This document shows, piece after piece, positions 1 through 56,583 of a stretch of 56,583 nt of DNA. This DNA is from an uncultured Lachnospiraceae bacterium. Its GTDB lineage: Bacteria > Bacillota > Clostridia > Lachnospirales > Lachnospiraceae. The notes beneath the pieces are model-generated. The model made no database searches. It was not told the origin of the DNA and worked only from the letters and a program-made list of their open reading frames with translations. The position numbers and the translations under genes were made by a program. The DNA lies in assembly GCA_964470725.1 (NCBI GenBank), contig CAYYEB010000001.1, forward strand, positions 1 through 56,583, given 5' to 3'. Position 1 is the stretch's first letter. Each line of letters begins with the position of its first letter.

Positions 1-111
1 AGGAAAATCAAAAGAAAGTAGATTAGAACCAAATGTTCGGACTACTCAAAGCTGAGTCTCTGTAAAGTACAAGTAGAGAACAGTAAAATTACTGTTTACT
101 CCCTATAGTGT

Positions 112-266
112 ACAGGGTCCAAGATTATGGCCTGATTGCTCCGGGCGTCCGAGTGACGCCGGTTCTTAATGAATGCAAGCCTTCAGGCGCAGCATGAATT
201 TAGAACCGCTGCGAGAACGAGCGAGCGGGAGCGTCCCGGAACAACAGGCCATGATCTGAGACCCGT
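112..266 (+). repeat. Palindromic intergenic repeat family A, copy 1 (~155 bp, MITE/REP-like or structured RNA)
   Basis: Near-identical to 20457..20611 and to the reverse complement of 40290..40445; ends pair (agattatggcctg / caggccatgatct); internal hairpins ggcgtc-cgagt-gacgcc and cgcagc...gctgcg. Confidence 0.9.
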
Positions 267-322
267 CGGTCTTGAGCACATCTGAACAGTTACAGTCTAT
301 CAACCGGCAAAATGGATAGACT

Positions 323-351
323 TTGCAATTGACGGCCGTACAGCGTATAAT
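323..351 (+). promoter_or_regulatory. Putative sigma-A promoter of the polysaccharide operon
   Basis: TTGCAA-17 bp-TATAAT, ~45 bp upstream of the ATG at 396. Confidence 0.65.
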
Positions 352-395
352 GAGCAGAACATAAGATGCATAATTTCGCACAGCGGTGAGAATAA

Positions 396-845
396 ATGAA
401 AATATTATTAGTATGCTCTTCAGGAGGACATCTGAACCACCTGTACATGCTGAAGCCTTTCTGGCAGAAACATGACCGGGTCTGGGTTACCTTCGACAAG
501 GAGGACGCAAGAAGTCTTCTGAAGGGAGAAAAAGTATATCATTGCTATTTTCCGACGAATCGAAGCCTGAAGGCACTTGTGATCAACTGGAAACTCGCAA
601 GAAAGGTTCTGAAGAAGGAAAAACCGGATCTGATTATTTCCTGCGGAGCGGCCGTGGCGGTACCGTTTTTTTATGTCGGGAAACATATGGGAATAAAAAC
701 GATCTTTATTGAGATTTTTGACAGAATCAATAAGCCGACCATGACGGGAAGACTGGTGTATCCCGTTGCGGATCGCGTGATTGTACAGTGGGAAGAAATG
801 AAAAAGGTATATCCGAAGGCGGAAAACCTGGGAAGTATCTTTTAA
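396..845 (+). CDS. Alg14-like glycosyltransferase subunit (Cps14F/PssD type)
   Basis: LVCSSGGHL, KPDLIISCGAAVAVPF, FIEIFDRI, IVQWEEMKKVYP motifs; paired with the downstream GT28-C subunit. Confidence 0.9.
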   Translation: MKILLVCSSGGHLNHLYMLKPFWQKHDRVWVTFDKEDARSLLKGEKVYHCYFPTNRSLKALVINWKLARKVLKKEKPDLIISCGAAVAVPFFYVGKHMGIKTIFIEIFDRINKPTMTGRLVYPVADRVIVQWEEMKKVYPKAENLGSIF

Positions 846-857
846 TGGAGAAGATAG

Positions 858-1361
858 ATGATCTTTGTGACAGTCGGTACGCATGAACAGCAGTTTAACC
901 GCTTAATTAAATATGTGGACATGCTCTGTGCAAAGGGAATTATCAAAGAGGATGTTCTGATTCAGACGGGATACAGTACATATATTCCGACGCATTGCGC
1001 GCACGAGAAATTCTTTTCCTATGCTGATATGCTGAAGCACTTTGAAGCAGCGCATATCATTATCACACATGGAGGACCGGCAAGTTTTCTGCAGCCGCTC
1101 CGGATGGGAAAAGTACCAATCGTGGTTCCGCGTCAGAAAAAATATCATGAGCATGTAAATAATCATCAGGTGGAATTCTGCAGGGCAGTGGATGAAAAAT
1201 ACGGAAATATTATTCTGGTGGAAGATATCCGGAAACTGGGAATGATTCTGCTGAACTATGACGAACTGGCTGCACACAGAACCCGCAGTATGATCAACAA
1301 TAATCAGAAGTTTATCAGACGGTTTGAAGAAATCGTGGATGATCTGATGAATGAAAAGTAA
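858..1361 (+). CDS. GT28 C-terminal-like glycosyltransferase subunit (Cps14G/PssE type)
   Basis: MIFVTVGTHEQQFNRL, IITHGGPAS, VPRQKKYHEHVNNHQ motifs; GGAG SD. Confidence 0.9.
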   Translation: MIFVTVGTHEQQFNRLIKYVDMLCAKGIIKEDVLIQTGYSTYIPTHCAHEKFFSYADMLKHFEAAHIIITHGGPASFLQPLRMGKVPIVVPRQKKYHEHVNNHQVEFCRAVDEKYGNIILVEDIRKLGMILLNYDELAAHRTRSMINNNQKFIRRFEEIVDDLMNEK

Positions 1362-1400
1362 CACAAGAGACAGAACGGCTCACTGGGAGGAGATTTTCAG

Positions 1401-2444
1401 GTGAAAAAGACTGCCGGAAATGGGCGCCTCAATGATTTTGACGGACTGAGACTCCTGGGAATGCTGATCATCATGGCAAGTCATTCCCAGGCTTTTCATA
1501 TGACCGGAATCGGAATTGTATTTGCCTATATGTTCCTGATTCTGAGCGGCTTCTTTCTGGTAAGTCCCCTGCGTCCGGATGGAGAGGAACGGTATGCGCA
1601 TCCGCTGAACTGGCTGAAGTTTTACGTGCTGCGTTTTATCCGGATAGTGCCGCTTATGTGGGCTGTGATTCTGGTTTTCTGGTGGCTTGGTGACGACACG
1701 CTCAGAAGTCCGGGGATTCTTGTAAATGCGCTGACCTTGCGTCTGCCGGTCGGTCATCTCTGGTTTATTCAGCATGAACTGATCGGACTATTATTTGTGC
1801 CGCCGATTCTTGGAGCGATATATTGGGCAAAGAAGCACCTGAAGCTTTCAAATGTGGCGGCAGGGATTATCCTCATGGTCGGAGGCATAGTCCTTTCGTG
1901 GTACATTTTCCATAGGGACATACAGCTTTACTGGAACGGATGGGATTCCAAAAGAGTTATTTCCTCTCAGATGATGCTGATCGGCATGGGCCTCGGTTAT
2001 TTTGTGAAGGCGTTCGGCCTTCGAAAAAAGCCGCATATTGTGCTGGATCTTTTGCTGGATATTCTGATTCTCGGACTCCTTTTTTATATGACGGTCTATC
2101 AGGGAGGATGGTTTCAGTCAGTGCTTCATGGAGGAAAACCGGACTTTTACGGCATAGCCGGAAATCCGCTGAGACTGGGACTGGAGGGAACGCTTTTAAT
2201 CGCACTTCTGACTCTCAATCGCTTTGGGCTGATCCCGAGAATTTTGAGTATTCCTGTCGTGGCCAGATTCGGTCGGGCCAGTCTTGGAATCTATCTGATA
2301 CATTACTATCTGATTCGATTTATGCTTTTGGATGTACCGAAGAACTGGGTACTTCTGGTCATCATTACGTTGCCTCTTGCACTTTTTATTTATGAAAATA
2401 TAGAATCCCCGGTGTATCGGAGGGTGAAGAACCGACTGAAGTGA
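1401..2444 (+). CDS. Acyltransferase family 3 (OafA-like) membrane O-acyltransferase
   Basis: DGLR, FLILSGF, RFIRI.P, HLWFI, S.GIYLIH, IESP motifs; multiple TM segments; GTG start after GGAGG. Confidence 0.88.
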   Translation: MKKTAGNGRLNDFDGLRLLGMLIIMASHSQAFHMTGIGIVFAYMFLILSGFFLVSPLRPDGEERYAHPLNWLKFYVLRFIRIVPLMWAVILVFWWLGDDTLRSPGILVNALTLRLPVGHLWFIQHELIGLLFVPPILGAIYWAKKHLKLSNVAAGIILMVGGIVLSWYIFHRDIQLYWNGWDSKRVISSQMMLIGMGLGYFVKAFGLRKKPHIVLDLLLDILILGLLFYMTVYQGGWFQSVLHGGKPDFYGIAGNPLRLGLEGTLLIALLTLNRFGLIPRILSIPVVARFGRASLGIYLIHYYLIRFMLLDVPKNWVLLVIITLPLALFIYENIESPVYRRVKNRLK

Positions 2445-2550
2445 TCGTTGATTGCGGATATATCTGTAATCGTTATTGGCACCTGCTTTATGGAATTCCA
2501 TCAGCAAAATGCCGGGAGAGATGAACTCCGGTAAATGAGAAGAGCGGCTT

Positions 2551-3996
2551 TTGAATCAATCATGTGATAGAAAAAGAGAACAGGCCTACGGGTATCGATT
2601 TGTATGCGGCGCATTGCTGACGGCGATGTGTGCCGCATCATTTTTCGTTGTCTGGTTTCAGTTTGTCAGAGAGAACAATCAGACGGGCCATCTTCTCGGA
2701 CGGGGCAATCTCCTGATGGCTGTTGGAATTTACGTGATTGTGATACTGCTTTGCGGCAGATGGTTCGGTGCATTTTTGATTGGCGTGAGCCGCAGAATGA
2801 ATCTGATTGCTTCGGAAATCACGGCAATTTTTCTGACTGACTTTTCCGAAGTCTTTATTTCCATGGCAATTACCGGACAGTTTCGATTTTTCAGGCATTT
2901 CCTGGGAAGGTATATGCTGCTTTTTCTGCTGCAGGCAGTGGCTGCATCTGTGGGAAGTATTCCGGCATTGAAACTGTATTACCGTTTCTTTCCGCCGCTT
3001 CGGGTATTAGAACTCTGGGGTGAAAAAAGAGAGGACCTGAATATTTATGAGCCGGGAATAAAGGAAACATTTCGGATCGCAAAAACAATAGACTGTAGGG
3101 ATCTGGAAACGGGACTTGAAAACAGGAAGACGGATGCGGAAATTCGGAGCATGATGAAAGAACTGAAGGGAGCTGAGTTCCGTCAGAAAATGACCGGGTA
3201 TGATGCGGTACTCCTGAATGGCCTGGCGGCCCCTCTTCGAAATGTGCTGCTTAAGATCTGCTATGAGGCGGATGAACGCGTTTACTTTACTCCGGATATT
3301 GCGGACATTCTGGTAAAAGCATCCGGAAACTTCAACGTTCTTGCTACACCGCTTTATCTGAACCGGAATGTTCCGATGACATTCAGTCAGAGATTCTGGA
3401 AGCGTTTCTTCGATATTGTGCTTTCACTGATCTTCCTTATCGTTCTTTCACCTCTTTTTCTCGGAATTTCGATTGCAATAAAAACAGATGACGGTGGGCC
3501 GGTACTGTTTCGTCAGAAACGCTGCACTCTGGGAGGCAGAGAATTTCAGATTCTCAAATTCCGAAGTATGGTGGTAGACGCGGAAAGTGACGGACGGCCG
3601 CATCCGGCAACAGAGCATGATGAACGGATCACCAGGGTGGGGCATTTCCTACGGGCGTCCCGGATGGATGAACTTCCGCAGCTGATCAATATCCTGAGAG
3701 GGGATATGTCTATTGTGGGACCCCGGCCGGAAAGGGTGGAGCATGTGCGGAAATATACACAGGACCTGCCGGAATTCCGCTATCGCCTTAAAATGAAGGG
3801 CGGACTTACGGGATATGCGCAGGTGTACGGAAAATACAATACGACGGCTCTCGACAAACTGAAAATGGATCTGGTGTACATCACAAACTATTCTCTGCTT
3901 CTTGACGTGCAGATTATTTTTGAGACGGTGAAAACGCTGTTTCGGAAGGAAAGCACGGAAGGATTTTCAGAGGAGCAAAGCAGAGAACTCCAATAA
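2551..3996 (+). CDS. Priming (undecaprenyl-phosphate) glycosylphosphotransferase, WcaJ/CpsE-like
   Basis: N-terminal TM helices; KRFFDI, FQILKFRSM, RMDELPQLINIL.GDMSIVGPRPER, GLTGYAQV; TTG start uncertain. Confidence 0.92.
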   Translation: MNQSCDRKREQAYGYRFVCGALLTAMCAASFFVVWFQFVRENNQTGHLLGRGNLLMAVGIYVIVILLCGRWFGAFLIGVSRRMNLIASEITAIFLTDFSEVFISMAITGQFRFFRHFLGRYMLLFLLQAVAASVGSIPALKLYYRFFPPLRVLELWGEKREDLNIYEPGIKETFRIAKTIDCRDLETGLENRKTDAEIRSMMKELKGAEFRQKMTGYDAVLLNGLAAPLRNVLLKICYEADERVYFTPDIADILVKASGNFNVLATPLYLNRNVPMTFSQRFWKRFFDIVLSLIFLIVLSPLFLGISIAIKTDDGGPVLFRQKRCTLGGREFQILKFRSMVVDAESDGRPHPATEHDERITRVGHFLRASRMDELPQLINILRGDMSIVGPRPERVEHVRKYTQDLPEFRYRLKMKGGLTGYAQVYGKYNTTALDKLKMDLVYITNYSLLLDVQIIFETVKTLFRKESTEGFSEEQSRELQ

Positions 3997-4000
3997 AGTT

Positions 4001-5242
4001 ATGAAGATAGCAATTATTTCAAACGGATATATGTGGTTTCCGGTGGAATCCGGCACCTTGAGACTTTTCGATATTGCCAGAGCGTTTGCCGAAAGCGGAT
4101 GGGAAACGGATGTCATTACAACAAGTTTTGAACATTTCGAAAAGCGGCAGAGGGATCAGAAACGTATTCGGGCACAGCACTATCCGTTTCGGATTTCATT
4201 TATCCCCTCTCCGCCTTATCGGAAAAATATCGGTGTGAAGAGAATTCTGAGTAATGAAAAGACGGCCATAAATCTGTCCGGATACCTGGAACAATACGGA
4301 AGAAAATATGATGCAGTTTACTGCACCATCCCATCCAATCGGGTTGCGGCCACAGCTGCCGGATTCTGCCACAGGAATCATATTCCATTCATTGTGGATA
4401 TCGAGGATCTCTGGCCTGAGGCAATGCAGATGGTGATTCGGCGTAAAAGTCTGCAGAAGCTTTTACTTGGCGGACTGCAGCGGGATGCCGATTATGTATA
4501 TCGCTGTGCGGATGGAATCATCGGAACCTCAGACGAGTATACGGCACGGGCATTTCTCAACCGGCCGCAGAATATCCCCGCGAAGACGGTCTATGTGGGA
4601 TGCGATCTTGACTCCTTTGATGAGAGTGTCAGAAAGTACGGTGCGGAAATCATAAAAACGGAGAAGGAAATCTGGGTTACCTATGCCGGCTCCCTTGGAG
4701 AAAGTTATGGACTTCAGTACCTTATAGAAGCGGCCGGAAAGCTGCAGGACAGAAAAGAATGGAATATCCGGTTGAAGCTTCTCGGAACCGGGACGATGGA
4801 AAAAAAGCTGAAGCTTTATGCAAAAGAAATGGGATGTACAAATGTCGATTTCCCGGGATTTCTGCCATATTCAAAAATGGCGGCCTGCCTTTCAAAGTCG
4901 GACATCGTTGTGAATTCTTTCCGCAAGGGCGCTGCGCAGAGCTTTGTCAACAAGATCGGGGATTATCTGGCATCCGGAAAACCGATGATCAATACATTGG
5001 AAAATCCCGGTTTTCAAAAGTTTGTGAAAGAAGAAAAACTGGGCCTTAATATCGAGGCGGAGAATCCGGATATGATCGCCGATGCGGTCCTGTATCTTCT
5101 GAAACATCCGAAGGAGTATCAGGAAATGGCGGAAAATGCCAGAAGAGTGGCGGAAGAGAAGTTTGACCGGAGAAAGACATATCCGGAGATTGTACAAATG
5201 ACGGAAGAAGTCGTCAGAAAGAAAACATCAGATGCTCGGTAA
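4001..5242 (+). CDS. Glycosyltransferase family 4
   Basis: GT-B features: DIEDLWPE, YAGSLG, NKIGDYLASGKP, C-terminal ARRVAEEKF. Confidence 0.88.
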   Translation: MKIAIISNGYMWFPVESGTLRLFDIARAFAESGWETDVITTSFEHFEKRQRDQKRIRAQHYPFRISFIPSPPYRKNIGVKRILSNEKTAINLSGYLEQYGRKYDAVYCTIPSNRVAATAAGFCHRNHIPFIVDIEDLWPEAMQMVIRRKSLQKLLLGGLQRDADYVYRCADGIIGTSDEYTARAFLNRPQNIPAKTVYVGCDLDSFDESVRKYGAEIIKTEKEIWVTYAGSLGESYGLQYLIEAAGKLQDRKEWNIRLKLLGTGTMEKKLKLYAKEMGCTNVDFPGFLPYSKMAACLSKSDIVVNSFRKGAAQSFVNKIGDYLASGKPMINTLENPGFQKFVKEEKLGLNIEAENPDMIADAVLYLLKHPKEYQEMAENARRVAEEKFDRRKTYPEIVQMTEEVVRKKTSDAR

Positions 5243-5324
5243 GACACGGTATCTATGGCGATAGTATTATATGTGATACAAAAGCGGATTTTGCCGCTAA
5301 AGTCTAATTTGAGGTGGACAGGGG

Positions 5325-6659
5325 ATGAACTGGAGGAACGTCAGAGACAAACTGTTTTTAGTGAAGGGGAGGGACATTGCCTCCTTTTTTCTTCTGCTCC
5401 CGGCGGCTCTTCCGGCTCTGATGATCAGGAAAAAAAGCAGAAAACCGATCTGGCTTGTTCTTGAGCGCTCGGGAGAAGCGCGGGACAATGGAAGGGCCTT
5501 TTTTGAGTATCTGATGCGATATAAGCGTCATGAAGTGACACCGTTTTATGCGATCAGAAAAGATGCGGCAGACGCCGTGGAACTGAAAAAGTACGGAAGA
5601 CATGTGATTGAATACGGCTCCTTTCAGCATATCCTGTATTTTCTTGCCTGCAGGGCAAATATCAGCTCTGTGAAAAATATGGGACCAAATGATCTGATGG
5701 GATTTGTGTTTCGTCGTCTGGGACTTATGAACAATAAAATGTTCTTCTTACAGCATGGGATCACTGTCAATCATCCGGACTGGCTTGACTATTCCGATAC
5801 CCGTTTCCGGATGGTTTTATGCGGGGCAAAACCGGAGTACAACTATGTAAAATCCGAATTCGGTTATCCGGAAGATCACGTGGCCTATGCAGGAGGCATG
5901 TGCCGGTATGATGCGTTACAGCACTTCCTGCAGAAAGCTGCATGCGGTGATTCTTTCCGCAGACGGAAAGCGGAAGGGCATGGTACGCATAGTGCGCAGC
6001 CGGATGCATTTCCTATTCACAGCAGAAGAAGGCAAATCCTGATTCTTCCGAGCTGGCGTGCCTGGCTGAAACCGGGAGATCCGGGAATGGTGAAAGTGGA
6101 GCATACGGACTCTTTTAGAAATACGGAATATTTTCGAAAATGGAAGGAATTTCTTTTGTCAGGAGAGCTTCGAAGCTTTGCCCAATCCCACCGGATGAGG
6201 ATTGTTTTTTATCCGCATCCGACGATGCAGAACTATATCCGGAACTTTCAAAAGATTGAAAATGGTAACGGAAGGGACCGGACGATTGTGATTGCCGATG
6301 CGGATGATTGGAAATTAAACGAGTTAATTGCGGAATCGGATCTTCTCATAACGGATTATTCCAGCGTGTTCTTTGATTTTATTTACATGAAAAAGCCGGT
6401 TATTTTTTATCAGTTTGACCGGAAAAAATATCGGAGGTTTCATTACAGGGAAGGTTATTTTTCTTATGAGAAGAATCCCTTTGCGCATACATATGAGACA
6501 GCCGAAGACGTACTGAAGGAACTGGAACGCATCACGGATGCCTCTTTTCAGGTATCGGAAGAATATCTTGCAGCTCACAAAAGATATTTTCCGGTCTATG
6601 ATGATAAAAACTGCGAGCGGACATGGGAGATCATAAAAAATGTGTCAGATGAAGTATAA
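5325..6659 (+). CDS. CDP-glycerol/ribitol glycerophosphotransferase (TagB/TagF-like)
   Basis: FLQHG, G..RYD, LPSWR (PTWR-like), YPHP, LITDYSSVFFDF motifs. Confidence 0.88.
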   Translation: MNWRNVRDKLFLVKGRDIASFFLLLPAALPALMIRKKSRKPIWLVLERSGEARDNGRAFFEYLMRYKRHEVTPFYAIRKDAADAVELKKYGRHVIEYGSFQHILYFLACRANISSVKNMGPNDLMGFVFRRLGLMNNKMFFLQHGITVNHPDWLDYSDTRFRMVLCGAKPEYNYVKSEFGYPEDHVAYAGGMCRYDALQHFLQKAACGDSFRRRKAEGHGTHSAQPDAFPIHSRRRQILILPSWRAWLKPGDPGMVKVEHTDSFRNTEYFRKWKEFLLSGELRSFAQSHRMRIVFYPHPTMQNYIRNFQKIENGNGRDRTIVIADADDWKLNELIAESDLLITDYSSVFFDFIYMKKPVIFYQFDRKKYRRFHYREGYFSYEKNPFAHTYETAEDVLKELERITDASFQVSEEYLAAHKRYFPVYDDKNCERTWEIIKNVSDEV

Positions 6660-7302
6660 GGTGACGCGCAGACGCGGTATGAAAACGATCCGGATGCGTA
6701 TGCAGGAGGACGGCACGATACTGGTATCGGCACCCTACGGTGTTCCGCGTGAAATGATAGAGGAGGCTGTCAGAAAGAGCAGCGGTGCGCTGGAGCAGGG
6801 ACGCCGAACCATGGATGAGGCGCATGATCGCTGGCAGAAATTTGTATCGGAAAGACTGGCATCCCGGCAGATAACTGAGGAACGGATTCACAGGGACGGG
6901 GAAGACATACTGGTCGGTACGCCATTTAAGAAGGGCAGTTTTTTTAACGGACTTCCTCTGATCACAGATCTGGAGACCTTTCAGGAGATGTTTGATACCG
7001 CATATAAAAACTTTGAAAAAAAGCATCCGATTGAACTCTGCAAGGTCACGATGCGTCAGATGAAAAGCCGCTGGGGATCCTGCCGGCCGGGCACGGGGAG
7101 GATGACTTTTAATCTTCTGCTTTTATATGTGCCGGGAAATTGTGCCGCATATGTGATTTACCATGAACTCTGCCACTTTCTGGAACTCAATCATTCAAGA
7201 AAATTCTGGCAGCAGGTGGAAAAATACGTTCCCGACTACCGGGAAAGGGAACAGGAGCTGCGCACTTACGGAGAGATACTGATCAGCCATAGTATTTCAT
7301 AA
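6649..7302 (+). CDS. YgjP/DUF45-type (M48-like) metal-dependent hydrolase
   Basis: MKSRWGSC, YVIYHELCH (HExxH), NHSRKFW..V....PDY; overlaps the end of the upstream gene; alternative start 6640. Confidence 0.85.
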   Translation: MKYKVTRRRGMKTIRMRMQEDGTILVSAPYGVPREMIEEAVRKSSGALEQGRRTMDEAHDRWQKFVSERLASRQITEERIHRDGEDILVGTPFKKGSFFNGLPLITDLETFQEMFDTAYKNFEKKHPIELCKVTMRQMKSRWGSCRPGTGRMTFNLLLLYVPGNCAAYVIYHELCHFLELNHSRKFWQQVEKYVPDYREREQELRTYGEILISHSIS

Positions 7303-7344
7303 AAGATGCGTGGCACTTGCGGACAAAGTACCCAGCTCTATGGT

Positions 7345-7418
7345 GTCGCCGGCAAAACATATCCTCCGGCGCTCAAAATCGTTTTTGATTCGCGTCCGGA
7401 GGATAGTTTTGCCGACTC
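7345..7418 (+). repeat. Palindromic intergenic repeat family C, copy 1 (~75 bp)
   Basis: cggcaaaacatatcctccggcgc-tcaaaatcgtttttga-ttcgcgtccggaggatagttttgccg hairpin; matches 41540..41620 and the reverse complement of 42978..43059. Confidence 0.88.
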
Positions 7419-7580
7419 TTATATTTCATATGAACTGATATTTGTGATTTGGGCGTCAAAAGTGATTACGCGCGGGTACCCTTCTTCGAAGGGCCCACTG
7501 TCATGCAAGTATGCCCTGAGAGAAGACTTTTGACACAGTAATCATATTTGTAATTGCCCGGAAATGGAAAGGATCGCAAT

Positions 7581-9425
7581 ATGATACCCAAAGTAATTCA
7601 CTATTGCTGGTTTGGCGGAAATCCGCTTCCTCTTTCCGTTCAAAAATGCATTGAAAGCTGGAAGAAGTTCTGCCCTGACTATGAGATAAAAAAATGGGAT
7701 GAGGAAAACTTTGATCTTGATACATGCAGGTACGTGCGTGAGGCGTATGACAGGAAAAAATGGGCTTTTGTCAGTGATTATGTCCGCTTTTTTGCATTGT
7801 ATCGTTATGGCGGAATCTATTTTGACACGGATGTGGAACTGATCCGCAGTATAGACGATATCAGAAAAAACGGCCCTTTTTTTGCAATGGAACCGCCGTC
7901 TCCCTATGATGCAGTGCCGGTCATGCGGATTGCGCCCGGACTTGGAATGGGAGCGGAAGCCGGAAATCGGTTTATCAAAGAGATTCTGACAAGTTATGAG
8001 AACGACATGTTTATCCGGCGGGATGGAACGGTCAATCCGATGACCGTCAATACAAGAGTCGGAAAACTGATTGGTCAGTATACAAAAACGCAGAGCGGAA
8101 GTTTCGAAGAGCAGGCAGGCTTTCTTCTGTATCCGCCGGACTTTTTCTGCCCGATCAATTACTATACGGGCGAAACAAGGTTTACGGACAGAACCCGAGG
8201 CATTCATCACTATGAGGCGACCTGGAAGAACAGGGATGAACAGGCCATTGCACGGATCCGTCAGAAATATTCCGAAAAGGGAAAAGCCGGACGGGCTTTC
8301 GCGGAGGCGGCAGTAATGCCCCTAAGGGTGAAAAATCGCGTGCGGGAAGACGGATGGATGAATGCCGGAAAACGCGCACTGAAGGCACTGGACCGCAGAA
8401 GTAAGTCAGACACATGCGTGCCTGCGCAGCCGCAGGGAAACAGTTTCGAGAAACCGGACGGGGAAAGGCATGAAACGTCAGTCGATGGAATCAGTGTAAC
8501 GGTTCTTACGGCAACATTTAATCGTGCAGGTACTTTGAAAAGATTGTTTGATTCCCTGAAGGCACAGGCAGATCGGAATTTCGAATGGATCGTGGTTGAC
8601 GATGGGTCAACAGATCATACGAGGGAGCTGGTCCGAAGTTTTGAGGAAGAGCAGCCGGGATTTCCGATCCATTATGTGTATCAGAAAAACGGGGGAAAGC
8701 ACAGGGCAATCAACTGTGGAGTCCGAAAGGCTGTGGGGCGGTTTATTTTCATTGTGGACAGTGATGACTGGCTGACATCGGATGCGATCCGGCATGTCAA
8801 CAGATGGTGCGAAGAGATACTTCATTTGCCGGATATTGCGGGCGTTGCAGGCAGAAGAATTTCCCCGAAAGGAGAGGAGATTACAGGCTATCGAAATACC
8901 AGGCAAGGGAGCTGCAGTGCGGTAGCGGGAACTGAAAAAGGAAGAGCCCGTCTGCAGAAAAATCAGGATTCCTATATTACGGCTCCGAACAATCAGCGCA
9001 AAAAGTATTACCTGACCGGGGATCAGGCGGAGATCTATAAAAAATCCATATTGCTGCAGTTTCCGTTTCCGGAATTTACCGGTGAAAACTTTATCAGTGA
9101 AGATTCAGTCTGGAACCTGATCGCAGGAAGGGGATATGCTCTGCGGTGGTATGCGGTTCCGATTTATTTTTGTGAATATAAAGAGGATGGATTAAGCGCA
9201 AAAGTACGAAGGGAAGGACTGGAAGAGAAGAACTTTGAGGGATATTCCTATCGACTGGCGGTCAACTTCCGTTATGCCCCGAATCCGTATCGAAAGATAC
9301 TGCGGCTGATAAAATTTTACCGGGCACAGCTGAAAAAAGGATATCCCTTGCAGGAGGCAAGAAAAAGGCTGGGCAGATGCTTCCGGATGATGGACCGGTT
9401 CCCGTCCGGGTCAGATCGCCGATAA
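7581..9425 (+). CDS. Fused glycosyltransferase: GT32 (DXD, OCH1-like) + GT2
   Basis: MIPKVIHYCWFG, AFVSDYVR, GGIYFDTDVE N-terminal domain; VLTATFNRA, VVDDGSTD, NGGKHRA, IVDSDD C-terminal domain; ATG 7581 follows GAAAGGA (ORF track starts at TTG 7554). Confidence 0.9.
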   Translation: MIPKVIHYCWFGGNPLPLSVQKCIESWKKFCPDYEIKKWDEENFDLDTCRYVREAYDRKKWAFVSDYVRFFALYRYGGIYFDTDVELIRSIDDIRKNGPFFAMEPPSPYDAVPVMRIAPGLGMGAEAGNRFIKEILTSYENDMFIRRDGTVNPMTVNTRVGKLIGQYTKTQSGSFEEQAGFLLYPPDFFCPINYYTGETRFTDRTRGIHHYEATWKNRDEQAIARIRQKYSEKGKAGRAFAEAAVMPLRVKNRVREDGWMNAGKRALKALDRRSKSDTCVPAQPQGNSFEKPDGERHETSVDGISVTVLTATFNRAGTLKRLFDSLKAQADRNFEWIVVDDGSTDHTRELVRSFEEEQPGFPIHYVYQKNGGKHRAINCGVRKAVGRFIFIVDSDDWLTSDAIRHVNRWCEEILHLPDIAGVAGRRISPKGEEITGYRNTRQGSCSAVAGTEKGRARLQKNQDSYITAPNNQRKKYYLTGDQAEIYKKSILLQFPFPEFTGENFISEDSVWNLIAGRGYALRWYAVPIYFCEYKEDGLSAKVRREGLEEKNFEGYSYRLAVNFRYAPNPYRKILRLIKFYRAQLKKGYPLQEARKRLGRCFRMMDRFPSGSDRR

Positions 9426-9490
9426 AACAAAAGAGATTTTCCGGTGCTCAAAATCCTTTCGTGCTTGCATCTGAGAGGCATTTTACCAAC
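9416..9490 (+). repeat. Repeat family C, degenerate copy
   Basis: tcgccgataaaac...ttttccggtgctcaaaatc...ttttaccaac aligns with the family C core; overlaps the stop codon at 9425. Confidence 0.55.
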
Positions 9491-9522
9491 ATCTGACATG
9501 TGGAACTGCGAGGAGTAGCAAT

Positions 9523-10446
9523 ATGAGTTTTGATACTGCGGTGATCATCTTAAACTACAAAAGTTCGGATATGACCGAAAACTGCGTGGATCAGCTGCTG
9601 CATCTGTCAGTGGAGGCGGATCTTGTGATCGTGGACAATCGTTCTGAAGACGGCTCCTTTGCATATCTGCGGGAAAAATATGCGGATGAGCCGAATGTAT
9701 CCGTAGTGCAGACGGATCACAACGGCGGTTATTCTTATGGAAATAATTTCGGTATCCGGGCGGCGGAACATCTGTCTTCTCATCGTTTCATCGCGATTAT
9801 GAATCCTGATGTCACTCTTAAGAGCAATATCTTTCCGGATCTGACGAAAAAGCTGGATGGGGATCCGCGCTGTGCGGCGATTTCGGGAAAGATGATTCTT
9901 TCCGGAAGAAAAGAGGATAGCGGCGGAGAGATAATCACATGGAGGATCCCGACGGCAAGGGGTGTATACATGGATGCGTTAAAACGCAGAAGACGTTGGG
10001 ACAGGCGCAGAACATACAAAAGAGTGGATGATCGTTATGTCCGAACCGAGCTTCTGCCTGGCAGCTTCTTTGTGATCAAAAAAGACATTTTTCAAAAAAT
10101 CGGATGGTTTGATGAGGGAGAATTCCTTTATAATGAGGAAAATATTCTTGGAATCAAACTGAAAAGGCTGCATCTGTATTGCCTGATCGACACGTATGTT
10201 TCTTATGAACATCATCACACATTCGGGTATGGACACACTCCGCTTTATAATTATCAGCACAATATGAGCCGGATTCTTGCACAGAATCAAAGAGAATATA
10301 CTTCAAGAGAGTATTTATGCAGGCAGTATTATGGCGGAAAGTATAGCGGGAGGCTGAAGACGGTTCACAGAATCAACACGTTGAGGATCTATTGTAAATA
10401 CCTGATCGGGCGCATGATCGGTATTGTGTACCGGCCAAAGCAGTAA
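9523..10446 (+). CDS. Glycosyltransferase family 2
   Basis: VIILNYK, VIVDNRSEDGS, NGGYSYGNN, MNPDV, FDEGEFLYNEE. Confidence 0.88.
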   Translation: MSFDTAVIILNYKSSDMTENCVDQLLHLSVEADLVIVDNRSEDGSFAYLREKYADEPNVSVVQTDHNGGYSYGNNFGIRAAEHLSSHRFIAIMNPDVTLKSNIFPDLTKKLDGDPRCAAISGKMILSGRKEDSGGEIITWRIPTARGVYMDALKRRRRWDRRRTYKRVDDRYVRTELLPGSFFVIKKDIFQKIGWFDEGEFLYNEENILGIKLKRLHLYCLIDTYVSYEHHHTFGYGHTPLYNYQHNMSRILAQNQREYTSREYLCRQYYGGKYSGRLKTVHRINTLRIYCKYLIGRMIGIVYRPKQ

Positions 10447-10471
10447 GAAGCAAGATAAGGAGACGTTGACG

Positions 10472-11932
10472 TTGGAGCAGAAAACCTATAAATCTCTCGG
10501 AACAAATGCAATACTGAATGCCGTCCGCAGCGGCCTTTCCATTGCATTTCCGCTGATTACATATCCGTATGCGTTTCGTGTTCTGCATGCGTCAGGCATG
10601 GGGAAAATCAACTATGCAACCTCGATTGTGAGCTATTTTTCTCTGGCGGCGGGACTGGGAATTTCCACATACGCGGTGCGTCAGGGGGCAAGAATCCGGG
10701 AAGATAAAAGGGCAATAAACAGGTTTGCTTCTGAAATCCTGAGCTTTAATCTTCTGACCACACTTGCCTCCTGTACCGCACTTTTTTTGTGCCTTCTTTT
10801 TATTCCGAAACTTCAGGCATACAGGTCGGTGACACTGATCCTCGGGACCACGATCCTTTTTACAACGGTCGGAATGGAGTGGCTGATTACGGTTTATGAG
10901 GACTATCTCTTTGTGACCATCGAGAGTATTGTGACGCATGTGCTATCGATGATTCTCCTCTTTCTTCTGGTAAAAACGGCGAAGGATGTTCTGCGGTATG
11001 CTGCCCTTACGGCATTGACGTCCTTTACCATCTGCCTGATGAACCGCATCTACTGCAGAAAATATGTGAAGCTGTCACTGACGCGGCACATGAATCTTCA
11101 GACACACCTTCGGCCGATTTTGAATTTTTTTGCAAATTCGGTGGCGACAACAATTTATGTGAGCTCTGATACGACAATGCTGGGCTGGATGGAAGGAGAT
11201 TATTATGTCGGCATTTATTCCATTGCCGTCAAGATCTATACCGTGATCAAGCAGCTGATGGCGGCGCTCTATCAGGTGGCGATTCCCCGCATTTCCTATT
11301 ATGCAGGAAGAAAAGATGATGGGCATATCCGGGATATTTATACAAAGATTATCTGTGCACTGACAATCGTTCTGCTCCCTGTGGCTGCGGGACTTGCCGC
11401 AGTATCCCGCGAGATCATCCGGATTATGGGCGGGCCGGAATATGAAGAGGCCGCAGTGACACTGGCCATTCTGGCGGTATCACTTATCGGGGCGATCTAC
11501 GGGGGAGCCGTTACCTACTGCCTCAATATTCCACTGGAACGGGAGAAATATAATGTGCAGGCGACAGGGATCAGTGCAGTCTTGAATATCGGTCTCAATC
11601 TTTTCATGATTCCGCTCTTCCGACAAAACGGAGCTGCGGTGACAACGGCTATATCCGAGTTCTTTGTTTTTCTTTATTCTGCGGTACTTCTTCGAAAACA
11701 GGTAAGTCAGAAATATCTTGTTTGGAACAGAGTCGGAAAAAGTCTTCTTCATGCCGGTGTCGGCGTCCTGACGATCGGATGCATCACATTTTTGATACAC
11801 CGTTCCGCGATTTCGGAAATACCGGGATTCTTTCTGATTGTGTTACTCAGTATTGGGGTCTATGCGGCGGAACTTTTTCTCTTTCAGGATGAGACGGCAA
11901 TCTACTATGGTCGAAAGCTGATGAGACGGTAA
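10472..11932 (+). CDS. Wzx-type polysaccharide flippase
   Basis: ~12-14 TM; FPLITYPYAFRVL, LGISTYAVR, DTTMLG..VGIYS, LIP...NGAA..T; TTG 10472 follows AAGGAG (ORF track start 10424). Confidence 0.9.
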   Translation: MEQKTYKSLGTNAILNAVRSGLSIAFPLITYPYAFRVLHASGMGKINYATSIVSYFSLAAGLGISTYAVRQGARIREDKRAINRFASEILSFNLLTTLASCTALFLCLLFIPKLQAYRSVTLILGTTILFTTVGMEWLITVYEDYLFVTIESIVTHVLSMILLFLLVKTAKDVLRYAALTALTSFTICLMNRIYCRKYVKLSLTRHMNLQTHLRPILNFFANSVATTIYVSSDTTMLGWMEGDYYVGIYSIAVKIYTVIKQLMAALYQVAIPRISYYAGRKDDGHIRDIYTKIICALTIVLLPVAAGLAAVSREIIRIMGGPEYEEAAVTLAILAVSLIGAIYGGAVTYCLNIPLEREKYNVQATGISAVLNIGLNLFMIPLFRQNGAAVTTAISEFFVFLYSAVLLRKQVSQKYLVWNRVGKSLLHAGVGVLTIGCITFLIHRSAISEIPGFFLIVLLSIGVYAAELFLFQDETAIYYGRKLMRR

Positions 11933-12062
11933 GTTGACGATTTGAGCAGAAGATCGGCCTTCTGTACTTGATTCAATATGGAAGTGAGAGTCAGGTTACC
12001 TTAAAATAGATGAAGCTTATGATCATATTCACAGAAAGATGCGATGCAATAAGGGGTATAAC

Positions 12063-13703
12063 ATGATTTCTATTGGTTCAACCAAAAAAGTGTATAAGGA
12101 GCCGGATCCGGCATCACTTATTTTTACAAGGTGGATGCTCTGGCTCTATCTGCTGGCGTTCTGTGTGATCTATCCGTTTTATTATGAGGATCACTATTAC
12201 AATATGGGGGATGCAAAATGGCATTTCTTCAGGACCATCACATTTTACTGGACCCATGGGGATTTTATCATTCCCGGCCTTCTGATGATTGTACTTGCAT
12301 TTTCCGTCTGGTATCTGATCACCCTCGGAGTGAGGGGAGAACTCCGGGAGAAGATGCACTGCTCTGTGACGGACAGATTTGTGCTGGTATATCTGATCCT
12401 GGTGACAGTATCGGCACTGCTGGCGCCCGATAAGACCAATGTGCTGTGGGGATTTACCGGCTGGTACATGGGATATATGGCACAGCTGTCTTTTGTTCTG
12501 CTGTATTTTCTGGTTTCAAGGTTCTGGTTGGCGGATGGCGCGGGAATTTTTCTGGCACTGGCAGTTTCGGAAATCACGTTTATTCTGGCAATTCTCAATC
12601 GTTTCAAGATTGATCCGCTGGGAATTTATGATGGAAATATTGACGGCACGCATTATTTTGTATCGACATTCGGAAATACAACATGGTATGGCTGTTATCT
12701 CACCATTATGCTGGCCATCGGGGTGTATTACTTCTGGGATACGAAAAAGCTCTGGATCAAACTGATGGCGGGGGTGCTGGTTGCGACCGGCTTTATGACT
12801 GCGGTGACGACGGACTCAGATGCAGTATTTGTGGGACTCTTTGGAATTCTGTCGGCGCTCTTTTTCTTTTCCTGTAAAGACGCACGGCATTTTAAGAATT
12901 TCTGGCTGGTCATTGTGATCGGGCTGGCGTCGTTTAAGGCAATCGGAGTCCTGCGGCTGCTTTTTCCGAAACAGAGCGTCTGGCTGCATGCAATTCCGCT
13001 CTTTTTATCAGTGGGAAATGGGATGTGGGCGGCTCTGGCAGCGGCCGTTGCTATTTACATTCTTGTGTGTGCTCTGGACCGGGAAGAGAAGCTGAATTTC
13101 CGGGTGATCGGAGCGTTTCGCTGGATTTACATCGGACTGGTCATCGCCGGTATTACACTTTTGGTTGTGTATATAGTGCTCAATACGAACGGACTTCTTC
13201 CTGAAAGCCTCAGCAGTGACAGTAATTACCTGCTCTGGAACGACAGGTGGGGAGACAACCGGGGCGGCAACTGGACCGTATCCGTGCTGTCATTTTTCCG
13301 CACATTTAAGGATAATCCTTTATGCTTTCTTTTTGGGGCGGGACCGGATAATTTTCATGTGACGGTGTATAAATACTACAATGCGCGGCTGCATCAGATC
13401 GCCTATAATGCGACATTTCCCCACAATGCAAATGCGGTTCTGACCTGTGCCCACAACGAATGGCTGTGCGCCTTTATGAATTACGGACTGCTCGGAGGTA
13501 TTGCATATCTTGGAATCTTCGTGTCGGCTGTACGCAGGTTTTCCAAAAAGAGCAAGGATTGTCCGCAGGCGGCCGCTGGAGTGATTGCGGTCATTGCCTA
13601 TTTTGCATTTGATTTCTTCTGCTACCAGCAGATCATCAGCACTCCGCTCATTTTCATCGTGATCGGTGCAACGGAGTATCTGGTGACACAGTCAAAGGCA
13701 TAA
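12063..13703 (+). CDS. O-antigen ligase-like (WaaL/Wzy_C) polytopic membrane protein
   Basis: ~13 TM; STFGN, LFGAGPDNF, AHNEWL....YGLLG motifs; ATG 12063 follows AAGGGG. Confidence 0.78.
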   Translation: MISIGSTKKVYKEPDPASLIFTRWMLWLYLLAFCVIYPFYYEDHYYNMGDAKWHFFRTITFYWTHGDFIIPGLLMIVLAFSVWYLITLGVRGELREKMHCSVTDRFVLVYLILVTVSALLAPDKTNVLWGFTGWYMGYMAQLSFVLLYFLVSRFWLADGAGIFLALAVSEITFILAILNRFKIDPLGIYDGNIDGTHYFVSTFGNTTWYGCYLTIMLAIGVYYFWDTKKLWIKLMAGVLVATGFMTAVTTDSDAVFVGLFGILSALFFFSCKDARHFKNFWLVIVIGLASFKAIGVLRLLFPKQSVWLHAIPLFLSVGNGMWAALAAAVAIYILVCALDREEKLNFRVIGAFRWIYIGLVIAGITLLVVYIVLNTNGLLPESLSSDSNYLLWNDRWGDNRGGNWTVSVLSFFRTFKDNPLCFLFGAGPDNFHVTVYKYYNARLHQIAYNATFPHNANAVLTCAHNEWLCAFMNYGLLGGIAYLGIFVSAVRRFSKKSKDCPQAAAGVIAVIAYFAFDFFCYQQIISTPLIFIVIGATEYLVTQSKA

Positions 13704-13725
13704 ATCTTTTGTGATCATGTTAAGA

Positions 13726-13971
13726 CCTCGCACCATAAGAGCCGCCCTGTCCCTGTGTTCAGGAATCGATACGTAAGCCAACTCTAAGAAAAGTTCGCCA
13801 TTGCGAAAAGCCGGTGAAAATCCGCCCGACTCACCTGGTATCTCGCTCACCGAAAGTTCCCGACGTTCACACAGCGGATTTTCACCGAACGCAACAGCGA
13901 ACTTTTCAAGAGTCGCTAACGCATCTCATATTCACACAGGGACAGAGCGGCTCTCATGACGCTCGAATATG
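13726..13971 (+). repeat. Long palindromic repeat family B, copy 1 (~245 bp)
   Basis: Nested inverted repeats (gagccgccctgtccctgtg / cacagggacagagcggctc; gaaaagttcgc / gcgaacttttc; cggtgaaaatccgc / gcggattttcaccg); near-identical to the reverse complement of 15123..15366. Confidence 0.92.
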
Positions 13972-14149
13972 CCATGAAAAAGCTACTGTTCAAAATAATG
14001 CGAAAAAGTGGCAGTGAAATAAGAAGCTGAGTGTCATAAGATTTTTATGGTAAATGATACGGTGTTGTGATACGATAACCACGGTTATGAAAACTGCGTG
14101 CGGACATGTATCACGTTCTGCCGCTTGGCACATTCTTGGGAGGCTTACA

Positions 14150-15022
14150 TTGAAGGAATTTAAACCTGTAAAGGAAGGCAAAGTACGTGAAATTTATGAC
14201 ATCGGCGACAACCTGATTATGGTTGCGACGGACCGGATCTCTGCATTTGATGTCATTTTGAAAAATAAGGTGACAAAAAAGGGAACTGTTCTGACACAGA
14301 TGTCCAAATTCTGGTTTGATTATACAAAGGATATCATTCCGAACCATATGATCAGTGTGGACGTAAATGATATGCCGGAATTTTTCAGACAGCCGCAGTT
14401 TGACGGAAACAGCATGATGTGCAAGAAGCTGAAGATGCTTCCGATTGAGTGCATTGTCCGCGGATATATCACAGGATCAGGCTGGAAGAATTATGTTAAG
14501 GATGGCACAATTGCCGGACTGAAACTTCCGGAAGGTCTCAAGGAATGCGGAAAGCTTCCTGAACCGCTCTATACACCATCCACAAAGGCTGAGATCGGTG
14601 ATCACGATGAGAATATCAACTATGAACAGTCCATTGATGTTCTGGAAAAGATTTATCCGGGCAAGGGCGAGGAATACGCAAAGAAACTTCGTGATTCCAC
14701 AATTGCGCTTTATAAGAAATGTGCAGACTATGCACTGACACGGGGCATCATCATCGCTGATACCAAATTTGAATTCGGTCTGGATGAAAACGGCAATGTA
14801 GTGCTTGGTGATGAGATGCTGACTCCGGACAGTTCCCGTTTCTGGCCGGTGGAAGGATACGAAGAGGGCCACGATCAGCCATCTTTCGATAAGCAGTTTG
14901 TCCGCAACTGGCTGAAAGCACATCCGGACAGCGACTACAACCTGCCGCAGGATGTTATTGACAAGACGATTGCAAAATACAAGGAAGCATACAAGCTTCT
15001 GACGGGCAAGGAAATTCAGTAA
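14150..15022 (+). CDS. purC: Phosphoribosylaminoimidazolesuccinocarboxamide (SAICAR) synthase
   Basis: GKVREIY, ATDRISAFD, IECIVRGY.TGS, ADTKFEFG, DEMLTPDSSRFW, SFDKQ; TTG 14150 follows GGGAGG (ORF-track extension from 14054 is likely spurious). Confidence 0.96.
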   Translation: MKEFKPVKEGKVREIYDIGDNLIMVATDRISAFDVILKNKVTKKGTVLTQMSKFWFDYTKDIIPNHMISVDVNDMPEFFRQPQFDGNSMMCKKLKMLPIECIVRGYITGSGWKNYVKDGTIAGLKLPEGLKECGKLPEPLYTPSTKAEIGDHDENINYEQSIDVLEKIYPGKGEEYAKKLRDSTIALYKKCADYALTRGIIIADTKFEFGLDENGNVVLGDEMLTPDSSRFWPVEGYEEGHDQPSFDKQFVRNWLKAHPDSDYNLPQDVIDKTIAKYKEAYKLLTGKEIQ

Positions 15023-15050
15023 TCAAAATTTAGTTTTACCCAAAAATCAT

Positions 15051-15100
15051 AAAACCTCAGAATCCCTTTCCACGAGTGTGAAGGGTATTCTGGGGTTTTT
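15051..15100 (+). terminator. Intrinsic terminator after purC
   Basis: aaaacctcagaatccctt...aagggtattctggggttttt stem-loop with T tail. Confidence 0.75.
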
Positions 15101-15122
15101 ATAATATGATAACGGCTTGTCA

Positions 15123-15366
15123 CATATTCGAGCACCAGTATTCCCGCTCTGCTCGGTGTGAATATGAGATGCGTTAGCAACTCTTGAAAAGTTCGATGTT
15201 GCGTTCGGCGAAAATCCGCTGTGTGAACGTCGGGAACTCTCGTTGAGCGGGACGTCAGGTGAGTCGGGCGGATTTTCACCGGCTTTTCGCAATGGCGAAC
15301 TTTTCTTAGAGTTGGCTTACGTATCGATTCCTGAACACCGAACAGAGCGGGGATACTGGTGCGAGG
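15123..15366 (-). repeat. Long palindromic repeat family B, copy 2 (inverted relative to copy 1)
   Basis: Reverse complement matches 13726..13971 in the core; the outer stem differs in sequence but still pairs (ccagtattcccgctctgctcggtg / caccgaacagagcggggatactgg). Confidence 0.92.
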
Positions 15367-15417
15367 GACTGACAAGGAAAGATGACCCAGGAAATCATAA
15401 ACGCGCCCTTGACAATA

Positions 15418-15426
15418 TGCTATAAT
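15418..15426 (+). promoter_or_regulatory. Putative extended -10 promoter of polC
   Basis: TG-C-TATAAT ~40 bp upstream of the ATG; no properly spaced -35. Confidence 0.5.
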
Positions 15427-15463
15427 ACATACATAACGCAATTCAGCGCCAAAGGAGACTTAC

Positions 15464-18400
15464 ATGGATCGAAAGCCGATGCCATTCAGAGAGGCATTTC
15501 CGAACTTAAAACTGGATGAACGGGTGGAAAAATATCTGGACATCATCGTTGTCAACCGCGTTTGTGTCAACGGATCGCGGACCAGAATGCATGTCTATAT
15601 CACTGCGACGAACTGGATCCGGAAATCCTACATCTATCAGATTGAGGATGCAATTGCGGAGCAGATCTTCGGCCATGTGGAAATGGAAGTCAAGATCATT
15701 GAGCGCTTTGAGCTCTCCGTGGCCTATACACCGGCAAAATTCTATGATGTCTACAGGACCAGTATGCTCCTGGAACTCAAGCAGGTGAGCCCCCTTGTAC
15801 GGCAGAGCTTTCTCCATGCGGACATCACTTTCCCGGATGAACATACCATCCGGGCTGAAATGCCGGATACGATTGTCAATGAGGATCGGAAGGAAGCGAT
15901 ACGGGACTATCTGGAAAAAGTGTTCCGTGACAGAGCCGGCTTTCAGGGAATTTCCGTGGATATTGAACTTGTAGAGGAGAAAAAGAAGGAGAAGGAAGAA
16001 CTCTTTGAGGATGTGGACCAGAAGATCGAACTCAAGATCGCTAACGTCCTTCGCCGCAACTCCCGTGCAAAAGAGGAAGTCAAAGAGGAAAAGAAGCTCC
16101 CGGTTTCCGAGGAGCAGAAGGCACAGAGAAAGAAATTTGTCCTGAATGCCAACGATCCGACCGTGATCTACGGCAAGAATTTCGATTCCGAGCCGGAACC
16201 CATAGAGAGCATCGGCAATGATCCGAGAACGGTAACCATTCGCGGAGAGGTATTCCAGGCTGAGGAACGTGAAACAAGATCGGGAAGAATTATTTTTACG
16301 GTCTCCCTGACGGACTATACAGACTCATTACGCATGAAGCTGTGGTTCGATAAGGAAGAGGAAGAGGCGTATACTTCCGTGTTTAAGAAGGGCGCCTGCT
16401 TTATCGTGCGCGGTATGATGGACTTTGATCCCTTCGATCGGGAGCTTATGATCAAGTCTGTGTTCGGTATCAAGAAGATTCCGCCATTTAAAGAAGAGCG
16501 AAACGACACGTCACCGGAAAAACGTGTGGAGCTTCACTGTCATACCAAGATGTCCGATATGGATGCGGTTTCTTCCGCAACGGATATCATCAAACAGGCC
16601 TACCATTTTGGCATGAAGGCTCTTGCCATTACCGATCATGGTGTGGTGCAGGCTTTTCCGGAGGCACATAAGGCACTCGGCGGCAAGGGAGGCATTCCGA
16701 AAGATGCCGACTTCAAAGTCATTTACGGAATGGAAGGATACCTTGTCGATGATATGAAAAATATTGTTACGGGTCCGCTGCATGGAAACATTCTTGACGA
16801 TGCCGTTGTCTTTGATGTAGTGACGACGGGGCAGAGCCCTTATAACCACGATATGATCGAACTCTCGGCAATTAAGGTGGAGAAGGGCCAGCTGAAGGAT
16901 GAATATACCACTCTCGTCAATCCGGGTCGTCCGATTCCGTTTGCCATGCAGACGGAAACCGGAATCAACGACAACATGGTTGCGGATTCTCCGGATATCG
17001 GAACGGCGGTGAGGGATTTCCTGAAATTTGCCGGAGATCTTCCGCTTGTGGCATATGATGCCGATATGGCGGTCAACTTCCTGATGGCCGCATGCAAAAA
17101 GGAAAATATTAAGGTAACTCTTACGGATGCGCAGATCGATGAACTGGTCCGGGGAGTCGATGAGGAAGAATCCGAAGAGAAGAAACAGGAAGAAGAGCAG
17201 CAGAAAGCTGAAGAAAATGCAAAGGAAGAACAGCGCCTTGTTGAACTGAAGGAGCGTGTCGCGAAGGCGAAAAATCACGGTGAAGAGCTTTCCGAAGAGG
17301 ATAAAGCCGCGGCCCGCGCAGCCGGAATGAAAGTGACGGAAGCCGAGGAGGAAGCAGCACAGGAAGCGGAGATGAAGGCAGCTGAGGCGGAACTTGCCGA
17401 AAAGGAAAAAGCGGAACAGGAAGCCGCAGAGGGAACTGCGGAAGAGAAGTCCTGGCCGGCGGCATCAGATGAATCAGCTGCAAAAACGGTCGTTGCTTCT
17501 GCAGAAGAAACAGTTTCTGCTGACAAAGTTCCGGAAGAAGATTCCTGCGAAAAAGAGAAAATAAAGCCTATTGCCCCGGAACACCGCAGAGAAGTCATGG
17601 AAAAACTTGGAATTGCGGATCACACGATCGATGGCATGACGCTTCTGCGCCATCATACGTATCTTGATATTCCGGCCATGGTCCGCTTTCTGATTCCCGA
17701 AATGGGAAGAATCCGCTTCAAGACCATTGTCAAACATCTGAAACTGAACTGCCGGGACGATATGCGTGCACAGCCGAGAGCGGAAGCCATGGCGCTCGCC
17801 TGGACAAAGTTCCAGAAAATGATGGAGGAACGGGATATCCATACCTTCCGGGAACTCAACAGCTGCGGTATCGTCTCTCCGGAACGAGCGAGAAATCTGC
17901 CCTACTATCACATTATCATTCAGGCACAGAACGTGGATGGCAAGTACAACCTGTACCGTCTGGTCTCGGAGTCGCACCTGCACTATTTTAAACGAAGACC
18001 GCTGATTCCTCGTTCCCTCTTAAATGAAAAGAGAAAGGGACTGATTCTCGGATCCGCCTGCTCGGCAGGCGAACTTTATAAGGCAATTCTGGCGGGAGCC
18101 TCAGATGCAGAACTTGCCCGGATTGTGGAATACTACGACTATCTGGAGATTCAGCCGACAGGCAACAACCACTTTCTTCTGGAGGATCCGCGCAGCGGAA
18201 TCAAGACGGAGGAGGATCTTCGGGATATCAATCGCAAGATCGTAAAGCTGGGCGAAGAATTTCACAAACCGGTCTGTGCGACCTGCGACGTGCATTTTCT
18301 GAATCCGGATGATGCGATTTACCGCTCCATTATTCAGGCGGGACACGGATTCAAGGATCCGAAGCAGCCGCCGCTTTATCTTCACACAACGGATGAAATG

Positions 18401-20422
18401 CTGAAGGAATTCAGTTACCTCGGAGAGAAAAAGGCGCATGAGGTTGTCATTGAAAATACAAATAAGATAGCGGATATGATTGAAAACATTTCGCCGATTT
18501 ATCCGGACAAATGTCCGCCTTCCATTCCGCATTCGGAGGAAGATCTTCAGAAAATGTGCTATGACAAGGCGCATCGCTGGTATGGAGATCCGCTGCCGGA
18601 TATCGTAAAGGCGCGTTTGGACAAGGAGCTGACCTCCATTATCAAAAACGGATACGCCGTTATGTACATCATCGCGCAGAAACTTGTGAAGAAATCCAAC
18701 GAAGACGGTTACCTGGTCGGATCCAGAGGATCGGTCGGTTCATCATTTGTCGCGACGATGGCGGACATCACGGAGGTCAATCCGCTTCGCCCGCACTATC
18801 GCTGTACAAATCCGGATTGCCTCTACAGCGACTTTGACTCGGAAGAGGTCATGCAGGCACATATGGATGGAATCTGCGGCTGTGATATGCCGGACAAAGT
18901 CTGCCCGAAATGCGGTCAGCCGATGACGAAGGACGGTTTCGATATCCCGTTTGAAACGTTCCTGGGATTTGCCGGAAACAAGGAACCGGATATCGATCTG
19001 AACTTTTCCGGTGACGAACAGAACGTGGCACAGCAGTATACGGAAGTTATTTTCGGGAAGGGACAGACCTTTAAGGCCGGAACCATCGGTACGGTCGCCG
19101 ACAAGACGGCATACGGCTATGCAATGCATTACTTTGAAGATAAGGGAATTTCAAAGAGAAGCTGCGAGCTGGAACGTCTTTCACAGGGGTGTGTCGGTGT
19201 CAGAAGGACAACCGGACAGCATCCGGGAGGCGTTGTCGTTCTCCCCAAGGGGATGGATATCAACTGGTTTACACCGGTGCAGCATCCGGCAAACGATGTG
19301 AATTCACCGTTTATTACGACACATTTTGACTATCATTCGATCGATTCGAACCTTTTAAAACTCGATATCCTCGGACACGATGATCCGACCATTATCCGTA
19401 TGCTTCAGGATCTGACGGGGACGGATCCTCATGATGTCCCGCTTGATGATAAGGGTGTACTTTCACTTTTTTCGGGAACGGAGGCCCTCGGGATCACTCC
19501 GGAGGATATAGACGGGTGTGAGCTTGGAACATTGGGTGTGCCTGAATTCGGAACACAGTTCGTCATGGGAATGCTCAAGCAGACCCATCCGAAGACATTT
19601 TCCGAACTCATTCGTATTTCGGGACTGTCACACGGCACGGATGTGTGGCTCAACAATGCTCAGTATTATATCGAAAAGGGATACTGCACGCTGCCGACGG
19701 CTATCTGCTGCCGCGACGATATCATGGTCTATCTGATCAACAAGGGTCTCGACAATGAGCATGCGTTCAAGATCATGGAATCCGTGCGAAAGGGCAGAGG
19801 TCTTACGGAAGAACAGAAGAAGGAAATGAAAGATCACGGGGTGGAGGACTGGTACCTGGAATCCTGCCTTAAGATCAAGTACATGTTCCCGAAGGCCCAT
19901 GCTGCGGCCTATGTCATGAATGCGTTCCGGATCGCGTACTATAAGATTAATTACCCGCTTGCCTATTATGCGGCATACTTCAGCATCCGTCTGAAGACTT
20001 TTGACTATGAGACCATGTGTCAGGGGCGGGAAAAGCTGGAATATTATGCAGATAAAATCAAGAAAAATCCGCAGCCTTCGGCACACGAAACGGCGATGCT
20101 CGATGATATGCGTCTGGTGCGGGAAATGTACGCCCGCGGTTTCGAGTTCTGCAAACTGGACATTTACCAGGCGAGTGCAAAGCGTCTGAAAATCGTGGAC
20201 GGAAAGCTGATGCCGCGCCTCAACTGTATTGCCGGGCTCGGCGATGCACAGGCGGAGGCAATTGAACGGGAAGCGAAGAAGGGACCGTTCCTTTCAAAGG
20301 ATGATTTTAGAGACCGGACAAAAGTCTCAAAGACGATCATTGATCTCATGGATGAGTACGGAATCCTGGGAGACATTCCGGAATCCAACCAGATCTCTCT
20401 GTTCGATCTGGTGGAAAAATGA
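15464..20422 (+). CDS. polC: DNA polymerase III PolC-type, with degenerate 3'-5' exonuclease and acidic insertion
   Basis: OB fold, PHP (VELHCHT, AITDHG, ATCDVH), VGSRGSVGSS, Zn finger, PDIDLNF, LKLDILGHD, KIKYMFPKAHA; AAGGAG SD. Confidence 0.97.
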   Translation: MDRKPMPFREAFPNLKLDERVEKYLDIIVVNRVCVNGSRTRMHVYITATNWIRKSYIYQIEDAIAEQIFGHVEMEVKIIERFELSVAYTPAKFYDVYRTSMLLELKQVSPLVRQSFLHADITFPDEHTIRAEMPDTIVNEDRKEAIRDYLEKVFRDRAGFQGISVDIELVEEKKKEKEELFEDVDQKIELKIANVLRRNSRAKEEVKEEKKLPVSEEQKAQRKKFVLNANDPTVIYGKNFDSEPEPIESIGNDPRTVTIRGEVFQAEERETRSGRIIFTVSLTDYTDSLRMKLWFDKEEEEAYTSVFKKGACFIVRGMMDFDPFDRELMIKSVFGIKKIPPFKEERNDTSPEKRVELHCHTKMSDMDAVSSATDIIKQAYHFGMKALAITDHGVVQAFPEAHKALGGKGGIPKDADFKVIYGMEGYLVDDMKNIVTGPLHGNILDDAVVFDVVTTGQSPYNHDMIELSAIKVEKGQLKDEYTTLVNPGRPIPFAMQTETGINDNMVADSPDIGTAVRDFLKFAGDLPLVAYDADMAVNFLMAACKKENIKVTLTDAQIDELVRGVDEEESEEKKQEEEQQKAEENAKEEQRLVELKERVAKAKNHGEELSEEDKAAARAAGMKVTEAEEEAAQEAEMKAAEAELAEKEKAEQEAAEGTAEEKSWPAASDESAAKTVVASAEETVSADKVPEEDSCEKEKIKPIAPEHRREVMEKLGIADHTIDGMTLLRHHTYLDIPAMVRFLIPEMGRIRFKTIVKHLKLNCRDDMRAQPRAEAMALAWTKFQKMMEERDIHTFRELNSCGIVSPERARNLPYYHIIIQAQNVDGKYNLYRLVSESHLHYFKRRPLIPRSLLNEKRKGLILGSACSAGELYKAILAGASDAELARIVEYYDYLEIQPTGNNHFLLEDPRSGIKTEEDLRDINRKIVKLGEEFHKPVCATCDVHFLNPDDAIYRSIIQAGHGFKDPKQPPLYLHTTDEMLKEFSYLGEKKAHEVVIENTNKIADMIENISPIYPDKCPPSIPHSEEDLQKMCYDKAHRWYGDPLPDIVKARLDKELTSIIKNGYAVMYIIAQKLVKKSNEDGYLVGSRGSVGSSFVATMADITEVNPLRPHYRCTNPDCLYSDFDSEEVMQAHMDGICGCDMPDKVCPKCGQPMTKDGFDIPFETFLGFAGNKEPDIDLNFSGDEQNVAQQYTEVIFGKGQTFKAGTIGTVADKTAYGYAMHYFEDKGISKRSCELERLSQGCVGVRRTTGQHPGGVVVLPKGMDINWFTPVQHPANDVNSPFITTHFDYHSIDSNLLKLDILGHDDPTIIRMLQDLTGTDPHDVPLDDKGVLSLFSGTEALGITPEDIDGCELGTLGVPEFGTQFVMGMLKQTHPKTFSELIRISGLSHGTDVWLNNAQYYIEKGYCTLPTAICCRDDIMVYLINKGLDNEHAFKIMESVRKGRGLTEEQKKEMKDHGVEDWYLESCLKIKYMFPKAHAAAYVMNAFRIAYYKINYPLAYYAAYFSIRLKTFDYETMCQGREKLEYYADKIKKNPQPSAHETAMLDDMRLVREMYARGFEFCKLDIYQASAKRLKIVDGKLMPRLNCIAGLGDAQAEAIEREAKKGPFLSKDDFRDRTKVSKTIIDLMDEYGILGDIPESNQISLFDLVEK

Positions 20423-20456
20423 GAAAATGAAAATTCGGATATAATCGCTATGCCAC

Positions 20457-20611
20457 ACAGGGGAGCAGGTCATGGCCTGATTGGCCCGGGCGTCCGAGCG
20501 ACGCCGGTTATTAATGAATGCAAGCCTTTAGGCGCCGCATGAATTTAGAACCGCTGCGAGAGCGAGCGAGCGGGAGCGTCCCGGATCAACAGGCCATGAC
20601 CTGATCCCCGT
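20457..20611 (+). repeat. Repeat family A, copy 2
   Basis: Near-identical to 112..266; terminal stem caggtcatggcctg / caggccatgacctg. Confidence 0.9.
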
Positions 20612-20646
20612 CAACTTTGAACTATTTTTTACGGGAAGTATAGGCT

Positions 20647-23600
20647 ATGAGGGAAGAAGGCATTCATCTTGATACGGATAAAATCGAAGAAGTCATTTCT
20701 CCGGGAGGAAGCGCAGAGGGGAAAATTCGTATTTCTGCATCCCAGGGGAAAAGAGTCAGGGGATTTGTATACTCCGATCATGGAAGAATCGTAACGGATC
20801 TGAAAGAATTTACCGGCCGGGAGATCGTTTTAAGATACGGAATCGATGGAACGGGGCTTGCAGAAGGAGATGAAATCTGCGGAAAAATCACACTGGCGAC
20901 GGATGCAGGTGAGTATTCCATCCCGGTGGAGGCATATATTCGTCAGTCTCTGCCGGATACTTCCCGTGGAACGATCCGGAATCTCAGAGATTTCTCTGAG
21001 CTTGCCTACCGGAATTACGAAGAGGCGTTCAGGCTTTTTAAGAATCCTGTTTTCCCGGAAATTTTAACGGACGAGGATGAAAAGATCCGGACATTATGCA
21101 GGGGGCTTCGGGAAGATCCGGTCACAAAACGGAAGATGGAGGAATTTCTGATACTTTCCGGCTGTAAAAAACCGGTGGAATTAAAGCTGATCGGATCCGG
21201 TGCGGAATATCATGACATTCGGGAATCGACTCAATATACAGCAACTCTTCGCAGAAACAGATGGGGATACATCTCACTTGATCTTTCTACGGAGGATCGC
21301 TTTCTGGAACTTCCGGTGACACATTTTACGGAGGAAGACTTCGTGGGAAGTGTCTGCGATATTCCCTTTATCATTCACGGCGAACGGCTTGGCCGCGGAA
21401 GCAGGACCGGGAAAATCAGAATTCGCGGCGGTCGGGAGGATCTGGTACTGGAAGTTACCGCCTCCGGTGCGGAAAACAAGTCAGAGGAACGGGAAATTCA
21501 GATTCAGCATCACGTGGACCGTATCCTGCGGCTTTTGCTCGAGGAACGGCTCAAAAGCATGGACTGTGCAGCAAAGGAGAAAAATGCAGACCGGTATCTG
21601 AGACAATCGGCGGAGCGGGGGCGGATGAGAGAACTTCTGGAAGAGATCCTTCCGGAATTGACTGCGGTTCGTGAGCTTGGCGGAGACAGGCTGTATGCGG
21701 CTTTACTGGAGTGCTGGATCAGATTAAGGGCCGGGCAGACGAAGGAATCCATCGGACTTCTGTATCCTCTCCGAGAATATGATCTTTCATCGGACTCTCC
21801 TGAAATTCAGGGGATCTATCTGTATCTGTGTACGGAAACGGGGCTGTATCCGATTGAAAAATCCCGGAGGGAAGACAAAATTCATGAACTGGCGCTTCGC
21901 AGACCGGACAGTTTTCTTCTGATGAAACTCACCTGCCTTACGGATCCGGAGATGGCACGTACACCGATTGCAGGTCTTCGGCTGATGCAGAAGACATATT
22001 CGGAAGGATGCCGCAGTCCGTTTCTTTATGCGGAAGCTCTGGAACTTCTGCTTAAGGATGACTCCCTGCTTACGACTGTGAACGGCTTTTTCCGACAGGT
22101 GCTTGCATTTGCGGTGAAGGAGAATCGTTTTACGGAGGATCTTGCACTTCGGACGGCCTATCTTTCCGACAATGAAAAACGGTATCGCCCGATTACATTG
22201 AAGATTCTTGCAGGAATGTACCGAAAATATCCGCAAAACGCGATTCTGGAAGCAATCTGCCGTACCCTGATCAAGGGACCGTCACGGGATAGCAGATGCT
22301 TTTCGTGGTATGCACTGGCAGTCGATGCCAATTTAAGAATTACGCGCCTTTACGAATACTACATTGAAACGATTCCGGAAAGCTGGCAGAAGATTCTGCC
22401 TGCGGTCATTCGAAAGTATTTTCTGTACAATGACACGATTTCGGAACAGAATCGGGCATGGCTGTATGCTAATATTGTCCGGAACCGTGTGGAAGATCCG
22501 GATACCTTTGAGGATTACAGAGAAAAGATTGCTGATTTCGCGGATAAATCCCTCAAAAGCGGGAGAATGAATGCGGACTATGCCGCACTTTATCAGGTAT
22601 TTTTCCGCAATGTGAAAGATGAAGATGAGGCGGATGCTCTGGCGGATCTCATATTTACCGAACAGGTCTTCTGCGATGCGAAAAACATACGACGCGTGGT
22701 GGCTGTTCATGGAGAGCTTTCTAAGGAGGAGGTCGTTCCGCTGGTCCGCGGACGTGCTTATATTCACAGTTATACGGATGAGACGGAGATTTTCTTTGAA
22801 GATGTGGAGGGCGACAGGTTTCGATCCGATATGGATTACAGCGTGGAGAGGCTGATGGATCCGAGAACCTATGCATCCGTTTGTCTTGAAAAAGGAAGCC
22901 GGAAAAGCGGACTGATTCTGTATACATTGCACAGGGAGGGATCGGTTTCCGCGGATACGCTGGAACTTTGGCAGAACGTGACGGACAATTCCGATTTTTC
23001 AGAGGAGTTTCGAAGTCTGGCCGCGGGCAATCTTCTGCAATATGATCTGAAACATACAGATGACTATAGTCTTCGGAAATCAGTCGAAAAACTCGCAGGA
23101 TGTGAATATTCCTACAGGCACCAGGCACTTCTTACGGAAGTTCTTTTAAGCTTCGGATTCTATGAACGGGCATTTCAGCTTGTCTTAAAATACGGTTCAG
23201 AAGGCGTGGAGGACAGTCTGCTTGTGCGCCTTTGCGACCGGATGATAGAAGAAAAACATTCCGAAGGAGACGACGAACTGACGGCTCTTTGCATGTCAGT
23301 ATGGAAAAGGAGAAAATTCGATGAAAGAATTCTGTCCTATCTGACAAAATACTGGAACGGCTCTATGGAAGATATGCTCCTCCTGCGAAAAGACGCTGAG
23401 GACTTTTTCGTGGAAACGTTTCCTCTGGATCAGAGAATTTTGGTACGGATCATGTTCAGCCATCTGAATGTTTCGTCGGGACCGAAGCTTTTAAGAAACT
23501 ATATCGAAAAGGGCGGACAGTGGAGACTTGCCAGGACCTATATTGCATATGCATCCGGTTACGCCTTTGACGGAACGGAAAAAATAGATCCTTATCTGGG

Positions 23601-24270
23601 ACTTTGCCTTCGGGAAATGTACGGTCGGGATGAGATGAATCTGCTGATGAAGCTGACTCTCCTGCGGTTTTATTCGGAAAAGGGAAAACTCGATGCCGCG
23701 GAAGAAGAGCAGGTGGATGCTCTTCTGAAAGAGGCGGAAGAAAACGGTATTATTCTGAAATTTTTCCAAAATCTTCCGAGATCTTTTGTCAGAGAGTATC
23801 AGCTTGAGGACAAGGTTTTTATCGAGTGGCATGCGGAGCCTGATGATCAGGTGATCCTCCATTACCGTCTTGATTCCATTGGAATGAACGGGGAGAAGAA
23901 CAAAGCGGGAGAAGTGCGGCCGCAGGAAAGAAATCAGGCGGGCAGTACAAAGGAAGAAACATATCGTACGGAACCGCTTGGAAATGTATATCGGGGTATT
24001 TTCCAGAAGGTATTCACACTGTTCTATGGGGAACGGCTGACTTACCGCATTACCGTAATCCATGAAGGAACAGAGATCACATCTTCGGATAAAACGGTCA
24101 CCGGTCCGGCAGCGGATGTGAGCGGTCGCAGCCGCTTTCAGAGAATTAACCGGATGCTGAAAATGATGCATGACGGGAAAACGGAAGAACTGCAGGATGA
24201 AATCCGGGACTATAAAAAGGATTCGGCAATGATGGAAAATCTCTTTTCACTGAGGGAGGAAATTAAGTAA
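20647..24270 (+). CDS. Large uncharacterised protein (recalled as DUF5717-like): N-terminal beta-rich Ig-like repeats, long helical region
   Basis: 1207-aa ORF; two beta-rich repeats ending GKITLATDAGEYSIPVEA and GKIRIRGGREDLVLEVTA; C-terminal F.KVFTLFYGE.L.Y; family name from memory, not verified. Confidence 0.75.
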   Translation: MREEGIHLDTDKIEEVISPGGSAEGKIRISASQGKRVRGFVYSDHGRIVTDLKEFTGREIVLRYGIDGTGLAEGDEICGKITLATDAGEYSIPVEAYIRQSLPDTSRGTIRNLRDFSELAYRNYEEAFRLFKNPVFPEILTDEDEKIRTLCRGLREDPVTKRKMEEFLILSGCKKPVELKLIGSGAEYHDIRESTQYTATLRRNRWGYISLDLSTEDRFLELPVTHFTEEDFVGSVCDIPFIIHGERLGRGSRTGKIRIRGGREDLVLEVTASGAENKSEEREIQIQHHVDRILRLLLEERLKSMDCAAKEKNADRYLRQSAERGRMRELLEEILPELTAVRELGGDRLYAALLECWIRLRAGQTKESIGLLYPLREYDLSSDSPEIQGIYLYLCTETGLYPIEKSRREDKIHELALRRPDSFLLMKLTCLTDPEMARTPIAGLRLMQKTYSEGCRSPFLYAEALELLLKDDSLLTTVNGFFRQVLAFAVKENRFTEDLALRTAYLSDNEKRYRPITLKILAGMYRKYPQNAILEAICRTLIKGPSRDSRCFSWYALAVDANLRITRLYEYYIETIPESWQKILPAVIRKYFLYNDTISEQNRAWLYANIVRNRVEDPDTFEDYREKIADFADKSLKSGRMNADYAALYQVFFRNVKDEDEADALADLIFTEQVFCDAKNIRRVVAVHGELSKEEVVPLVRGRAYIHSYTDETEIFFEDVEGDRFRSDMDYSVERLMDPRTYASVCLEKGSRKSGLILYTLHREGSVSADTLELWQNVTDNSDFSEEFRSLAAGNLLQYDLKHTDDYSLRKSVEKLAGCEYSYRHQALLTEVLLSFGFYERAFQLVLKYGSEGVEDSLLVRLCDRMIEEKHSEGDDELTALCMSVWKRRKFDERILSYLTKYWNGSMEDMLLLRKDAEDFFVETFPLDQRILVRIMFSHLNVSSGPKLLRNYIEKGGQWRLARTYIAYASGYAFDGTEKIDPYLGLCLREMYGRDEMNLLMKLTLLRFYSEKGKLDAAEEEQVDALLKEAEENGIILKFFQNLPRSFVREYQLEDKVFIEWHAEPDDQVILHYRLDSIGMNGEKNKAGEVRPQERNQAGSTKEETYRTEPLGNVYRGIFQKVFTLFYGERLTYRITVIHEGTEITSSDKTVTGPAADVSGRSRFQRINRMLKMMHDGKTEELQDEIRDYKKDSAMMENLFSLREEIK

Positions 24271-25550
24271 TGCGGGAAGTTCGGAATCTGCTGATCGGAA
24301 TGGAAATCAACCGTGAAAGCTCCCAGATCTGCTATTATGACAGGCGTCAGCAGGATCCGGTGTCTGTGACGACCAAGGTGGGAACCAACATATACGCTTT
24401 TCCGACAAAGTTGTCCCTCTCAAAAAACGGAGAGTGGTATTACGGAGTTGAGGCGGATTATTTTGCAAAGGAGCAGGGGGCAGCTGCGTTGCCGGATCTC
24501 TTGCATATCGCCGACAGCGGAAATCGGACAACACTTTTCGGAAAAAGCTATGAAGCAGCGGAGATACTGATGCATTTTCTAAAAGGTGCACTGGGCCTTC
24601 TGGGACTATCGGATGTGGCACACAGCACCCTCGGAATCTGCATTACGACGAGGAAGCTGACAAAAGGACTGGCGGAAACCTTCCGAGGTGCACTTCAAAA
24701 GCTCGGTTTCAGGGATCCTCAGATCCTTATTGAGGATGATAAAGAAAGTTTTTACTATTACTGTTATTCACAGAAACCCTCTGTATGGACACGAAACATG
24801 GCACTGATCCTGTTTCATAAAAATGATGTGAAGTTTTATACCATGTCGGAACTGCCGGAGGCACGCCCGCATCTTGTGACGATTCATTTTACAAACGGAA
24901 TTACATTAAATGAGGAGCCGGAAAAAAGAGATGCACAGTTTTCCGACTTTGTCCGGGCGTGCTGCCGAGGACAGCTCTTTTCGGGAATCTTTCTTACAGG
25001 AGAGGGCTTTGATAAAAGCTGGGCGAGGGAGAGCATACGGACATTGACAGAATGCGGCCGGCATGTCTATGAAGGAGACAATCTTTTCGCAAAAGGAGCG
25101 TGCTGGGCTGCTCTGGAAAAACTGGAATTGCATCGAATGAAAGACAGGATGTATTTCGGAGAAGACACGGTGCGGGCAGATGTGACGATGGATGTGATTG
25201 ACGGAGGCGTGCAAAGGATACTTCCTCTGATCGGGGCCGGCAAAAACTGGTTTGAAAATCGCTCTTCTTTGGACATTATTCTTGATGGAAAAAAAGACCT
25301 TATATTTACTGTGATTCCATTCGGCGGGGGCGGAAGACGAAATGTAAAGCTTGCGCTTGAGGGACTTCCGGAGCGCCCGAACAGAACAACGAGACTTCAT
25401 CTGGATGTGCGGTGCAAAGCGGCGGACAGGTGCTGTATTACGGCACAGGATCTGGGGCTCGGTGAATTTTTCCCGGCAACACATAAAACCTGGAAACTTG
25501 ATGTGAATTTACGGGAATTTGATAAGAACATGGAACAGGATGAGGAATGA
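24270..25550 (+). CDS. Degenerate Hsp70/DnaK-like protein (recalled as DUF5716-like)
   Basis: TAATG coupling to the upstream gene; colinear Hsp70-like segments LLIGMEIN, FPTKL, YYGVEA, IFLTGEG, AKGACWAA, LEGLPERP...ITAQDLGLG. Confidence 0.65.
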   Translation: MREVRNLLIGMEINRESSQICYYDRRQQDPVSVTTKVGTNIYAFPTKLSLSKNGEWYYGVEADYFAKEQGAAALPDLLHIADSGNRTTLFGKSYEAAEILMHFLKGALGLLGLSDVAHSTLGICITTRKLTKGLAETFRGALQKLGFRDPQILIEDDKESFYYYCYSQKPSVWTRNMALILFHKNDVKFYTMSELPEARPHLVTIHFTNGITLNEEPEKRDAQFSDFVRACCRGQLFSGIFLTGEGFDKSWARESIRTLTECGRHVYEGDNLFAKGACWAALEKLELHRMKDRMYFGEDTVRADVTMDVIDGGVQRILPLIGAGKNWFENRSSLDIILDGKKDLIFTVIPFGGGGRRNVKLALEGLPERPNRTTRLHLDVRCKAADRCCITAQDLGLGEFFPATHKTWKLDVNLREFDKNMEQDEE

Positions 25551-25556
25551 AAAGCA

Positions 25557-26465
25557 ATGATAGGATATCGTCTTTGCAGAAATAAGACGGCGCGTCATCC
25601 GTTTTATCTGGAATCAATTTCCACAAATCTTTATACGGTAGAGGAACTCTGCTATTTTCTCTATCATAATCCGTTCCTGATTGACGACTCGGTGCTCAAT
25701 TCTTCACTGACGCGATGGATGGCGGAAGAACTGGATATGCCGGAGACGGCACTTTTGATGGAACGCGCGATGAGGGAGAGAGGATCGCTGGCGGATTGTA
25801 TCCTTCCTCTCTTTCAGAAAACGCAATATCTTTCTGCTGGGGAACTTTCCCGGTACAGGAAGACTCTTGATACCTTAGGATCCGTATCACCATCTGAAAG
25901 GCTCAAGCGAAAAGGGGATGCGCTTGCACAAAATGGCAAGTATACAGAGGCAATCCGTATCTATCATGAGGCATTATCAGATTTTCAGGAAGAGGGAAAC
26001 CGGCAGTGGAATCAGAGCTTTCGTGCCGTGGTGTGGTATAACACCGGTGTTGTGAAGATGCAGCTTTTTGACTATGAAGAGGGAACCGATGCTTTTTTGC
26101 GGGCCTGGAAACTGAATCCTGAGGAACCATATGCGCTGGCATATCTCGAAGCGCTTCGGCTTACGCTTCCAGATGAAAAATACAAAACTGCGGCAAAAGA
26201 ATTTCTGGACGGTGCTGCGGCGGAAGTCACGAATCGTGATTCTGCTGAAAAAAATAAAACGATTTCAGACGCATGGAAAGAAACGGAAAATACCCGGGAG
26301 GAAATTCTTCAAAGAGTTGATGCAGTAATTGCAGCGGCTCGGGAAAAAGCCGATATCCGGATACAGACGGAACTTTCTTCCGATTCGGAAAAAATGCTGC
26401 AGTCGCATCCGGAGAAAGTTGTGGAGCGGATTGCAGCGGAGTATCACACGTCTTTGGGAACGTGA
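25557..26465 (+). CDS. Tetratricopeptide repeat protein
   Basis: KGDALAQNGKYTEAIRIYHEAL and WYNTGVVKMQLFDYEEGTDAFLRAWKLNP TPR units; 6 bp after the upstream stop. Confidence 0.8.
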   Translation: MIGYRLCRNKTARHPFYLESISTNLYTVEELCYFLYHNPFLIDDSVLNSSLTRWMAEELDMPETALLMERAMRERGSLADCILPLFQKTQYLSAGELSRYRKTLDTLGSVSPSERLKRKGDALAQNGKYTEAIRIYHEALSDFQEEGNRQWNQSFRAVVWYNTGVVKMQLFDYEEGTDAFLRAWKLNPEEPYALAYLEALRLTLPDEKYKTAAKEFLDGAAAEVTNRDSAEKNKTISDAWKETENTREEILQRVDAVIAAAREKADIRIQTELSSDSEKMLQSHPEKVVERIAAEYHTSLGT

Positions 26466-26490
26466 ATTTCTTCAAGATGGAATCAGTGAC

Positions 26491-26520
26491 TTGACCGTGT
26501 GTGAGACAGTATGTTATGAT
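26491..26520 (+). promoter_or_regulatory. Putative sigma-A promoter of the amino-acid ABC operon
   Basis: TTGACC-18 bp-TATGAT with TG extension. Confidence 0.55.
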
Positions 26521-26582
26521 GACTTCACTTTAGCGTGGTAGCATGTTAAAGCACATGCATTTATGGAAGGAGAATGATTTCT

Positions 26583-27503
26583 ATGAAGAAGATTATTGCA
26601 GCTGCACTTGCAGCACTCATGGCAGTATCTCTGGCGGCTTGTGGTTCATCCGCATCAGGTACATCTTCGAAGGATACTTCGGCGAACGGTACTTCGGAGG
26701 CATCTTCCAAGGATTCCGGTTCCGGAGATGTCAACTATATTAAGGGAAAAGGAAAACTTGTTGTCGGCATCACTGATTTTGCTCCGATGGATTATAAGGA
26801 CGACAACGGAGACTGGATCGGATTTGATGCGGATCTTGCGAAAAAGGTCGGCAAAGATCTCGGTGTCGATGTGGAATTTACGGAAATCGACTGGGATAAC
26901 AAAATTCTGGAATTAAACAATAAATCCGTCGATGTGGTCTGGAACGGTATGACGCTTACAGATGAGGTTAAGTCTTCTATGGCCTGCACGAATCCGTATC
27001 TGGCCAATGCACAGACAGTGGTTCTTCCGAAGAATAAGCTGTCAGAACTTGATGACAGTAAGGACGCGATTTCCCAGCTGAAGGATCTGAACCTGCAGCT
27101 GGCTGTGGAATCCGGTTCCGCCGGAGAGGCCGTGGCAAAGGATAACAAATTGAACTATACGGCACTTCAGTCACAGGCAGATGCGCTGATGGAAGTCAAT
27201 GCGGGAACGTCGGAAGGGGCTATTATCGATCTTCTGATGGCCGGTGCAATGATCGGGCAGGGAACGGATTACCCGAATCTCGGTCATGCATTAAGACTTT
27301 CCGAGGAACAGTATGTGGTTGGCTGCAGAAAGGGCTCTGACCTTTGCGATTACATCAATGAAGAATTCGCAAAGTTTGAACAGGATGGATCTCTTGAGGA
27401 AATTGCCAAGAAGTACGGCGTGCAGGATGCGATGATCACAGGTGATGCTTCCTCCGCTCCGGCAGAGGCTTCCTCTACACCGGCAGCTTCGGATGCTGCA
27501 TAA
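26583..27503 (+). CDS. Polar amino-acid ABC transporter substrate-binding lipoprotein
   Basis: Lipobox LAAC, Ser-rich linker, FAPMDY, IGFDADLA, IDWD, WNGMT; ATG 26583 best spaced from AAGGAG. Confidence 0.92.
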   Translation: MKKIIAAALAALMAVSLAACGSSASGTSSKDTSANGTSEASSKDSGSGDVNYIKGKGKLVVGITDFAPMDYKDDNGDWIGFDADLAKKVGKDLGVDVEFTEIDWDNKILELNNKSVDVVWNGMTLTDEVKSSMACTNPYLANAQTVVLPKNKLSELDDSKDAISQLKDLNLQLAVESGSAGEAVAKDNKLNYTALQSQADALMEVNAGTSEGAIIDLLMAGAMIGQGTDYPNLGHALRLSEEQYVVGCRKGSDLCDYINEEFAKFEQDGSLEEIAKKYGVQDAMITGDASSAPAEASSTPAASDAA

Positions 27504-27600
27504 AATTTTTACATGGAATTGATGATTTTCGGCCCTGAGGGGTGGTTACACACTCCTTGGGGCGCTGTGCGTTTTGATCATTCATGAATGTACGCATATG

Positions 27601-27673
27601 GTCGTTGGAAAAATATATTTTCCGGTGCTTAAAATTGTTTTTGATTTGCGTCCGGGAGATGTATTTTCCTGAC
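27601..27673 (+). repeat. Repeat family C, degenerate copy
   Basis: ggaaaaatatattttccggtgcttaaaattgtttttgatttgcgtccgggagatgtattttcc aligns with the family C core. Confidence 0.7.
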
Positions 27674-27706
27674 AGGCATTTATATTTAAGATAATAGGAG
27701 ATACCC

Positions 27707-28366
27707 ATGTTCTTAAAAGTAACACTCTCACTTCTTCAGGGATTCGGACAGACCCTGGAATTGTTTGTGCTGACACTTGTCTTTGCTCTTCCGCTGGGAC
27801 TTCTGATCAGTCTCGGCTCCATGAGCAAACTGAAGATTTTAAGCTATCCTCTGAAGTTTCTCATCTGGGTGATCCGCGGAACACCGCTTCTTCTTCAGTT
27901 GATGATTATCTATTACGGACCGGGAATTGCGACCGGTAATAATGTCTGGGGAGGAGCAACTTCCGGGAGATTTCTGGCCGCAACGGTAGCTTTTGTCATC
28001 AACTATGCCTGCTACTTTTCGGAGATTTATCGAGGCGGCATTCAGGCGATTCCGGTGGGACAGTACGAAGCGGGAGAAGTCCTCGGCCTGACCCGCGGAC
28101 AGATTTTCCGAAAGATCGTTTTGCTGCAGGTTATTAAAAGAATCGTTCCGCCGATGGCCAATGAGATCATCACACTTGTGAAGGATACTTCTCTGGCACG
28201 TGTCATCGCGGTGTATGAACTGATCTGGGCCGGTGAATCTTATATGAAGAGTGCCGGAATTATCTGGCCGTTGTTCTACACAGGACTTTACTATCTGATT
28301 TTCAGCGGGCTTCTGACACTTTTGTTTAACTGGATCGAAAAGAAGCTGGATTTCTTCCGGGTCTGA
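27707..28366 (+). CDS. Polar amino-acid ABC transporter permease
   Basis: IRGTPLLLQL, YFSEIYRGGI, GQYEA..LG, NEIITLVKDTSL. Confidence 0.94.
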   Translation: MFLKVTLSLLQGFGQTLELFVLTLVFALPLGLLISLGSMSKLKILSYPLKFLIWVIRGTPLLLQLMIIYYGPGIATGNNVWGGATSGRFLAATVAFVINYACYFSEIYRGGIQAIPVGQYEAGEVLGLTRGQIFRKIVLLQVIKRIVPPMANEIITLVKDTSLARVIAVYELIWAGESYMKSAGIIWPLFYTGLYYLIFSGLLTLLFNWIEKKLDFFRV

Positions 28367-28459
28367 GTTTTTGAAAAACCGGAAATCCGTTTTACCATCC
28401 GACAGGATCAGTTCAGAGTTCGTCTGCGGGCGTGAGAAAGTTTTCTAGGGAGAAGAAGA

Positions 28460-29236
28460 ATGGCTTTACTGGAAGTGAAAAATTTGAAAAAGAGCTTCGG
28501 AAGCACCGAAGTTTTAAAAGATATTAATTTCAATCTTGAGGAGGGACAGGCGATTTCCATTATCGGATCGTCCGGAAGCGGCAAGACAACGCTTCTTCGC
28601 TGTCTGAATTTCCTGGAAATTCCGGATGACGGAACCATTACGGTCAGGGGAGAAAAACTTTTTGACGGTAAAGACAGCATGTCCAAATCGGAATCGGAGA
28701 TTCGCCGGCATCGCCTTCATTTCGGTATGGTATTTCAGCAGTTCAACCTGTTCCCACAGTACACGGCTCTTGAAAATGTGATGCTGGCGCCAACCCTTTC
28801 CGCAAAGGAAAAAGGAACTTTGGATAAGGATGCGATTCGGAAGAATGCGGAGAGGCTCCTCGATGAAATGGGCCTGGCAGACCGGATGAATAATTATCCG
28901 CATCAGCTTTCCGGCGGCCAGCAGCAGCGTGTCGCCATTGCCCGTGCCCTTGCCCTGTCACCGGATATTCTGTGCTTTGACGAACCGACGAGTGCTCTCG
29001 ACCCGGAGCTGACGGGGGAAGTCCTCAAGGTCATTCGTGATCTGGCGGAACATCACACCACAATGATCATTGTCACCCATGAAATGTCCTTTGCAAGGGA
29101 TGTGGCGGATCAGGTGATCTTCATGGATGGCGGACGGATTGTGGAACAGGGGGATCCGAAGCAGGTAATTGATCATCCGAAGGAAGAGAGGACAAGGCAG
29201 TTCCTGTCGAATTACAGCAAAGATAAGAATGGCTGA
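28460..29236 (+). CDS. Polar amino-acid ABC transporter ATP-binding protein (GlnQ-like)
   Basis: [41 protein letters not shown]. Confidence 0.95.
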
Positions 29237-29257
29237 GAGATGTAGCAATACTCAGTT

Positions 29258-29434
29258 CACTTCAAAATCAGAATATTCCGGCTGCAGACTATAGGAACGC
29301 GTGCGAAATCTCACAAGAATTGCGTCGGCTTGAGATCCACAAACGCTTCTATCGTGGTCGAGAGCCGTGCGAATAATTCGCAGTGAGATGAGCTAAGCGG
29401 ACGTGTCGCAGCGGAATATTCTGATTTTGAAGTG
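29258..29434. mobile_element. MITE-like palindromic element, family D (single copy, 177 bp)
   Basis: Perfect 23-bp terminal inverted repeats cacttcaaaatcagaatattccg / cggaatattctgattttgaagtg plus internal pairings; non-coding; mobility is inferred. Confidence 0.6.
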
Positions 29435-29551
29435 TGGAAAGCAGGAAATGGATGGAGACAGCTCTGATGATTCTATTTTGCTACTTTTCAGAATAAAGGA
29501 AGTATGTTAGGATTGCCGTGAACTCTGAAAACGCAACATGGAGGAAGACGA

Positions 29552-30970
29552 ATGAGTAATCTGCATGAAGAATGCGGCGTTTTTGGCATCTATGATCTGA
29601 GCGGGCGCAGGGATGTGGCCCGGACGATCTATTATGGGCTTCTTGCACTTCAGCACAGAGGCCAGGAAAGCTGCGGCATAGCTGTCAGCGATACAAACGG
29701 TCCGAAGGGCGTGAAAGTGCGAAAGGGCATGGGACTTGTCAGTGAACAGTTCACGAAGGAAGACATCGAGAAGCTGGAAGGCGATATCGGAGTCGGACAT
29801 GTCCGCTATTCTACAGCGGGAGCATCTATCCCGGAAAATGCGCAGCCGCTCGTGCTGCATTATATCAAGGGCACCCTGGCACTTGCCCATAACGGAAATC
29901 TGATCAATGCGAAGGAACTTCGCGATGAGCTGGCATACAACGGCTCTATTTTCCAGACGACAATTGATACGGAAGTCATTGCTTACGAAATTGCAAGAGA
30001 GCGTGTGCACTCGCACTCTGCGGAAGAGGCAGTGGGACGGGCAGCGGATAAGATCAAGGGAGCTTATTCGCTTGTTGTGATGTCTCCGAGAAAGCTGATC
30101 GGGATGAGAGATCCACTGGGATTTAAGCCCCTTTGTATCGGAAAGCGTGATGATGCATGGATTCTGGCAAGCGAGTCCTGCGCTCTGGATACGGTGGGAG
30201 CGACTTTCGTTCGTGATGTGCGTCCGGGTGAAATTGTTACGATTACACGGGAAGGAATTTCTTCTGATACGTCCCGGTGTCTGCCGCCGGAAAAACAGGC
30301 ACACTGCATTTTTGAATATATTTACTTCGCGAGAACAGACAGTAAGCTGGATGGCGTTGCGGTTTATAATTCAAGAATCAAGGCCGGTCGATGCCTTGCA
30401 CAGGACTCACCGGTTGATGCGGATGTGGTCTGCGGTGTTCCGGAATCCGGAAATGCGGCTGCCCTGGGATATGCGATGGAATCAGGCATCCCGTACGGAA
30501 CGGCGTTTTATAAAAACAGCTATATCGGCAGAACGTTTATCGCGCCGAATCAGGCGGCACGGGAAAATGGAGTGCAGGTCAAACTGAACGTGCTTGAGGA
30601 TGCCGTGAAGGGCAAGAGAGTCGTCCTGATTGATGATTCGATTGTCCGTGGAACGACCTCGGACAGAATTATTTCCATGCTGAAGGAACACGGCGCGAAG
30701 GAAGTACATATGCGGGTGAGCTCTCCGCCGTTTTTGTGGCCATGTTATTTCGGAACTGACGTGCCGGAGAGGCATCAGCTGATAGCATATAACCGGACCG
30801 TTGAAGAGATCCGTCAGGTGATTGGCGCTGATTCCCTGGGATATCTCAGGGCGGAGCGGCTGCCTGAACTGATTGACAACACGTCGGGCATCTGCCATGG
30901 ATGCTTCGACGGAAAATATCCTATGGAGACACCATCTACCAATATTCACAATATTCTGGAGGAAATGTGA
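29552..30970 (+). CDS. purF: Amidophosphoribosyltransferase (Fe-S type)
   Basis: EECGVFG propeptide junction, LQHRGQES, GHVRYST, AHNGN, CIFEYIYF, DDSIVRGTT, CHGC. Confidence 0.97.
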   Translation: MSNLHEECGVFGIYDLSGRRDVARTIYYGLLALQHRGQESCGIAVSDTNGPKGVKVRKGMGLVSEQFTKEDIEKLEGDIGVGHVRYSTAGASIPENAQPLVLHYIKGTLALAHNGNLINAKELRDELAYNGSIFQTTIDTEVIAYEIARERVHSHSAEEAVGRAADKIKGAYSLVVMSPRKLIGMRDPLGFKPLCIGKRDDAWILASESCALDTVGATFVRDVRPGEIVTITREGISSDTSRCLPPEKQAHCIFEYIYFARTDSKLDGVAVYNSRIKAGRCLAQDSPVDADVVCGVPESGNAAALGYAMESGIPYGTAFYKNSYIGRTFIAPNQAARENGVQVKLNVLEDAVKGKRVVLIDDSIVRGTTSDRIISMLKEHGAKEVHMRVSSPPFLWPCYFGTDVPERHQLIAYNRTVEEIRQVIGADSLGYLRAERLPELIDNTSGICHGCFDGKYPMETPSTNIHNILEEM

Positions 30971-30971
30971 G

Positions 30972-32402
30972 ATGAACGACAAGTATGTGAGCCCTCTGTC
31001 AGAACGTTATGCAAGTCCGGAAATGCAGGCAGTATTTTCTCCGGATAGAAAATTCCGCACCTGGAGAAAACTCTGGATTGCTCTGGCTGAAACAGAGCAG
31101 GAGCTGGGACTTGACATTACGGATGAGCAGATTGCGGAAATGAAGGCTCATGCGGATGATATCAACTACGAGGACGCAAAGCGCAGAGAAAAAGAAGTGC
31201 GTCACGATGTAATGTCTCATGTCTATGCGTATGGACTGCAGTGCCCGAAGGCAAAGCCGATCATTCATCTGGGAGCTACTTCCTGCTATGTCGGAGACAA
31301 TACGGATATCATCCTGATGCGCGATGCACTTGATATCATCAAGAGAAAACTCTTAAACGTCATTAATGAACTCGCAAAATTCGCAGATGAATATAAGGAT
31401 CTTCCGTGCCTTGCCTATACGCACTATCAGCCGGCTCAGCCTACGACAGTCGGAAAGCGTGCAACTCTTTGGATCAACGAATTTATGATGGATCTGGATG
31501 ATCTGGAATATGTCCGCGATTCCTTAAAGCTTCTCGGATGCAAGGGAACGACAGGAACACAGGCATCCTTCCTGGAGCTCTTTAACGGAGATCAGGAAAA
31601 GTGTGACCAGCTCGATCCGTTGATTGCCAAGAAGATGGGCTTTAAGGAGTGCTATCCGGTTTCCGGACAGACCTATTCAAGAAAGGTTGATACGAGAGTC
31701 CTGAACGTTCTTGCGGGAATTGCTGCAAGCGCAACCAAGTTCTCAAATGATATTCGTCTTCTGCAGCATGCCAAGGAAATTGAAGAGCCGTTTGAAAAGA
31801 GTCAGATCGGATCTTCGGCCATGGCATATAAGAGAAACCCGATGCGTTCCGAAAGAATCGGATCTCTTTCCAGATACATTCTGACGGATGCACTCAATCC
31901 GGCAATCACATCCTCCGTACAGTGGTTTGAACGGACACTGGATGATTCCGCCAATAAGCGCCTCTCCATTCCGGAAGGCTTCCTTGCAGCTGATGGAGTG
32001 CTGGATCTGGTAGCCAATGTCGTAGACGGACTTGTGGTTTATCCGAAGGTCATTCGCAAGCATCTGATGGCGGAGCTGCCGTTTATGGCAACGGAAAATA
32101 TCATGATGGATGCGGTTAAGGCCGGCGGGGATCGTCAGGAGCTGCATGAAAGAATTCGTGAGCTCTCCATGCAGGCCGGAAAGGTTGTCAAGGAGGAAGG
32201 CGGCGACAATCCGCTTCTGCAGCTGATTGCAGACGATCCGATGTTCAATCTCTCTTTGGAGGATCTTGAAAAATCCATGGATCCGTCCAAGTATGTCGGT
32301 CGTGCACCGTATCAGGTGGAACAGTATTTGAAAAACGTGGTCAATCCGGTCCTTGAAAAGAATAAGGACGTACTCGGCTGGAAGGCGGAAATTGACGTCT
32401 GA
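30972..32402 (+). CDS. purB: Adenylosuccinate lyase
   Basis: SPLSERYAS, RHDVMSH, IHLGATS, GSSAMAYKRNP; ATG 30972 follows GGAGG. Confidence 0.96.
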   Translation: MNDKYVSPLSERYASPEMQAVFSPDRKFRTWRKLWIALAETEQELGLDITDEQIAEMKAHADDINYEDAKRREKEVRHDVMSHVYAYGLQCPKAKPIIHLGATSCYVGDNTDIILMRDALDIIKRKLLNVINELAKFADEYKDLPCLAYTHYQPAQPTTVGKRATLWINEFMMDLDDLEYVRDSLKLLGCKGTTGTQASFLELFNGDQEKCDQLDPLIAKKMGFKECYPVSGQTYSRKVDTRVLNVLAGIAASATKFSNDIRLLQHAKEIEEPFEKSQIGSSAMAYKRNPMRSERIGSLSRYILTDALNPAITSSVQWFERTLDDSANKRLSIPEGFLAADGVLDLVANVVDGLVVYPKVIRKHLMAELPFMATENIMMDAVKAGGDRQELHERIRELSMQAGKVVKEEGGDNPLLQLIADDPMFNLSLEDLEKSMDPSKYVGRAPYQVEQYLKNVVNPVLEKNKDVLGWKAEIDV

Positions 32403-32540
32403 AATTTCTGGTATCCAGTCAGATGCCATGATATAATCAACTTGCTGTATAAAGCGCGGCCGGCCAAAGAGGGCAGGCCGCATAAAGAAGAGCGGATCCC
32501 AGTGATGGAAAAGGCTGAAATCAAAGGGAGGTATTTTCAT

Positions 32541-33815
32541 ATGGTAACAGCAGTAGTAGGAGCGAACTGGGGAGATGAAGGCAAGGGCAAGATTACAGAT
32601 ATGCTCGCCGATGAGGCTGATATTGTCATTCGTTTCCAGGGTGGTGCAAATGCAGGTCATACGATCAAGAATAACTATGGAAAGTTTGCACTCCACACAC
32701 TCCCGTCCGGAGTTTTTCATCCGAACATTACCAATATCATCGGAAATGGCGTGGCCCTTTCCGTTCCGAAGATTGAAGCTGAATTAAAGGATATTGAATC
32801 CAAGGGTGTTCCTGCGCCGAAGCTTCTGATTTCCAACAGGGCACAGATGGTCATGAGCTATCATGTTCTCTTCGATACACTGGAAGAGGCTCGTCTTGCG
32901 GGAAATGCATTTGGTTCCACGAAGTCCGGAATTGCACCGTTCTTCTCTGACAAGTTTGCCAAGATCGGCATTCAGGTCAGCGAACTTGAGGACATGGATG
33001 CCTTAAGAAAAAAGGTTGTCGGAATTGTGGAAAAGAAGAACATCGAGCTGAAGTACCTGTATCACACGGATCTGCTGAAGGTCGATGACATCATGGAGGA
33101 GCTGGAAGGATATAAGAAGGTCCTGGCTCCCTTTGTCGCAGATACATCCAAGTTCCTGTGGGAAGCTCGTAAGGAGGGCAAGACAGCACTTCTGGAAGGT
33201 CAGCTCGGCACAATGAAAGATCCGGATCACGGTATTTATCCGATGGTGACATCTTCTTCAACGCTGGCAGCTTACGGCTGCGTCGGCGCAGGCATTCCGC
33301 CATATGATATCAATAGAATTGTCGCCGTATCCAAAGCTTACTCTTCTGCGGTAGGTGCGGGTGAATTCGTTTCCGAAATCTTCGGTGACGAGGCGGATGA
33401 GCTTCGTAACCGCGGCGGCGACGGCGGAGAATACGGTGCAACAACCGGACGCCCGAGAAGAGTCGGCTGGTATGACTGCGTGGCATCCAAGTATGGCTGC
33501 AGACTCCAGGGGGCAACGGAAGTGGCTCTGACGGTCCTCGATGCGCTTGGCTATCTCGATGAGATTCCGGTCTGCACGGCGTATGAGATCGATGGAAAGA
33601 TCACGACCGAATTCCCGACGACAACCGTTCTGAAGAAGGCAAAGCCGGTCTGGACACGTCTTCCGGGTTGGAAATGTGACATTCGCGGAATCCGCAAGTT
33701 CGAGGATCTTCCGGAGAATGCTCAGAATTATGTGAAATTCATTGAAGAGCAGATCGGCTTCCCGATCAAGCTTGTTTCCAATGGACCGGCAAGAGAGGAC
33801 ATCATCCGCAGATAA
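32541..33815 (+). CDS. purA: Adenylosuccinate synthetase
   Basis: GANWGDEGKGK, GGANAGHT, EGQLG, G.YPMVTSS, GATTGRPRRVGW; ATG 32541 follows GGGAGG. Confidence 0.97.
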   Translation: MVTAVVGANWGDEGKGKITDMLADEADIVIRFQGGANAGHTIKNNYGKFALHTLPSGVFHPNITNIIGNGVALSVPKIEAELKDIESKGVPAPKLLISNRAQMVMSYHVLFDTLEEARLAGNAFGSTKSGIAPFFSDKFAKIGIQVSELEDMDALRKKVVGIVEKKNIELKYLYHTDLLKVDDIMEELEGYKKVLAPFVADTSKFLWEARKEGKTALLEGQLGTMKDPDHGIYPMVTSSSTLAAYGCVGAGIPPYDINRIVAVSKAYSSAVGAGEFVSEIFGDEADELRNRGGDGGEYGATTGRPRRVGWYDCVASKYGCRLQGATEVALTVLDALGYLDEIPVCTAYEIDGKITTEFPTTTVLKKAKPVWTRLPGWKCDIRGIRKFEDLPENAQNYVKFIEEQIGFPIKLVSNGPAREDIIRR

Positions 33816-33831
33816 ACCGATAGATACTTCT

Positions 33832-33866
33832 AAGTCCCCCAGACCTTTCGGTGTGGGGGACTTTTT
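33832..33866 (+). terminator. Intrinsic terminator after purA
   Basis: aagtccccca...tgggggactt stem followed by a T run. Confidence 0.85.
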
Positions 33867-33911
33867 GCAATTGATATAAACTTTGCGTAATTTGAGAGGA
33901 GACTCCTCCCG

Positions 33912-35828
33912 ATGGAAAATAATATTTCAAAAGAACAGGCTAAAATATTGGAACAGGCGATTTCGGAAGCGGTAAAAGAGCCGGATCTGGATCAGTCTGT
34001 GCAGAAAATGATTGCCTATTTCGGAACGAATATATACTGTGACCGGGTTTCCGTTTTTGAGATCAAAAACCAGAGCAATGTAAATAACAGCTATGAATGG
34101 TGTGATCAACAGGCGGAACCTCAGATTACTCTGATGCAGAATCTGCCCGTTTCCTATATACCAAAGGACTGGATGTCGAATTTCTGCACCCATCAGAGCG
34201 TTGTCATAAAGGACATGAATGAATATAGCCTGCTGAACGCAAAGAGCAGCGAGTTTCTGACGAAATTGGGCATCCGATATCTGATTGCAGTACCTCTGTT
34301 TGAAAACGAACATATCCTGGGATTCCTGAGCCTTTGTAATCCTGTTCCTGCTGAAATGGATGAGGACGAAATGCTTCTGCGCCTGCTTGGTGAGTTTACC
34401 GCGGTCCTGATCAGCCGCAGAAACAGCGAACGCAAACTGCAGTATCTTTCGCAGAAAGATCCTCTGACGGGGCTTGAAAATATTCAGTCTTTTCGCCAGA
34501 GAGTAAGAGATATCACTGAAAGTAACTGGAAAAATATGTCAGTACCGGTGTCTTCGGAGCCACTCAATAAGTATGTTTCGCCAGAGCATCAGGACTCTTA
34601 TATCGTCTATTTTAATGCTTCAAATTTTAAGGAGTTCAATGCCATTTACGGTCAGCGGGAGGGCGATAAATGTCTCATCCGCATCTCTCAGCTGATTCGG
34701 GAGATTTTTGAAACGGATGTGGCGTGCCGCAGCTACTCTGATCATTTTTATGTGTTTTATGACAGAGATGATGTACAGGATCGAATCCAGAGATTGCACG
34801 ACCGCTGCCTCGGTCTTCGGAAGCATTTCAGGGTCTGGATGCGTGCGGGCGTCTGCCGTCTTCAGGAACCGGCGGACATTTATGAAAGCTGTGATGCGGC
34901 GAAACTAGCCTGTGATCAGATTCCGGATGATACGGTTCATTTTTACAATACCTATTCTGCTGAAATCATGCAGACTCTGCAGCAGGAAAAATACATTCAG
35001 GATAATGTGGAAAATGCGATAAAGAAGGGAAATATTCTTGTCTATTTTCAGCCTGTTGTGCGGGCTGCTACAGGGAAGCTCTGTAATTTTGAAGCGCTTG
35101 TCCGCTGGGATGATCCGAAATACGGATTTCTTTCCCCGGGAGTGTTCATTCCTGTTCTGGAAAAACATCACAGATGCTATAAGATCGATTCCTACGTGGT
35201 GGAAGAATGCTGCAGGATGCTGTCCATGCGGTTGAAGAAGGGACTTCCATGTGTGCCGGTCTCATTTAATATTTCACGGACAGACTTTATGATGTGTGAT
35301 CCGGTGAGAATTGTGACGGATAATGCCAATAAATACGGAATTGACCACAGATATTTGTGTGTGGAAATCACGGAATCCTCGATGATGGAAGCCCCTGAGA
35401 AGATCAGAACGGCAATACTGAGGTTTAAGAAGGAGGGCTTCCAGGTGTGGATGGACGATTTTGGAAGTGCGTATTCCTCACTCGTGACACTGAAAGACTA
35501 TGAGTTCGATGAAATAAAACTCGACATGGCCTTTATGCGAAATATGAATCAGACTTCGAAGATCATTATAATTTCAGCCATCCAGATGGCAAAGCGGATG
35601 GGAATCCATACACTTTGCGAGGGCGTGGAAACACAGGAGCAGCTGGATTTCCTGAAAGAGGCCGGATGTGAAAAAATTCAGGGATACTATTATGGACGAC
35701 CTATGCCGCTGGAAGAACAGCTGACAAATCTGGAAAATAAGGGAGTCTATGCCGAAAGCCGGGAAGAGGCTCTGAAGTGGAATCAGATTGCAGCAGGTAA
35801 GCAAGACAATGCGAAGGAAGATCAGTAA
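33912..35828 (+). CDS. GAF - degenerate GGDEF - EAL protein, probable c-di-GMP phosphodiesterase
   Basis: GAF (CDRVSVFE..NSYEWC), DPLTGL, GGDEF replaced by YSDHF; intact EAL motifs EALVRW, EITE, DDFGSAYSS, KLD, EGVET, QGY. Confidence 0.88.
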   Translation: MENNISKEQAKILEQAISEAVKEPDLDQSVQKMIAYFGTNIYCDRVSVFEIKNQSNVNNSYEWCDQQAEPQITLMQNLPVSYIPKDWMSNFCTHQSVVIKDMNEYSLLNAKSSEFLTKLGIRYLIAVPLFENEHILGFLSLCNPVPAEMDEDEMLLRLLGEFTAVLISRRNSERKLQYLSQKDPLTGLENIQSFRQRVRDITESNWKNMSVPVSSEPLNKYVSPEHQDSYIVYFNASNFKEFNAIYGQREGDKCLIRISQLIREIFETDVACRSYSDHFYVFYDRDDVQDRIQRLHDRCLGLRKHFRVWMRAGVCRLQEPADIYESCDAAKLACDQIPDDTVHFYNTYSAEIMQTLQQEKYIQDNVENAIKKGNILVYFQPVVRAATGKLCNFEALVRWDDPKYGFLSPGVFIPVLEKHHRCYKIDSYVVEECCRMLSMRLKKGLPCVPVSFNISRTDFMMCDPVRIVTDNANKYGIDHRYLCVEITESSMMEAPEKIRTAILRFKKEGFQVWMDDFGSAYSSLVTLKDYEFDEIKLDMAFMRNMNQTSKIIIISAIQMAKRMGIHTLCEGVETQEQLDFLKEAGCEKIQGYYYGRPMPLEEQLTNLENKGVYAESREEALKWNQIAAGKQDNAKEDQ

Positions 35829-35905
35829 CCTGACGATCTCGAAGCATGATCTGTATAAAATAGAAGCAGACAACCATAAATTATGTGAGAGAAGCTTTGA
35901 CAAGA

Positions 35906-35934
35906 TAGACAAAAATGTCTGCGAATGCTATACT
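35906..35934 (+). promoter_or_regulatory. Putative sigma-A promoter of gldA
   Basis: TAGACA-17 bp-TATACT with TG extension. Confidence 0.6.
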
Positions 35935-35980
35935 GATGTTAGTGCTTTTGCGCATCAGTTATCAAAGGAGGCTAATCAGT

Positions 35981-37084
35981 ATGGCGAAAATTTTTATTAG
36001 TCCAAGCAAGTACATTCAGGCACCCGGTGAAATGAAGAAGATCGGGGAGCATACTTCCGTGTATGGAAAAAAGGCTCTTGTTCTCATCAGCGCAGGCGGT
36101 AAGAGAAGATCCGGCGAAGAGATCGAGAAGTCTTTCTGGAATTCCGATGCGGACTGTGTGTTTGAGATTTTTAACGGAGAATGTTCGGATTCCGAAATCA
36201 GCCGGATTACCGAGGTTGTGAAGGAGAATAAGTGTGACGTGGTCGTCGGTGTGGGCGGCGGAAAGATTTTCGATACGGCAAAGGCTGTGGCGAATAACGT
36301 GGGAACGCCTGTCATTATCTGTCCGACAATCGCATCGACGGATGCGCCGTGCAGCGCGCTTTCCGTCATTTATACAGATGACGGAGCATTTGAGAAATAT
36401 GCATATTTCAAGCAGAACCCGAATGTTGTCCTGATGGATACCGATATTATTGCACATTCCCCGGTGAGACTTACGGTTGCAGGAATGGGCGATGCATTTG
36501 CTACTTACTTTGAAGCACGTGCCTGCAAAAGATCAGGTGCAACAACCTGTGCCGGCGGCAAGGTGACAAATGCGGCAATGGGTATCGCAAGACTTTGCTA
36601 CGATACGCTGATGGAAGAGGGTGTGAAGGCAAAGGCAGCCCTTGATGCCGGTGTCAGAACAGAAGCCGTGGAGAAGATCATTGAGGCCAATACCCTCCTT
36701 TCCGGAATCGGTTTTGAAAGCGGCGGACTTGCCGGCGCTCATGCCATCCATAACGGTTTCACAATTCTTCCGGAGTGCCATAAGATGTACCACGGTGAAA
36801 AAGTTGCGTTCGGTACACTGACACAGCTGATTCTGGAAGATATTCCTGAAGAGGAACTGGATCGCTATTACAGCTGGTGCGAGACGCTGGGACTTCCTGT
36901 GACCCTGCGTCAGCTTGGCATCACGGACCCGTCCTGGGACAAGATCTATAAGGTTGCAGAGGCTGCATGCTCTGAAAATGACACGCTTCACAACATGCCG
37001 TTTGAGATCAATCCGGACATTGTTGCCAATGCGATTTTCGCAGCTGATTCCTATGGAAAAATGTTCCATGAAGAAGACGATTAA
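35981..37084 (+). CDS. gldA: Glycerol dehydrogenase
   Basis: SPSKYIQ, FNGECS, GGGKIFDTAKA, PTIASTDAPCSALSV, AGMGDA, GFESGGLAGAHAIHNG, HGEKVAFG; ATG 35981 follows AAGGAGG. Confidence 0.92.
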   Translation: MAKIFISPSKYIQAPGEMKKIGEHTSVYGKKALVLISAGGKRRSGEEIEKSFWNSDADCVFEIFNGECSDSEISRITEVVKENKCDVVVGVGGGKIFDTAKAVANNVGTPVIICPTIASTDAPCSALSVIYTDDGAFEKYAYFKQNPNVVLMDTDIIAHSPVRLTVAGMGDAFATYFEARACKRSGATTCAGGKVTNAAMGIARLCYDTLMEEGVKAKAALDAGVRTEAVEKIIEANTLLSGIGFESGGLAGAHAIHNGFTILPECHKMYHGEKVAFGTLTQLILEDIPEEELDRYYSWCETLGLPVTLRQLGITDPSWDKIYKVAEAACSENDTLHNMPFEINPDIVANAIFAADSYGKMFHEEDD

Positions 37085-37095
37085 TTTATAAGCGC

Positions 37096-37142
37096 AAAAA
37101 AGAGAACTGTCGGACCGTTCTGCGATTCGACAGTTCTTTTTT
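37096..37142. terminator. Bidirectional intrinsic terminator between convergent gldA and EamA genes
   Basis: aaaaaagagaactgtcg...cgacagttctttttt. Confidence 0.85.
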
Positions 37143-37174
37143 ATGTAGAAACAAGTATCTGGTGAAATTTGTTC

Positions 37175-38074
37175 TTACCTCTTGGCTGCGATATTCACCT
37201 TCTTGTCTTTATCCAGCTGATATTTCCATTTTACAAATGCAGTCGCAATGACGATGACATATCCTATGATGCTCAGATGATCCGGAACTTCTCCGAGGAA
37301 GAGAATTCCCCAGATCGAGGCAAACATGACCTGACTGTAGTCAAATACAGAGATGACCTTGGCCGGTGCAAGAGAATAGGCTGCTGTAATTGCAAACTGT
37401 CCGACCATCGCACAGAAACCGGCGAGAGTCAGAAGCCCCCACTGTCTGAACGTCATCGGATGATAGGCAAAAATCATATACGGCAAAGTGACAAGGGCAC
37501 TGAAAACCGAAAAACAGAAGACGATAACCGTTCCCCGTTCCCCCTTTCCGGTTGCTTTTCTGAGGAACGAGTAGGCTGTTCCGGCTCCGAAACCGCTTAG
37601 AAGCCCTACGAGAGCAGGCAGGGAAGCCAGACCGGATGTAGGCTTTACGATGAACAATACACCGACAAATGCGATCGCGATGCAGAACCATTCGAAGGCC
37701 GTCGGGATTTCACCAAGAATGAAGATGGACATGATCATCGCAAAGAAAGGGGACATCTTGTTTAAGATATTTGCATCTGCCAGCACCAGATGGTCGATGG
37801 CCCAGAAGTTTAAGATCATGCCGATGCCGCCGCAGACGCAGCGTCCGGCCACATATTTAAAAGTACTTTTCTGAATGTGAAACTTTTGCGGCGAACGCGC
37901 AAGCGCGATCGTTGCGCAGACCAGAGCGACGATATTTCTGAAAAATACTTTCTGCATCGTCGGAACATTTCCCGAGAGCCTGACAAAAAAGGTCATGAGA
38001 GAAAATCCGAGAGAATTTAAGATGACAAATCCGATTGCTTTTGTATGCTGGCGGATCACCTGATTTTTCTGCAT
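37175..38074 (-). CDS. EamA/DMT family transporter
   Basis: Ten TM segments in two EamA repeats; FFRN, SPFF....SIFILGE, AYSLAPA..ISVFDY. Confidence 0.9.
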   Translation of the reverse strand: MQKNQVIRQHTKAIGFVILNSLGFSLMTFFVRLSGNVPTMQKVFFRNIVALVCATIALARSPQKFHIQKSTFKYVAGRCVCGGIGMILNFWAIDHLVLADANILNKMSPFFAMIMSIFILGEIPTAFEWFCIAIAFVGVLFIVKPTSGLASLPALVGLLSGFGAGTAYSFLRKATGKGERGTVIVFCFSVFSALVTLPYMIFAYHPMTFRQWGLLTLAGFCAMVGQFAITAAYSLAPAKVISVFDYSQVMFASIWGILFLGEVPDHLSIIGYVIVIATAFVKWKYQLDKDKKVNIAAKR

Positions 38075-38112
38075 AAAACCACTTCCCTTTCAGATTTATA
38101 TAAAGCCGATGA

Positions 38113-39348
38113 TCAAACTTTCCGATGACAGTCAGTCTGCAGCGGATGTGTCATGAGATAGGTGATGATCCTTACCTCTGTTTCCATTCCTTCCAGAGTG
38201 CAGTGTTCGAAAGGTCCGTGGAATCCGTAGCCGCCTGTTCCGAGGTTCGGACAGGGAAGACCCTTGAAGGAGAGCATAGCTCCGTCTGTTCCGCCGCGAA
38301 CCGGACGGCTGATCGGGTCAAGCCCTGCGGAACGAATCGCGTCCCGGGCCGCTTCGATGACATCCATGTGGTCTTTCATCACTTCAAGCATATTTCTGTA
38401 CTGGTCTTTGATTTCTGCCCGGGCAGTTCCCTTTCCGTACTTTTGATTCATGAAATGCACGGTATCCTGGAGCAGCTGTTTTCTTTTCTCAAAATGATTG
38501 CTGTCATGATCCCGGATGATATAGGAAAGGGATGCTTTTTCACAGCTGCCCGACATATCGGTCAGATAAAAGAATCCCTCCCGCTTTTCCGTGTGTTCCG
38601 GAGTTTCTGCCGCGGGAAGAAGAGACTGAAATTCGCAGGCAATGGCAGCGGCGTTTTTCATGATATTTTTCGCTTCTCCGGGATGTACATTTTTTCCTGT
38701 AAAAGTGATTTTTGCGGAAGCTGCGTTGAAATTTTCGTAGGCGACTTCTCCCTCATAATCTCCGTCCACCGTGAAGCCGTAGTCTGCCCTGCATTTTTCA
38801 AAGGAAAATCCGTCTGCGCCGCGGCCGATCTCTTCATCGGGAGTGAAGACGATGTAGATGTCGCCGTGTGGGGTATCGCTTTTCAGGAGATCTTCGGCAG
38901 CAGTCACGATTTCGGAGACACCAGCTTTGTCATCAGCACCGAGCAGGGATGTTCCGTCGGTGGTTATCAGAGTGCGGCCTTTGAGGCTCAGCAAGTCGGG
39001 AAAGTCTGCTACTGAGAGTATGTCACCGCTTCCCTGAAGCACAACATCATTTCCGTTGTAATTTTTTATAATCTGGGGTTTTACATCCTTTCCATTAAAA
39101 TCCGGAGCCGTGTCCATATGTGAAATAAAAGCTACGGATTTGCAGTTGGCATATTCCAAAGAAGCAGGAATGTGCGCATAGACATAACCGTGATCCAATT
39201 CCACGTCCGGTATGCCGATTCCTTTCAGGTCATCCGCCAACAGATTGGCCAGATTGAGCTGACGGTCCGTGCTGGGGCAGGTGCCGGAAGACTCATCCGA
39301 GGTGGTATAGATGGAAATGTATTTGATAAAACGGTCCAGTAGTGTCAT
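38113..39348 (-). CDS. pepT: Peptidase T (M20)
   Basis: PST..Q, SHMDTAPD, TDGTSLLGADDKAG, FTPDEEIG, VHPG.AK, RGGTDG, PCPNLGTGG..FHG; ATG 39348 follows AGAAAGG. Confidence 0.95.
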   Translation of the reverse strand: MTLLDRFIKYISIYTTSDESSGTCPSTDRQLNLANLLADDLKGIGIPDVELDHGYVYAHIPASLEYANCKSVAFISHMDTAPDFNGKDVKPQIIKNYNGNDVVLQGSGDILSVADFPDLLSLKGRTLITTDGTSLLGADDKAGVSEIVTAAEDLLKSDTPHGDIYIVFTPDEEIGRGADGFSFEKCRADYGFTVDGDYEGEVAYENFNAASAKITFTGKNVHPGEAKNIMKNAAAIACEFQSLLPAAETPEHTEKREGFFYLTDMSGSCEKASLSYIIRDHDSNHFEKRKQLLQDTVHFMNQKYGKGTARAEIKDQYRNMLEVMKDHMDVIEAARDAIRSAGLDPISRPVRGGTDGAMLSFKGLPCPNLGTGGYGFHGPFEHCTLEGMETEVRIITYLMTHPLQTDCHRKV

Positions 39349-39474
39349 AAAAATTGCCTTTCTATTTATAATTGCCTTTCTATTGTTTTGAAAAAATTTC
39401 CATATGCTCATCATACACACTGCAGGCGTGAACGGCAATGAGGATGTCGTTACTGTTGAGACATAACTCCAGGT

Positions 39475-39500
39475 GCGGGCCTCAAATCATGACCTGTATA
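39475..39500 (-). repeat. Truncated remnant of repeat family A (terminal arm only)
   Basis: gcgggcctcaaatcatgacctgt vs gcgggtctcaactcatgacctgt at 40290 (21/23 identical). Confidence 0.6.
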
Positions 39501-39683
39501 TCGTAGGAGTGAACAGAAACAGGATGTCCGGTCAATTTGTAAAATGTGCTCTCCGGGTGGAATCATCAAGAGCAAAATGATAAGATAAGAAACAACCGGC
39601 AGATATGACGGGATTCTTTTTATAGAAGTATCCGGGACATGAGGGAGGAACTTCATGTCCTTTCAGAAGGGAGAAATTTTACA

Positions 39684-40265
39684 ATGAAGGTATTGATGTT
39701 AAACGGAAGCCGCAGAGAAAACGGATGCACATATACGGCGCTCAGCATTATCGCAGAGAGTCTGAAAGAGGAGGGCATTGAATCGGAAATTGTTCATGTC
39801 GGAAAGGATGCCGTCAATGGAAATATCAATGAACTGATCAGGTCCTTAAAAGGAAAATGTGCTGAGGCGGATGGATTTGTCTTCGGGTCTCCGGTTTATT
39901 ATGCGTCTCCATCGGGGGAAATAGAAGTCGTTCTGGATCGTCTCTTCGGAAGCGCGGGAAAAGAGATGAGATGCAAGCCGGCGGCCGTGGTGACCTCTGC
40001 AAGACGTGCCGGAACAACAGCATCTCTTGACGCATTGGCAAAATACCCTGCGTATAATGAGATGCCGCTTGTCTCATCAAGTTACTGGCCGATGGTTCAC
40101 GGCAATAAGCCGGAAGATGTACGTAAGGATGAAGAGGGTGTCGGCGTTTTGAAACAGCTCGGCAAGAATATGGCCTGGATCTTAAAGTGCATTGCCGCAG
40201 GAAAGGAAAAAGGAATTACGGCACCGGCGGAGGCGGATTATCCGGGAACGAACTTTATTCGATAA
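39684..40265 (+). CDS. Flavodoxin-fold NAD(P)H-dependent FMN reductase-like protein
   Basis: MKVLMLNGSRRENGCT, ADGFVFGSPVYYAS, SARRAGTT, SSSYWPMVHG; ATG 39684 follows AAGGGAG. Confidence 0.88.
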   Translation: MKVLMLNGSRRENGCTYTALSIIAESLKEEGIESEIVHVGKDAVNGNINELIRSLKGKCAEADGFVFGSPVYYASPSGEIEVVLDRLFGSAGKEMRCKPAAVVTSARRAGTTASLDALAKYPAYNEMPLVSSSYWPMVHGNKPEDVRKDEEGVGVLKQLGKNMAWILKCIAAGKEKGITAPAEADYPGTNFIR

Positions 40266-40289
40266 TCCATGTGAATTAGTACAATGGTA

Positions 40290-40445
40290 GCGGGTCTCAA
40301 CTCATGACCTGTTGTTCCGGGACGCTCCCGCTCGCTCGTTCTCGCAGCGGTCCTAAATTCATGCTGCGCCTAACGGCTTGCATTCATTAATGACCGGCGT
40401 CACTCGGACGCCCGGAACAATCAGGCTATGAGTTGAGACCCCTGT
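40290..40445 (-). repeat. Repeat family A, copy 3 (inverted)
   Basis: Reverse complement matches 112..266; terminal stem gggtctcaactcat / atgagttgagaccc. Confidence 0.9.
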
Positions 40446-40474
40446 ATAACAATGAAATAGAAAAGGAATAGAAA

Positions 40475-41524
40475 ATGCAAAATATTACACTTGGAACAAC
40501 CGGAATTACGGTTCCGCAGAACGGTTTCGGTGCGCTGCCGATTCAAAGGGACAGCGAGAAAGTGGCGGTAGATCTTTTAAGGAAGGCCTACGATGGAGGA
40601 ATCCGCTACTTTGATACCGCAAGAGCGTACAGTGACTCAGAACATAAAATCGGTATCGCTTTCGGGCAGCCGGGCGGACTTTTTGAGACGGCAAGGGACA
40701 GGATTTACATTGCCACCAAAACGCACGCGACGACACCGGAGGGCTTCTGGAAGGATCTGGAGACGTCACTTCAGGAGATGCACTGCGGCTATATCGACGT
40801 TTACCAGTTCCATCAGATGGAGGTCTGCTGGAAACCGGGAGACGGAAGCGGCATGTATGAATGTATGCTGGAGGCAAAAAAACAGGGCAAGATCAGACAC
40901 ATCGGAGCGACAACCCACAAGATCGGCGTCGCGAACGATGTGGCGGACAGCGGACTCTATGAGACGCTGCAATATCCCTTCAGCTATCTGGCGACTGAGA
41001 AAGAACTGGAACTCTATGAAAAACTTAAGAAAAACCATATGGGATTTATCTGCATGAAGGGTCTGGCAGGAGGGCTGATTAACCACTCCGACGCAGCTAT
41101 GGCGTTTATGTCTCAGTATGACAACGCGCTTCCGATCTGGGGAATTCAAAGGGAAAAAGAGCTCAATGAATGGCTTTCCTATATGGATGAAACGCCGTCC
41201 ATGACGCCGGAAATTGCAGCATATATTGAAAAGGAAAAGAAAGAACTTTCCGGCAACTTCTGCCGTGGCTGCGGCTACTGCATGCCGTGCACGGTAGGAA
41301 TTACGATCAATCAGTGCAACAGAATGAGCCTTATGCTGCGGCGTGCTCCCTCAAAGAGCTGGCTGACACCGCACTGGCAGGAAGAAATGGCGAAAATCGA
41401 TAACTGTGTCAACTGCCGTATCTGCACGACCCGATGTCCATATGAGCTGGACATTCCGAAACTTCTGAAGGAAAATCTGGAAGATTATCGGAATGTATTA
41501 TCTGGAAAGGTTTCTGTACAATAA
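40475..41524 (+). CDS. Aldo/keto reductase with C-terminal 4Fe-4S dicluster domain
   Basis: GFGALPIQR, FDTARAY, IATKT, YQFH, MKGLAGG; CRGCGYCMPC and CVNCRICTTRCP. Confidence 0.92.
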   Translation: MQNITLGTTGITVPQNGFGALPIQRDSEKVAVDLLRKAYDGGIRYFDTARAYSDSEHKIGIAFGQPGGLFETARDRIYIATKTHATTPEGFWKDLETSLQEMHCGYIDVYQFHQMEVCWKPGDGSGMYECMLEAKKQGKIRHIGATTHKIGVANDVADSGLYETLQYPFSYLATEKELELYEKLKKNHMGFICMKGLAGGLINHSDAAMAFMSQYDNALPIWGIQREKELNEWLSYMDETPSMTPEIAAYIEKEKKELSGNFCRGCGYCMPCTVGITINQCNRMSLMLRRAPSKSWLTPHWQEEMAKIDNCVNCRICTTRCPYELDIPKLLKENLEDYRNVLSGKVSVQ

Positions 41525-41539
41525 AAAAGAAGTATATTT

Positions 41540-41620
41540 ATGTTCGTCGGCAAAACATATCCCCTGGCCCTCAAAATCGTTTTGGATTCGGGTCCAGGGG
41601 ATAGTTTTGTCCGACTCACA
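41540..41620 (+). repeat. Repeat family C copy
   Basis: gtcggcaaaacatatcccctggccc-tcaaaatcgttttgga-ttcgggtccaggggatagttttgtccgac. Confidence 0.88.
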
Positions 41621-41660
41621 TTTCCAAATGCATTTTTGGGAGAAGATACAAGATTCCGAT

Positions 41661-42800
41661 TCAGAACTTCCAGTCCCCGAATACGTCTTCCGCAATATCC
41701 TTCACGAGCTTCAGCTTCTTCCACTCGTCATCTTCTGTCAGCTTGTTGCCGATCTCAGTGGAGGCAAAGCCGCACTGCGGACTTAAGGCGAGCCGATCAA
41801 GCGGAATGATTTCGGATGCTTCTTTCAGTCTTGACCTGACGATTTCCGGATCCTCAAGAGCAGGTGATTTTGTGGTGACAAGTCCGAGGACGACGATCTT
41901 ATCTTCCGGAACAAAGGCGAGAGGTTTAAAGGAACCGTCTCTCTTCGGATCATCAAATTCCAGGAAAAATGCGTGGACATGCTCCTTGGCAAAGACATAT
42001 TCCGCGACACTGTCATAGGCACCGCTTGAAAAATAGGTGGAATGATAGTTGCCGCGGCAGATATGCGTATTGATAATGAGGTCCTTCGGCGCTGCGTCGA
42101 TGACCCGATTGTTGATATCAATGAGAAGATCCATGTAGCGCGGAAGGTCTTCTGCACTCTTTCCGGTCAGTCTTGTGGCCATCTGCGGATTGACAAATCC
42201 TCCCCACGTGCAGTCATCAAACTGAAGATTCCGGCAGCCGGCTGCATAGATTTCACGGATAAATTCGTTGTATCCTTCGACAACGTCATCGGCAAAGGCT
42301 TCCAATGTCGGATAGTAGTGCAGTGTATTTTCCAGTTCCTGAGAACCGGTGAACTGCGCGTAAAACTGTCCCGGAGCAGGAATGGTCTGCTTTGCAACGG
42401 TATTTTCATCCTCGTAAGACTGTACAAATTTGAAATGTTCAACAAATGGGTGATTCCTGACAGAAATCTTTCCGGAGATGTGTACGTCATCTATTTTCGC
42501 AACCTCACCTTCGAAAGTGGAATTGCCGTTTTTGATCTCATGCTCCACGCCGTTCCAGTCCCACATGAAATCCAGATGCCAGGTGGCGCGGCGGAATTCT
42601 CCATCAGTCAGTGTATGATAACCTGCCTTCTTCTGCTTGGAGACAAGATCGCGAATGGCCTCGTCCTCGACCTGCTTCAATTCATCTGCGGAAATCTTTC
42701 CCTGTTCAAAGCTTCTTCTTGCATCCTTAAGAGACTGCGGACGCAGAAAGCTTCCTACGAAATCGTAACGAAATGGTGTCTGAAGTTTCTTTTCTGACAT
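41661..42800 (-). CDS. Cobalamin-independent methionine synthase II family protein (single-barrel MetE C-terminal-like)
   Basis: VGSFLRP, TDGEFRR..WH.DF, LQFDD, HICRGN, FLEFD, LGLVTTK, LSPQCGFAS zinc-binding motifs. Confidence 0.9.
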   Translation of the reverse strand: MSEKKLQTPFRYDFVGSFLRPQSLKDARRSFEQGKISADELKQVEDEAIRDLVSKQKKAGYHTLTDGEFRRATWHLDFMWDWNGVEHEIKNGNSTFEGEVAKIDDVHISGKISVRNHPFVEHFKFVQSYEDENTVAKQTIPAPGQFYAQFTGSQELENTLHYYPTLEAFADDVVEGYNEFIREIYAAGCRNLQFDDCTWGGFVNPQMATRLTGKSAEDLPRYMDLLIDINNRVIDAAPKDLIINTHICRGNYHSTYFSSGAYDSVAEYVFAKEHVHAFFLEFDDPKRDGSFKPLAFVPEDKIVVLGLVTTKSPALEDPEIVRSRLKEASEIIPLDRLALSPQCGFASTEIGNKLTEDDEWKKLKLVKDIAEDVFGDWKF

Positions 42801-42895
42801 AACTTGCCCTCTTTTCTCTTTCTTCTATCGATAAGTACCTCTAACTATACTTCCAACGACAGGAATTTGTATAATTGCTATTTCCAATTGACTGA

Positions 42896-42912
42896 TATAA
42901 GTAAAACCTATA
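42896..42912 (-). promoter_or_regulatory. Putative LysR-type (MetR/MtaR-like) operator upstream of the metE-like gene
   Basis: TATAGGTTTTACTTATA (minus strand) resembles the TATAG-N7-CTATA box; centred ~55 bp upstream of a TATAGT -10 at 42844..42849. Confidence 0.5.
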
Positions 42913-42977
42913 GCTGAATGACAGATGGATTCACAAGAAAAAATATGATAAAGTAAAGCGAAAACATTGTACATACG

Positions 42978-43059
42978 AATGTGAGCTGGAAAAACTACCC
43001 CCTGGACGCGAATCGAAAACGCTTTTGAGCGTCGGGGGATATGTTTTGACAGCGAACAT
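42978..43059 (-). repeat. Repeat family C copy (inverted)
   Basis: Reverse complement atgttcgctgtcaaaacatatcccccgacgctcaaaagcgttttcgattcgcgtccagggggtagtttttccagctcacatt matches 41540..41620. Confidence 0.85.
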
Positions 43060-43120
43060 GACTGTTAGCATATGCTTGCTTTCTTGAGCTGGCGGCCACC
43101 ACCATTACAGGGAGGATTTT

Positions 43121-43969
43121 GTGAAACAGAAGTATTTGTTTTTTGATATAGACGGAACCCTTGTGAATTTTGAAACCAGGATGCCGGAGTCGGCAAAAGC
43201 TGCGCTCAGGAAGGCGCAGAAGAACGGACATAAGATCTTTTTGTGTACGGGACGCGGAAAGGCGCAGATTTATCCGTTCCTTTTGAATTTCGGCTTTGAC
43301 GGTATCATTGCGGGAGCCGGGGCGTATATTGAGTACAAACATAAAGTACTTTCCCACCGAAAGTTCGGGAAGGAACGCCTTGAGAAGATCATAGATTTAT
43401 TTACGGAATATAACATCACGGCCATGCTGCAGATGACGGAAGGGTGCGTGATGACGCGGCGCGGAATGATGCGTTTCGTCCGAAGTCTCGGGTATCCGGT
43501 GCGTGATGATCAGTTCGAAGAGACCAGAACAATTATCGAAAAATCTCTGGGAAATGTGATTCTGGACGATGAGGTAAAGCGTTTTCCTGAGAAATATCAG
43601 AATACGGAAAACCTTCTCTACACGAATTCTCCGCTTTCCTATGAAGAGATTCAGAATAAAGTCGGTGCAGATCTTAAGGTTATGCCGCCGTCTTTTAGCA
43701 AACCGAAACCGGATCAGGGAGAAATCACGATCAGCAATGTATCAAAATCCGGTGCAATAGCGCTGACGGCGGAACTCATCGGAGCGGACCTGAAGGATAC
43801 AATCGCGTTTGGCGACGGCGCCAATGATGTGGGAATGCTGAAATCCGCAGGAGTGGGAGTTGCCATGGGCAATGCAATTCCGAAGGCAAAGAAGGCAGCG
43901 GATTTTGTGACAAAAGATATTGACGACGATGGAATCAGGTACGCACTTGAGAAACTGGAACTTATCTGA
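43121..43969 (+). CDS. Cof-type HAD-IIB hydrolase
   Basis: FFDIDGTL, CTGR, SKS, AFGDGANDVGML, GVAMGNA; GTG start after GGGAGG. Confidence 0.93.
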   Translation: MKQKYLFFDIDGTLVNFETRMPESAKAALRKAQKNGHKIFLCTGRGKAQIYPFLLNFGFDGIIAGAGAYIEYKHKVLSHRKFGKERLEKIIDLFTEYNITAMLQMTEGCVMTRRGMMRFVRSLGYPVRDDQFEETRTIIEKSLGNVILDDEVKRFPEKYQNTENLLYTNSPLSYEEIQNKVGADLKVMPPSFSKPKPDQGEITISNVSKSGAIALTAELIGADLKDTIAFGDGANDVGMLKSAGVGVAMGNAIPKAKKAADFVTKDIDDDGIRYALEKLELI

Positions 43970-44015
43970 TGAGGTGGAGCACCCGCCAGAATGAGGCAAT
44001 TATGGGAGAAAAGAA

Positions 44016-44234
44016 ATGTTTACAGAAGAAGATGTCAGTGAATTAAATAAAAGACTCACGCGGGACGGAATCGATTTTCAGGTTTCCCTTTCCGATGGCG
44101 GCAATTCCATCAGCGTGGAACGTCTGGAATTTGGCGGCTGCGAGGACCAGGATGGGGCACTTCGGTCTGTCATCAACGGATATTTCCGAAGTATCGGAAG
44201 AGATGTGAATTTTTCCGAAGGGAAAATCCGATGA
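44016..44234 (+). CDS. Small hypothetical protein
   Basis: 72 aa, GGGAG SD, fills the gap between the HAD gene and jetA, globular-looking composition. Confidence 0.65.
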   Translation: MFTEEDVSELNKRLTRDGIDFQVSLSDGGNSISVERLEFGGCEDQDGALRSVINGYFRSIGRDVNFSEGKIR

Positions 44235-44326
44235 GGAAATCATTTGGTAAGCAGAGTATGCTTTTGCCGTGAAAATCTTTATCAATTTACATTCATGCCC
44301 AATAAAGGAAATGAGTACATAGAACT

Positions 44327-45712
44327 ATGCCCCATCTTTTTAATGTAGTGCCGGAAAACTTTTTCAGTGTTCTGGCGTCACCGGGAAAAATTGCATACTG
44401 GGACTGCATCCTGCGGATTTTCGATATTACGTCAAGTCAGCTTTCATTCGGAGTGGAACGGGATGTGCTTGTTGACGATCTCGAATATTACTTCAGCAGT
44501 TCAATGTCGGCGGACCTGGAGGAGGAAGATGCCGGGTCGCTGTCACCACGGGATAAGGCGAACTTTATGCTGCGCCGGCTTGAGGGGTGCGGCTGGATTT
44601 CGGTAGATGTGGATCACAGCTATGTGCAGAGAGTGAATTTTCGTGATTATGCCATTGATATCATTAAGACACTCCGCGGAATTTCGGAAGGGAAAAAGAC
44701 AGAATATCAGGGCTATATTTACACGATTTATAATCTCTGTCGTGCGAAGGATCTGGCGGGTGTCGGCCTTCTGGAAATTGTGAAAAATACGGATGCTCTG
44801 ATCACATCTTTGAAGAGCCTCAGTGCCAATATCAAAAATTATATTGATGATCTGACAAAGCACAGCTCGGTCGCGGAAATTCTGGATGCGCTTTTAAATG
44901 ACTATTATACGAACGTTGTGGATAAGGCTTACCATCGCCTTCTGACGTCGGATAATGTGTCCAAGTTTCGGCCTGTGATCGTGGAAACGCTGGAACGATA
45001 CAGCAGAAGTCCGAAGTTCCTTGAACGCGCCTCGGCTGAAGTTGCCCAGATCAGAGAACTTTCCGTGGAAGAGGCGAAGGAACAGGTTCTGACCATGCTG
45101 CATGAGGTGGTCAACGCCTTCGGGCAGATGGATGAGATTCTTGATGAGATCAATCAGAAGAACACAAAATATCAGCGGGCGGCAATCAATCGTGCGAAAT
45201 TTCTTCTGACCAGCAGTGATGACACACGCGGCCAGCTTCGGAATATCCTGTCCGGCCTCAATGAGATAATTCAGGAACAGAACCTGAATTTCAATGGTAT
45301 TTACGACCTTGAAATGACAGATCAGCTGATTCGGATCTTCTCCTGGTCTTATCTCGACAGCAGTTCTCTCTATGCGCCAATCGAGGGAAAGAAGGAATTT
45401 CATCCTTCATCTCTTCAAGTGACGGAAATTGATGAGAAAACCAGACTTCGCAAGCGCGAGCAGATGAGGAAAAAGATGGAGCGGATTCTGACTCCGGATA
45501 AAATCGGAGCCTATGTGATTTCCTCCCTGGGAGATAAGAAAGAAATGTCGGCTTCTGAAATGGTCAGTGATGAGGAGTCCTTTATCAAACTGATCTATGT
45601 GCGGCTCTATGGACAACGGAAGCATATGCCATATAGAATAGCACTTTCGGATGATGAAATTGAGGTGCACGGATTTCGTTTCCGGGATTTTCAGATCATA
45701 AGGAGGACGTAA
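44327..45712 (+). CDS. jetA: Wadjet kleisin subunit JetA
   Basis: LF..VPENFFSVLAS N-terminus, LRRLEGCGWI winged helix, long helical region; first gene of a four-gene SMC operon. Confidence 0.82.
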   Translation: MPHLFNVVPENFFSVLASPGKIAYWDCILRIFDITSSQLSFGVERDVLVDDLEYYFSSSMSADLEEEDAGSLSPRDKANFMLRRLEGCGWISVDVDHSYVQRVNFRDYAIDIIKTLRGISEGKKTEYQGYIYTIYNLCRAKDLAGVGLLEIVKNTDALITSLKSLSANIKNYIDDLTKHSSVAEILDALLNDYYTNVVDKAYHRLLTSDNVSKFRPVIVETLERYSRSPKFLERASAEVAQIRELSVEEAKEQVLTMLHEVVNAFGQMDEILDEINQKNTKYQRAAINRAKFLLTSSDDTRGQLRNILSGLNEIIQEQNLNFNGIYDLEMTDQLIRIFSWSYLDSSSLYAPIEGKKEFHPSSLQVTEIDEKTRLRKREQMRKKMERILTPDKIGAYVISSLGDKKEMSASEMVSDEESFIKLIYVRLYGQRKHMPYRIALSDDEIEVHGFRFRDFQIIRRT

Positions 45713-45713
45713 A

Positions 45714-46328
45714 TTGGATTTATTTGACGGTATGCTGCAGCGCGATATCGATGAATTTAAACGTGTCTGCAATAAACTGATGGGAATTTGCTTTATTGTC
45801 CGGAAAAATGAACAGACGAAGAAAGATTACTATTTTATTCAAAGACATCAGAAGGTCTTTGAGGAATATCTCGGGGTACTCGGATATGATCTGGAAATCA
45901 ATGATGAATATGGAGTGATCCAGCTGATCAACAGAGAAAACTACAATCATGTGCATTTAAAACTCAATGATTCGATTGTGCTTCTGATCCTGAGAATTCT
46001 GTATGATGAAAAGAAGAGGGAGCTTTCCGTCACGGATGTCGTTGTCAATATCGGAGATATCCAGGAACGATTCCTGAGTCTTAAAATCCGCGACAAGCAG
46101 ATGGATAAGACGGCTCTCAACAATTCACTGCGTGTTCTGCGCAGATATAATCTCATTGAACTTTTGGATAAAAATCTGACAGAAGAGGATGCAAGAATTC
46201 TGATTTATGATTCTATTCTCATGGCTGTGCGGGTAGACGATATCCGACGTGTATCGGAAATGGTAGATAAGTATCGGAAGGGAGGGCATGAAACCGATGA
46301 AGAGACTGCAGAAGATCCGGCTGATTAA
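45714..46328 (+). CDS. jetB: Wadjet KITE subunit JetB (DUF4194-like)
   Basis: 204 aa, YL..LGYDL, SIVLLILRILYDEK tandem winged-helix pattern; TTG start after AGGAGG. Confidence 0.82.
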   Translation: MDLFDGMLQRDIDEFKRVCNKLMGICFIVRKNEQTKKDYYFIQRHQKVFEEYLGVLGYDLEINDEYGVIQLINRENYNHVHLKLNDSIVLLILRILYDEKKRELSVTDVVVNIGDIQERFLSLKIRDKQMDKTALNNSLRVLRRYNLIELLDKNLTEEDARILIYDSILMAVRVDDIRRVSEMVDKYRKGGHETDEETAEDPAD

Positions 46329-49300
46329 CTGGCATCGTTTCACAAATGAGACAATTGAATTCGGAGATGCAACCCTTCTGTCCGGTGAAAACGGTGCCGG
46401 AAAATCGACGATCCTTGATGCGATTCAGTTCGTCATCACGTGCTCCAAGGCAAATTTCAACAAGGCGGCACAGGAGAAGGGAAAGCGGACTCTCAATACC
46501 TATATCCGCTGTAAGACCGGTCGGGAGGATCGTCCCTATGAAAGGACCGGTGAAATCAGTGCGCATGTGTGTCTGGAATTTTATGATGAAGCAAAGCGGC
46601 ATCCGTTTCTGATCGGCGTCGTGATGGACAGCGCCTCCGAGGAGAAGGAACCGAATACAGCCTGGTATCTGATGGAAAAAAGGGAGCTTTCGGACGATCT
46701 GTTCTTTCAGGGTAAGATGATTAAGAGCATTTCCAAATTTCGTTCCACAAATCGTGGGATCCGGCAGTTCTGCCCTACAATTCGGGAAGCCAGAAAGATG
46801 ATTCTGAACCGGTTCGGACGTCTCGATGAAAAATTCTTCACATTGATTCCAAAGGCGCTGGCTTTTAAGCCGATTACGGATATCAAGGATTTTGTCTATT
46901 CCTATGTGCTCGATGAAAAAGAAGTCAATATCGATGCACTCCGGGAAAATGTCAGGAGTTATCAGGATCTGCAGCGTACACTGGCGGATGTGAAACAGCG
47001 CATTTCCGAACTCGAAAAAATTCGGGAAAAATACGAACGTGTGGAGTACCATATCCGTCTCGACCGTGATCAGGAATACTATATCGAGCGTGCGCAGCAG
47101 GATATCTACAGGGAGACGGTGAGAGAGTCGGAGGAGGAGCTTCAAAGGGCGACCCTCGAAGTGGACCGCCTGAACCGGATGAAGATCGATCTGGAGAAGC
47201 AGATTCAGGAAAAAAATCATCTGCTTGAAAATCTTCGTGCAGAGCTGGCGGGAAATGAGGAATACCAGGCGCTGCGTGAGCTGGAAAAAGAGCGGGACAC
47301 CATTAAGATTCAGCTGGAAAAGGACACTGCGGAAGTTGCCGGACTGACGGGACACATCAGAAAAGCGCTCAGGCAGACAGATGTGATCCTGAAAGATCTT
47401 TCTTCTAAGAGCACTGCGAATGAGCAGACACAGAAAACAAAGGAATCCAATCTGCAAAAAGAACATGATAAAAGTGCTGACGATTCCGAAGATATGACAA
47501 TCATCAGAGCTTATCATGACGCTCTTGCGGGCATCAACGAGTATGAAAATCTTGCGGATATAAGGCTCATGGCGGATCAGGTGATCGACTGGAAGGAAAA
47601 ACGCCAGCAGGAACTGCGTCATGAGGAATATAAAATCGAATCGAAGCTGGATGAGGAAAAGCGCACGGCTGAGGAACTGAATGTTCAGATCCGTGAACTG
47701 GAAGCGAAGAGGCTTATTTATCCGAAAAATGTTATAAAACTCAAAACAGCGATTGAGTCACAGTTCCGGAAATCAGGAAGAAAGTCGGAAGTTCACATTT
47801 TATGCGAAATGCTGGAAATCACGGATCCAAAATGGCAGAATGCGGTCGAAGGCTATTTGAATACGCAGCGGTTTCATCTGCTGACGGATCCGACGGACTT
47901 TGACCTTGCACTTTCCGTGTATGAACATCTTCGGAAGAAGGAACGTCTGCAGGGCGTGGGACTGATTAACAGCGGAAAGCTGGAGCAGTACGATGACGCA
48001 CCGGAGGGATCTCTTGCGGAGGTTGTAAAGGGAAAAAGTAAATATGCCCGTTATTACATCAACATGGTTCTCGGCAAGGTGCATCGCTGCGTAAGCTACC
48101 AGGAACTGAAGATGTATCCGGTGTCCATTACAAAGGAATGCATGCGCTATCAGAATCATGTGGCAAGCGCCATCAATCCGAAGATCTTTGAAACGCCCTA
48201 TATTGGTGCGGAGGCCTATAAGATACAGCTTGCCAAGAAGAAGCAGGAAGCTGAGGAACTGCAGGCGGAGATCGCAAAGGATAAGCAGAAAATGAAGGAT
48301 CTGGAGCGCCAGCAGAAGCCTCTTGCAAGTACGGAAGATGTCCGGATCCGCTATGAGATGAGAAGTCTTGAGGAACTCAGAACCCACCGGAGTGCACTTG
48401 ATGACTGCGAGGCGGAAATCAAAAATCTGAAGGCTCATTCCGATTTTCTGGAAAAGCAGATGCGGATTGAATCTTTGGGCCGGGAGCAGGACGCGCTTGA
48501 TAAAAAACGTACGGATACGGTGATGCAGATCGGCCACGTACAGGGCGGAAAAGAATCCGTTTCCGTGAAAATCCGTGAAACAAAAGAACTGCTGAAAGCA
48601 CAGGATGCGCATATCGAAGAGCTGAAAGCTGCTATTGGAGAAGAAGCCGAACATGTGGAAACGGAATATTTGCAGCGGCGCGAGCATACGAAGGCAAAGG
48701 ATCTCGAACAGTTCAAACAGAACTTTGAAAATAACCGCAAGGGAAATCTGACCCGAAAGGCCCAGGCCGAGGATGAGATGGCTTCTCTTATGCGAAAATA
48801 CAAGACGGATCACGATTTCGGCGCGGCGGATTCCCTTGCCGGCTATCCTGATTTTGCGGCGGAGTATGATCGTCTGAAAAATTCCAGACTTCTCGAATAC
48901 GAGGAGAAAGTGGATAAGGCGAGGGAGTCCGCGGAGGAGGAGTTCCGGGAGCAGTTCTTGAGCCGTCTTCAGGAAAATATCAAGGCCGCCCAGAAGGAAT
49001 TCCGGGAACTGAACAAGTCTTTGAGCGAGATCCATTTCGGTCACGAAAATTATGAATTCCTGTATCATGCGAGCAGAAGCCAGAAGAAGTACTATGACAT
49101 GATCATGGATGACTTCAACATCATGGAAGGAGAGTCTATTTTTTCGGGTATCTTTGAGCAAAACCACAGGGAAGTGATCGAAGAACTCTTTGAAAAACTC
49201 TCTCTCGATGATGAGGACAGCGCGAAGACGCTGCAGGAATACACCGATTACCGGACATACATGGATTATGATCTGAAGATCACGTCCGATGATGGCAGCT

Positions 49301-49641
49301 ATATGCTCTATTCAAAGGTGAGCCGGGAGAAGAGCGGGGGCGAAACACAGACGCCGTTCTACATCACGATTGCGGCATCCTTTATGCAGATGTACGGGAA
49401 CAGCATCGGCGGAGACAGTGTCGGGATTGTCATGATGGATGAGGCCTTCAACAACATGGATGACGAGCGCATGAGCGGTGTGCTCTCCTTCATGAAACAT
49501 TCCAACCTGCAGCTCATCATAGCGGCGCCGCCGGATAAAATTCAGTACATCGGTCCGGCGATGGATAAGATCCAGCTGATTATGCAGGATGGAAATGCGA
49601 GCTATGCGGAAGACTTTACGGTAGTGAGGAAAGAAGCCTGA
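46288..49641 (+). CDS. jetC: Wadjet SMC-like ATPase JetC
   Basis: LINWH, Walker A GENGAGKST, FN.AA...RTL..Y, long coiled coils with hinge, DYRTY, KSGGE signature, Walker B MMDEAF. Confidence 0.9.
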   Translation: MKPMKRLQKIRLINWHRFTNETIEFGDATLLSGENGAGKSTILDAIQFVITCSKANFNKAAQEKGKRTLNTYIRCKTGREDRPYERTGEISAHVCLEFYDEAKRHPFLIGVVMDSASEEKEPNTAWYLMEKRELSDDLFFQGKMIKSISKFRSTNRGIRQFCPTIREARKMILNRFGRLDEKFFTLIPKALAFKPITDIKDFVYSYVLDEKEVNIDALRENVRSYQDLQRTLADVKQRISELEKIREKYERVEYHIRLDRDQEYYIERAQQDIYRETVRESEEELQRATLEVDRLNRMKIDLEKQIQEKNHLLENLRAELAGNEEYQALRELEKERDTIKIQLEKDTAEVAGLTGHIRKALRQTDVILKDLSSKSTANEQTQKTKESNLQKEHDKSADDSEDMTIIRAYHDALAGINEYENLADIRLMADQVIDWKEKRQQELRHEEYKIESKLDEEKRTAEELNVQIRELEAKRLIYPKNVIKLKTAIESQFRKSGRKSEVHILCEMLEITDPKWQNAVEGYLNTQRFHLLTDPTDFDLALSVYEHLRKKERLQGVGLINSGKLEQYDDAPEGSLAEVVKGKSKYARYYINMVLGKVHRCVSYQELKMYPVSITKECMRYQNHVASAINPKIFETPYIGAEAYKIQLAKKKQEAEELQAEIAKDKQKMKDLERQQKPLASTEDVRIRYEMRSLEELRTHRSALDDCEAEIKNLKAHSDFLEKQMRIESLGREQDALDKKRTDTVMQIGHVQGGKESVSVKIRETKELLKAQDAHIEELKAAIGEEAEHVETEYLQRREHTKAKDLEQFKQNFENNRKGNLTRKAQAEDEMASLMRKYKTDHDFGAADSLAGYPDFAAEYDRLKNSRLLEYEEKVDKARESAEEEFREQFLSRLQENIKAAQKEFRELNKSLSEIHFGHENYEFLYHASRSQKKYYDMIMDDFNIMEGESIFSGIFEQNHREVIEELFEKLSLDDEDSAKTLQEYTDYRTYMDYDLKITSDDGSYMLYSKVSREKSGGETQTPFYITIAASFMQMYGNSIGGDSVGIVMMDEAFNNMDDERMSGVLSFMKHSNLQLIIAAPPDKIQYIGPAMDKIQLIMQDGNASYAEDFTVVRKEA

Positions 49642-49675
49642 GGAAGAATGTCACACTTACATTTGAGAACACAAT

Positions 49676-50953
49676 ATGAATGAAAAACGATATGACAGTA
49701 AAGTAATCAATCTTCTTTTGGATAAGTATGAGCGAAGCGCTGTATATGCCGGAACGGCAGTGCGGAATCAGTCTGTGGCAGTGATGGTGACAAAGAAACT
49801 TTTCCCGGATTATTTTGATCTGACAAGTACCGCATATGAGCATATGAATGCGCAGATGGAGAATCTGTCCTCAAAAGGTCTTGTGACTTTGTGTTGGAAG
49901 GATCAGAAAAAAGACGGCATTTTGCAGAAGATCCAGCTCAATCTGGATCCGGATAGTCTGAAGAGATCTTATGAATTCGTTTCCCGCAAGACCAGAAGGG
50001 AAAAAGAGCAGGAGGCAGAAACTGTTCTAAATGAATATCGGTGTGTTTTTCCGGAATTTGTCCAGTGGGCAAAGACGCGGCTGCAGAATCATGAAAGCGT
50101 GAAGCAGTATATTGATATCGACCATCCGGAACAGCTGAAAAAGGTTCTTTATCTGGCTCAAAAGATCCAGGAGAATAAAGAGGATATTTTCTTAAGACGC
50201 TTTTCCATAGAAGTTTTTCATGACTCAAAGATTGCAGAGCACGAGATCGGAAGCGCTGTGTCGATTCTGACGCATTTTCAAAATGGAAAGAGTGGGGGTT
50301 ATGAGAAAGAGAAGTGCACGGGAAGGGATAACAGTGTAAGTACACAGGAAGATGTCCAAAATGATTTGACATCTCTTACAACGGATGAAGTCCTGGAAGA
50401 ATATAATATATACAGAAATCCTTCCTGGGTGATGCTGAAGGGATGTGGTGCACCGCTTGATCTTCCGATGGGAGTCGGTATTTCGAATGAAGACATCGAT
50501 CAAATCCCATGGAATACTTCAAACATTCCGGACAGAATCCTGACGATCGAAAATCTGACTTCCTTTCATCAGTGGAATCTGAAAAAAGGAGAAAAAGATC
50601 TCGTAATCTATCTTGGAGGTTATGCGAATCGAGCAAGACGTCAGATGCTTCAGAAACTTCATGAAATTTATCCGAATGCGTTGTATGCGCATTTCGGAGA
50701 TATCGATGCAGGAGGGTTTCGAATTTGGAAACATCTGTGCCAGTCTACAGGTCTTTCGATCAGGACTTATCTCATGGATGAGAAAACATATCTGAAATAT
50801 CTTCCTTATGGAAAAGATCTGACCATGCATGATAAAAGAAATCTTATGCAGATGAGTAAGGATCCGTTCTTTGCAGAGCAGAAGGCGCTTTTTGCATTGA
50901 TGCTGAAGAAGGGAAAGAAACTTGAGCAGGAGTGTATATGTGAGTATGTTTAA
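49676..50953 (+). CDS. jetD: Wadjet Toprim nuclease JetD
   Basis: LLDKYERS N-terminus, S.EVFHDSK, TIENLTSF, YLGGY, HFGDIDAGG (DxD), KLEQE. Confidence 0.88.
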   Translation: MNEKRYDSKVINLLLDKYERSAVYAGTAVRNQSVAVMVTKKLFPDYFDLTSTAYEHMNAQMENLSSKGLVTLCWKDQKKDGILQKIQLNLDPDSLKRSYEFVSRKTRREKEQEAETVLNEYRCVFPEFVQWAKTRLQNHESVKQYIDIDHPEQLKKVLYLAQKIQENKEDIFLRRFSIEVFHDSKIAEHEIGSAVSILTHFQNGKSGGYEKEKCTGRDNSVSTQEDVQNDLTSLTTDEVLEEYNIYRNPSWVMLKGCGAPLDLPMGVGISNEDIDQIPWNTSNIPDRILTIENLTSFHQWNLKKGEKDLVIYLGGYANRARRQMLQKLHEIYPNALYAHFGDIDAGGFRIWKHLCQSTGLSIRTYLMDEKTYLKYLPYGKDLTMHDKRNLMQMSKDPFFAEQKALFALMLKKGKKLEQECICEYV

Positions 50954-52001
50954 GCAGTATATAAAATTGCTTGAAAATAAAAACTTTACGAAAGAGAAAG
51001 AACAGATTAATCAGGAAAATCGAATCGGGCTTGACCTGATTATTATATCGACTTTTATTTTCCTTATGATTAATGTCGTGCTGAACGTTGTCATCGGTCA
51101 TAATCTGATCCATCGCGTGACACTATACCTGGAATTACTATACTTTTGCCTTGTTCTGGCCGTTTATTTTCCGATTGTACGAAAGAAAAATGCCAATTTT
51201 ACAATGTGGCTTTACATTCTTGAAATTCCGGTGCTTCTGATTGCGATGTTTGATGCCGTCTATTATGAACCGACAAAGACGACTTTCATTTTCATGATCT
51301 TTTTACTGCTGTTTCCGATGTTTATTCTGGATCGGCCATGGAGAATCTTTCTGCTTATTCTCAGTATGGCCATTCTCTATGCAGTTGTCGCATGTACAGT
51401 TGAGCCTTGGGAAACATATATAATGGATATGGTACATCTGGTTAACGTGTCAGTGCTTGGAATAGGTTCCAGTCTGTTCTTTTCAACTGTCCGCCTCAGG
51501 ATGATTCAATATGCAAATCGAAATGCCGAACTTGCGGAAAGGGATCCGCTGACGGGACTTTATAATCGGTCGGGGGCTGAACACTATGTTGATCCCAAGG
51601 CGCCGGGAATCTTTATTTTTCTGGATCTGGATAAGTTCAAGGGTGTGAATGATGAATTCGGACATGAAGAGGGAGATCATACTTTGCAGGAGACGGCAGC
51701 GGTTCTTCGTGAAAATTTTCGCAGGAGTGACGTAATGATCCGGTTCGGCGGCGATGAGTTTGCCGTATTCGCCCCGGGCGACTGGAGTTATGATGAGGTG
51801 GAGAAGAAGATGAATGACCTTCTGTTAAGCATTCAGAAGATTGTGATGGAGGGCAGCAGGGAAACAATGACGGCAAGTATCGGCTGCGCCTATGCGCCTC
51901 ATGGCACGGACTCTCTTGGAAAGCTGATTCGTGTGTCCGACCGGGCGATGTATGAGGCCAAGAAAAACGGCAAGAATGGGTTTCGAATTGTGACAATCTG
52001 A
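50940..52001 (+). CDS. Membrane-bound diguanylate cyclase (GGDEF)
   Basis: ~6 TM then DPLTGLYNR, DLDKFKGVND.FGH..GD, RRSD I-site, RFGGDEF, SIG, D.AMYEAKKNGKN; start GTG 50940 or ATG 50946 overlaps the jetD end. Confidence 0.92.
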   Translation: MSMFKQYIKLLENKNFTKEKEQINQENRIGLDLIIISTFIFLMINVVLNVVIGHNLIHRVTLYLELLYFCLVLAVYFPIVRKKNANFTMWLYILEIPVLLIAMFDAVYYEPTKTTFIFMIFLLLFPMFILDRPWRIFLLILSMAILYAVVACTVEPWETYIMDMVHLVNVSVLGIGSSLFFSTVRLRMIQYANRNAELAERDPLTGLYNRSGAEHYVDPKAPGIFIFLDLDKFKGVNDEFGHEEGDHTLQETAAVLRENFRRSDVMIRFGGDEFAVFAPGDWSYDEVEKKMNDLLLSIQKIVMEGSRETMTASIGCAYAPHGTDSLGKLIRVSDRAMYEAKKNGKNGFRIVTI

Positions 52002-52039
52002 TAACTGAAGTGTTTGACAAGGGCGAGGAAGAAAAGCTT

Positions 52040-53290
52040 ATGGAAACAGGCAGTTTAGAGGTAAAAGAGAAAGAGCAGACTGCAGAGGAGCGGGAAATTC
52101 AGGTGGCCTTTGGACTCACCGATCCCAAGGGAACATTTTCCAGATGGGTCGGATCGGCGATGGCCTCCATACTTATGAATACGGATAGCCCCATTTGCTT
52201 CCATATCTTATTGGATGACACCGTGAACGGGGACAACCGGAAAAAACTGAACCAGACAGGAAATACGAAAAAGAGCCGGGTCGTTTTTCATGAGATGGAT
52301 TCTTCAAAGTTTGCAATAGAGAATAAATGGCTTGAAATTTATACAATTGGAAGCTTGTATCGGCTGATACTGCCTGAAATATTGCCGGAGCGAAAGAAAA
52401 TCATTTATCTGGATGCGGATGTGATCTTCAATTGCAATATCAGAGAACTCTGGCAGATTGACGTTAGTGAATATTGTATTGCCGGAGTATCGGACGCTGA
52501 CGTAAGAGCGGGCATTGTGAGACCTTCGGTTGTTCTGGAAGGGAGTGTAAAAAAAGAACAGTATTTTAATTCAGGTGTATTAGTGATGAATCTGGAACGG
52601 ATCCGACAGCAGGGAGGGCTCTTAAAACCTGCGGTCAACTTTATGAAGAATCGTCATGAAACGAAACTGCCCGATCAGGATGCTTTGAATGATATTTTTC
52701 GGAATAGCGTGTTACTGCTTGAAGAAAAGTGGAATTGTCCTGTTCGATTAGAAAGTAAGAAGACCAACAAACTTCGTAAGGTAGTTTACCACTTTATGGG
52801 ACAGAAGCATCCTTGCTTTGACAATTTGACAGAGTATGATAAATTGCTTCTGAAAGTCCAGGGGAACTCTCCGTGGGGATATAATGGTATAGAGGCGGAC
52901 CTTATACGTGGAATGAACATGATGTCATTTAAAATAGAACAGCTTCAAAAACTGATTTGTAAATTATCTGCACCGGGAATTAAAAGAATTTATTATGGAT
53001 TGAATACAGATGGAATGAAAAATATCATGAAAATGGTACCGCCGAGAAATGTGGACTATTGCATAGAAAAAGATCCGATCGATGTGGACGGAATGCGCTA
53101 TGGTGTGCCGGTCCGGGATGTGAATGAAGTAAGGCGTGAACAGAAAGGAACATTTGTGGTTTTCGTTCTTCCGGAAGCTGATGGCGGACAGGGAATACAG
53201 AAATTAAATGAAATGGGCTTAAAATATGGGGAAGACTTTTTTGTAGTTCCTGCGCTTTTGAAGGTCAGTCAGGGAGGATATATCGTATAA
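52040..53290 (+). CDS. Glycosyltransferase family 8 with extra C-terminal domain
   Basis: YRL.LPE, IIYLDADV, YFNSGVLVMNL, PDQDALN, WN, YHFMG; start ATG 52040 or GTG 52010. Confidence 0.9.
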   Translation: METGSLEVKEKEQTAEEREIQVAFGLTDPKGTFSRWVGSAMASILMNTDSPICFHILLDDTVNGDNRKKLNQTGNTKKSRVVFHEMDSSKFAIENKWLEIYTIGSLYRLILPEILPERKKIIYLDADVIFNCNIRELWQIDVSEYCIAGVSDADVRAGIVRPSVVLEGSVKKEQYFNSGVLVMNLERIRQQGGLLKPAVNFMKNRHETKLPDQDALNDIFRNSVLLLEEKWNCPVRLESKKTNKLRKVVYHFMGQKHPCFDNLTEYDKLLLKVQGNSPWGYNGIEADLIRGMNMMSFKIEQLQKLICKLSAPGIKRIYYGLNTDGMKNIMKMVPPRNVDYCIEKDPIDVDGMRYGVPVRDVNEVRREQKGTFVVFVLPEADGGQGIQKLNEMGLKYGEDFFVVPALLKVSQGGYIV

Positions 53291-53330
53291 ATTTTATACA
53301 ATTAAAATGTGTAAAAACCCACGAAAAGAA

Positions 53331-53359
53331 TTGACTTGTTTCCCCAAAAGTGCAAGAAT
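53331..53359 (+). promoter_or_regulatory. Putative sigma-A promoter for the riboswitch/adhesin transcript
   Basis: TTGACT-17 bp-AAGAAT with TG extension immediately upstream of the aptamer. Confidence 0.55.
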
Positions 53360-53364
53360 AAAGG

Positions 53365-53437
53365 TAAAACTTAAGGGCAAAACTGTCGAAAGGCAGTGAC
53401 GCAAAACTATAGGGCCTGAAATGGCAGCCAGCTGCAT
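53365..53437 (+). ncRNA. c-di-GMP-I (GEMM) riboswitch aptamer
   Basis: AAGGGCAAA-ACTGTC-GAAA-GGCAGT-GACGCAAA-ACTATAGGGCCTGAAATGGCAGCCAG-CTGCA follows the GEMM consensus (GGCAAA, GNRA-capped P2, GACGCAAA, P3). Confidence 0.9.
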
Positions 53438-53468
53438 TCTATAAAAAGAGTGTGGGCTGGTTTTTTTC
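53428..53468 (+). terminator. Riboswitch expression-platform terminator
   Basis: ccagctgcattct-ataaaa-agagtgtgggctgg-ttttttt; the 5' arm overlaps the 3' end of the aptamer. Confidence 0.8.
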
Positions 53469-53555
53469 TTTGATATACTTTTTGATAAAAAATATAGATT
53501 TTTGATACTGTGACAGAAAAACTGCCGCATATAAATGTTCAGGAGGCCGTTGGTC

Positions 53556-56500
53556 ATGAGCAAAAAAAAGAAAAATATAAATAGAAAAAGGAAGAATTCA
53601 CTGGTGAAGGGGACTCTTGCCGCCGGAGTTGCAATTGGCGGTGTCATCATGGGCGGCCAGGCAAACGCGGTCTATGCGGAAGATGAACTTTCAGAAGGTT
53701 CGGCAGTTGACAGTGCAGTTGCCGATGCGGCCTCAGAGTTGGAAGCACCTGCTTCCGAGTCGAACTCTGAACTTTATATTCCCAGGGAAGACAATCGGCA
53801 GGAAGAGTCACAAACAACATTAGATACAACAGCCGCGACGGAAAGCAAATCACAGACAGCCACTGACACGACAGCGACAACAGACAGTCCATCCGAGACC
53901 ACTTCGGATACGACGGCGACAACGGAAAATTCATCTGAGGCAAGTTCGGATACGACAAATGCTGCAGAAAACTCGTCTGAGGCAACTTCTGATACGACTG
54001 ATGCAGCGGAAAGCGCATCTGAAAATGATTCGGATACGACGGCGGAAAGTGATTCTGAGGAAACGTCGGATACACTTGTAACGGCGGAAAGTACATCTCA
54101 AAACGGCTCAGAGACATCAGAAACGGATCATGCTGCTGCGCAGAATACATCAGAACAGAATGCAGAAAGCGAAAGCGAATCTGAGGAAGGTATACAGGCG
54201 CAGACAGTAAATGTGGCGGATCTTTCTTCGGAAGAAAGTTCCTCTGCGTCTAATGCGGAGAAAATTACCGCAAATCTGTCAGCAAAATTAGTGCGCCCTA
54301 TGGCGAAAGAAAATGATTCAAAGGACGAGACTTCTGATGATGCAAGTTTAAGCGCAAGCGCATCGGTGGCGGACAGTGTAGCATTCTCAAATTATGTAGA
54401 AAGCAGAAAGGCTTCTGACAGTCAGTCTATCGTTGTATCGGAATCTGAGAGCAGAAGTGAACGTTTATCGGAATCTCAAAGTACAGTAGATAGCGAAGTT
54501 GCCTTTGAGACAGGAATGCAGTCAGAAATAGATAATGCGGATGCTGATGAGCTCAATGATATTTTTAAGAATGCAGTCGCTAATGAAAATACGACATCGG
54601 ATTACATACAGAAGATTGAAGACAGAGCAAATGCCATAATAGCAGATGCGGATAATCAAAAACAGGCGGCTCAGAAAAAGGTAAATGATGCAAATGCTGC
54701 ATTACAAAGTGCAAACAAAGGGGTGGAGTCTGCCCAAAATGCAGTGAACACTGCGACAGCAGCTTTAAGCACGGCGCAAACAAATCTGGCGCAGGAACAG
54801 GATAAAATTTCTGACTGCGATGAGGATCATGAGAAAGTTGAAAATGGTGAACTTAGCGAAGCTGATGTAAATAACTTAAAAAATCAGTATGCCGATAGCT
54901 TTCGCGAGATAAGTAGCTATAATGCCGGTACTTATAAGCGGCAGGGATATACAATTGTCACAGTATCTGAAACAGTGTATTTTTGGGGCGTGCCATATCA
55001 AACGCAGGTTTCTTATGCCTATAAGAAAGATGACCTGCTTAAGTCTATTGATTCTGCGAAAGCTGAAGCAACCGACAATGTGAAAACATACAGTACTGCT
55101 GTTGACAAAGCGACAAGTGACAAGAATGCAGCAGAGGATAATCTGGCTGCTGCAAAGAACAAACAGCAGGCTGCACAAACTTCTGTCAATCAGGCAACTG
55201 AAGAAAAAAATAAGGTAGATGATTCAGTAAAAACTGCAACCACCATAAAGGAATGGGCAAATTTTATTGTTTCTCCAACACTCTCGGATGGAAAAAACCA
55301 TACTGGCACTAAGGTAGCGGTTCAGATCAAAGACGGAAAGCCGGTAAGCTCCAATGAACTGGGACTTGACAAAACTGATGATGATGTAACTTCACATGGA
55401 TCGGCAAATTACACTTCGCTGAATACCAAAAAATTAAATGATGTACCGCTTAGTGTTAAGCTAAGATATGTGAAAGTTACATATGTAGATCGTGACAGGA
55501 CGTTTTCTCAGGATACTACACAAAATAATTCTAAAAAGGGAATATCATTATCAGGAAATGCCGTTATTTACGAAATTAATGATAACGACACGATAAGCAA
55601 GAATCCGGTTTCGCCTGAAGATGCAGAAGATGGAAAAAGATATTTTGTTCCTTATTCCTTCAAATATGAGCCTTCTGATGGCTACCATATGGATGGCTAT
55701 ATCTATAAGTATGAAAAAGGAGAGTTTGAATACGATTATACAAGTGATTTCAAATCACAATCCAAGAGCGAATATGAGAGCAAGAGTACAGCAAATTCAA
55801 TCAGCAGATCTGAAAGTGAATCAAATTCGCAGAGTAAAGAACTTTCAGAATGGAGAAGCCAATCCATCTCGGAAAGCGGGTCCAGAAGTACGTCTGATTC
55901 AGTCAGCGTGGTTGAATCAACGTCGAAAAGTACTAGTGAGAGTATTTCCAGATCAGAAAGCCAAAGAGATTCCCGCAGTGAATCTGTAAGCATAAGCGAG
56001 AGTACTTCGACAAGCGGATCGACGTCTGCAAGCGAAAGCACATCCGCAAGTGAGGCAGCATCCACGAGCGAGAGTACCTCAACAAGTGAGTCAAGCTCCG
56101 AAAGCGAAAGTACATCCACGAGCGAGAGTACTTCCACATCAGAGAGCACAAGTACATCGACAAGTGAAAGTACAAGCGCATCTACTTCGGAGAGCACGAG
56201 TGCGTCAGTAAGTGAAAGCACGAGTACTTCAGCATCAGAGAGTACGAGTACATCCGCAAGTGAGTCGGCCTCTACGAGTGAGTCAACGTCGACAAGTGAG
56301 AGTACGAGTACGTCTGAAAGTGAGAGCGGAAGTACCTCAGCAAGTGAAAGTGCAAGTACCTCCACATCGGAGAGTACGAGTGCATCTGTAAGGGAAAGTG
56401 CAAGTACTTCAACAAGTGAAAGTACAAGCATATCCACATCGGAAAGCACGAGTGTCTCAGTAAGCGAGAGCACAAGCACTTCTACATCTGAGAGTGCAAG

Positions 56501-56583
56501 TACTTCAGCAAGCGAGAGCACGAGTACTTCAGCAAGCGAAAGTACGAGCACATCAACAAGCGAGAGTACAAGTACATCCGTGA
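53556..56583 (+). CDS. Serine-rich repeat surface glycoprotein/adhesin (partial, >1000 aa, runs off the window end)
   Basis: AGGAGG SD then ATG 53556: MSKKKKNINRKRKNSLVKGTLAAGVAIGGVIMGGQANAVYA signal peptide; the same frame at 55980 reads ESVSISESTSTSGSTSASES and is still open at 56583; absent from the ORF track, consistent with no stop in the window. Confidence 0.9.
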   Translation, partial: MSKKKKNINRKRKNSLVKGTLAAGVAIGGVIMGGQANAVYAEDELSEGSAVDSAVADAASELEAPASESNSELYIPREDNRQEESQTTLDTTAATESKSQTATDTTATTDSPSETTSDTTATTENSSEASSDTTNAAENSSEATSDTTDAAESASENDSDTTAESDSEETSDTLVTAESTSQNGSETSETDHAAAQNTSEQNAESESESEEGIQAQTVNVADLSSEESSSASNAEKITANLSAKLVRPMAKENDSKDETSDDASLSASASVADSVAFSNYVESRKASDSQSIVVSESESRSERLSESQSTVDSEVAFETGMQSEIDNADADELNDIFKNAVANENTTSDYIQKIEDRANAIIADADNQKQAAQKKVNDANAALQSANKGVESAQNAVNTATAALSTAQTNLAQEQDKISDCDEDHEKVENGELSEADVNNLKNQYADSFREISSYNAGTYKRQGYTIVTVSETVYFWGVPYQTQVSYAYKKDDLLKSIDSAKAEATDNVKTYSTAVDKATSDKNAAEDNLAAAKNKQQAAQTSVNQATEEKNKVDDSVKTATTIKEWANFIVSPTLSDGKNHTGTKVAVQIKDGKPVSSNELGLDKTDDDVTSHGSANYTSLNTKKLNDVPLSVKLRYVKVTYVDRDRTFSQDTTQNNSKKGISLSGNAVIYEINDNDTISKNPVSPEDAEDGKRYFVPYSFKYEPSDGYHMDGYIYKYEKGEFEYDYTSDFKSQSKSEYESKSTANSISRSESESNSQSKELSEWRSQSISESGSRSTSDSVSVVESTSKSTSESISRSESQRDSRSESVSISESTSTSGSTSASESTSASEAASTSESTSTSESSSESESTSTSESTSTSESTSTSTSESTSASTSESTSASVSESTSTSASESTSTSASESASTSESTSTSESTSTSESESGSTSASESASTSTSESTSASVRESASTSTSESTSISTSESTSVSVSESTSTSTSESASTSASESTSTSASESTSTSTSESTSTSV
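53820..54107 (+). repeat. 42-bp (14-aa) degenerate tandem repeats in the adhesin N-terminal Ser/Thr region
   Basis: Units start at 53820, 53862, 53904, 53946, 53988, 54030, 54066 (SDTTATTENSSEAS-like; one unit is 36 bp). Confidence 0.8.
55980..56583 (+). repeat. Serine-rich dipeptide repeat tract (SESTST/SESASA type)
   Basis: Recurring agcgagagtac/agtgaaagtac units encoding S-x repeats to the window end. Confidence 0.92.

Follow-up and report, generated by a model that had tools for sequence, protein, structure and literature searches.

Inverted palindromic repeats around purC in an uncultured Lachnospiraceae bacterium: likely MITE-like elements whose variable outer stems stay paired

In an uncultured Lachnospiraceae bacterium, purC and the terminator-like hairpin behind it are enclosed by two inverted copies of a rod-like palindrome of about 245 bp, whose outer stems differ between the copies and yet are paired in each. 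How do the two arms of such a palindrome change together, and do the repeats explain why purC stands apart from purF, purB and purA? An earlier note, made from the DNA letters alone, had answered the first question with arm-to-arm templated correction or strong structural selection, and for the second had suggested a geometry like that of a non-autonomous composite transposon or an invertible cassette. Here, we examine both within the window, the whole stretch of 56,583 nt that was analysed (Table 1), and in other genomes.

Table 1. Repeats, genes and putative signals around purC, in positions of the window.
Feature	Position	Strand	Basis or remark
Gene for 554-aa membrane-type protein, polysaccharide cluster, upstream of copy A	12039..13703	+	No Pfam family
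Repeat copy A, bulged rod-like palindrome	13726..13971	+	Fold and profile match; candidate ends (no target duplication found)
Copy A outer stem, left arm	13734..13758	+	Copy-specific
Copy A apical loop	13826..13868	+	Superfamily motif in degenerate form, ~30 nt inserted at centre
Copy A outer stem, right arm	13934..13958	+	23/25 complementary (Watson-Crick) to left arm
purC, SAICAR synthetase	14150..15022	+	Pfam (PF01259); 290 aa from TTG start
Terminator-like hairpin 3' of purC (putative)	15051..15100	+	Read by eye
Repeat copy B, inverted relative to A	15123..15366	-	Ends 97 nt before polC start
Copy B outer stem, right arm	15132..15159	-	22/24 complementary (Watson-Crick) over scored part
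Copy B outer stem, left arm	15335..15362	-	
polC	15464..20422	+	Start of polC...purF block

The geometry is as the note described it. Copies A and B flank purC and the hairpin in inverted orientation, 1218 nt apart, and share an inner part of 183 nt at 95% identity. Both fold into long imperfect rods (-104.7 kcal/mol for A and -116.5 for B, with z-scores of -12.1 and -12.3), and none of 200 shuffles folded as well as either. The outer arms that the note quoted are correct and pair as listed in Table 1. Its description of the outer stem as rewritten holds in that the stems differ and are still paired, but it is overstated, the variable arm segments of A and B being identical at 9/15 and 10/15 positions. 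The differences between them are compensated and mostly transversions (8/11 over both arms). Likewise, the outermost motifs are conserved between A and B (10/11 and 7/10 identical) but only about 70% conserved across the family. A terminator scan with a loop limit of 8 nt did not call the hairpin behind purC. Strain assemblies differ from the window just outside the left end of each copy: beside A (13689-13726), strains X2-X4 are about 11-13 nt shorter with several changes, and beside B (15374-15404), 29 nt are replaced by 67 nt in X1, X3 and X4.

The two copies belong to a larger family. A profile search of the 2.21-Mb, 403-contig assembly gave nine near-full and three partial copies, all intergenic, short and non-coding. 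Each copy carries its own outer stem sequence, and the swapped but still paired stem is a family-wide trait, not one peculiar to the A/B pair. Across the outer stems of the nine copies, 203 of 215 paired positions are Watson-Crick; the remainder comprises five G.T and seven A.C mismatches and no transversion mismatch, with four gap columns, three of which come from a contig end. When the seven closest copies are compared, the variable arms are 0.38 and 0.52 identical, the core stems 0.81-0.91 and the loop 0.71. Two-sided changes occur in 42 of 78 pairs of the consensus structure (shuffled mean 21.6, with 0/500 shuffles reaching 42), a covariation score that the tool itself warns is inflated by the relatedness of the copies. 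All four pair types are seen at single stem positions, and differences in the arms comprise 104 transversions and 91 transitions, as against 252 and 445 in the core. Such a combination, all four pair types in transversion-rich arms, is not explained by G.U stepping stones. One further locus of this genome (C62:9023-9141 in G000) is a family copy without its centre, an internal-deletion derivative, and at L067:379-501 a match to Clostridiales-1 RNA directly adjoins another copy (C112).

Could the stems be paired because the rods work as RNA? As functional structured RNAs, whether 3'-UTR stabilisers, RNase III substrates or small RNAs, they would have been kept paired by ordinary compensatory selection. 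Their RNA folds are very stable, their covariation is strong, and copies often begin just past the stop codon of a co-oriented gene, as copy A does 22 nt past that of its upstream neighbour. The bcr1 repeats, moreover, are described as transcribed and as having compensatory changes (PMC3184786). RNA selection, however, predicts tolerance of G.U on one strand, and we see no excess of G.T on either: isolated mismatches in 77 rods number 94 G.T and 114 A.C (p = 0.19, the related copies not being independent). An apparent bottom-strand G.T excess vanished in this larger sample. The frequency of transversion-type swaps also speaks against an RNA role, as does the orientation of the copies, A lying sense and B antisense to their neighbouring genes. 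Searches of the rods against Rfam returned only weak miRNA-hairpin matches far below cut-off, and the apical motif of the wider family reads as a mini-hairpin that has been described for DNA. We consider an RNA function unlikely.

We favour instead, with a probability of roughly 60%, a reading in which A and B are dispersed copies of a likely MITE family in whose arms intramolecular templated repair probably maintains the pairing, purC having likely become enclosed through a local hop or conversion. In this model, a DDE transposase encoded by an insertion sequence (IS) would have spread the ancestors in trans, and the ends of the copies in this genome would since have eroded or be of another IS type. 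Single-stranded DNA at the replication fork would fold back, and template switching or hairpin mismatch repair would carry a mutation in one arm over into its partner. In this way the outer stem, long and perfect, could drift freely and stay paired, while the core sequence and its asymmetric bulges would be kept by selection and by conversion between copies. Of the explanations put forward in the earlier note, arm-to-arm templated correction is thus the one that we infer to fit best, its pattern recurring in all nine near-full copies and in homologues elsewhere.

Occasional copying from arm to arm would fit the transversion swaps, the paired indels and the fact that mismatches do not go beyond single transitions. 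Two considerations weigh against it. Correction would have to be slow, as the strain differences in the stems of A and B are all one-sided: six were counted in four strain assemblies of one study, four creating a pair where the window is mismatched and two breaking one, and no two-sided stem change was caught among them. Blind copying, furthermore, should erase the bulges of the core, and yet the bulges persist, which would call for selection or for conversion between copies. Two alternative sources of arm variation fared poorly. Strain differences, at about 9-12 sites in 490 nt of the elements versus about 12 in 1,861 mostly coding nt, do not require local hypermutation, and derivation of the stems from target DNA was rejected, the arms being homologous and inherited.

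Conversion between copies may also have left a trace at another locus. The copies C18 and C380 share their left flank at 55/55 bases, and strain contigs of X2 and X4 join the C380 arm to the right flank of C18. The cores of the two are 79% alike, with changes matched on both arms. They appear to be two alleles of one locus, a pattern that suggests replacement of the interior in place, although one of them could come from a co-binned sister species (assembly contamination 4.55%). Conversion would explain these two very different alleles as well as the 94% likeness of A and B.

Sequence searches turned up no close relative of the rods in other genomes. BLAST of copy A against 60 relatives gave one weak match of 32 nt, and a three-part pattern matched 5 stretches in the genome collection, 10 among metagenomes and 0 among viruses; we attribute these matches to chance, since none of the 15 fits the profile of the family (best E 2.8). 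With a covariance model built from the nine copies, matches came from 2 of 52 genomes of the genus, weakly, and from 2 of 120 of the bacterial family, G129 at E = 3e-26 and G191 at 5e-16, in a search that scored only 17 candidates per genome of the latter set. These matches have in common an apical motif, AACTCGCTDCGCTCARACA, which occurs exactly in 23 of 251 genomes of the bacterial family, up to 28 times each; the reversed-pattern control gave 0. In the loci of that group that we read, it caps long rods whose bulges form a similar ladder and whose outer stems reach as many as 60-77 perfect pairs. The insertion into the apical loop is seen in the repeat family of the window and in G191. Viral contigs of other groups also carry the motif, in 115 stretches, though not each time within a rod.

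Read on its bottom strand, the motif is a GCGNAGC DNA mini-hairpin, with its variable base at N. That base is T in 89 cases, G in 31 and A in 22, counted with patterns that excluded C; a one-mismatch scan found C at none of 36 sites in G203. Mini-hairpins of the GCGNAGC type are described as unusually stable in DNA and as present where phages and plasmids are primed (PMC13037366). Over two complete genomes, 28 of 39 copies have the motif on the leading strand (p = 0.009, with the terminus assumed at the midpoint and 30 of the 36 G203 sites included), a bias that is inseparable from gene-strand bias (two informative cases). Among 282 clustered ORFs beside 69 distinct motif sites in the viral contigs, no recurrent transposase-like neighbour was seen; the clusters were judged by eye and mirrored related phages. 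BLAST against plasmids gave only matches of 23-41 nt with no informative annotation. In two filamentous-phage-like contigs (L172 and L188), a hairpin whose reverse-strand loop contains TATTAC is found about 50-60 nt from the motif; we take it to resemble a rolling-circle nick site.

The core could also be read as a single-strand DNA signal for priming, SSB exclusion or fork restart, capped by the GCGNAGC mini-hairpin and selected as DNA, with the stem serving only to present it and different IS ends having carried it. In every rod examined in the bacterial family the motif forms the apex, its variable base coincides with the N of a hairpin described at priming sites (PMC13037366), its exact matches in the genomes stand against an empty reversed control, it recurs in the viral contigs, it leans to the leading strand, and the core persists while the ends differ between genomes. 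Against this, an insertion splits the motif, which is also degenerate, in the very family of this genome, 228 of the 251 genomes are without it, and the strand bias carries the qualifications given above. Such a signal seems improbable to us at present. The same low odds apply to a broader proposal: that the rods are widespread, undescribed chromosomal ssDNA elements in which the bulge ladder and GCGNAGC cap would act as a priming or fork-restart signal driving fold-back rewriting of the arms, with varied IS ends recruited to move them, and A and B being a derived branch whose cap has taken up an insertion.

The mobility that the preferred MITE reading supposes is best seen in G129. Five of its nine copies have GTTACWGTTCA-type ends together with exact 8-bp target duplications, the other four not passing; the terminal inverted repeats measure 11-13 bp. 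Here, too, the arms are matched within copies (326/333 Watson-Crick) and 0.61-0.91 alike between them, while the cores of the four copies that carry no insertion are 0.92-0.97 alike. Two of the copies have a common arm sequence (0.91), which indicates that arms are inherited and not taken from target DNA. A 14-mer scan uncovered a 2,272-bp element (L354) with G129-type ends and an exact 8-bp duplication, which encodes a 556-aa DDE_Tnp_IS66 protein. Homologues of that protein (47-52%) stand beside the same end in 2 of 27 IS66 loci of genomes of the bacterial family, in two genomes; with this query, none was found in G000 or in G129, G191, G203, G018 and G079, five genomes that bear rods or such ends. 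A 48-bp G129 element (L312:327-374), likewise an internal-deletion derivative, consists of the two ends only and has a 7-of-8 duplication. Neither of two other candidate sources fits: the classical IS66 loci of G000 and G129 are without GTTAC-type ends, and a three-copy IS66-like element of G129 has other ends and 7-bp duplications.

The copies of our genome are less forthcoming. None of eight shows an exact target duplication, one (C62) has a 7-of-8 match at symmetric offsets, and no common duplication offset rises above noise. GTTAC-type ends were not found on them; their ends are paired, asymmetric and only loosely conserved, at the level given above for the outermost motifs. The rods of G203 have different ends again, with no clear duplication in 22 copies. 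The IS66 link therefore holds for one genome only, G129. No empty orthologous site was seen, strain contigs carrying both A and B and relatives being too diverged.

Two further palindromic families are present in the window. One, with about 60 BLAST places in the genome and GTTACTGTTCA ends, lies at 88-293, 20421-20612, 39449-39520 and 40274-40441; of its 26 end pairs, 7 are flanked by 8-bp duplications that agree at 7 or all 8 positions, the one at 39449-39520 being exact. This family is a MITE; it shares its IS66-type ends with the G129 rods, and its paired stems are copy-specific too. The other is a shorter hairpin with about 105 BLAST places and CGCTCAAAA near its tip, found at 7346-7418, 9429-9477, 27602-27667, 41540-41609 and 42983-43059.

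What, then, of purC? The unit of A, purC and B stands between a polysaccharide cluster and polC. In four of five relatives checked, the polC...purF block is kept on one contig, the genes 11-13 kb apart and purC not among them, and in all five purC is on another contig or far from purF. In the complete genome G035, purC and purF lie at 808 kb and 254 kb. A purC match was found in 43 of 52 relatives of the genus; at the 29 loci examined, several of them cut by contig ends, neither the repeat nor purF, purB or purA within about 1.5 kb was seen. In G015, the closest relative by purC identity (89%), purC stands inside the same polysaccharide cluster, on the same strand and behind an orthologue of the same upstream gene (52.5%), with one extra ORF between them and no repeat. 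Because repeat-free relatives already have purC away from purF, purB and purA, its separation is older than the repeats, and A and B do not explain its location; the arrangement of purC itself is incidental.

The earlier note would have given up its cassette if purC proved to sit in the same position and orientation in relatives lacking the repeats and if copies were so abundant that flanking is expected by chance. G015 shows the first, with the same orientation and the same upstream gene. The second is not what we find. With nine copies placed randomly on the assembly, an inverted pair fell within 1.7 kb in 2.5% of 20,000 simulations, and a pair in any orientation in 4.8%; the closeness of A and B is mildly beyond chance. 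They are also the most alike pair in the family, at 94% versus 54-86% for the other 35 pairs, and closeness together with this similarity fits a local hop or conversion.

It is nonetheless very unlikely that A and B bound a composite transposon or invertible cassette by which purC was moved or is flipped. Their inverted, close and most similar pairing would suit such a unit, both copies lie at junctions that differ from G015, and one X4 contig (depth 17.8) joins 13863 to 15069 on opposite strands. Yet relatives free of the repeat already have purC away from purF, in the same orientation and behind the same gene; the unit has no flanking duplication, and no recombinase is nearby. Close inverted pairs of related rods elsewhere (G173, G189 and G192) often enclose no gene, and the five that we read contain no convincing one. 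As an account of the split between purC and purF-purB-purA, the cassette is not supported. A and B may have had a part in local rearrangement, as both junctions differ from G015. Both copies are present in the contigs of four strain runs of one study and of one more poorly covered run; these are short-word contigs, and the identical stretches of A and B exceed the word length, so that orientation is not readable from them.

Other features of the window may be recorded here. Its gene content suggests a gut firmicute of the Lachnospiraceae type. Within polC, an acidic Glu/Ala/Lys-rich insertion of about 170 aa (17117-17630) is absent in 5/5 relatives and matches no Pfam family. A Wadjet-type locus at 44327-50953 encodes JetA, the SMC-like JetC and JetD, and a c-di-GMP-I riboswitch at 53366-53439 is near GGDEF and EAL genes. 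At the contig end (55965-56564), tandem 24- and 36-nt repeats look, from a reading of the repeats, like a serine-rich repeat surface protein.

The weakest alternative, that a RAYT or IS200-like HUH transposase spread the family as REPIN-type elements, could appeal to the long hairpins with variable, compensated spacers of REPINs (PMC3116915) and to two Y1_Tnp genes in G000, but it is already largely refuted and scarcely credible: neither of these genes has a family copy on its contig, Y1_Tnp has no match in G203 (complete, with 36 motif sites) or G215, the rods have no terminal REP doublet, REP palindromes with a GTAG-type foot are not present at the ends in the family alignment, no RAYT gene flanked by repeats was found, and duplications of 8 bp, as in G129, indicate a DDE enzyme. 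A solitary RAYT-like Y1 protein of 212 aa is encoded at L015:1264-1902; its neighbours are a ComM-like gene and a response regulator, and no repeats were noticed on either side.

Set beside known systems, the family works like a MITE with compensated hairpins of the REPIN or bcr1 kind (PMC3116915, PMC3184786, PMC10969869, PMC3733652). Like the prokaryotic MITEs QMITE2, ERIC and RUP, the rods are shorter than 500 bp, non-coding, intergenic, multicopy and stably folded, and the homologues in G129 bear the hallmarks of MITEs, with IS66-type terminal inverted repeats and target duplications. They differ in that the internal core is conserved while the sub-terminal arms are hypervariable yet perfectly matched, in that the same core has different ends across genomes, and in that the copies of this genome show neither duplications nor recognisable ends. 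Loss of terminal repeats and duplications with age has been described for MITEs (PMC10969869); IS66, Clostridia and Firmicutes do not come up in the main text of that review.

REPINs (Bertels and Rainey 2011, PMC3116915) are likewise dispersed long hairpins, described with common compensatory changes and local clusters, whereas the rods are without the REP doublet and a linked Y1 transposase, measure 240-290 bp and keep their conserved part internal and apical. The bcr1 repeats of the Bacillus cereus group (PMC3184786), compared here by their description, are also a dispersed, mobile-like Firmicute repeat with compensatory changes, but they are 155 bp long and cruciform, with two stem-loops and 5-bp direct repeats, while ours form one rod. 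The apical motif of the superfamily, varying at N, resembles the GCGNAGC mini-hairpins reported for the G4 origin, RSF1010 ssiA and the N4 promoter (PMC13037366); here it caps chromosomal repeats known from sequence alone and is interrupted in A and B. For the arms, the nearest parallel is template-switch correction of stems (bioRxiv 10.1101/2021.04.15.439925), in which a multi-base compensatory change is copied from the other arm; that study, as cited here, concerns RNA genes, and we infer the process for DNA repeats. A literature search, supplements aside, found no published description of such repeats in this group, and the letters of the motif returned four unrelated primer matches only.

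The importance of the family is modest. It records, in many natural replicates, the concerted evolution of palindrome arms in bacteria, and insertions dated by intact 8-bp duplications, as in G129, would allow a direct test of DNA template switching versus RNA selection as the origin of hairpin covariation. For screens of non-coding RNA, the family carries a caution, as very strong covariation occurs here without a G.U signature. Should the apical motif prove to be a single-strand signal, an intergenic motif common to many bacteria and phages would gain a function.
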